A stretch of DNA of 34,164 nt from IMG/VR virus record IMGVR_UViG_2974732849_000001; one strand, 5' to 3'. Shown piece after piece: positions 1-34,164 of the stretch. Numbering within the stretch: the stretch's first letter is position 1; each line of letters opens with the position of its first letter. This DNA is from a virus. Taxonomy: Duplodnaviria > Heunggongvirae > Uroviricota > Caudoviricetes > Crassvirales. Under the pieces are notes generated by a model that was not told the DNA's origin, did no database searches, and worked only from the letters and a program-made list of their open reading frames with translations. The translations under genes were made by a program, and so were the position numbers.

Positions 1-90
1 GGAGGTGAGGTTGGTGTTACCACCCCTCATAGAAATATCACAAAAAAAAATATTATAAAAAAAAAAATTATTCTAAATTATTGTTATATA

Positions 91-122
91 TTTGCATATA
101 TCAGATTTTTTACTTACCTTTG
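91..122 (+). promoter_or_regulatory. Bacteroidota primary-sigma promoter P1
   Basis: -33 TTTG (91-94) and -7 TACCTTTG (115-122, consensus TAnnTTTG), 20-nt spacer. Confidence 0.85.
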
Positions 123-129
123 CAGTTGT

Positions 130-470
130 GTTGGAGTAGCAAGTACTTCAGGATAGAGAATCATCAACTCTTAAAAGCATAGATGACCCCTTGTAATCAG
201 GAGTTTACTTGGGCACAGCAGCTTAGGAAAGTAAAGGATACTAAGAAGGCTACAGGCAAGTGCCCCACTTGAAGAGGATTACAAATAAGTATTTAGCCGA
301 GCTTTAGGCCAAGTCTTCAAGGGTGGTGTAAAAGACTACAGAGATAACACAGAGTGAGAACTAATAATATATAAACGGGGTAAAAGACTGATTATAAGGA
401 TGCAAGCCATAATGCTGGCAGGGTCTCTTTATATTTTAAGAAAAGGTTTGATAATTCTAGATTCTGTTGG
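130..470 (+). ncRNA. Candidate structured ncRNA or long leader, family unknown
   Basis: Long-range pairings 157-162/460-465, 163-167/448-452, 170-176/434-440, 181-189/421-428, 191-198/277-284, 211-216/260-265; no convincing ORF; starts just after P1. Confidence 0.5.
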
Positions 471-507
471 AATAAAGGGTAATAGGATAAAATTACAAAT
501 AATAAAA

Positions 508-1086
508 ATGGGAAATTTATTAATAGGAACACATAATAGTGCCACAGGTGAGAAGGGCAAAGGAATATTAAGTTGGTTAGTTACTCCCTTCTCTAAGACA
601 CAGTCAAAAACTATAGAAGAGCAATATAATGCAGGTTGCACAATGTTTGATATAAGATTTAAACAAGATAAGGATAAAGTTGTTATATGTAAGCATGGCC
701 TTTGGTCATCAAAGAGAACTTTAGAATCTATATTAAACCAAATAAATAATTATGGAAACTGTTTAGTATCCTTAACATATGAGGGCAAATCTAATACCTT
801 CCTACAGCACCAATCTCTCATAGGATACTATGAATATATAAAAAAGAAATACCCTAATATAACTTGGCAATATTTAGCAGTAAAATATGGTAAAAATTCC
901 CAAGGAATTAAATGTAGATATGATATGCTGAAAGTAGACTTGTCTATAAAGACAGTACAAGGTTTTCTACCTCTAGATGGCAGAAGTTGGCATACTTACC
1001 TACCAATACCTTGGTTATTTAAAAAAATATATAATGATACTCCAACATTTAATAATGAATATTATACTTACGTAGATTTTTTATGA
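508..1086 (+). CDS. PI-PLC X-domain-like phosphodiesterase (probable start 508; track start 400)
   Basis: GTHNS and EQYNAGCTMFDIRF motifs, then HG, match the PI-PLC X-box pattern; ATG 508 has an A-rich upstream context. Confidence 0.7.
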   Translation: MGNLLIGTHNSATGEKGKGILSWLVTPFSKTQSKTIEEQYNAGCTMFDIRFKQDKDKVVICKHGLWSSKRTLESILNQINNYGNCLVSLTYEGKSNTFLQHQSLIGYYEYIKKKYPNITWQYLAVKYGKNSQGIKCRYDMLKVDLSIKTVQGFLPLDGRSWHTYLPIPWLFKKIYNDTPTFNNEYYTYVDFL

Positions 1087-1484
1087 GAATAACTAAAGAA
1101 TTATTAAAGGAGAAACTGTTAAGATGGGTGTGGAAATTTCCACAAAGTTTTGTTGCATTATGCTTAGAGGGTGTAATATGTTCATATTCTATACAGAAAG
1201 GCATAGATAGCAGAATTTTTATTATCAATACATTATTACCCTCCTCTATATCTTTAGGAGATTTTATATTTATACGCCCACATTCTTCTGAGAAATCCAT
1301 TAAACATGAGTTAGGACATAGTAAACAGTCTGATATACTAGGCCCCTTATACCTAATAATAATAGGCATTCCATCATTACTAAATAATATATCTCTTCAC
1401 TTATGTAGAAAAGTTGGAATTAAATGGGATTATTATAAATTCTACACAGAAAGGTGGGCTAATAGGTTAGCAGGAATTACTTAG
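1083..1484 (+). CDS. Membrane-associated protein with HExxH zinc-binding motif
   Basis: KHELGHSKQS, hydrophobic LGPLYLIIIGIPSLL, distal FYTERWA; 4-nt overlap with upstream gene. Confidence 0.6.
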   Translation: MRITKELLKEKLLRWVWKFPQSFVALCLEGVICSYSIQKGIDSRIFIINTLLPSSISLGDFIFIRPHSSEKSIKHELGHSKQSDILGPLYLIIIGIPSLLNNISLHLCRKVGIKWDYYKFYTERWANRLAGIT

Positions 1485-1571
1485 AAGTATATAAATAAAG
1501 AATAATTTAACCCTCTTTACTCCTTCAAGACAAGAAAATGATACTTTGGGTTTAAAATAATTGGGAAAAAG

Positions 1572-1603
1572 TTTGGTTATTTGAAAAATAATACTTACCT
1601 TTG
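1572..1603 (+). promoter_or_regulatory. Bacteroidota promoter P2 driving the tRNA array
   Basis: TTTG (1572-1575), 20 nt, TACCTTTG (1596-1603). Confidence 0.85.
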
Positions 1604-1644
1604 CAGTGTCAAAGAGAAGAAGATAAGAAATGTGTTTTAGGATT

Positions 1645-1720
1645 AAAGAAGTACTACCTTTTTTTTTCTTGATAATCTGTTCATACTTGCGTATTTCTAA
1701 CATAAAGGTAGTACTTCTTT
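1645..1720. repeat. Perfect 17-bp inverted repeat with 42-nt spacer in the tRNA-operon leader
   Basis: AAAGAAGTACTACCTTT (1645-1661) / AAAGGTAGTACTTCTTT (1704-1720). Confidence 0.9.
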
Positions 1721-1730
1721 TTCTTTATTT

Positions 1731-1801
1731 TGTCTTGTGGTGTAAAGGTAACACATGGGTCTTTGGTCCCCACATTGTAGGTTCGAGTCCTGCCAAGACA
1801 A
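1731..1801 (+). tRNA. trnQ: tRNA-Gln(UUG)
   Basis: Cloverleaf: TGTCTTG/CAAGACA acceptor, loop CT-TTG-GT, TTCGAGT T-loop. Confidence 0.9.
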
Positions 1802-1810
1802 CAAGAAGAT

Positions 1811-1882
1811 GCCCTCTTAGTACAAAGGACAGTACATAAGTCTTCTAAACTTAGAATATAGGTTCGATTCCTATAGGGGGTA
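1811..1882 (+). tRNA. trnR: tRNA-Arg(UCU)
   Basis: GCCCTCT/AGGGGGT acceptor, TAAGT-CTTCTAA-ACTTA anticodon arm. Confidence 0.92.
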
Positions 1883-1890
1883 CTTGTTAT

Positions 1891-1962
1891 GGGGATGTAG
1901 ACTATGGGTTAGGTCATAGCCCTTTCAAGGCTAAGGATAAGGTTCAAGTCCTTACTTCCCTA
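1891..1962 (+). tRNA. trnE: tRNA-Glu(UUC)
   Basis: TAGCC-CTTTCAA-GGCTA anticodon arm, TAAGG-TTCAAGT-CCTTA T arm. Confidence 0.9.
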
Positions 1963-1967
1963 CTAAT

Positions 1968-2040
1968 AGATTATGTGGTGTAGTGGTCTGCATATCACAC
2001 TGTCAATGTGAAGGCTAGGGTTCAATTCCCTCATAATCTG
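1968..2040 (+). tRNA. trnD: tRNA-Asp(GUC)
   Basis: AGATTATG/CATAATCT stem, TCACA-CTGTCAA-TGTGA anticodon arm, G discriminator. Confidence 0.88.
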
Positions 2041-2086
2041 CCCCGTTTATAAGAAAGTCCTATATCACAGCGGTGATTAGGCAAAT

Positions 2087-2171
2087 GGAAAGGTAACTGA
2101 ATGGGATTCAGCCTAGTCTTGAAAACTAAGGGAACAGTAAAATGTTTGGGGGTCGGGACCTCATCTTTCCG
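2087..2171 (+). tRNA. trnS: tRNA-Ser(UGA)
   Basis: GGAAAG/CTTTCC acceptor, CTAGT-CTTGAAA-ACTAA, long variable arm; atypical T-loop. Confidence 0.75.
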
Positions 2172-2209
2172 CTAAATAGATGTGTTCATTGACTTATTGG
2201 TAAGGAATT

Positions 2210-2295
2210 GGAGAGTAAACCTAAAAGGTTTTAGGGACTGTCTGCTAAACAGATTGTACTAGCAATGGTATGTGTTTCGAGTACACTGCTCTCCG
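2210..2295 (+). tRNA. trnS: tRNA-Ser(GCU)
   Basis: GGAGAG/CTCTCC acceptor, loop CT-GCT-AA, long variable arm. Confidence 0.85.
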
Positions 2296-2315
2296 CTAAA
2301 TAATAAAAAAAAAAT

Positions 2316-2390
2316 AGGGAATTAGTCCAGTTAGGTTAGGATGCAGCATTTGGGATGCTGAGGTCAAGAGTTCGAGTCTCTTATTCCCTA
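2316..2390 (+). tRNA. trnP: tRNA-Pro(UGG)
   Basis: AGGGAAT/ATTCCCT, CAGCA-TTTGGGA-TGCTG. Confidence 0.92.
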
Positions 2391-2402
2391 CTAATCATTA
2401 AT

Positions 2403-2475
2403 GGGGAGGTAGCATAAATGGATAATGCGCTAGATTTGCACTCTGGAAGATTGGGTTCGAGTCCCACCTGCTCCA
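2403..2475 (+). tRNA. trnA: tRNA-Ala(UGC)
   Basis: CTAGA-TTTGCAC-TCTGG anticodon arm, TGGG-TTCGAGT-CCCA. Confidence 0.88.
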
Positions 2476-2559
2476 CATTGTTTTCTTGTTTTTCATAATA
2501 CCAAGCTTTGCTTGAACCCTCTTTTGGGTAGTTAGAGGTTAAAGAAACTGCCCTATCAA

Positions 2560-2633
2560 TGCTCCTTAGTTCAGTGGTTCAGAATAGTTCCCTTACAAGG
2601 AAAAGGTCATAGGTTCGAGTCCTATAGGAGCAA
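2560..2633 (+). tRNA. trnV: tRNA-Val(UAC)
   Basis: TGCTCCT/AGGAGCA, loop CT-TAC-AA. Confidence 0.92.
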
Positions 2634-2638
2634 CTAAT

Positions 2639-2710
2639 GGGGATATAGCTGGAAGGTCTATGCACTTGGCTGTTAACCAAGAGATAAAAGTTCGATTCTT
2701 TTTATCCCCG
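2639..2710 (+). tRNA. trnN: tRNA-Asn(GUU)
   Basis: GGGGATA/TATCCCC, CTTGG-CTGTTAA-CCAAG. Confidence 0.92.
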
Positions 2711-2718
2711 CAAATTCT

Positions 2719-2790
2719 AGGTTCTTAGTTTAATTGGCAAAACACTTCTCTCCAAAAGAAGAGTTATGGGTTCGATTCCTTTAGAATCTG
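2719..2790 (+). tRNA. trnW: tRNA-Trp(CCA)
   Basis: AGGTTCT/AGAATCT, CTTCT-CTCCAAA-AGAAG. Confidence 0.9.
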
Positions 2791-2796
2791 CATTAT

Positions 2797-2868
2797 TGGC
2801 ACATCTTCTAATGGTCAGGAAGCTACTCTGATAAGGTAGTAATCAAGGTTCAATTCCTTGTGTGCCAA
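2797..2868 (+). tRNA. trnI: tRNA-Ile(GAU)
   Basis: TGGCACA/TGTGCCA, CTACT-CTGATAA-GGTAG. Confidence 0.88.
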
Positions 2869-2874
2869 CTATAT

Positions 2875-2946
2875 TCTGATGTACTTCAATGGTAGAAGGC
2901 TGCTCTCATAAGGCAGTAGCTAGTGGTTCGAGTCCACTCATCAGAA
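2875..2946 (+). tRNA. trnM: tRNA with CAU anticodon (elongator Met, or Ile2 if lysidine-modified)
   Basis: TCTGATG/CATCAGA, CTGCT-CTCATAA-GGCAG. Confidence 0.88.
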
Positions 2947-2966
2947 CTAGGTTAATGCCTTAATAT

Positions 2967-3040
2967 ACTCACTTAGCTCAGTAGGTTAGAGCAGGAATCT
3001 TATACATTCAAGGTCAATGGTTCAAATCCATTAGTGAGTA
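2967..3040 (+). tRNA. trnI: tRNA-Ile(UAU), rare anticodon
   Basis: ACTCACT/AGTGAGT, canonical D arm GCTC..GAGC, loop CT-TAT-AC, AATGG-TTCAAAT-CCATT. Confidence 0.88.
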
Positions 3041-3045
3041 CTAAT

Positions 3046-3119
3046 GTTCCTATAGCTGAATTGGTTAAAGCAACAGTCTCTTAAACTGTGGACTCTGGGT
3101 TCAAGTCCCAGTGGGAACA
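3046..3119 (+). tRNA. trnK: tRNA-Lys(CUU)
   Basis: GTTCCTA/TGGGAAC, ACAGT-CTCTTAA-ACTGT. Confidence 0.92.
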
Positions 3120-3124
3120 CTCAT

Positions 3125-3196
3125 TTCCCTAAAGCATTGGTGGTGATGCTAGAGACCTTTAATCTCTGGAACTAGGTTCGACTCCTAGTGGGGAAA
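3125..3196 (+). tRNA. trnK: tRNA-Lys(UUU), C33 instead of U33
   Basis: TTCCCTA/TGGGGAA, AGAGA-CCTTTAA-TCTCT. Confidence 0.82.
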
Positions 3197-3226
3197 CATA
3201 ATTGTTTAACTCCAAATTTTACAGTT

Positions 3227-3334
3227 ATGAGAAGAGTTCTTTCTTTTATTAAGAAAGCTGGTAATGTTTATGTAAGAATCATTGCTAAGAGTCAGATGAT
3301 GACTCCTACAGGGTCTATTCCAATACCGGAATAA
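3227..3334 (+). CDS. 35-aa small protein MRRVLSFIKKAGNVYVRIIAKSQMMTPTGSIPIPE
   Basis: Hand translation; below the ORF-track cutoff; A/T-rich upstream; amphipathic N-half and TPTGxIP tail. Confidence 0.55.
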   Translation: MRRVLSFIKKAGNVYVRIIAKSQMMTPTGSIPIPE

Positions 3335-3360
3335 CCCTTCATTTGGAGGTAAACTAATTA

Positions 3361-3443
3361 GGGGTAGCTTTAATGTGATGAATTAAAGAGGACTGTAAAT
3401 CCTCTGCCATGTGCTATTTAAGGTTTGATTCCTTTCTGCCCCA
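3361..3443 (+). tRNA. trnY: tRNA-Tyr(GUA)
   Basis: GGGGTAG/CTGCCCC, GAGGA-CTGTAAA-TCCTC, long variable arm. Confidence 0.88.
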
Positions 3444-3510
3444 CTTCAATAGAAATCAAAGTCCTTGACTTATGGAAGGTGATGCAGGTAGAGATGCAAA
3501 TAAGTCATTT

Positions 3511-3585
3511 GGGTACTGGGCAAGTCTGGTGACATTGCGTGAGACTGAAAATCTCAAGAATAAAGTTCGATTCTTTGAGTACCCA
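3511..3585 (+). tRNA. trnF: tRNA-Phe(GAA)
   Basis: GGGTACT/AGTACCC, TGAGA-CTGAAAA-TCTCA. Confidence 0.92.
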
Positions 3586-3591
3586 CCTAAT

Positions 3592-3678
3592 ACTCCTGTG
3601 ATGGAATTGGAATACATACTGACTTTAAAAGGTTAGGGCCTGAAATAAGGATTAGAAGTTCGACTCTTCTCAGGAGTA
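3592..3678 (+). tRNA. trnL: tRNA-Leu(UAA)-like with 8-nt anticodon loop
   Basis: ACTCCTG/CAGGAGT, long variable arm, CTGAC-TTTAAAAG-GTTAG. Confidence 0.7.
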
Positions 3679-3681
3679 TAT

Positions 3682-3763
3682 GCCCAAGTATGCGAATTGG
3701 TATAGCAGCAGCACTTAGGATGCTGTGGGTAAGACATTGTGGGTTCGACTCCCACCTTGGGTA
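3682..3763 (+). tRNA. trnL: tRNA-Leu(UAG)
   Basis: GCCCAAG/CTTGGGT, CAGCA-CTTAGGA-TGCTG, long variable arm. Confidence 0.92.
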
Positions 3764-3795
3764 CTAAAAATAATTTGAAAATAATTAAGTAAATG

Positions 3796-3827
3796 CTTGG
3801 TTATATCATAAGTTTTACTTAACTTTG
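3796..3827 (+). promoter_or_regulatory. Bacteroidota promoter P3
   Basis: CTTG (3796-3799), 20 nt, TAACTTTG (3820-3827). Confidence 0.75.
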
Positions 3828-3847
3828 CATTATTAAAATAAGAGAAT

Positions 3848-4294
3848 ATGTTTGAGGAAGAGAGTTTATTTACTCCAATAGAATCAGATAGGGATATGTT
3901 ATCCGGTTCTTCACAACTATTCATAGATTTCTTGAATCAGATTGAAGGTTGGAAGACTAAATGTAAGAATCTACATTGGGCAGCTCCTAAAAAGAATATA
4001 CATGTATATCTTGATGAGTTCCTTGAAATCCTATCAGACTACCAAGATAGTCTTGCAGAAGGTTACATGGGTATCCTAGGTAAGATGCAGCCTAATGCTA
4101 TCAAAGGCACTTCAAGTGATGCATTGAATGCTTACACATTTATAGCAGAGGTTAAATCTGCCACCTTAGCATTTTATGCTAAGATACCACAGGATGTTAT
4201 CTATAAGGGTATTACTTCAGAATGTGAGACTTTCATTCAGAACATCAACAAGTATGATTACTTGTTCCACTTATGTGATATAAGACCATATTAA
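3848..4294 (+). CDS. Dps/ferritin-like protein
   Basis: NLHWAA...IHVYLDEF...YQDSLAE pattern of the Dps-type ferroxidase four-helix bundle. Confidence 0.7.
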   Translation: MFEEESLFTPIESDRDMLSGSSQLFIDFLNQIEGWKTKCKNLHWAAPKKNIHVYLDEFLEILSDYQDSLAEGYMGILGKMQPNAIKGTSSDALNAYTFIAEVKSATLAFYAKIPQDVIYKGITSECETFIQNINKYDYLFHLCDIRPY

Positions 4295-4300
4295 GACACC

Positions 4301-4373
4301 GTCCCCTTAGTGTTAATGGTTAGCAAGCTTGTCTTGTAAACAAGAAGAGAAGGTTCAAATCCTTTAGGGGACT
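4301..4373 (+). tRNA. trnT: tRNA-Thr(UGU)
   Basis: GTCCCCT/AGGGGAC, CTTGT-CTTGTAA-ACAAG. Confidence 0.92.
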
Positions 4374-4389
4374 CACAAGTTACTAAAAG

Positions 4390-4575
4390 CTGTCTTACCT
4401 ACAGTGAGAGAGTAACACCTAATGCTACTAGGTAAATCTAGCAGGAGCTGACCTGCGCCAACTTAAATTAAAAAGCTGAAACTAAAATTAGAGTTCAGTA
4501 GATGTAGGTGATTAGGGGTGCAAGTTAAGGTGATACTTGCAATGCCTAAGTACCAGTTACCCAAATCTTAGGCTC
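4390..4575 (+). ncRNA. Candidate multi-stem ncRNA between tRNA-Thr and tRNA-Gly
   Basis: Stems 4395-4403/4503-4511, 4441-4445/4452-4456, 4476-4480/4495-4499, 4519-4525/4535-4541, 4544-4550/4567-4573; no ORF. Confidence 0.5.
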
Positions 4576-4577
4576 TT

Positions 4578-4649
4578 GTAGATATGGTGTTAGCGGTAGC
4601 ATATGACATTGCCAATGTCAAGGGGTCAGTTCAAGTCTGATTATCTACT
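4578..4649 (+). tRNA. trnG: tRNA-Gly(GCC)
   Basis: GTAGATA/TATCTAC, TGACA-TTGCCAA-TGTCA. Confidence 0.9.
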
Positions 4650-4653
4650 CAAT

Positions 4654-4724
4654 GTGGGATTAGTGTAATGGTAACATGTAACCCTTCCAAGGTTAATTTG
4701 ACAGTTCGAGTCTGTTATCCCACT
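4654..4724 (+). tRNA. trnG: tRNA-Gly(UCC)
   Basis: GTGGGAT/ATCCCAC, TAACC-CTTCCAA-GGTTA. Confidence 0.92.
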
Positions 4725-4731
4725 CTAACAT

Positions 4732-4801
4732 CGCGGAGAGAATTGGTATTCAATCCAGTCTCATAAGCTGGACTCCAAGTGTTCGATTCACTTCTCCGCA
4801 A
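4732..4801 (+). tRNA. trnfM: Initiator-like tRNA-fMet(CAU), shortened D arm
   Basis: CGCGGAG/CTCCGCA with C1:A72 mismatch, loop CT-CAT-AA. Confidence 0.75.
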
Positions 4802-4816
4802 CTAGTTTAAATTGAT

Positions 4817-5017
4817 ATGGAAAAGAGTAGAATGGCAAGGACTAAGATAGAGAAGGGTCAAGAAGTGCATCAGACTATGCATGCTTTGACTGCTGATAAT
4901 CTTAGGGGAATTGTGAAGGAAGCCAATTCCTTAGGGATTAAAAGAGAAGATATAGTCTCTCTCTTAGAGGAAAGAGGTCAGTATGTATTAATATACTATT
5001 ATGGAGGAGAAGCTTAA
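4817..5017 (+). CDS. Hypothetical protein
   Basis: ORF track; first of a tightly packed, overlapping gene run. Confidence 0.7.
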   Translation: MEKSRMARTKIEKGQEVHQTMHALTADNLRGIVKEANSLGIKREDIVSLLEERGQYVLIYYYGGEA

Positions 5018-5327
5018 TTTAGTAGAGAGAGCATTGATGAGTGAGGAGGAGTTCAAGAAGTATCTGGGAAACAAGGCAGATATAGTAGAGGACCCACTTA
5101 CAGAGACTCTTAATTTAAGAGATTATAGAGCTGTTGGTAAGTTTAAATCAATTAGGAGAGCCATAAGAAAAGGGTTAGTATCTCCTTCAGGCACTATATG
5201 TCCTAAGAGACCTTTCAATAACAGAGCTAATACTAGCAGAAGGAAAGGGCACCACAGCAGAGTAATGAATGAAGTAAAGAAGTCAATATATGGACAACTC
5301 AAACACAGAAGGGCAGAATACCTATAA
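5001..5327 (+). CDS. Basic hypothetical protein
   Basis: ORF track; K/R-rich C-half. Confidence 0.7.
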   Translation: MEEKLNLVERALMSEEEFKKYLGNKADIVEDPLTETLNLRDYRAVGKFKSIRRAIRKGLVSPSGTICPKRPFNNRANTSRRKGHHSRVMNEVKKSIYGQLKHRRAEYL

Positions 5328-5508
5328 TGAGGAGCCTGTTCTATATTGCAAGCATTGTTTATCCTTGAAGGTGAGATTTGTACCTAGGATGAAGGATTCG
5401 GATTATTGTGATGAGTGTGGCTCTACTGATATTGGGGAGTGCTCAATAGAAGAGTGGGAGACTAATTATAGGAACAGGTACGGACATAAATATTTGGAAA
5501 ACTATTAA
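5290..5508 (+). CDS. Zinc-ribbon protein
   Basis: CKHC...CDEC four-Cys motif. Confidence 0.7.
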   Translation: MDNSNTEGQNTYNEEPVLYCKHCLSLKVRFVPRMKDSDYCDECGSTDIGECSIEEWETNYRNRYGHKYLENY

Positions 5509-5520
5509 ATATAAAATGAT

Positions 5521-5805
5521 ATGGGAGAAAAGGAAGAACTTAGGCAGGAACAGCCATCTAAGATGAGTTATGAACAGTTGGAGAATGTGGCTCATCAATT
5601 GAGTGAACAAGTTAAGCAGTTGTACATGAGCCTTCAGAAATCTAATCTGGAGAATACATTCCAAAGACTTAACTATTTATTTAAGGTGGTAGAAAATGGT
5701 CACGCATTTAAGCCGGATTTCTTGAATAAGTGTACAGAGGAAATTGAAAATATAATGGCGATTCCTGAGGAGGACACCAAGGAAGAAGGTAAGGAAGAAA
5801 AGTAA
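5521..5805 (+). CDS. Hypothetical coiled-coil protein
   Basis: ORF track; helical heptad pattern. Confidence 0.7.
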   Translation: MGEKEELRQEQPSKMSYEQLENVAHQLSEQVKQLYMSLQKSNLENTFQRLNYLFKVVENGHAFKPDFLNKCTEEIENIMAIPEEDTKEEGKEEK

Positions 5806-5813
5806 ATATCATC

Positions 5814-6194
5814 ATGGAGAAGCCTAATAATATAGCAAGAGTACCATGCTCTCTAGACAAAAGCTTCTTCAGGTATTGGCTCATGTTCCTAGAACCTTTT
5901 CATAAGTTAACCAAAAGAGAGATAGATGTTGCTGCATCTTTTGTGAAGCAAAGATATGAACTCAGTAAAGTTATCAAGGACAGTGAAATACTTGATAGGG
6001 TTACAATGAGTGAGGATACAAAGAAGAAGGTGAGGGAAGAGTGTAATATTACTCTTCCACACTTTCAAGTAATTTTGGGTAAATTAAGGAAGAACAAAGT
6101 CATAGTAGATGGCAAGATAAATCCCAAATTCATCCCTAATATCAATGCAGATAATGATGCCTTCCAGTTGTTATTACTCTTTGAGTTAAAATGA
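5814..6194 (+). CDS. Putative winged-helix DNA-binding protein
   Basis: LTKREIDVAA...KVREECNITLPHFQVILGKLRKNKVI HTH-like pattern. Confidence 0.5.
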   Translation: MEKPNNIARVPCSLDKSFFRYWLMFLEPFHKLTKREIDVAASFVKQRYELSKVIKDSEILDRVTMSEDTKKKVREECNITLPHFQVILGKLRKNKVIVDGKINPKFIPNINADNDAFQLLLLFELK

Positions 6195-6463
6195 CATATT
6201 CTGATATAATTGGTAAAGTTTCCAGTGAGTTGAACCTGCCTGCTAAGCTGGTAGATAGAACATACAGGGCATTTTGGTTATTCATTAACCAATCCATACA
6301 ATCCTTGCCATTAAGGGAAGATATTGATGAGGAGGATTTTGCTAAGTTGAAAACAAACTTTAATATTCCTTCATTAGGTAAGTTGACTTGTACCTATGAT
6401 AGAATGTTGGGAGTTAAGAAAAGGTTTAAGATTATAAAACAGTTAAGGGAGAAGAAATGCTAA
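6191..6463 (+). CDS. HU/IHF-like DNA-binding protein
   Basis: IIGKVSSELNLPAKLVDRTY helices and NFNIPSLGKL strand, HU-like. Confidence 0.65.
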   Translation: MTYSDIIGKVSSELNLPAKLVDRTYRAFWLFINQSIQSLPLREDIDEEDFAKLKTNFNIPSLGKLTCTYDRMLGVKKRFKIIKQLREKKC

Positions 6464-6882
6464 AGGTTAAAAAGATAAGGCCAATGTTCACTGCACTTAT
6501 CACTACTATGAACAAGTATGAGCATGATGTAGTGACTGAAGGTGGACTTATTGATACCACAAAACAGCAAGGAGGGTTAAAAGAATACCAGACTGTTCTT
6601 GCAGTGGGAGATTCAGTAAGGAATATAAAGGTTGGAGATTTGGTTTGCATAAACCCAACAAGATATGCAGTCAAACAGCATAGAGAAGGTACACTAAAAG
6701 ATGGAATTGTAACTGATAATCCAGTTATCAAATACAACTTTGATGTTGTTGAAATGGATGGACAGCAATGTCTACTCCTTCAAGACAGGGATATAGACTT
6801 TGTGGTAGAGGAGTGGGAAGAAGTTCCTGACCCTACTCCATCTCCAATTATCCAACCAGACAAGAAAAGACTAATTGTATAA
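6457..6882 (+). CDS. GroES/Cpn10-like co-chaperonin
   Basis: IRPMF...TEGGLI...VLAVGDSVRNIKVGDLV...LLLQDRDI follows the Cpn10 pattern. Confidence 0.65.
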   Translation: MLKVKKIRPMFTALITTMNKYEHDVVTEGGLIDTTKQQGGLKEYQTVLAVGDSVRNIKVGDLVCINPTRYAVKQHREGTLKDGIVTDNPVIKYNFDVVEMDGQQCLLLQDRDIDFVVEEWEEVPDPTPSPIIQPDKKRLIV

Positions 6883-6885
6883 TAC

Positions 6886-6926
6886 AAAAGAGTATCAGGA
6901 ATACTATTCTGATACTCTTTTTTTTT
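6886..6926 (+). terminator. Intrinsic terminator after the GroES-like gene
   Basis: AAAAGAGTATCAG/CTGATACTCTTTT stem followed by a T-run. Confidence 0.8.
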
Positions 6927-6937
6927 ACCAATACTTT

Positions 6938-7477
6938 ATGATAAAATTATTCAGATACGAAGGATATAAGATAATAATATCTGAGGAAGCTCTTGCCCTA
7001 AAGCCATTCAAGCAAATTTGGCAAAGAGATAGGACTGTTAACAAGGATAAGGCAATCGCAGAATTGGGATTTATATATTTTTTCTGTGACCCTAGAAGTG
7101 ATTACCAATATCTTGTTGATGAGGATGAGAGAAAGGAAGCTATTAAAGAGGGAGAAGGTATGCCTCCCAAATGGGAGCCTGATAAAGTAGTAAAGGATGC
7201 TATGGAGTTTTACATGTCCTTTAAGCCAATCTCCGCTTTACTTCTTGAAGACACGAGATTCATGGTTGATAAGTTCAGGGCAAAGCTTAGGAGCATTGAT
7301 TTTGACAGTCTTGAAGTAAAGGAATTTAAGGAGATTACCAGCATTGTAAAGCAGATTACTCCACTTGTCAAGGATTTGGATGAAGCAGAAAAGGCCCTCA
7401 ATTCAGAAATAAGAAACTCAGGAAAGATGAGAGGTTCAGGAGAGAAGACAATATTTGAAGATGACTTAGCAATATAA
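6938..7477 (+). CDS. Conserved crassvirus protein upstream of TerL, possible small terminase (probable start 6938)
   Basis: ORF track (6875 start overlaps the terminator region); position and helical sequence only, TerS role is inference. Confidence 0.55.
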   Translation: MIKLFRYEGYKIIISEEALALKPFKQIWQRDRTVNKDKAIAELGFIYFFCDPRSDYQYLVDEDERKEAIKEGEGMPPKWEPDKVVKDAMEFYMSFKPISALLLEDTRFMVDKFRAKLRSIDFDSLEVKEFKEITSIVKQITPLVKDLDEAEKALNSEIRNSGKMRGSGEKTIFEDDLAI

Positions 7478-7479
7478 TT

Positions 7480-7821
7480 ATGTTAGAACACTTTATAGAG
7501 GGACTTAATAATCATATTAAGGGAAGAAGAGAAGTTTTGGGTATTCAGACTACAGGCCATTTGGTTTTGCAAAGAGAGATTATCCCACATAGTACTTTTA
7601 AGGTTTTGAAGACTTATAAGTATACTGTTTGGTTTGTCAAAGATTTCAAGACATATGAGGTACTTACACTAAAGCATACAGTAAGGTCTCTTACTGGTCA
7701 GGAAGAGTCTGTGAATAAGGATATGAGTGTCACATTATCTGAAATGTTGTTTAATTGGGTAGGTTCATCATTCTATGATGAAGTCATAAGGGGAGAATAT
7801 AATGGAATTTCAGAGGATTAA
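7480..7821 (+). CDS. Hypothetical protein
   Basis: ORF track; overlaps the TerL start. Confidence 0.7.
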   Translation: MLEHFIEGLNNHIKGRREVLGIQTTGHLVLQREIIPHSTFKVLKTYKYTVWFVKDFKTYEVLTLKHTVRSLTGQEESVNKDMSVTLSEMLFNWVGSSFYDEVIRGEYNGISED

Positions 7822-10090
7822 AATGAACAAATATCAGACTGAGCTTACTGAGGAATTGGTTAATAGCCTTCCTCAGGAAGTTCAGGACCAATTATTTGAT
7901 ATTATAAATAATGTAGAGTTTGTCAAGAGACTGATAAGTCCTACAAGAGAATATGCCAAAGACAGGCCAAGGGATGATAAGGGTAGAATTATTGTAGATT
8001 TAGCCAATCCCCATATACTTGAGAATATGGATTACTTCAGGCCATCTGCCATACATTATGAGAAGTATGGTACATTTACCAACCTTAGACCTAATGCCAA
8101 TCCTAATAGTGAATATGGTAAGTGGATAAGAGAAGAGAGAAGAAGGATTTGGGATGGATATGTAAGGGAATCTGATGGAGAATGGGTTACAGGATATTTG
8201 TATTGGTTCCTTAATTATTCTCCTATGATGCTATCCAAGATTAGGGAGTATAAAGATAAGGATGGTAAAAAGAGGAAGTCAAAGAGGGCAGATAGAGTAG
8301 AGTCATTACCTGAGTGCTGGGAAGGTATATATTGGAGATTCCATTGCTTAGACCAAGCATCAAATGGTGGCCTTTACAACAACTTTGAAGGAGGTCAGCA
8401 CATGGCTGAGCTTGCATCCAGAGGTAAAGGTAAGTCATATAGTCTTGCATCAATTCTCAATCACATATTTGTAGTGGGTGAGAACGAGGAGGCACATGAG
8501 AAAGTAAAGGGTATAGTAACTGCTTATCAGAAGGAGTATCTAACCAAGGATGGTGTACTTAATAAGTTTGTAGATATGGCTAACTTCTGTGCAACTAATA
8601 CCCAGTTCCCAAGAAAGAGATTAAAGAACTCTTTACAGGAAATGACTTGGATAATGGGGTATAAGGATGTGGAACTGGACATCGAAAGAGGTACCCAGAA
8701 TACAGTCTTAGGTGTATCATCTAAGGATGATGAATCTAAGTTGAGAGGTAAGAGAGCTGCCAAGATTCTTATCGAGGAGTTTGGTACTTTCCCTAGACTT
8801 GTAGACCTATATAATGTATTGTTACCTTCAGTACAGGATGGTGATATTATCTTTGGACAAATCTATATGTTAGGTACTGCTGGTGATAATGAATCAGACT
8901 TTGCTGGTGCCCAAGAAATCATGTATAATCCAAGGGGTTACAATATGTATGCCTTACCTAATGTGTTTGATAAGTATAATCAGGGTAAGCCTTATTTTGT
9001 GTTCTTCTTCCCCGGTTATGTAAACAGAAAAGGATGCTACAATGAAGATGGGGTATCTGATATTATCAAGGCACTGATTGAGATTCTTATGAACAGATAC
9101 AGGGTAAAGTATAATTCTACTGACCCTAATACTATTATCAAGACTATTGCTGAGGTTCCTATTACACCTGCTGAAGCTATTGTGAAGACAGGTGTAAACA
9201 TGTTCCCTGTAGCTGATTTGACTGAAAGAATAGGTCAACTGGATTCCAATCCTACAGAATATAATGATGTCTATGTAGGCGATTTGGTATTTGGCAAGGA
9301 TGGCCAAGTGGAGTATAAGCCTACTTCTGCACAGCCTATCAGAGATTTCCCACATAAGGACAATAAGATTGAGGGAGCTATCGAGATATTTCAGATGCCT
9401 GAGATTGATAAGAATACCAACAAACCTTACAATGACAGGTATATATTAGGTGCTGACCCTTATGATGATGATGAGTCAAATACTATGTCATTAGGTTCCA
9501 TATTTGTATTGGATTTGTGGACTGATAGAATAGTAGCTGAATACACAGGAAGACCTTCTTTTGCAGATGATTACTATGAAATTTGCAGAAAACTGTGCCT
9601 CTTCTATAATGGCAGACTGAACTACGAGTATAACAAGAAAGGCTTATTTTCCCACTTCTCGACAAGAAATAGCCTTTATCTGCTTACAGATGTGTTGGAT
9701 TTCTTGAAGGAGAAGCAGATGATGAAGGATGGGATAGGTAATAAGAGTAAAGGTACTAATGCCTCACCTGCCATAAATGCCTATGCAAGAAGTAGGTTGA
9801 GAAGTTGGTTACTGTCCCCAGTTCCTGTTATTCAGACTATTGATGGAGAAAGTAAGGAAGTAATGGTTCCAAGACTGTTTACTGTAAGAAACAGGGCACT
9901 ATTAAAGGAGCTTATCAACTACAACTCTGAGGGCAACTTTGATAGAATATCAGCTATGGGAATGTTGATGCTCCTCAGAGAAGATAAAATGATAAAGTAC
10001 CAAGGTAATGTAGGTAGGGACAGGCAAGAGAATGCTGAAAATAGCTATGATGGGGAAGACCCATTCTTCAAGAGAAATTATCGTCCTTGA
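7802..10090 (+). CDS. terL: Terminase large subunit
   Basis: Walker A-like ASRGKGKS, Walker B ILIEEFG, coupling motif LGTAG, RNase H-like nuclease ILGADPYDD and FDRISA. Confidence 0.95.
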   Translation: MEFQRIKMNKYQTELTEELVNSLPQEVQDQLFDIINNVEFVKRLISPTREYAKDRPRDDKGRIIVDLANPHILENMDYFRPSAIHYEKYGTFTNLRPNANPNSEYGKWIREERRRIWDGYVRESDGEWVTGYLYWFLNYSPMMLSKIREYKDKDGKKRKSKRADRVESLPECWEGIYWRFHCLDQASNGGLYNNFEGGQHMAELASRGKGKSYSLASILNHIFVVGENEEAHEKVKGIVTAYQKEYLTKDGVLNKFVDMANFCATNTQFPRKRLKNSLQEMTWIMGYKDVELDIERGTQNTVLGVSSKDDESKLRGKRAAKILIEEFGTFPRLVDLYNVLLPSVQDGDIIFGQIYMLGTAGDNESDFAGAQEIMYNPRGYNMYALPNVFDKYNQGKPYFVFFFPGYVNRKGCYNEDGVSDIIKALIEILMNRYRVKYNSTDPNTIIKTIAEVPITPAEAIVKTGVNMFPVADLTERIGQLDSNPTEYNDVYVGDLVFGKDGQVEYKPTSAQPIRDFPHKDNKIEGAIEIFQMPEIDKNTNKPYNDRYILGADPYDDDESNTMSLGSIFVLDLWTDRIVAEYTGRPSFADDYYEICRKLCLFYNGRLNYEYNKKGLFSHFSTRNSLYLLTDVLDFLKEKQMMKDGIGNKSKGTNASPAINAYARSRLRSWLLSPVPVIQTIDGESKEVMVPRLFTVRNRALLKELINYNSEGNFDRISAMGMLMLLREDKMIKYQGNVGRDRQENAENSYDGEDPFFKRNYRP

Positions 10091-10145
10091 CCTTGTCAGT
10101 AAATTTAGTAAAACGGGAATGGACACTTAATAAATTATTTATATA

Positions 10146-10177
10146 CTTGCATGGAATTATATTTTTATTTAACTTTG
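10146..10177 (+). promoter_or_regulatory. Bacteroidota promoter P4
   Basis: CTTG (10146-10149), 20 nt, TAACTTTG (10170-10177). Confidence 0.8.
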
Positions 10178-10199
10178 CAAAGTAACTAGATTGAAGTAT

Positions 10200-10883
10200 A
10201 TGGAAGAGAAGTACATAGTATACCTACATATAAATAAGACAAATAATAAAGTCTATGTAGGAATAACTTCTATGGCTGTTAATAATAGATGGAGAGAAGG
10301 AAAGGGCTACATAAAATGTGAAATTATGAATAGGGCTATTCTAAAGTATGGCTGGAATAATTTTGAGCATATTATATTGTGTAAAACCTCCAAAGATAGA
10401 GCAATTGTTTTGGAACAATATCTTATCAGACATTACAAGAGAAAAGGGCTAAGCTACAATATATCTAATGGTGGACAAGGCGTAGGAACAGTTAGTGAAT
10501 ATACTAAGAATAAGCTCAGAAAATACGTAGGTAGTAAAGCCTCCATGTATGGCAAACATCCATCAAAAGAAACTATAGAGAAAAGAGTTTCTACAAGAAA
10601 GGCTCTTGGTCATTATGCAAAAGATATGCCTTGGCTAGCTAAATATAGGCTTAGAAAAGGCAAAGATAGTCCTTTATTTGGGAAAGCTCCAAGTGAGAAT
10701 ACCTTGTTAGCACATAGAAAAATAATACTTCAATTTAATTTAGATGGAGAGTTTATAAAAGAATTTAATTCAATTAAGGAAGCCTCTGAGGAGATTGGTG
10801 TTTCCAAGTCAGCAATTGTACACTGCCTGAAAGGAAAGACTAAAAAGGCAGGGGGATATAAATGGAAATATAAGTATGAGTGA
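10200..10883 (+). mobile_element. Free-standing GIY-YIG homing endonuclease with NUMOD3/NUMOD1-type DNA-binding modules
   Basis: YIVYLHINKTNNKVYVGIT, HPSKETIEKR repeat-like motif, C-terminal QFNLDGEFIKEFNSIKEA...AGGYKWKY; ATG at 10200 (track TTG 10191). Confidence 0.9.
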
Positions 10884-13305
10884 ATTTTGTCAATTGCCTC
10901 CTCAAAATCTGCCTTTTAATAAAAAGACTAAGGGGTGGAGAAAGAAGCATTTGGACTTTGCTGAGTCTAAGACATTTTTTAATTATAATCTTGTAAGGAA
11001 AAGTGTTATACATAAAAAAATTGCATATGACCTTCTTAATGGCAAGCTTCATATGAGTGACCTTGAGATGATATTGAATCCTGAAAAGATACAGGCAAGT
11101 TTTGTACCTAACAGGATTCAACATTATCCCATTATGAACAGTAAGTTAAATGTACTGAGGGGGGAAGAGAGTAAAAGAGCTTTTGATTGCAGGGTAGTGA
11201 TAACTAATCCTAATGCCATCTCTGAGATAGAGAATAATAAGAAACAGGAATTACTACAAAGACTGCAAGAATGGGTCTCAGCCCCTTATCAATCAGAAGA
11301 GGATGCTGCTAAGGAGCTTGAGAAAATAGGTGACTATTACACCTATGAATGGCAGGACATTAGAGAAATCAGAGCCAATGCCTTGTTGAATCATTATAAG
11401 AAGGAGTTGAATCTGCCCTTGATTCTCAACCAAGGGTTTATAGATGCAATGGCAACAGGGGAGGAAATGTACCAATGTGACATAGTAGGAGGAGAGCCAG
11501 TTGTTGAAAGGTTGAATCCCATGAAGGTTAGGATATTCAAGTCAGGATATAGCAATAGGGTTGAGGATGCTGACATGATAATCATTGAGGACTATTGGAG
11601 TCCCGGCAGGGTTATTGATACTTTCTATGACGTATTGACAAAGAAGGATATAGAGTACATAGAGAAGATACCTGACCATGTAGGACAGGCTGCTGTAGAC
11701 TCTATGGGCAATGTTGATGAAAGGTATGGATTTGTCAATAACTACATGATTGGGGATGAAATAGATACTGAAGCAGAAGGATTCTTTTGGGACCCCTTAG
11801 GAGGACAGGATGGTATAGCCAACTCCTTACTGCCCTTTGATGTTGCTGGAAATATCAGGGTACTTAGAGTATATTGGAAGTCAAGAAGGAGAATAAAGAA
11901 GATAAAAAGATATGACCCTCAAACAGGTGAAGAGATATTTAACTTCTATCCTGAGACCTATGTAGTAGATAAGGATGCTGGTGAAGAAGAGCAGATATTT
12001 TACATAAACGAGGCTTGGGAAGGAACAAAGATTGGTACTGACATATATGTCAATATGAGGCCAAGAGTAGTTCAATACAATAGACTCAGTAACCCTTCAA
12101 GGTGCCATTTTGGAGTCATAGGCTCAATTTATAATCTGAATGACAACAGGCCCTTTAGCTTGGTAGATATGATGAAGCCATATAATTACATGTATGATGT
12201 TATACATGACAGGCTTAATAAGCTACTGGCAAGGAACTGGGGAACATTATTAAGACTTGACTTTGCCAAAAAGCCTAAGGGTTGGGATGTAGAGAAGTGG
12301 TTGTACTATGCAAAGACTATGGGTGTTGCAGTTGAGGATAGCTTCAAAGAAGGTAACCTAGGTGCAGCCACAGGAAAAATCGCAGGTGCCCTGAATAATG
12401 CATCTACAGGAGCAATTCCTACATCTGACGGTAACCAGATACAGCAGTATATAAACCTTCTTGAGTTCATAAAGATGGAGATGACTGAGGTTGCTGGTAT
12501 TACTAAACAAAGGGAAGGTCAGGTAAGCAATAGAGAGACAGTAGGTGGAGTAGAAAGAAGTATGATGCAATCCTCATACATTACAGAATGGCTGTTTATG
12601 ACACATGATGATGTAAAGAGGAGAGTATATGAATGCTTACTTGAAACAAGTAAGGCTGCGTTGAAAGGAAGAACAAAGAAGTTTCAGTATATCCTCTCAG
12701 ACGGGTCTTTGAAAGTGATGGAGATAGATGGGGATGAGTTTGCAGAGTCAGATTATGGGCTTGTAGTGGATAGTAGTAATGGAATTCAGGAACTGAACTC
12801 AAAACTTGATACTTTGGCACAAGCAGCTTTGCAGAATCAGGCTTTGACATTCTCAACTATTATGAAGTTGTTTGGCTCATCTTCACTTGCTGAAAAGCAA
12901 AGGCTTGTTGAAAAGGATGAGAGAAATCTACAGGAAAGACAGGCTCAGGCACAGCAACAGCAATTACAGGTACAGCAACAGGAAATAGAGCAAAAGGCTC
13001 AATTGGAGCAAGCTAAGTTGCAACAGGAAGATGCCCTCAATAGAAGAGATAATGAGACCAAGATACTGATTGCACAAATGCAGGCTATGAGTAAAAGTAG
13101 TGAAGATGGGGATTCTATGGAATCAGAGTATTCACAGGAGGCCAAAGACAAACTACTTGAGCAGATAAGGGAATTTGATTTAAGACTTAAGCTTGATAAG
13201 GAAAGGCTAGAGCATGATAAGGAGAAGGCTGAAATTGATGCAAGGCTCAAGGAAAAACAAATAAATAAGCAGAAAGCAACTTCTAATAACAATAATAAGC
13301 AATGA
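10876..13305 (+). CDS. Portal protein
   Basis: 809 aa after TerL; LPFNKKTKGWRK...HYPIMNSKLNVLRGEESKR matches crassvirus portals (recall); Q-rich coiled-coil C-terminus. Confidence 0.93.
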   Translation: MSEFCQLPPQNLPFNKKTKGWRKKHLDFAESKTFFNYNLVRKSVIHKKIAYDLLNGKLHMSDLEMILNPEKIQASFVPNRIQHYPIMNSKLNVLRGEESKRAFDCRVVITNPNAISEIENNKKQELLQRLQEWVSAPYQSEEDAAKELEKIGDYYTYEWQDIREIRANALLNHYKKELNLPLILNQGFIDAMATGEEMYQCDIVGGEPVVERLNPMKVRIFKSGYSNRVEDADMIIIEDYWSPGRVIDTFYDVLTKKDIEYIEKIPDHVGQAAVDSMGNVDERYGFVNNYMIGDEIDTEAEGFFWDPLGGQDGIANSLLPFDVAGNIRVLRVYWKSRRRIKKIKRYDPQTGEEIFNFYPETYVVDKDAGEEEQIFYINEAWEGTKIGTDIYVNMRPRVVQYNRLSNPSRCHFGVIGSIYNLNDNRPFSLVDMMKPYNYMYDVIHDRLNKLLARNWGTLLRLDFAKKPKGWDVEKWLYYAKTMGVAVEDSFKEGNLGAATGKIAGALNNASTGAIPTSDGNQIQQYINLLEFIKMEMTEVAGITKQREGQVSNRETVGGVERSMMQSSYITEWLFMTHDDVKRRVYECLLETSKAALKGRTKKFQYILSDGSLKVMEIDGDEFAESDYGLVVDSSNGIQELNSKLDTLAQAALQNQALTFSTIMKLFGSSSLAEKQRLVEKDERNLQERQAQAQQQQLQVQQQEIEQKAQLEQAKLQQEDALNRRDNETKILIAQMQAMSKSSEDGDSMESEYSQEAKDKLLEQIREFDLRLKLDKERLEHDKEKAEIDARLKEKQINKQKATSNNNNKQ

Positions 13306-14189
13306 AAAGATTTAGAGATATTATACAAGATATAAAAGCTCCAAGTACAAGTGACCTCTGGATTAATAATGGAGAGTTGAAGTACTATACTAGTAATGGC
13401 TGGAAAGCCATTGCTGGTAATGGCTCTTCCGATGTATATGTTCTACCGGGTAACCTTCAAACAACAGAAGGATGGTATACAACAGACGTAGAATCTATTG
13501 TAGGGAATTGGGATGAGTTTATAAAAGCTGCCTCAAGTGGTAAAGTGATTATTGGTTGTATTGAAGGTGACCTTAATTACACTATTTACATGAATCTTAC
13601 ACTAATTACTTACGATGGTAATAATGTACTTATATTGGTTTCCATAGCAAATTGTTTTTATTCGTGGGCAGCCTACAAGACTGAAGATGATAGTTCTATA
13701 AATTTTGCAGGTATTACTGAACTACTCCTCAATTCTTCTGTTATAAACTCCTTAAATTCTCCTTCTACAACTGCTCCTCTATCAGCCAACCAAGGTAGGA
13801 TTTTGAATGAAAAGATAGTAAAACTAGAGAGTAAGTCTAATGTTGCAGTGCTTACACCTACAGGTACAAAACTAATGGAGTTGGTATCCAGTAGTCCTAA
13901 TGTTACACAAGAGCAGTTGGTTGAAGCAGGCTTCACTCCTGAAATATGTAGAAGGTTGAATGCTGGAGAAGTGATTTACATGAGTGGTGAATGTGCTAGT
14001 TTTGGTAATGATGCTTTGTATCCAATACATGGTATTGCCCCTAATTCCTCTCCTGACTTAGTACCGTCTAGATTGTGCTACTGTCACTATAGTAGTTATA
14101 ATGCGGATGGCACTGCTAATGGAGGGTGCTTTACTACAATTAAGAAGCAATCCTCAGGTCAGTACCTTGTAGATTATATTGAGTTGTAG
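13302..14189 (+). CDS. Putative head/tail fibre protein
   Basis: N-terminal APSTSDLWINNGELKYYTSNGWKAI fibre motif; internal PLSANQGRILNEK repeat; directly after portal. Confidence 0.6.
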   Translation: MKRFRDIIQDIKAPSTSDLWINNGELKYYTSNGWKAIAGNGSSDVYVLPGNLQTTEGWYTTDVESIVGNWDEFIKAASSGKVIIGCIEGDLNYTIYMNLTLITYDGNNVLILVSIANCFYSWAAYKTEDDSSINFAGITELLLNSSVINSLNSPSTTAPLSANQGRILNEKIVKLESKSNVAVLTPTGTKLMELVSSSPNVTQEQLVEAGFTPEICRRLNAGEVIYMSGECASFGNDALYPIHGIAPNSSPDLVPSRLCYCHYSSYNADGTANGGCFTTIKKQSSGQYLVDYIEL

Positions 14190-14190
14190 T

Positions 14191-14343
14191 ATGGAAATGA
14201 TGAAAAAGAAACAGGTTGTTGCTTCCCATAATAGAGAGCCTCTTATAGAGAATCTATGGTTAAGGGATGGCAAGTTGCTATACTTTGTCAATGGAGAGTG
14301 GCAACCTGTATTAGGTCAAGATTCTAAAGTAATTATAGAGTAA
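14191..14343 (+). CDS. 50-aa paralog of the N-terminal domain of 13302-14189
   Basis: Hand translation MEMMKKKQVVASHNREPLIENLWLRDGKLLYFVNGEWQPVLGQDSKVIIE. Confidence 0.65.
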   Translation: MEMMKKKQVVASHNREPLIENLWLRDGKLLYFVNGEWQPVLGQDSKVIIE

Positions 14344-14344
14344 C

Positions 14345-14536
14345 ATGTTCACTAAGAATCAAATAGAAGAAATTAGAGACAAATTGGCTCAGTTGGGAAT
14401 CAAGGATACAGAGTTTAAGGTAACAGAAGAAGTATCTGAAGATGATATGATAGCCATTGTCTCAGGTGGTGAGAATAAGACAATCCTGTTGAAAGACCTA
14501 TTGAGTGAAGCAGCAGGTACTATTATTATCGAATAA
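14345..14536 (+). CDS. Stand-alone fibre N-terminal anchor-like domain
   Basis: MFTKNQIEEI...KDTEF...IAIVSGGENKTI resembles crassvirus tail-fibre N-termini (recall). Confidence 0.5.
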   Translation: MFTKNQIEEIRDKLAQLGIKDTEFKVTEEVSEDDMIAIVSGGENKTILLKDLLSEAAGTIIIE

Positions 14537-14551
14537 AAAAAAAAAAAAAAA

Positions 14552-15778
14552 ATGAAGATTATTAATTCAATTATGCCAATGAGTGACATAGAAGCACTGG
14601 CAGCAAATGGACAAAAACTAAGAGTAGCGGTAACAAAGACTTCCGCACAAGGTAAGGCAGCACAGAGTGCTACCCCAAACCTAATGAGCTTTAGTACCGA
14701 TGAAAACAGTGTGTGGTTTAATGGGAAGATGTATGGGGTACATAAATTTAATAATGTTTCAAGCCTGAATACTAACTCAACAGCAGAACAGGTATTGTCT
14801 GCTTTGAATGTCAGTAAATCTTCTGAACTTTATGATTTAGCCCATAAAGGTGTACTTTTCATAGATACCGTTTCTGGAAATACGATGGTAAAATATGAAG
14901 ATGGGGGTGACACTTTCCAACTCTATATACCAAGCTCAGATTCAAGGTCAATAGAGAGACTTACTATTACTGTATCTAGTAATAAAGTGACAGGGTTGAC
15001 CACTATATCTCATTTAACAGTTGATGATATCAGGAATACTCTGACCTCTACTGAGACTAACAAGGCTCTTTCAGCAGCTCAAGGTAAGGCTCTTAATGAC
15101 AGAATCTCAGGTTTGGGTAATGTGTATAGAGTGAAGGGTACTAAGACTAACTTATCTGATGTACTAGCCCTTACTAATGCAGGGGTTGGTGATGTTTGGA
15201 ATGTGACTAATGCCTTTACTTTAGGTGGTAAGCCATATCCTGCAAATACCAATGTTGTATGTATTACAGCAACTAGCTCATCTGACCACGATGAAGGAAA
15301 TTGGGACCCGTTGGGAGGTACTGTTAATTTGAGTGCTTATGTGCCTAAGAGTGATATAGTTGATAACCTATCAACTTCAGATTCAAAAAAGCCTCTCTCT
15401 GCTAAACAAGGACTTGCCCTTGCTACTATGATAACGGAATTAGAAGATAATAAGGAGACCTATCAGCTTCTCAAAACATTTGAAAGTGGCACACTATCCA
15501 CTCAGAGTGAAATAGATGCTATTCTAGGTCCCTATAGTAGCTTCAATGCCGCCCTTAATGCAGGTAAGGTAATACATGGAGTATATAAAGACAGCATCAA
15601 CAGAATGAATACAGTAGCATTCTCAGCATTCAATGATACTACTAACAGTAGGGTTAGAATGTTTGCGATACTGAATAATTCTACCTTACTATATATGCAG
15701 GCTACTTATAGTGGGACTAATTGGACTAGTGCTACCACAAATGAAGAGTCTTTTAGTGCAAGCATCACTATAGAATAA
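14552..15778 (+). CDS. Putative tail fibre/structural protein
   Basis: Two D/N-L-T/S-x4-K-A/P-LSAxQG fibre repeats; S/T/G-rich. Confidence 0.65.
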   Translation: MKIINSIMPMSDIEALAANGQKLRVAVTKTSAQGKAAQSATPNLMSFSTDENSVWFNGKMYGVHKFNNVSSLNTNSTAEQVLSALNVSKSSELYDLAHKGVLFIDTVSGNTMVKYEDGGDTFQLYIPSSDSRSIERLTITVSSNKVTGLTTISHLTVDDIRNTLTSTETNKALSAAQGKALNDRISGLGNVYRVKGTKTNLSDVLALTNAGVGDVWNVTNAFTLGGKPYPANTNVVCITATSSSDHDEGNWDPLGGTVNLSAYVPKSDIVDNLSTSDSKKPLSAKQGLALATMITELEDNKETYQLLKTFESGTLSTQSEIDAILGPYSSFNAALNAGKVIHGVYKDSINRMNTVAFSAFNDTTNSRVRMFAILNNSTLLYMQATYSGTNWTSATTNEESFSASITIE

Positions 15779-15788
15779 AAAAAAAGTT

Positions 15789-17495
15789 ATGAGTGCAAAA
15801 GGTAAAGAGTTTAAAGTAAATGTATCTACCAACAGAGCTACTGCAATAAGTAGCTCTGCTGGCAGTTACCCTAATGTGTTGTATTTCCCTATAGATGATG
15901 ATAATGTCATCATATTTAATGGGAACATATATGATTGGAATGCAAGTGTAACTTCCCCTAAGTTAATCTCCTCAGGAGACCTGAATACATATAGGGGAAC
16001 TCAATATTTAGGTGTTTATTATGCCAATTATGGCAATAGTATAAGTAATAAACCTTCTGGAGTATCACAGTTTGCATTACATGTGCTCTTGGAGAATAAT
16101 GACTCTTCGACTATACAGGTACTTTATTCAAAAAACAAGATATATACTAGAGCTTATGAGTCATCTTCTTGGTCTTCTTGGACTGAGATTGGTGCAGGAG
16201 GTATAACTTCTATACCTCAAGCTTCTAGTTCAGCATTAGGAGGTATAAAGATAGGGTACTCTGATGGTGGCAGGAATTATGCTGTAGAGTTGGATAGTTC
16301 TGGTAAGGCTTATGTTAATGTACCATGGACAGATACAAATACAATATATAATGTTGCTACTACTAGTGCCAATGGACTTATGAGTTCCAGTGATAAGTCC
16401 AAGCTTAATGGAATCCAAGCAGGTGCAGATGCTGTGTCATTCAGCAGGTCTTTGTCTTCAGGTACAAAGATAGGCACCATCAATATTAATGGTGTCAATA
16501 CTGACATATATGCTCCAACAGCAGGAGAGCCAGTTGAGTATGGAGTAGCTACTTCAACTACACTAGGATTGGTTAGGATTGGGTATCCTGAGAGTGGCAA
16601 GAATTATCCTGTTGAGCTTAATTCCTCAAATCAGATGTATGTCAATGTCCCTTGGACTGACAATAACACAACTTACTCAGCAGGAGCTGGACTTAGTTTA
16701 TCAGGAACAGCTTTCTCCCTAGTGAAGGCAACACCTACTACACTAGGTGGTGTAAAGGTATCCAGCACTGAGATTAGCACAGTATCTACTGTTGCTGCTA
16801 CTATTTTTGGTTCACAGAACAGAATATATCCTGTCCAGCTTGCTTATCCATCAGGTAGTGCAGGAATAGATGGTAATAAGGTACTTTCAGTGTATGTTCC
16901 TTGGGAGAATACTACTTATAGTGTAGTAAGTACCTCAAAGAATGGGTTAGTCAGTATGGATTCTGCATTGGCAGAGCTAGCCTACGAAGATAAGGATGCT
17001 GGTAACCTAGGTTCTCTTGCTAGATTTGGAGAGATGGGCATGTTGGAGGTTTCAACAATTGTGGAAGATGACTTAGCTCTGGTTAATAAGAGTAATAGCT
17101 GGACAGCATATCAGGACTTTAAGTCAGGTGCTGGTAATTCAGGCTCTGATATGAGATTCAAAAGGGAAGTCACATGTATGCCTGATGTGCTGGATAATCT
17201 GATGTCATTAAATGTCATAAAGTATATATGGGAACACCCTGATGAAAATGGTATAAGATGCACTTTTGGTGTGAAAGCTGACCAGCTTCTGTCACTAGGT
17301 GGTGTATATGCTACTATGGTCCACAGCAGAGCTGATAAATATGATACCAAGTGGGTAGAATATGATAGATTTGGTGTGCTGGCAATCAAGGCATTACAGG
17401 AGGTTGTAATGAGGAACAAGCAACTGGAGAGCAGGATAGAATATCTTGAGGATACGATAAATTCTATGAGAAGAGTATGGGAAGAGAATTCATGA
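15789..17495 (+). CDS. Tail fibre with knob-like domain, three internal repeats and C-terminal intramolecular chaperone (peptidase S74-like)
   Basis: GDLNTY...IYTRAY...WSSWTEI knob; LGxIKIGY...NYxVEL...YVNVPWTD repeats; SDMRFKRE...VEYDRFGVLAIKALQE chaperone. Confidence 0.85.
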   Translation: MSAKGKEFKVNVSTNRATAISSSAGSYPNVLYFPIDDDNVIIFNGNIYDWNASVTSPKLISSGDLNTYRGTQYLGVYYANYGNSISNKPSGVSQFALHVLLENNDSSTIQVLYSKNKIYTRAYESSSWSSWTEIGAGGITSIPQASSSALGGIKIGYSDGGRNYAVELDSSGKAYVNVPWTDTNTIYNVATTSANGLMSSSDKSKLNGIQAGADAVSFSRSLSSGTKIGTININGVNTDIYAPTAGEPVEYGVATSTTLGLVRIGYPESGKNYPVELNSSNQMYVNVPWTDNNTTYSAGAGLSLSGTAFSLVKATPTTLGGVKVSSTEISTVSTVAATIFGSQNRIYPVQLAYPSGSAGIDGNKVLSVYVPWENTTYSVVSTSKNGLVSMDSALAELAYEDKDAGNLGSLARFGEMGMLEVSTIVEDDLALVNKSNSWTAYQDFKSGAGNSGSDMRFKREVTCMPDVLDNLMSLNVIKYIWEHPDENGIRCTFGVKADQLLSLGGVYATMVHSRADKYDTKWVEYDRFGVLAIKALQEVVMRNKQLESRIEYLEDTINSMRRVWEENS

Positions 17496-18307
17496 CACAA
17501 ATAGAGGCAGTAGAGAAGGTAGGAGGTTCCTTACCTTCTGCTACAAAACGATTTTGTACAGCCTCTTGGCTTGCAGGCCATTCTGGTATATTTGATACCA
17601 ACTCCCTACAAGGGTATGAAGCAAAAGACTTTGTGAGTGAAATGCATATAAAGCCTGCTATAGTAACAACTAAATATGAAATAACAATTCCTGAGGTGAG
17701 GGTTTCTTTTGGATTTGAAAGTGGCACTCCTCAAGGATTTACATATCTTAGTGACTCTGACCAATTATCACAGACTAAGGCAGTCTTATGTGCAGTACCT
17801 GTTGATGGTGGTCAGATTTCTTCAAGTGTATATACTCCTACTAATGGTGGTAGAGATGACAATTATAGTGCACAGTATATGCTATTCTCAGGCATGAAAA
17901 TATCTGTTGTTGCAGGCACCTCACTAGCTAGGTTATACATAGTATTGTATAATGACCAAAATACCATGGTTCAGTATAATAATAAGAGCATTACCAATCT
18001 TATGTCAGGTAACAACATATATAAGCTGGCTAATGCTATTATGAGAAATACTTCTGTTTACAGTAGCCTGTTTAATGGTGCAAATTACACAAAGACACAA
18101 GCAATAGGTGATTCTAATGGTAATGCTACTAATTCTGTGTGGTGTGCTATGCTTCCATTGACAGATGATGGAAAATCTAATGGGAGTTATTCAGTAGGTT
18201 CAAGCATGGAGACACCTCCCACTAATGTCAATTCTAATCAGCAATTATACAACTTCAAGGGTTCTATAGTTTACAACAAATTAAGTTCATTTACTCCAAC
18301 TACATAG
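17477..18307 (+). CDS. Putative tail-fibre-associated protein
   Basis: ORF track; overlaps the chaperone gene end; S/T/N-rich, beta-type composition. Confidence 0.55.
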   Translation: MGREFMTQIEAVEKVGGSLPSATKRFCTASWLAGHSGIFDTNSLQGYEAKDFVSEMHIKPAIVTTKYEITIPEVRVSFGFESGTPQGFTYLSDSDQLSQTKAVLCAVPVDGGQISSSVYTPTNGGRDDNYSAQYMLFSGMKISVVAGTSLARLYIVLYNDQNTMVQYNNKSITNLMSGNNIYKLANAIMRNTSVYSSLFNGANYTKTQAIGDSNGNATNSVWCAMLPLTDDGKSNGSYSVGSSMETPPTNVNSNQQLYNFKGSIVYNKLSSFTPTT

Positions 18308-18309
18308 CT

Positions 18310-18924
18310 ATGAGAAAGATATTAGTAAGTATTATATCAGTGATTATGCTGGCTTCCATATCCTGTTCCATGTATTACTGCAATGGGTATAAGAAAATAT
18401 CTGATGAGTTGGCTGTTGCAGTGAATAACAATAAGGCATACTCCTTGGAGAACAGTTCCCTGAAGAAGGAAAATAGAGTGTATAAGCTAACTGCTGAGCA
18501 GCTTGAGTATTACAGTGATTCCATTACTGTTGAAATGGACAGGATTAGAAAGGAGTTGAAGATAAAGGATAAGGATTTGCAATACTTACAATATCTGTTA
18601 TCTACATCAGAAAGGATAGATACTGTTACTTTCCAAGATACCATATTCAGTGAAACAACATTTCATGTTGATACTCTGATTGGGGATAAATGGTATCAGT
18701 TGAAGCTGGGAATGAAATTTCCCAATGTCATTGCAGTGCATCCTAAATTTGTAAGTGAGAAATACATAGTTACACATAGCAAGAAAGAGACTGTAAATCC
18801 TCCTAAGAAATTTTTTCTGTTTAGATGGTTTCAGAAGAAACATAGAGTAGTGGAAGTTACTATTGTGGAAAATAGTCCTTATGTGAATAATAAGCAGCAA
18901 AAATTTATTGAAATAATTAAATGA
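18310..18924 (+). CDS. Putative spanin/Rz-like lysis protein
   Basis: N-terminal hydrophobic anchor then long coiled coil; adjacent to holin- and endolysin-like genes. Confidence 0.5.
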   Translation: MRKILVSIISVIMLASISCSMYYCNGYKKISDELAVAVNNNKAYSLENSSLKKENRVYKLTAEQLEYYSDSITVEMDRIRKELKIKDKDLQYLQYLLSTSERIDTVTFQDTIFSETTFHVDTLIGDKWYQLKLGMKFPNVIAVHPKFVSEKYIVTHSKKETVNPPKKFFLFRWFQKKHRVVEVTIVENSPYVNNKQQKFIEIIK

Positions 18925-18925
18925 C

Positions 18926-19306
18926 ATGATTGACCTAGGTATATTAATTACTGGAGGAGTAGGGATAATAACCACAGTAATCAGTGGTTGGACTTCTTGG
19001 TTCTTTGCAAGAAGAAAGTATAATAGTGAGGTAGATAATAACCTCATAGAGAACATGCAGCAGTCTTTGGAGTTTTATAAGAAGTTGTCTGACGACAACA
19101 AGAACAGGCTTGACGAGGTTCTTAAAAGAAATGCAGAGCTGGAACAGGAGATAAGGGATTTAAGGAAGCAGATGTTCAGTCTCATGAACTCCATCTGTAC
19201 TGACCTTACTTGTCAGTTGAGGAAAAGAAACTTGAATTTATTTAATGAGCAAAATGGAACTGATAGTAGACAGGAAATGGAAGAAACAGAGTTACACGAT
19301 AAGTAA
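18926..19306 (+). CDS. Putative holin-like membrane protein
   Basis: Single N-terminal TM segment (LGILITGGVGIITTVISGW) plus coiled coil; in lysis module. Confidence 0.55.
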   Translation: MIDLGILITGGVGIITTVISGWTSWFFARRKYNSEVDNNLIENMQQSLEFYKKLSDDNKNRLDEVLKRNAELEQEIRDLRKQMFSLMNSICTDLTCQLRKRNLNLFNEQNGTDSRQEMEETELHDK

Positions 19307-19718
19307 CCTACTTGTAGATGGGAAGTGGTTCTGTAATGTACTTGAAGACACTGATAGAGGATTAGATGACAGCATGAGTGTCGCTAAAATCAAATCCTTA
19401 AAGAAATCAGGCATTACAGCAATCCCTAGTGGAACTTATGATGTAACTTTAGATGTATATAGCCCTAAGTTTGGGCCTAAATCTTTCTACAAAGAAACAT
19501 GCAATGGCAAATTACCCAGACTTCTTAATGTAAAGGGGTTTGATGGTATCCTTATACATGCAGGTAATACAGATAAGGATACTTCGGGATGTCTCTTGGT
19601 AGGTGTAAACTCTGAAGTTGGTAAGGTTCTGAATAGTCAGGATACATTCAGGAAGCTATATAAGCTACTTCAAGAGGGCAAGAATAGAGGTGAGAAAATA
19701 ACCATAAAAATTCTATGA
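19245..19718 (+). CDS. Putative endolysin (DUF5675-like)
   Basis: FCNVLED...AIPSGTY...ILIHAGNTDKDTSGCLLVG His/Cys motif. Confidence 0.7.
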   Translation: MSKMELIVDRKWKKQSYTISNLLVDGKWFCNVLEDTDRGLDDSMSVAKIKSLKKSGITAIPSGTYDVTLDVYSPKFGPKSFYKETCNGKLPRLLNVKGFDGILIHAGNTDKDTSGCLLVGVNSEVGKVLNSQDTFRKLYKLLQEGKNRGEKITIKIL

Positions 19719-19719
19719 T

Positions 19720-19773
19720 ATGGCAAAGAAGTGTGGTTGCAAAGGAAAAGGTAAGAACAATAGAGGTAAATGA
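19720..19773 (+). CDS. 17-aa basic peptide MAKKCGCKGKGKNNRGK
   Basis: Hand translation; fills the gap exactly (1 nt after endolysin stop, 2 nt before next ATG). Confidence 0.45.
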   Translation: MAKKCGCKGKGKNNRGK

Positions 19774-19775
19774 TT

Positions 19776-20031
19776 ATGGATGCAAGAATAGTTTCAAATC
19801 AAGTTATAAATAGCCTTCAAATATCTGTACTGAAGGAGGTGCCTTCAGGGGAACTTCAATCCCGGAGTCAACTTCCTACTGAAGAATATATCTGATGATG
19901 ATGTGGAGGTTACTATAATTCCAGCAGGACAAAAGGATAGCATAAAGACTATTCTAGGTGTTGGATGGAATCCAGAGATATGTAAAGGTGTTATAAATGC
20001 TCCTTCAGGAGTTCTTCAATATGGATATTAA
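19776..20031 (+). pseudogene. Head-fibre-like gene interrupted by a +1 frameshift at GGGG 19848-19851
   Basis: Removing one G yields 84 aa MDARIVSNQVINSLQISVLKEVPSGNFNPGVNFLLKNIS...GWNPEIC...LQYGY, ending 3 nt before the DGR target. Confidence 0.75.
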
Positions 20032-20034
20032 AAT

Positions 20035-22131
20035 ATGGCAACAGCAATTATAGGTACATTAAAGCATCTTCCTAAGGCATCAATACTGCCTACTTTACCA
20101 GAGACAGGTAGACCTAACAGGATATATTTTATCCCCAATGAAGACCCTACAGAAGATAATAGGTATAATGAATATCTATGGGTAAAGGATGAGACTTATC
20201 CTGATGGCCATTGGGAGCTTGTTGGCCCTACCACAATAGACCTGACTGATTATGCCACTAAGGAAGAGGTAAGTGATTTGAAAGACTCCATAGGTGAGCA
20301 AATAAAGAAGTATTTGCCCTTATCAGGAGGTACAATGGATAAGGGCAGCAACATATCCTTCCCATTAGATAGTGGGAGTACTGTGTATAATGGTTCTGGA
20401 ATATCAGTGGGTGGCAAAGCCAGTACTGACATCCTACATGCAGCAGGAGGCACTACTAAAATCAAGACCTTGAATGGAGAATCTATGTTAGGAGAAGGTA
20501 ATATTGTAATAGACCCTTCAAGTGTTCCAGTATCTTTAAGCTGGTATAATAGGACTAGCAGTCAGCAGGATGCCACAATAAACCTGACAATTGGAGATAC
20601 CACAGTAAACCTATTCCCTAATATATTCAAATTATTTAAGGCTGGTAAAGTTTCCACTTCCGAGTCCCTTAGTATAGAACTTACTGCTAATCCTGGGGTA
20701 AGTGGGGTACCACAAGTTCCTACCTCATTATGCCAGTGGAGCATACCTTTGGCTGACAGTAATACCGCAGGTATTATATCAAGTGAGGATAAGGCTAAGT
20801 TAGATAACCTATCTGACCCAAAGAATTTGCTAGCTTATGGTGTGGAATGGGATTCTACCAACAGTAGCCCTGTACTTACTAGAATAGGTAACATGAGCCT
20901 GCATAAGTCTCTCCCAATACAATCAGCATTAAGAGGATGTGTATGCCAAGGTAAAAGGATAATGTATTATTTGGACCCAAATGACTGGTCTAAGAAAGCA
21001 GATGGTACAGATTCCAGATTGGATGGATATGATGGTACTGTACAGGTAGAAGTACCTGAATTTTATTTGTGGTCTGAAACGGAAGGAACCAAATCCAGAG
21101 TATATGTGTCTACCCAAAAAGTAGTTCCTTATGCTATAAGGATTCCTCATATGTTGGTAGATGCTTATAGGAGTACTGTACTTAATGAAGTGCCTGAGGA
21201 TATGGGCTATTTATCTACACTTCAAGTAAATAGTGCTATTTCAGTTGTAAATACCTCTTCTTATTGTAGAGGAGGAAATAATAGCTCTAGCAGTGATACC
21301 TACTTGGAATCGGATAAATTCAGGACTAATTTAGGAAAACCTAGAACAAACACTAGTAGGGCAAACTTCAGAACTTATGCCAAAAATGCTGGCAAGATGT
21401 TGCTTACTTATGAGTACTACAAATCAATATTCTATTGGTTGTATGTTATAGAATATGCAAACTTCAATAGTCAGGCAAACTATGTTGAAGATTTGACTGA
21501 AGATGGATATAGACAGGGAGGGCTTGGCAATGGAGTTACTACTTGGAGTGATACTGTTTGGAATACTTATAATGGCAGATGCCCAATAACTCCATGTGGG
21601 TATTGTAATGAGTTTGGTAACTTTACTGGAATTAAGGACTTGGTAATTCCTGCTTCAGATGGTATCAGTACCGTAACTTTCAAAGTACCAAGGTGGAGAG
21701 GATTTGATAACGTGTTTGGAGATATTTGGACTAATCTGGATGGTATCCTAATAGATACTCCTGTCGGTGCCAGTGAGTCCACACCAAACTATGTGTATAT
21801 TATAAATGACCCTGATAAGTTCACTGATACTTTGTCAGATGCACCTACCAATGCGGATAGAGTAGTAGTATCAGGACATACAGGAGGGTATATTACAAAG
21901 TGGGCATTAGGGGAGTATGCAGATATAATACCTGTTAGTGTTGGCGGTTCTGCAACTACTTATATGTGTGACCGTTACTGGGTAGATTACGATGATACTC
22001 AGAATACGCTACTGGTTGGTGGCAGGGCTGGTTATGGTTCTACTGCTGGCTTGGCTGGCTTCCTTTCTTCTTCTGGTTCGGGTTTTGTTGTTACCCATGT
22101 CGGCTTTAGGTGCTTAACACTGATAAGCTGA
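20035..22131 (+). CDS. DGR target protein: fibre-like N-terminus and C-type-lectin-fold variable domain
   Basis: KYLPLSGGTM fibre motif; YGVEWD...TRIGNMSLH...VEVPEFY; RGFDNVFGDIWTNLDG; terminal LLVGGxAxxGSxAGL...VGFR typical of DGR variable proteins. Confidence 0.88.
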   Translation: MATAIIGTLKHLPKASILPTLPETGRPNRIYFIPNEDPTEDNRYNEYLWVKDETYPDGHWELVGPTTIDLTDYATKEEVSDLKDSIGEQIKKYLPLSGGTMDKGSNISFPLDSGSTVYNGSGISVGGKASTDILHAAGGTTKIKTLNGESMLGEGNIVIDPSSVPVSLSWYNRTSSQQDATINLTIGDTTVNLFPNIFKLFKAGKVSTSESLSIELTANPGVSGVPQVPTSLCQWSIPLADSNTAGIISSEDKAKLDNLSDPKNLLAYGVEWDSTNSSPVLTRIGNMSLHKSLPIQSALRGCVCQGKRIMYYLDPNDWSKKADGTDSRLDGYDGTVQVEVPEFYLWSETEGTKSRVYVSTQKVVPYAIRIPHMLVDAYRSTVLNEVPEDMGYLSTLQVNSAISVVNTSSYCRGGNNSSSSDTYLESDKFRTNLGKPRTNTSRANFRTYAKNAGKMLLTYEYYKSIFYWLYVIEYANFNSQANYVEDLTEDGYRQGGLGNGVTTWSDTVWNTYNGRCPITPCGYCNEFGNFTGIKDLVIPASDGISTVTFKVPRWRGFDNVFGDIWTNLDGILIDTPVGASESTPNYVYIINDPDKFTDTLSDAPTNADRVVVSGHTGGYITKWALGEYADIIPVSVGGSATTYMCDRYWVDYDDTQNTLLVGGRAGYGSTAGLAGFLSSSGSGFVVTHVGFRCLTLIS
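22012..22107 (+). other. DGR variable region (VR)
   Basis: Only 5 A in 96 nt (counted); variable codons mostly NNT/NNC, as expected from mutagenised AAY codons. Confidence 0.8.
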
Positions 22132-22162
22132 TTTGATAAAGAAAAGAAAATCATAGTTTCAC

Positions 22163-22546
22163 TTGGATATTACCAAGTTTTATCCATCAATAGACCATAA
22201 CATATTGAAATCCATAATTTCTCGTAAGATAAAGGACACTAAGGTGCTTGAGATTCTGTATGAGATTATAGATTCAGTGAACGGAATTAATGGGATATAT
22301 GGTAAAGGAGTTCCTATTGGTAATTACCTATCCCAATACTTTGCAAACTTGTATCTGACAGGTTTTGACCATTGGTGTAAAGAGGAATTAAAGTGCAGGT
22401 ATTACTATAGATATGCAGATGATATAGTAATATTAGGTGAGTCAAAGGCTCACTTAAGGAATGTGCTTGTTGCCATAAAGTTGTATCTTAAACATGTATT
22501 GAAACTTGGTGTAAAAGGGAACTATCAGATATTCCCAATGGAATAG
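22163..22546 (+). pseudogene. Truncated DGR-type reverse transcriptase (catalytic core only)
   Basis: LDITKFYPSIDH, GVPIGNYLSQYFANLYL, YYRYADDIVIL, NYQIFP; N-terminal motifs and GIDFLGY/thumb absent; in-frame TAG 6 nt before the TTG start. Confidence 0.9.
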
Positions 22547-22686
22547 ATAACCTAAGGAAATATATAGAACAAAGAATTAAGTTGGTCTAAGAAAGTTCTG
22601 GATGACTTTGTCAAGAAGAGTAGAAGTACTCAAGGATTGCTTAATAGCTTTGGTGGAATTTATTGAAGTAATTAGGAGAAGAAGAT

Positions 22687-23028
22687 ATGATAACTCAAAG
22701 AAAGACTATAATACCCATATTCAATTATAAGCTTACCATAGTTATATTTGATAGATGGGAAGAGTTGGAAGGAAGTATACCTCAGGATGAAATGGATACA
22801 GAAGCAAATGCTATTACCATAAGTGCATATGGAGCATCCTTAGTAGCTGTTAATTCAAGAAGAGGAAGTAGCATAGTCCATGAGGCTGAGCATATAAAGA
22901 ATCATATATGGCAGTATATAGGATACACCCCTCAGAGAGATAATGATGAGGTGGATGCATACTTGCTGACTTACATATATGATAAGATAACACAAGTATT
23001 TTATAAGCATAAAGACAATAAGGAGTAA
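22687..23028 (+). CDS. Small HExxH metalloprotease-like protein
   Basis: IVHEAEH...DEVDAYLL zinc-site pattern. Confidence 0.6.
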   Translation: MITQRKTIIPIFNYKLTIVIFDRWEELEGSIPQDEMDTEANAITISAYGASLVAVNSRRGSSIVHEAEHIKNHIWQYIGYTPQRDNDEVDAYLLTYIYDKITQVFYKHKDNKE

Positions 23029-23034
23029 TATAGC

Positions 23035-23063
23035 AGGAGGTAATTATTACCTCCTTTTTTTTT
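23035..23063 (+). terminator. Intrinsic terminator
   Basis: AGGAGGTAA-TTA-TTACCTCCT followed by a T-run. Confidence 0.9.
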
Positions 23064-23081
23064 GTACATATGTTACTAAGT

Positions 23082-23118
23082 TAAAGCCCTGTATATTAAT
23101 CATATATACAGGGCTTTA
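23082..23118. repeat. Perfect 15-bp inverted repeat upstream of P5
   Basis: TAAAGCCCTGTATAT / ATATACAGGGCTTTA with 7-nt spacer. Confidence 0.9.
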
Positions 23119-23123
23119 GTATT

Positions 23124-23156
23124 GTTGTGCTTCTTGGATAATAGCTAGTATCTTTG
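23124..23156 (+). promoter_or_regulatory. Bacteroidota promoter P5
   Basis: GTTG (23124-23127) and TATCTTTG (23149-23156). Confidence 0.7.
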
Positions 23157-23204
23157 CATAGTAAGCTTACATGATAAACAATAATTAATTTCAAAATTGC
23201 CACT

Positions 23205-23984
23205 ATGGAGATAATTGAGAAGCAAGTAGAGAAGGTAAAGGAAGTACCTGCTGATAATTATGGATATAATTATGGTAGGAGAGACATCAATGGCAAAGCA
23301 AATGCAGGTCTGACTCTAGGTATTATAGGTACTGCTCTTGGTGCTTGGGCATTATTTGGTGGAAGAAGAAGTGCCAGTCTGTTGGGAGGAACAGGAACTG
23401 GGAGTGGTGCAGATGCTAATATAGCAATAGCTACTTGTGGTGGTTCTGCAAATGGAGTAAATGCTCCTACTGCATTCCAAGCATGGGAAAAAGAGTGTGA
23501 GGATACACTTGCTTTGCAAGCAGGTATCTATAACTTGGCCATGACATATCAGAACAACAGATTTGCTGATAGACAACAGCTTAATAGTGAGTTGTTTAGT
23601 GCATGGAAGTCTCAAATAGATGCAGACTTTGGCCTGTATAAGTCTACAAGAGACGGATTTGATGTGCTATCTGCAAAGCAGAATCAGGATGCCTTCAATC
23701 TGTATAAGTCTCAGAGAGATTCTGACGATGAAATCAGAAAGGAATTAAGTGACCTTAAGGCTCAGGTAGCTATCAATGCTGCTGTAAGACCTTACCAAGA
23801 TAAGCTTATCCAATGTGAAATTGATAAAGCCTTTACTGCTGGTATTAACTATACTGACAGAAAGACTTGCAAGGCTATCTATGGTGAAGTATGTCTGCCT
23901 AACACTCCAGTGGTAACTGGATATGTTGGTGCAAACCAATGTGGTTGTCCAAGAGTGGTAACTGGTACTACTCCAACTGCATAA
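23205..23984 (+). CDS. Unknown protein: Gly-rich TM-like segment, coiled coil, Cys-rich tail
   Basis: AGLTLGIIGTALGAWALFGG; TCKAIYGEVCLP...QCGCP. Confidence 0.8.
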   Translation: MEIIEKQVEKVKEVPADNYGYNYGRRDINGKANAGLTLGIIGTALGAWALFGGRRSASLLGGTGTGSGADANIAIATCGGSANGVNAPTAFQAWEKECEDTLALQAGIYNLAMTYQNNRFADRQQLNSELFSAWKSQIDADFGLYKSTRDGFDVLSAKQNQDAFNLYKSQRDSDDEIRKELSDLKAQVAINAAVRPYQDKLIQCEIDKAFTAGINYTDRKTCKAIYGEVCLPNTPVVTGYVGANQCGCPRVVTGTTPTA

Positions 23985-24011
23985 AGTAAGGGGGCATTCC
24001 CCTTACTTTTT
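23983..24011 (+). terminator. Intrinsic terminator
   Basis: AAAGTAAGGGG-GCATT-CCCCTTACTTT followed by TT. Confidence 0.8.
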
Positions 24012-24037
24012 AGTACTAATCTCAAAATTATGTGATT

Positions 24038-24538
24038 ATGGTTCCAATAAATCAAGTCATATTAGGAGGAGACCCTCTGCTAGGCAGTAGTATGGTGGGT
24101 AATAGTCTTGATGAACAATTACAGCTTATTGAAAAGTATAAGCAAAACCTTGAAGCAGCAAAACAACTTAGACAACAAGTACAGCCAGTGCAACAACCTG
24201 CACAGCATAGGATGATATGGGATGACATAGATGCAGAGATAAACCCTATGTCAGATGAGCAGAAATCAAGACTGCTGCAAGACGAGGATTATGTAGATAC
24301 CTATACTAGGATACAGGATATGGTTCAGGCAGAAATTCTATCCCTTGTGAAAGGCAGGATTGAAGCCACCCCTGAGGGTAAGGAGCTTCTTCAGAGGCAA
24401 TTGAAGATAGTGAGAAGCCTGAAGAGTAAAATCATTCAGGATACTAATAGGGAAATGGAGATGTTCAGGAAGTTCAGAGAATTTAGTAAGGCACATCCTG
24501 AGGTAACTTATGATGAATTTATTAAAGCAAATATGTAG
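24038..24538 (+). CDS. Hypothetical helical protein (cassette gene 2; ATG 24038, track GTG 24032)
   Basis: ORF track; Q-rich linker, coiled coils. Confidence 0.75.
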   Translation: MVPINQVILGGDPLLGSSMVGNSLDEQLQLIEKYKQNLEAAKQLRQQVQPVQQPAQHRMIWDDIDAEINPMSDEQKSRLLQDEDYVDTYTRIQDMVQAEILSLVKGRIEATPEGKELLQRQLKIVRSLKSKIIQDTNREMEMFRKFREFSKAHPEVTYDEFIKANM

Positions 24539-24540
24539 CT

Positions 24541-24921
24541 ATGGTAACTATCATGCAATTAACTGACAATTTAAAGTCTTATATTTCATCACAGTTGGAG
24601 TCCATGTCTAAGTCCAGCCCTGTAATCGGGTTTATGAAACCTCTTATTACAAGAGCACTGGATAAGAACTTCAGCAAGATAACCAAGGCTTTGGAACTTA
24701 TAGCAGACAAAGACGGTAATGTAGATGTTGAAGGAATCCTTACTGAGATGATGGAGAATCTGATGACCACTAATCCATTCTCCTTCAAGACCTCATTTAT
24801 TGGAGACATAGAAATAGGTGGTGGACAAATCAAGTTCAACTTGCCTTTGACAAACAAGAGATTGGTATTAAATATGTCGGATTTGGAAGCTTTCAAGGAA
24901 ACATTAATTACTAAAAATTAG
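24541..24921 (+). CDS. Hypothetical protein (cassette gene 3)
   Basis: ORF track; DKDGNVDVE loop. Confidence 0.75.
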   Translation: MVTIMQLTDNLKSYISSQLESMSKSSPVIGFMKPLITRALDKNFSKITKALELIADKDGNVDVEGILTEMMENLMTTNPFSFKTSFIGDIEIGGGQIKFNLPLTNKRLVLNMSDLEAFKETLITKN

Positions 24922-24925
24922 AAGT

Positions 24926-25552
24926 ATGGATGAACTTATGATGTATGAATACCTAAACAGAAGAGGTATGGGAGGCATGAGTGAAAGTGAATTTAGAAAT
25001 AAGTTCAGGGACTTCATGAAGAGATATAGAAGAGATTCAATGGAGCATGATGGCTTCATGTCATTAGAGGATAGAAACTATCCTAGAAGGCATGAAGATG
25101 ATGGTTTCATGGATGTGTTTGATTCTAGAAGCAATAGGTTTGGTGACAGGTTCAGAGACTCTGGCATGAGAGGAAATGACATGGACAGAATAATAAAGTA
25201 CATGAGACATTCCATGAATGATGGAGAACACTTTACTGAATCTGAAGCTATGGATTTGGTATCTGATATGTATCACACTGAGGGTGGCAGAAAGTATAGT
25301 GGAGAAAAGTTTGATATACATAAGGCAAAGGAAATTTGTGAAAGGTATAGAGGAGTGATTCCTGTGTCTGCAACTCCTACTGATGTGTATGTGGCAATCA
25401 ACTCACAGTATCATGATTATGTTGAGCTGTTTAAGAGTTGGTTTGGTGACAATGTAGACCAAAAGATAATAGAATCTGCTATTATATTCTGGTTCAAAGA
25501 TGTGGATTGCAAATCCAGAAATAAGGTAGTAAGTTACTTTAAAGAATACTGA
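24926..25552 (+). CDS. Hypothetical protein (cassette gene 4)
   Basis: M/R/D-rich low-complexity N-half; C-half HFTESEA...DVYVAINSQYHDY...FWFKDVD. Confidence 0.78.
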   Translation: MDELMMYEYLNRRGMGGMSESEFRNKFRDFMKRYRRDSMEHDGFMSLEDRNYPRRHEDDGFMDVFDSRSNRFGDRFRDSGMRGNDMDRIIKYMRHSMNDGEHFTESEAMDLVSDMYHTEGGRKYSGEKFDIHKAKEICERYRGVIPVSATPTDVYVAINSQYHDYVELFKSWFGDNVDQKIIESAIIFWFKDVDCKSRNKVVSYFKEY

Positions 25553-25558
25553 TAGGAC

Positions 25559-25590
25559 AAGGGCAAGGTATAATCTTGCCCTTTCTTTTT
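25559..25590 (+). terminator. Intrinsic terminator
   Basis: AAGGGCAAG-GTATAAT-CTTGCCCTT then TCTTTTT. Confidence 0.85.
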
Positions 25591-25641
25591 GCATATATAA
25601 TAAGTATCTTATTTGTGCTTGCAAAGTAATTTATTTACTAT

Positions 25642-25673
25642 ATTGTATGGGTGTAAAATTCTATATAACTTTG
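25642..25673 (+). promoter_or_regulatory. Bacteroidota promoter P6 for the capsid operon
   Basis: ATTG (25642-25645), 20 nt, TAACTTTG (25666-25673). Confidence 0.75.
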
Positions 25674-25703
25674 CATTGTTTAATTATATCATAATGGGAG
25701 ATT

Positions 25704-26885
25704 ATGGAAGAAGAATTGATTTTAGACAATATTCTAGGAGCAGAGGAAATAGAGAATCTGTTTGTAGATGATGAAGTACAGGATACTTCGCCTGAAGATG
25801 AAGTAACTCCTGACCAAGAGGATGGTAAGGAGGATAAAAAGAATAAAGAGAAAGACGAAGAAACTACTGAGGTTATTGATGTAGATAACTTGTTTACAGA
25901 TGAGCCAGAGAGCGTAGGTAGTGGAAAGGATAATACAAAAGGAAAGGAAGATACTTCCTCTAGAGAGGACAGCACTTCTCCCCAAAAAACTATCTACTCT
26001 TCCATTGCTAAAGCCTTGAAGGAGGAAGGTATCTTTCCAGACCTTGATGATGAAGTCCTCTCTAAAGTCAAGGAGCCTGAAGATTTCAGGGACTTAGTGG
26101 AACAGCAAATCAAGGCTGGTCTTGAAGAGAGACAGAAGAGGATTGATGATGCACTTAATTATGGCATTGAACCCACAGAGATAAAAAGGTATGAGAATAC
26201 CTTGAACTTCCTTGACAGTGTTAAGGAGGAAAATATCACTGATGAGAGTGATAAAGGTGAAGAGTTGAGAAAGAATCTTATCTTTCAGGACTTCATTAAT
26301 AGGGGTTACAGCAGAGAAAGAGCCACAAGAGAAGTACAGAAATCCTTTAATGCTGGTACTGATATTGAGGATGCAAAGGAAGCATTGAAGAGTAATACTG
26401 AATACTTCAAGGGTAAATATGATGACCTTATTGAGGATGCCAAGTTAGAGGCACAGAAGGAAGAAGAGAACAGGAAGGAACAGGCTAATAAACTAAAGGA
26501 GTCTATTCTCAATGAAAAGAATATATTGGGAGACTTGTCAATAGATAAGCCGACAAGACAGAAGATATATGATAACATATCCAAGCCTATATATAAAGAC
26601 CCTGAAACTGGAGAGTATTATACTGCTATTCAGAAGTATGAAAAGGATAACAGAGTAGACTTCCTGAAGTACTTGGGTCTGATTTTTACATTGACTGATG
26701 GGTTCAAGAGCCTTGATGGTCTAGTAAAAGGCAAGGTAAAGAAAGAGGTAAAGAATGGCCTGAGGGATTTGGAACATGCTATTAATAACACTGCAAGAAA
26801 CTCAGATGGTAATCTGAAGTTTGTCAGTGGAGTAGATGAAGACCCTGAATCATTCATAGGTAAAGGTTGGAAAATAGATGTCTAA
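25704..26885 (+). CDS. Putative capsid scaffolding/assembly protein
   Basis: Very acidic N-third, coiled-coil core, lies before the major capsid gene. Confidence 0.65.
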   Translation: MEEELILDNILGAEEIENLFVDDEVQDTSPEDEVTPDQEDGKEDKKNKEKDEETTEVIDVDNLFTDEPESVGSGKDNTKGKEDTSSREDSTSPQKTIYSSIAKALKEEGIFPDLDDEVLSKVKEPEDFRDLVEQQIKAGLEERQKRIDDALNYGIEPTEIKRYENTLNFLDSVKEENITDESDKGEELRKNLIFQDFINRGYSRERATREVQKSFNAGTDIEDAKEALKSNTEYFKGKYDDLIEDAKLEAQKEEENRKEQANKLKESILNEKNILGDLSIDKPTRQKIYDNISKPIYKDPETGEYYTAIQKYEKDNRVDFLKYLGLIFTLTDGFKSLDGLVKGKVKKEVKNGLRDLEHAINNTARNSDGNLKFVSGVDEDPESFIGKGWKIDV

Positions 26886-26891
26886 ACAATT

Positions 26892-27120
26892 ATGCCGAGG
26901 ATAAAAAGGTTGATACAATGGGAAGGAGACCCTAATCTCCTACCCAACAGAGAAAAAAACAAACATAGTGTATGATGAAGTCCTGTTATTGTTTGCATCC
27001 CTTTCCTATTACGATAAAGAATTGACTAAACTAAAGGATGGTACTACTTACAAGTTGAATAAGACTTGGGAGGACTTGGGACTTCAGGATTTGTATGAAG
27101 AATATTTAAAATCTAAGTAA
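26892..27120 (+). pseudogene. 75-aa ORF interrupted by a +1 frameshift at A7 (26953-26959)
   Basis: Removing one A gives MPRIKRLIQWEGDPNLLPNREKTNIVYDEVLLLFASLSYYDKELTKLKDGTTYKLNKTWEDLGLQDLYEEYLKSK, filling the scaffold-MCP gap. Confidence 0.65.
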
Positions 27121-27153
27121 AGATTATAATTTTAACTAATAAACAATTATTTT

Positions 27154-28665
27154 ATGGCTGGAAAATTAGGTAAGTTTCAGATGGTAAGCTTCCAACATTG
27201 GAAGGGTTTGACTAAAGAAAACCACCTAGGCTCTATCTATCAGTTAGCTCCTCAGAGAGCTACAAACCTAATGGTACAACTGCTAGCCTTCCATAGAGGA
27301 AAGACACTTGATTCATTCTTGAATCAGTTCCCTGTAAAGGAGTTTGAGGATGACAGTGAATATTACTGGGACGTTATTGGCTCTTCAAGAAGGAATATTC
27401 CTTTGGTAGAGGCAAGAAAAGAGGATGGAACAAAGGTTGAAGATGATGGTAGCATGATTGGAGAGGGTACTTCTCCCTTCTATCTTGTTTTCCCTGAGGA
27501 CTGGTTTGCAGATGGTGAGTACATTGTGGGTAATCTAAATGAACTGTACCAATTCAGAATTTTAGGAGACCCTAGAATGGAAGGTACCAATGCAGTTTAT
27601 AAGGTAGAACTTGCTGGAGGTAATACAGCAGGAGTTCCTGCTGAAAGGCTACTTGCAGGAGAGAGATTCTCTATTGAAGCTGCATTTGTAGAAAAGGAAC
27701 TATCAAGAAAAGTTGGTGATGTAAGATACACAAGCCCTGTTTCTATGAGAAATGAGTGGTCTGTAGTGAGAATCCAACACAAGGTTCCGGGTTCAATGCT
27801 GAACAAGAAGTTGGCTGTAGGTATTCCTATTATCAAGGAGACTGATGGTAGATATACCAAGTCAGTAGCTAAAATGTGGATGCACAATGTAGACTTTGAG
27901 GTAGAACAGCAATTCTCTGAGTACAAGAACAATGCTCTTGCCTTTGGTAGAAGCAACAGAAACTCCAATGGTGAATATATGAACATTGGTAAGTCTGGTG
28001 GTGTAATCAAGACTGGTGCTGGTCTATTTGAGCAGATGGAAGTTGCTAATACTATGTACTACAATGTATTCAGCTTGAAGCTTCTTGAGGATGCCCTATA
28101 TGAGCTTTCTGCTTCTAAATTGGACTTTGGTGATAGATACTTCCTAATCAAGACTGGTGAAAGAGGTGCTATTCAATTCCACAAGGAAGTGTTGAAGACA
28201 GTATCAGGTTGGACACAGTTTGTTCTTGATAACAACTCCATTGGTGTTGTTCAGAAGACTCAGTCTCAGTTGCATCAAAATGCTCTAAGTGCTGGTTTCC
28301 AATTTGTAGAGTATAGAGCACCTAATGGTGTAAGGGTTAAGATTGATGTAGACCCATTCTATGATGACCCTGTTAGAAATAAGATACCACACCCACAGGG
28401 TGGTGTTGCCTTCTCTTACAGATATGATATTATGTACATTGGTACTATGGACCAACCTAATATCTTCAAGTGTAAGATTAAGGGTGATAATGAATACAGA
28501 GGCTATCAGTGGGGATTAAGAAATCCATTTACAGGACAGATAGGCAATCCTTACATGTCATTTGATGAGGATGCTGCTGTAATACACAGAATGGCTACTC
28601 TTGGTATCTGTGTTCTTGACCCAACAAGAACTATGTCATTGATTCCTGCTATTTTGCAAGGATAA
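27154..28665 (+). CDS. Major capsid protein (crassvirus type)
   Basis: MAGKLGKFQM..FQHWKGLT..NHLG...YYWDVIGSSRRNIPLVEAR closely resembles the phiCrAss001 MCP (recall); followed by a hairpin. Confidence 0.95.
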   Translation: MAGKLGKFQMVSFQHWKGLTKENHLGSIYQLAPQRATNLMVQLLAFHRGKTLDSFLNQFPVKEFEDDSEYYWDVIGSSRRNIPLVEARKEDGTKVEDDGSMIGEGTSPFYLVFPEDWFADGEYIVGNLNELYQFRILGDPRMEGTNAVYKVELAGGNTAGVPAERLLAGERFSIEAAFVEKELSRKVGDVRYTSPVSMRNEWSVVRIQHKVPGSMLNKKLAVGIPIIKETDGRYTKSVAKMWMHNVDFEVEQQFSEYKNNALAFGRSNRNSNGEYMNIGKSGGVIKTGAGLFEQMEVANTMYYNVFSLKLLEDALYELSASKLDFGDRYFLIKTGERGAIQFHKEVLKTVSGWTQFVLDNNSIGVVQKTQSQLHQNALSAGFQFVEYRAPNGVRVKIDVDPFYDDPVRNKIPHPQGGVAFSYRYDIMYIGTMDQPNIFKCKIKGDNEYRGYQWGLRNPFTGQIGNPYMSFDEDAAVIHRMATLGICVLDPTRTMSLIPAILQG

Positions 28666-28671
28666 ACTATA

Positions 28672-28716
28672 AAGGGGAGTAGGGGTAACTCCTGCTTCCC
28701 TTAATTTATTTTTATT
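28672..28716 (+). terminator. Terminator/stabilising hairpin after MCP
   Basis: AAGGGGAGTAGG-GGTAACT-CCTGCTTCCCTT (12 bp with GU) plus T-rich tail. Confidence 0.75.
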
Positions 28717-28737
28717 TCTATTAAATAAGGAGAAGAT

Positions 28738-29769
28738 ATGTCAAAGGAAAAGGAAGAAGTAGATTATGGTACACTTGGTTTTGAAGTAGATGATACAGCG
28801 CTGCCATTGAGGGAAGTGCCAAAAGAAGAGGAAAAACCTGCAAGGAGAAAACCAAAAGCCTCACAGGAAGTGAGAAATATAGAAGAGGATGGTGATGAGC
28901 AGTTGATAAGCTGTTTAAGAAATGAGAGAGTAATTGTCAGATTCATTCCCAAACTGGGAGGAATATGGGGAACTAACCCTAAACATCTTCTTGCTGGAGG
29001 TATGGCAGAAGGGTCTGTTAGAGTATTTGTAGTACCTAGGCTGTCATCAGGCATGTATGTCAATGTACTTACAGACAAGGAGAAGGCATTCTTGGAAGAT
29101 GTAATGGGCTTGGAATACAATGCTCTAAGTATCTATAAGAAGGTAGATAACTTCTGGAATGATTCTAATGAGAGTGGGATAAATAAGGTAAGACTGACAA
29201 AGCAGGATAATTACCTTAACCTGTCCAATCCGGAAGATTATATAAGATATAAAATACTCTTGGCTAACAAGGACTTTGTTGCACCATCATTGCAGGCTTT
29301 GCAAGATAGACCTAAGGCTTCATATCAGTTTGTCATCATCTCTGAGAATGATGAGACAAAGACTGCTCAGGATAATATGAGCACTACAATGAAGTGCTAT
29401 AAGGAGTTTGGAAAGATTGAGAGTGATGTGGATACTTTGAGAGTTATCATAGAGACTGTTGATGGAAGACCTACATCTCAAAATGCTAAACTAGAGTTCT
29501 TGCAGACTAAGGCTAATGAGCTTATTCAATCCAATAACAAGCTCTTCCTGAAGGTTATCACTGACCCAATGTTACCTACTAAGGTATTCATCAAGAAGAG
29601 TATAGAAGCAGGATTGATTTCAAATAGAGGAGGTTTCCTATACTTGAGAAGTGACAATACTCCACTATGTGAGGCTAATGAGGAACCTACATTGAATACA
29701 GCAGCCAAGTACCTGAACTCTCCAAAGCATCAGGAAATCAAGTTTTCCTTGGAGGCCAAGTTAAAATAA
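28738..29769 (+). CDS. Conserved crassvirus protein downstream of MCP
   Basis: ORF track; synteny with crassvirus capsid module. Confidence 0.7.
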   Translation: MSKEKEEVDYGTLGFEVDDTALPLREVPKEEEKPARRKPKASQEVRNIEEDGDEQLISCLRNERVIVRFIPKLGGIWGTNPKHLLAGGMAEGSVRVFVVPRLSSGMYVNVLTDKEKAFLEDVMGLEYNALSIYKKVDNFWNDSNESGINKVRLTKQDNYLNLSNPEDYIRYKILLANKDFVAPSLQALQDRPKASYQFVIISENDETKTAQDNMSTTMKCYKEFGKIESDVDTLRVIIETVDGRPTSQNAKLEFLQTKANELIQSNNKLFLKVITDPMLPTKVFIKKSIEAGLISNRGGFLYLRSDNTPLCEANEEPTLNTAAKYLNSPKHQEIKFSLEAKLK

Positions 29770-29785
29770 AGAAGAATATAAGATT

Positions 29786-30649
29786 ATGACACTACAGGAG
29801 TTTTCAGATGAATTTGACGTTCTCTACAATAACATATCCAGTAACCAAGCTCCGGGCCTTAATGAGTATGAAAAGTCTGTGTTTCTCACAAAAGCTCAGA
29901 ATGAGATAGTAAAGAACTACTTTACTTCTACCCAAGGAGGTAACAAGTACCAGCAAGGGTTTGATGATTCTGCCAAAAGACAAATAGATTTCTCTACTCT
30001 TCTAGTGCAAGAAGCCTGTCCCTTGATAAAGGTGGATTCCAAGAGGGGAACTGATATTTTGGAGGGTGTCACAATCCCCGGAAATATCTATGGCAGTGCT
30101 CCTGAAGCTGTATTATTCAATGCCCCTAGCTTTATTGACAAAATACTGTTAGTGGTATCAGAAAGGATAATCATTAAGGATACAGATGATAATGTAGATA
30201 AGTATTATCAGGTAGTGCCTATAAAATTAGATAGTTTGCTTAATAACCTGAGCAAGCCCTATGGAAGACCTTTAAAGAGGCAAGTGTGGAGAGTTATAGA
30301 GACTTTTGGAGACCCTAAAGGGTCTGAAGACCAGACTGTAATTCCCACAAAGTACAATGGATTCAGGTTTATATTGCATGATGCAGATGAGAAATTCCTA
30401 GGAGAATCTGGAGGTGAAAGTCCAGGGAATACCAAGGCCATTTACTTTATCACATACCTAATCAAGCCTAAGCCAATAGTATTGGAGGACTTGGTTGGTG
30501 TATCAGTAGATGGAGAATCACAGCAATCTCCATGTGTCTTGAATAGTGAACTACATCCTGAAATTCTTCAAAGGGCAGTAGAGTTAGCTAAATCTGCTTA
30601 TATGGGAGATTTGAAAAGTAGTGTTGAACTGGGACAAAGAAGTGAATAA
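29786..30649 (+). CDS. Tail ring (tubular) protein, phiCrAss001 ring 4/5-like
   Basis: EFSDEFDVLYNNISSNQAPGLNEYEKSVFLTKAQ...LHPEILQRAVELA. Confidence 0.82.
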   Translation: MTLQEFSDEFDVLYNNISSNQAPGLNEYEKSVFLTKAQNEIVKNYFTSTQGGNKYQQGFDDSAKRQIDFSTLLVQEACPLIKVDSKRGTDILEGVTIPGNIYGSAPEAVLFNAPSFIDKILLVVSERIIIKDTDDNVDKYYQVVPIKLDSLLNNLSKPYGRPLKRQVWRVIETFGDPKGSEDQTVIPTKYNGFRFILHDADEKFLGESGGESPGNTKAIYFITYLIKPKPIVLEDLVGVSVDGESQQSPCVLNSELHPEILQRAVELAKSAYMGDLKSSVELGQRSE

Positions 30650-31335
30650 TGACAACTGAGGAATTTTCTAATGAATTTGATGTTCTATTGAACAGTTACT
30701 CTTCAGGTGGAATTGAGTTCAACGAGTATGAGAAATCAATCTTTCTTACAAAAGCCCAAGAAGACCTGTTAGTGGAATTATACAATGGTAAGAACCCATT
30801 CAGGGAATCATTTGAAGAGACTGAGGAAATAAGGAGATACCTGAGCAACTTGGTAAAGACTTATACCACTACTGAAAAAATAGCAGACATTACTGGAATA
30901 TCTGATAAGTCTGTATTCTTCAAGTTACCTAGTGACTTGTGGTTTATAGTTTATGAATCAGTTGAACTGAGGGATGATAAGCTAGGCTGTAAGGATGGTA
31001 ACCAAGTACTTGTGGTACCCACTACCTTGGATGATTACTACAATACATATAACAATCCATTCAGGGGTCCGGGATACAGGAGAGTCCTGAGACTTGATAT
31101 TGATAATGGGATTGCAGAAATAGTATCAAAGTATAATATAAGCAGGTACTTAGTCAGGTACCTATCTAAACCCAACCCAATTATATTGGTAGCATTGCCT
31201 GCCCATCTAAACATAAATGGAGAAAGCAAGATAACAGAGTGTGATTTACATCCTGCATTGCATAGGGTAATACTTGATAGGGCAGTAGGACTTGCAATAG
31301 CAAGCAAGGGTTTGGATACAAACAGAACAAAATAA
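30649..31335 (+). CDS. Tail ring protein, ring 3-like; paralog of the preceding gene
   Basis: EFSNEFDVLLNS...EYEKSIFLTKAQ...LHPALHRVILDRAV. Confidence 0.82.
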   Translation: MTTEEFSNEFDVLLNSYSSGGIEFNEYEKSIFLTKAQEDLLVELYNGKNPFRESFEETEEIRRYLSNLVKTYTTTEKIADITGISDKSVFFKLPSDLWFIVYESVELRDDKLGCKDGNQVLVVPTTLDDYYNTYNNPFRGPGYRRVLRLDIDNGIAEIVSKYNISRYLVRYLSKPNPIILVALPAHLNINGESKITECDLHPALHRVILDRAVGLAIASKGLDTNRTK

Positions 31336-31364
31336 ACTATTGTGTAATTTAATATTAAATTAAA

Positions 31365-32420
31365 ATGGCAACATTTAGTACAAATCAGGTAAGGCAATTT
31401 TATGTAGCAACTGCATTTAAGACTTCCCATGTAATTGAGTCTGACACTGCTGGTGCTATTGCAGTATCAAATGATACTGAAAAGAAACACCTGTATTTTG
31501 AATATAAGGGAGCTGATAACAGAATGAGAAGTGACCTTATAGATATAGAAAACATTCTCTATGCAAAGGCAACTAGTGCTGATAGCATGGCTTACAAGAT
31601 GAAGTCAGCTACCATAGCATTGGATTCAAGTGTTAATGGTGGTGCTCCAGTTGCAGGTCAGGATTATATCCTAAGAATTGCATTTAAACAGTATGTGGGC
31701 ATGTCTGATGAGGACCAATACTTCAAATATGGCATGGTTCATGCTTATTCTGGCATGACTGCTGATGTGTTCTACAAGACTCTTGCTCAATCTATTGCTA
31801 AGAACTTTAGCAGGGAAATAGTTCCCTTGATTAAGATTGAGGTACATAGTGCTGCAACCAAGAGCAAGGGAGGATTTGATGCAAATGGTTATATGACAGT
31901 AACTCCTTCTACTAAGGATAATGGCAAGAGTGATAGTACTAACCCATACTATGATGGTACTTCAGCAATTGTAGCTGACATTGACAGCATCAGAATTACT
32001 GAGGTAGAACAGCCTTGGAGATTAGGTGTTATGTCTCAGACACCAGTATATTTCACTGTACAGCCAGTTGAAATAATTGTAGATGGAGATGAGAGAATTT
32101 GGGGCACTGTAGAGATGGGTACCAATGGTACAATAGGTAATGGTAAGGTTATTGCAGACTTAGAGTACTTCTGTATGGGTGAAAGAGGAGACATCTACAG
32201 AGGCATTGGCTGGCCTAACAACATTCCTACCACTTATCTGATAGACCCAAGCAAGACATATAATGTGCTTGATATACACTATGCCTATGTAGGCAGCAAT
32301 GAGTCAGTACAAAAGTCTGAAAAGACAATAACTATTGCTTGTGCAGATAAAGCAGTTCTCAATCAGATAATCAGTGCAGTGGAAACTGCTACAGGACTTA
32401 CTATTGCAGACATCTCCTAA
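31365..32420 (+). CDS. Auxiliary capsid protein
   Basis: NQVRQFYVA...PVAGQDYILRIAFKQYVGMSDEDQYFKYG matches the crassvirus auxiliary capsid protein (recall); followed by terminator. Confidence 0.82.
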   Translation: MATFSTNQVRQFYVATAFKTSHVIESDTAGAIAVSNDTEKKHLYFEYKGADNRMRSDLIDIENILYAKATSADSMAYKMKSATIALDSSVNGGAPVAGQDYILRIAFKQYVGMSDEDQYFKYGMVHAYSGMTADVFYKTLAQSIAKNFSREIVPLIKIEVHSAATKSKGGFDANGYMTVTPSTKDNGKSDSTNPYYDGTSAIVADIDSIRITEVEQPWRLGVMSQTPVYFTVQPVEIIVDGDERIWGTVEMGTNGTIGNGKVIADLEYFCMGERGDIYRGIGWPNNIPTTYLIDPSKTYNVLDIHYAYVGSNESVQKSEKTITIACADKAVLNQIISAVETATGLTIADIS

Positions 32421-32435
32421 AAGCGAGATACAAAT

Positions 32436-32465
32436 AAGGAGACTTTTATAGTCTCCTTTTTTTTT
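32436..32465 (+). terminator. Intrinsic terminator
   Basis: AAGGAGACT-TTTAT-AGTCTCCTT followed by a T-run. Confidence 0.9.
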
Positions 32466-32485
32466 ATTTACCTAATTTGTGTAAT

Positions 32486-33058
32486 ATGATAAGATTTGCT
32501 ACATTAAAAGTCTCAGGAGAATGCAGGCAGTTGGTAATTGATGCTTCTATAGAAGCATACTCCTTCTATGATGATGTCTGTATTGACTCAGTAGTCATAG
32601 ATACTCAGGATACCTTCATGACCTCTGGGCCATCATCAAGCAGTGTATATACAAAAAGCATTGATGGTAATTCCAAGCATGTGACATTAATCCTAGACAA
32701 GACAGATTTCAATGCAGCAGTAGATTTTGGTAAGGACTTATTCTTTGTCTATATTACTGTCAAAGGTACAATGGCACCTGATACTCCATGTGGATATGAC
32801 AGATATTATGATTTAGGAATAGCTGTCAATATGCATAACCTTTATAAGTCACTGATGGGTGGCATCAGACAGGTAGAGGAGACTTGCAATATTCCCAAGC
32901 AGCTTATAGACAAATACCTTCAACTGAAGGCTTTTACTACTTCCTTAAAGACAGGGAACTATACTTTGGCAATAAAGTATTGGAACAAGTTCTTTAGGAA
33001 CTGTGTGATAACAGATGATACAAGTACTAAATGTGAGTGTTCATTATGGATAACTTAA
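32486..33058 (+). CDS. Tail hub protein A-like (ATG 32486; track TTG 32477)
   Basis: IDSVVIDTQDTFMTSGPS motif and synteny (recall). Confidence 0.7.
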   Translation: MIRFATLKVSGECRQLVIDASIEAYSFYDDVCIDSVVIDTQDTFMTSGPSSSSVYTKSIDGNSKHVTLILDKTDFNAAVDFGKDLFFVYITVKGTMAPDTPCGYDRYYDLGIAVNMHNLYKSLMGGIRQVEETCNIPKQLIDKYLQLKAFTTSLKTGNYTLAIKYWNKFFRNCVITDDTSTKCECSLWIT

Positions 33059-33384
33059 GTAATGTATTGGAAAGGGCATTAACTACATACTTCAATGTAC
33101 TTTCAAGTACAGGATATGTATGTTATAATGATGTCAATAAGTTACTGCTTTTGTCCTTGATAGAAGAGCTTACTAGTGGCCCAATGTCTGCCTTTATAGA
33201 TGATAAGGACTACAATAGCATGAATAATGCCCTATATTGTATATTTGGTACTTCATGCCTAATACCATATCCTCCTACTGAGGAAAGCTCTGCTGTGTAT
33301 GGTGAAGAGGAATCTATCAGAATATCTGAGGATGACATGATAAGATTCACACAAGATAACAAACCTAGAACTCCTGCTATATAA
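33046..33384 (+). CDS. Tail hub protein B-like (ATG 33046; track 33037)
   Basis: ALTTYFNVLSSTGYVCYNDVNKLL motif and synteny (recall). Confidence 0.65.
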   Translation: MDNLSNVLERALTTYFNVLSSTGYVCYNDVNKLLLLSLIEELTSGPMSAFIDDKDYNSMNNALYCIFGTSCLIPYPPTEESSAVYGEEESIRISEDDMIRFTQDNKPRTPAI

Positions 33385-33423
33385 GTTATATATTTGCTTA
33401 CTGCAAAAGATTCAATTAAAACT

Positions 33424-33455
33424 ATTGCAATATTGATTATAAATATCTATATTTG
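33424..33455 (+). promoter_or_regulatory. Bacteroidota promoter P7, embedded in a 13-bp inverted repeat
   Basis: ATTG (33424-33427), 20 nt, TATATTTG (33448-33455). Confidence 0.75.
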
Positions 33456-33495
33456 CAATAGTTTTTTATTTATTAATAAGCATGCATATATAGTT

Positions 33496-34164
33496 ATGAC
33501 ATACAGAGAATTAGTTTATTTATGTCTGGATGAGGTAAAGAGTATATCAGATGACTCTACTTTCAATGAGAATCATATTATACTTTTGGCAGATAAGTAT
33601 AGGGCATTCCTTATAAAGCAAAGATATTCTGATGTCAAGAAGCATATACCTGAAAGCAACTATCAGACTATATGTCTGGATTTGACCAAATCAGTATCTC
33701 CTTCTGGTCCATGTGGCAGAACCTATCTTATGAGTAAGGAAGGGGTACCTAATATATTAAGTGTCAGTAATACCAGAGTATACCCTATTGATTTCTATCA
33801 GGATAGTATAACCTTCATAAGCAGGGATAGGATGAGATATGTAGGATATGACAAATATCTACAGAACATAATATATTGCTCTCTTGCTCCGGATAACCAC
33901 TTGTATTTAATCTCTATGAATCCCCAATTCCTTTACCTCTCCAAGATAAAGGTAACTGCTATATTTGAAGATGCCAGCATAGCCTCTGAATTGGAATGTG
34001 GAGACAATAAGGAGTGTGATGTGCTTGATAGGAAATTTCCTATTGAGGAGAGCCTTGTTACTCCTCTTGTAAGTCTTATAGTAGGAGAAGTACTGGGTGC
34101 TAAATACAGACCTGATGATAATAAGAACAATGCTAAGGATGATTCATCTGATGTTTCAGTAAAG
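33496..34164 (+). CDS. Tail ring protein, ring 2-like; partial, runs off the window end
   Basis: Hand translation MTYRELVYLCLDEVKSISDDSTFNENHIILLADKYRAFLIKQRYSDVKKHIPESNYQTICLDL; no stop seen before 34164, so absent from the ORF track. Confidence 0.8.
   Translation, partial: MTYRELVYLCLDEVKSISDDSTFNENHIILLADKYRAFLIKQRYSDVKKHIPESNYQTICLDLTKSVSPSGPCGRTYLMSKEGVPNILSVSNTRVYPIDFYQDSITFISRDRMRYVGYDKYLQNIIYCSLAPDNHLYLISMNPQFLYLSKIKVTAIFEDASIASELECGDNKECDVLDRKFPIEESLVTPLVSLIVGEVLGAKYRPDDNKNNAKDDSSDVSVK

What the first reader, a model, noticed from the sequence alone, without database searches (positions are those of the whole stretch)
130..470. ~340-nt structured RNA candidate with its own promoter
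Seen: directly after P1, a long irregular helix can form between ~157-189 and ~421-465 (AGAATC/GATTCT, ATCAA/TTGAT, CTTAAAA/TTTTAAG, AGA-GACCC/GGGTC-TCT). It encloses a nested arm (TTGTAATC/GATTACAA, GGGCAC/GTGCCC, CTTAG/CTAAG) and two copies of GTAAAAGACT (328-337, 380-389), either of which can pair with AGTCTT at 312-317. The 3' strand runs past the track ATG at 400, supporting the 508 start. Inference: a discrete phage ncRNA or a switch-like leader for the PI-PLC operon. Short motifs recall RNase P and raiA-motif RNAs, but no family fits fully.
Basis: partly seen in the sequence, partly recalled or inferred. Interest (0 to 1): 0.72.

Follow-up and report, generated by a model that had tools for sequence, protein, structure and literature searches.

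The report
Novel structured RNA in crAss-like phages
The stretch is a real, conserved, elaborately folded non-coding RNA gene with its own promoter. It sits in front of the transfer-RNA gene cluster of a group of human-gut crAss-like phages, matches no catalogued RNA family, and its function is still unknown.

Summary
Window 127-480 (+) encodes a structured non-coding RNA.

**Fold.** The + strand folds better than shuffles (z = -2.7). The fold also holds across 37 sequences from about 7 lineages. Of the cells, 90% are paired, against 34-47% in slid controls. 32 of 90 pairs show compensatory changes, against 7-14 in controls.

**Strand and promoter.** A conserved Bacteroidetes-type promoter (TTTG 91-94, TAccTTTG 115-122) and invariant G-U pairs fix the strand.

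The outer helix and two inner helices are right. Its TTGTAATC/GATTACAA pairing is wrong: 191-200 pairs with 388-399. Its "two GTAAAAGACT copies" switch is not conserved. ATG 400 is not a start, because the frame is broken in several lineages and the codon is AAG in others.

**Family.** No Rfam family fits at E <= 10, including RNase P, tmRNA, GOLLD, ROOL, raiA and Y RNA.

**Context.** The RNA is always upstream of, and co-oriented with, the phage tRNA array. The gene right after it varies, and one lineage has a terminator there. I therefore read it as an independent trans-acting RNA gene rather than a PI-PLC leader. That reading is inferred.

**Related phages.** PhiCrAss001 and cr128_1 carry a different, also unannotated, structured RNA at the same slot. 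This scan had noted other uncatalogued crAss-phage RNAs on other DNA, but not this one.

The parts
91..122 (+). Promoter: -33 TTTG (91-94) and -7 TAccTTTG (115-122), Bacteroidetes type. The start of transcription is inferred near 126-129.
   Evidence: Pattern match. Conserved in all lineages. The same extended motif recurs at 1572-1607 and 3796-3831. It is of the type reported as the crAss middle/late promoter.
127..480 (+). Whole structured RNA, about 350 nt here and about 275 nt in the short-form lineages. The ends are inferred, not mapped.
   Evidence: Fold z = -2.74. 90% of cells paired and 32 compensatory pairs over 37 sequences. Model R1, built only from short forms, finds it at 99 bits.
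129..151 (+). 5' hairpin P0: element X (TGTTGGAGTA, 129-138), loop, and TACTTCAG (144-151).
   Evidence: X changes in parallel with the 3' element X' in the short form.
149..189 (+). P1, 5' strand of the long irregular closing helix. It pairs with 421-466.
   Evidence: The unconstrained fold closes the two arms in 7 of 9 lineages. In L005 the closed fold costs only 1.8 kcal/mol more.
190..200 (+). P2, 5' strand. It pairs with 388-399.
   Evidence: The sequence differs in nearly every lineage and is always complementary (helix 7, 6 pairs with changes on both sides).
204..210 (+). P3, 5' strand. It pairs with 378-384 and includes two invariant U-G pairs.
   Evidence: helix 8: 98.8% paired, 3 compensatory pairs.
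211..265 (+). P4 arm: 211-216/260-265, 217-219/249-251 and 222-226/241-245. It has an invariant bulge ACAGGYAA (252-259) and a conserved apical loop.
   Evidence: helices 9-11: 94-100% paired, 9 compensatory pairs.
268..339 (+). Optional domain: P5 (268-275/314-321) and hairpin P6 (323-327/335-339). It is absent from the short-form lineages.
   Evidence: Clean deletion in L171, L033, L169, L031 and L020. P5 has 3 compensatory pairs.
340..377 (+). Long single-stranded joiner with invariant AGAGATAA (340-347) and AATAATATATAAAC (363-376).
   Evidence: Invariant columns in the 37-sequence alignment.
378..399 (+). 3' strands of P3 (378-384) and P2 (388-399).
401..420 (+). Hairpin P7, nearly invariant in sequence. 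It includes the spurious ATG at 400-402.
   Evidence: The 21-nt motif retrieved all family members. ATG is AAG in the short form and the frame is broken elsewhere.
421..466 (+). P1, 3' strand.
   Evidence: A double compensatory change in L184 keeps 149-154/461-466 paired.
465..480 (+). 3' element X' (TGTTGGAATA, 465-474) and a conserved AAGG tail. It is a direct repeat of X.
   Evidence: Conserved in all lineages. GTT becomes CAA in both X and X' in the short form. In L031 a terminator follows it directly.
508..1086 (+). Context: first downstream ORF, a weak PI-PLC-X-like protein of 192 aa. It is not part of the RNA.
   Evidence: Pfam 22.1 bits, below the 23.1 cut-off. It follows the RNA in only some lineages.
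1731..4802 (+). Context: array of 22 tRNA genes with its own promoter at 1572-1607.

Best explanation
**What it is.** This is an independent gene for a stable, highly structured non-coding RNA of a new family. It is about 350 nt in this window and about 275 nt in a short form that lacks one domain.

**Shown:**
- It has its own promoter of the crAss middle/late, host-polymerase type.
- It is the first gene of the rightward unit at a strand switch.
- Its 5' and 3' ends close in a long irregular helix (P1).
- P1 encloses P2, P3, a P4 arm with an invariant 8-nt bulge, an optional P5-P6 domain, a 38-nt invariant-rich single strand, and an invariant hairpin (P7).
- It always lies upstream of, and in the same direction as, the phage tRNA array.
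- What follows it immediately changes between lineages.

**Inferred:**
- The RNA is released or terminated as a discrete molecule and acts in trans.
- It uses its many invariant unpaired nucleotides to bind a partner: a protein, a tRNA or the ribosome, or copies of itself.
- It acts as part of the phage's own set of translation-related RNAs (22 tRNAs here, and a tmRNA in close relatives).
- In this it resembles the tRNA-island RNAs GOLLD and ROOL, and the stable RNAs of the T4 tRNA cluster.

I put about 0.93 on 'real structured RNA gene of an uncatalogued family'. I put about 0.45 on the trans-acting, translation-linked reading as a whole.
For: **Structure**
- z = -2.74 for the + strand.
- A single 75%-identical relative (L005) already gives 14 compensatory pairs, although its downstream protein is 97% identical.
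- Over 37 sequences, 89.9% of cells are paired, against 34-47% when partners are slid. 32 pairs are compensatory, against 7-14. The covariation score is 0.199, against 0.03-0.08. 0 of 500 shuffles reach these values.
- A model built from short forms alone finds the long forms end to end at 60-99 bits.

**Strand**
- The promoter is conserved.
- Seven pairs are predominantly G-U, three of them invariant. These would be A-C mismatches on the other strand.
- A terminator lies on the + strand in L031.

**Not coding**
- There is no ORF.
- The ATG 400 frame is broken.

**Independence from the downstream gene**
- Five different downstream arrangements occur.
- The tRNA array has its own promoter.

**Link to translation RNAs**
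- The RNA is upstream of and co-oriented with the tRNA array in all 11 loci with flanks long enough to show both.
- A close relative carries a tmRNA.

**Distribution**
- 56 copies lie on crAss-like contigs, mostly 91-107 kb and from human gut.
- The motif is absent from the genomes of 185,579 prokaryote species.

**Precedent**
- GOLLD and ROOL lie near tRNA islands in phages (PMC12286853).
- Abundant long ncRNAs of unknown function are reported in the crAss-like phage phi14:2 (bioRxiv 10.1101/2020.03.07.982082).
Against: - There is no expression or end-mapping data.
- In this window, and in most lineages, no terminator separates the RNA from the next ORF. So it could be a 5' leader.
- No partner is identified.
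- All lineages come from one narrow phage clade, so shared ancestry inflates the cell counts.
- The tested structure was derived partly from these same sequences.
Confidence: 0.45

Rival explanations
1. It is a cis-acting leader of the rightward operon. The folded RNA stays on the transcript. It might make the polymerase resistant to terminators, as the put RNA of phage HK022 or EAR RNA do. It might protect or process the 5' end of the long tRNA/late-gene transcript. Or it might switch between the X:anti-X and anti-X:X' pairings to gate read-through.
For: - It lies directly after a promoter, as the first element of a unit of more than 30 kb at a strand switch.
- There is no + strand terminator before the next ORF in the window.
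- A hairpin plus U-run lies before the first tRNA (1647-1735), and a terminator follows the RNA in L031. Either could be read through.
- X and X' are both complementary to 144-151 and change in parallel.
Against: - The downstream gene differs between lineages, and the tRNA array has its own promoter even when only about 100 nt away.
- At 275-350 nt with many invariant unpaired bases, it is far larger than known antiterminator RNAs (my knowledge: put is about 70 nt, EAR about 120 nt).
- No Rfam cis-regulatory family matches.
- The L184 compensatory change supports the static register of P1, not the alternative one.
Confidence: 0.25
2. It is a trans-acting anti-defence decoy. The RNA would sequester or mislead a host RNA-directed or tRNA-directed immune protein, such as an anticodon nuclease, host Ro60/Rsr or a toxin, alongside the phage tRNAs that replace cleaved host tRNAs.
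For: - It is co-located with a 22-tRNA array.
- It is phage-only.
- Helices turn over fast while loops stay invariant.
- Bacteroides thetaiotaomicron encodes a TROVE/Ro60 protein (control).
- Other crAss-like phages carry Ro60/Y-RNA modules (earlier notes).
Against: - No match to Y RNA or any antitoxin RNA family.
- No TROVE gene in the nearest complete phage record.
- No defence-related gene is linked to it.
- The idea is purely contextual.
Confidence: 0.15
3. It is a ribozyme or RNase P-like RNA that matures the phage's tRNA array and tmRNA.
For: - Its size range overlaps the smallest bacterial RNase P RNAs (my knowledge).
- It sits beside tRNAs.
- It has many invariant unpaired nucleotides.
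Against: - The Rfam RNase P models give nothing at E <= 10 in the region.
- The bacterial type A model gives nothing in the nearest whole phage record, while the same search detects the host genus RNase P RNA.
- No P4-type pseudoknot could be supported.
Confidence: 0.04
4. It is a ligand-sensing riboswitch that controls the PI-PLC-like gene.
For: - Its position is 5' of an ORF in the window, with no terminator between them.
- The core is conserved.
Against: - The PI-PLC-like gene follows the RNA in only some lineages.
- More distant PI-PLC homologues (L007-L018) have no such RNA upstream.
- No riboswitch family matches.
Confidence: 0.04

Closest known systems
GOLLD and ROOL RNAs (large 'ornate' phage/prophage RNAs, PMC12286853)
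   Same: They are encoded by phages, often next to tRNA islands. They are complex multi-helix folds with many conserved unpaired bases, no known protein partner and unknown function.
   Different: There is no match to either Rfam model. The size is 275-350 nt, against about 580 to over 800 nt. The host group is Bacteroides-infecting crAss-like phages. Self-assembly has not been tested.
Stable RNAs C and D (species 1 and 2) of the phage T4 tRNA gene cluster (my knowledge, not checked here)
   Same: They are non-tRNA stable RNAs of unknown function encoded with a phage tRNA cluster.
   Different: The T4 RNAs are smaller and are processed out of the tRNA precursor. This RNA has its own promoter, lies 0.1-5 kb upstream of the array, and shows no sequence relation.
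Long non-coding RNAs of crAss-like phage phi14:2 (bioRxiv 10.1101/2020.03.07.982082)
   Same: They are abundant transcripts of unknown function from long intergenic regions of a crAss-like phage.
   Different: They come from a different phage family and genome position, and are present from the earliest time point. No sequences were compared here.
Second RNA family at the same slot in PhiCrAss001 and cr128_1 (found here, unannotated)
   Same: It occupies the same position: after a similar promoter, before the PI-PLC-like or gp4/ORF133 homologue and the tRNA array. It has a similar size and its own covariation.
   Different: No sequence or model similarity is detectable. Its conserved core differs (ATGAGAAAAGGTTGAGGGTAAA).
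Bacterial RNase P RNA
   Same: Its size is of the same order, it is linked to tRNA, and its ends close in a helix.
   Different: The model search was negative where the positive control worked. The conserved P4 regions are absent.
Y RNAs / YrlA with Ro60 (Rsr)
   Same: The 5' and 3' ends form a conserved stem. Other crAss-like phages carry such modules near their tRNAs.
   Different: There is no Rfam match, no tRNA-like domain by ARAGORN, and no TROVE gene in the nearest phage record. This RNA is two to three times larger.

Membership tests
RNase P RNA (bacterial types A and B) | Match to the family covariance model, including the P4 pseudoknot regions | tested here: not met
   No hit at E <= 10 in window 1-700, nor at gathering score in the whole window. 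RF00010 finds nothing in the nearest complete phage record, while it detects Bacteroides thetaiotaomicron and 10 other controls.
tmRNA | tRNA-like domain plus tag reading frame | tested here: not met
   ARAGORN and Rfam find no tmRNA in 125-480. A true tmRNA lies elsewhere in a close relative (L162:3582-3965, 67.5 bits).
GOLLD / ROOL | Match to the Rfam model | tested here: not met
   No hit at E <= 10.
GOLLD / ROOL | Phage-borne and next to tRNA islands | tested here: met
   Upstream of and co-oriented with the tRNA array in all 11 loci with flanks long enough to show both. Family description in PMC12286853.
GOLLD / ROOL | Homo-oligomeric RNA-only assembly | not testable with these tools
   This needs cryo-EM or native gels of the transcript.
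Y RNA / YrlA with Ro60 | Match to the Y RNA model, a tRNA-like domain, and a linked TROVE protein | tested here: not met
   No Rfam hit. No tRNA-like call. PF05731 is absent from record G001.
Riboswitch or T-box leader | Known aptamer model and a constant regulated gene downstream | tested here: not met
   No Rfam hit. Five different downstream arrangements.
Processive antiterminator RNA (put, EAR) | Sits just after the promoter of a long operon that contains terminators | tested here: met
   It is the first element of the rightward unit. Terminator-like hairpins lie downstream.
Processive antiterminator RNA (put, EAR) | Binds the elongating polymerase and suppresses termination | not testable with these tools
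   This needs in vitro transcription. No Rfam match to EAR.
Protein-coding gene (start at ATG 400, or a hidden ORF) | Open frame conserved among relatives | tested here: not met
   No ORF in 125-399. The ATG 400 frame has stops in L030, L037, L005/L161, L179 and L175. The codon is AAG in the short form.

The most novel reading that the evidence does not exclude
This family and the unrelated RNA at the same slot in PhiCrAss001 and cr128_1 would be functional equivalents. Together they would define a conserved 'RNA slot' at the head of the tRNA operon of Steigviridae-like crassviruses. The RNA in that slot would have a new activity on tRNAs or ribosomes, for example docking tRNAs, forming an RNA-only assembly like GOLLD/ROOL, or acting as a new ribozyme for maturing the array.
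Probability: 0.15. Interest if true: 0.85.

Novelty: new variant of a known kind. Interest (0 to 1): 0.64.

Why it matters
crAss-like phages are among the most abundant viruses of the human gut, and their non-coding RNAs are almost unexplored. This is a well-supported new family of complex folded RNA. About half of its positions are invariant even though its helices have been rewritten, which points to a demanding tertiary fold or a specific partner. It joins GOLLD and ROOL as a third kind of tRNA-island RNA of phages. It is smaller, and so easier to probe and to solve. The cultured phage PhiCrAss001 carries a different RNA at the same slot, so the function of that slot could be tested by genetics and RNA-seq in Bacteroides intestinalis. 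The result also corrects annotation: ATG 400 is not a start codon.

Tried and rejected
- **Rfam.** Searched at gathering score over the whole window and at E <= 10 over 1-700. Only tRNAs and noise came back.
- **blastn against 50,697 phage records.** No match.
- **More distant PI-PLC homologues (L007-L018).** No homologous RNA upstream by blastn, nhmmer or the covariance model.
- **Blind search for pseudoknots by column covariation.** It was swamped by shared ancestry among about 7 lineages and gave no usable signal.
- **X/X' acting in trans on the hairpin before the first tRNA.** That hairpin contains GTACTTC in the window. The tRNA leaders of other lineages have unrelated hairpins with no matching change, so I dropped the idea.
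- **Pairing of AGTCTT with either GTAAAAGACT copy.** It is not conserved.
- **RNase P resemblance of the PhiCrAss001 RNA.** I suspected it by eye, but Rfam does not support it.
- **Gaps inside the tRNA array (2044-2315, 5328-5813).** No significant excess folding: z = -1.2 and -1.3.
- **Constrained fold of L179.** My motif look-up failed, so that lineage's P1 was not tested this way.

Full report
**Setting.** The window is part of a crAss-like phage. It has a Crass_capsid major capsid protein (E = 7e-228), terminase, portal and tail genes. The capsid protein is 81% identical to that of Bacteroides phage PhiCrAss001 and 85% to that of cr128_1, both in Steigviridae, Asinivirinae. All large ORFs are on the + strand. 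Positions 1731-4802 hold 22 tRNA genes.

**The observation.**
- Positions 125-480 contain no ORF of 30 aa or more, apart from the 5' extension of the next gene from ATG 400.
- GC is 0.40 there, as in the tRNA array, against 0.28-0.31 in the neighbouring genes.
- The + strand folds to -91.8 kcal/mol (z = -2.74, 0 of 100 shuffles as good). The - strand gives z = -3.15. So folding alone does not tell the strand.

**Relatives.**
- The downstream protein retrieved 18 IMG/VR loci.
- Four of them carry the region at 99% identity.
- One, L005, carries it at only 75%, although its protein is 97% identical.
- That single comparison already gave 14 pairs kept by changes on both sides.
- Scans with invariant motifs found more copies in IMG/VR and in 38 metagenome contigs. 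Most of these are human-gut contigs of 91-107 kb.
- The genomes of 185,579 prokaryote species gave no hit.
- In all there are 56 full copies, and 36 distinct RNA sequences besides the window, in about seven lineages.
- One group of lineages cleanly lacks a 78-nt domain.

**The fold (window coordinates).**

| Element | Positions |
|---|---|
| P0 hairpin | 131-138 / 144-151 |
| P1, long irregular closing helix | 149-189 / 421-466 |
| P2 | 190-200 / 388-399 |
| P3 | 204-210 / 378-384 |
| P4 arm | 211-216 / 260-265, 217-219 / 249-251, 222-226 / 241-245 |
| Invariant bulge ACAGGYAA in P4 | 252-259 |
| P5 (optional) | 268-275 / 314-321 |
| P6 (optional) | 323-327 / 335-339 |
| Single-stranded joiner | 340-377 |
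| Invariant AGAGATAA in the joiner | 340-347 |
| Invariant AATAATATATAAAC in the joiner | 363-376 |
| P7 hairpin | 401-420 |

Counted on the 37-sequence alignment:

| Measure | This structure | Partners slid by 1-3 columns |
|---|---|---|
| Cells forming standard pairs | 89.9% | 34-47% |
| Pairs with compensatory changes (of 90) | 32 | 7-14 |
| Covariation score | 0.199 | 0.03-0.08 |

- None of 500 shuffles reaches these values.
- P2 is rewritten in almost every lineage and stays complementary.
- The unconstrained fold closes the 5' and 3' arms in 7 of 9 lineages. In L005 the closed fold is within 1.8 kcal/mol of the optimum.
- A covariance model built only from six short-form sequences finds the long forms end to end at 60-99 bits, spanning the inserted domain.
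- Caveats: the lineages are few and related, and the tested structure was partly derived from these sequences.

**Strand and gene boundaries.**
- A Bacteroidetes-type promoter (TTTG 91-94, TAccTTTG 115-122) is conserved in every lineage.
- The same extended motif recurs before the tRNA array (1572-1607), at 3796-3831, and at two or three later gene starts.
- It is of the kind described as the crAss middle/late promoter, which is often found before tRNA genes.
- Seven pairs are mostly G-U, three of them invariant. These only work on the + strand.
- In L031 a 12-bp terminator follows the RNA directly, where shuffles give 0.0.
- In close relatives the upstream genes point the other way, so the RNA is the first gene of the rightward unit.

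- The outer helix, GGGCAC/GTGCCC and CTTAG/CTAAG are right.
- TTGTAATC pairs with 388-399, not with GATTACAA at 277-284.
- The register CAGGAT/ATTCTG (149-154/461-466) is supported by a double compensatory change in L184. The register AGAATC/GATTCT is not.
- The two GTAAAAGACT copies are not conserved as a pair, and AGTCTT is part of P5.
- The inference about the start codon holds. From ATG 400 the frame has stops in L030, L037, L005/L161, L179 and L175, and the codon is AAG in the short form.

**What it is not.**
- Rfam gives only tRNAs at gathering score and noise at E <= 10.
- The bacterial RNase P type A model finds nothing in the nearest complete phage record, while it detects Bacteroides thetaiotaomicron.
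- ARAGORN finds no tRNA-like or tmRNA gene in the region.
- No TROVE/Ro60 gene is in the nearest record. I tested this because earlier notes of this scan describe Ro60/Y-RNA modules in other crAss-like phages.

**Context and function.**
- The RNA lies upstream of and co-oriented with the tRNA array in all 11 loci with flanks long enough to show both, at distances of 0.1-5 kb.
- A close relative also encodes a true tmRNA.
- The next feature downstream varies: the PI-PLC-like ORF, the ORF133 family, an 87-aa ORF, a terminator, or the tRNA promoter.
- The array has its own promoter.
- This argues against a regulator of one particular gene and for an independent RNA gene.
- In the window no terminator precedes ATG 508, so a leader role cannot be excluded.
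- One feature remains unexplained. The 5' element X (TGTTGGAGTA) and the 3' element X' (TGTTGGAATA) are direct repeats. They change together (GTT to CAA) in the short form, and both are complementary to 144-151.
- This may mark alternative pairing, a shared binding site or processing signals.
- My best reading is a trans-acting stable RNA tied to the phage's translation RNAs (0.45). The rivals are a cis-acting leader or antiterminator (0.25), an anti-defence decoy (0.15), a ribozyme (0.04) and a riboswitch (0.04).
- Expression could not be checked.

**A second family at the same slot.**
- In PhiCrAss001 (about 662-990) and cr128_1, the equivalent gap lies after a similar promoter. It lies before the gp4/ORF133 homologue (46% identity) or a PI-PLC-like homologue (29% identity).
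- That gap holds a different unannotated RNA.
- It is present in 35 IMG/VR loci.
- Its consensus fold has 51 pairs, 92.9% of cells paired and 27 compensatory pairs, against 4-10 when slid.
- It has no Rfam match and no similarity to this family.
- The slot therefore seems to be conserved while the RNA filling it differs.

**Literature.** I found no paper describing this RNA. The nearest precedents are GOLLD/ROOL near phage tRNA islands and the long ncRNAs of phi14:2.

Noticed in passing
L190:662-990 (PhiCrAss001, NC_049977.1) and L191:2385-2700 (cr128_1): A second, unannotated structured RNA family sits at the same syntenic slot. Its core is ATGAGAAAAGGTTGAGGGTAAA. It occurs in 35 IMG/VR loci, has 27 compensatory pairs, and has no Rfam hit and no similarity to the finding. 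Part of it overlaps the annotated start of gp2, and it lies just before the doubtful 49-aa gp3.
   Followed up: partly
L162:3582-3965 (- strand), about 3 kb upstream of the RNA in a close relative; outside the window: A phage-encoded tmRNA (Rfam RF00023, 67.5 bits, full length; ARAGORN tag GNTSYRVAA) lies next to a tRNA-Arg on the leftward arm.
   Followed up: partly
window 91-126, 1572-1607, 3796-3831, 10166-10179, 25662-25675: A repeated extended promoter motif (TTTG ... TACTTAnCTTTGCA) precedes the RNA, the tRNA array, ORF 3848 and two later gene blocks. There are 7 matches, against 1.7 expected.
   Followed up: partly
window 1647-1735: A perfect 16-bp inverted repeat (AAGAAGTACTACCTTT / AAAGGTAGTACTTCTT) with a loop of about 45 nt, followed by a T-run, lies between the second promoter and the first tRNA (z = -2.1). 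Other lineages have unrelated hairpins at this place.
   Followed up: partly
window 3591-3679: This tRNA-like gene is called 'tRNA-???' by ARAGORN, with a two-base anticodon. It scores only 35 bits in Rfam. It sits where relatives have a tRNA-Leu, so it may have an odd anticodon loop or be decaying.
   Followed up: no
window 508-1086: The 'PI-PLC' label rests on a Pfam PI-PLC-X hit of 22.1 bits, below the 23.1 cut-off. PHROGs has no family for it. The gene is present or absent between otherwise near-identical phages.
   Followed up: partly
window 1083-1484: ORF133 is 46% identical to PhiCrAss001 gp4 (annotated DUF4157) and contains an HELGHS motif. It is the most constant protein gene between the RNA and the tRNA array.
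   Followed up: partly
L220:11607-11771 (+): Model R1 gives a weak full-length hit (16 bits, rough E of about 0.1) in a contig that carries the other RNA family. It is probably noise and was not examined.
   Followed up: no
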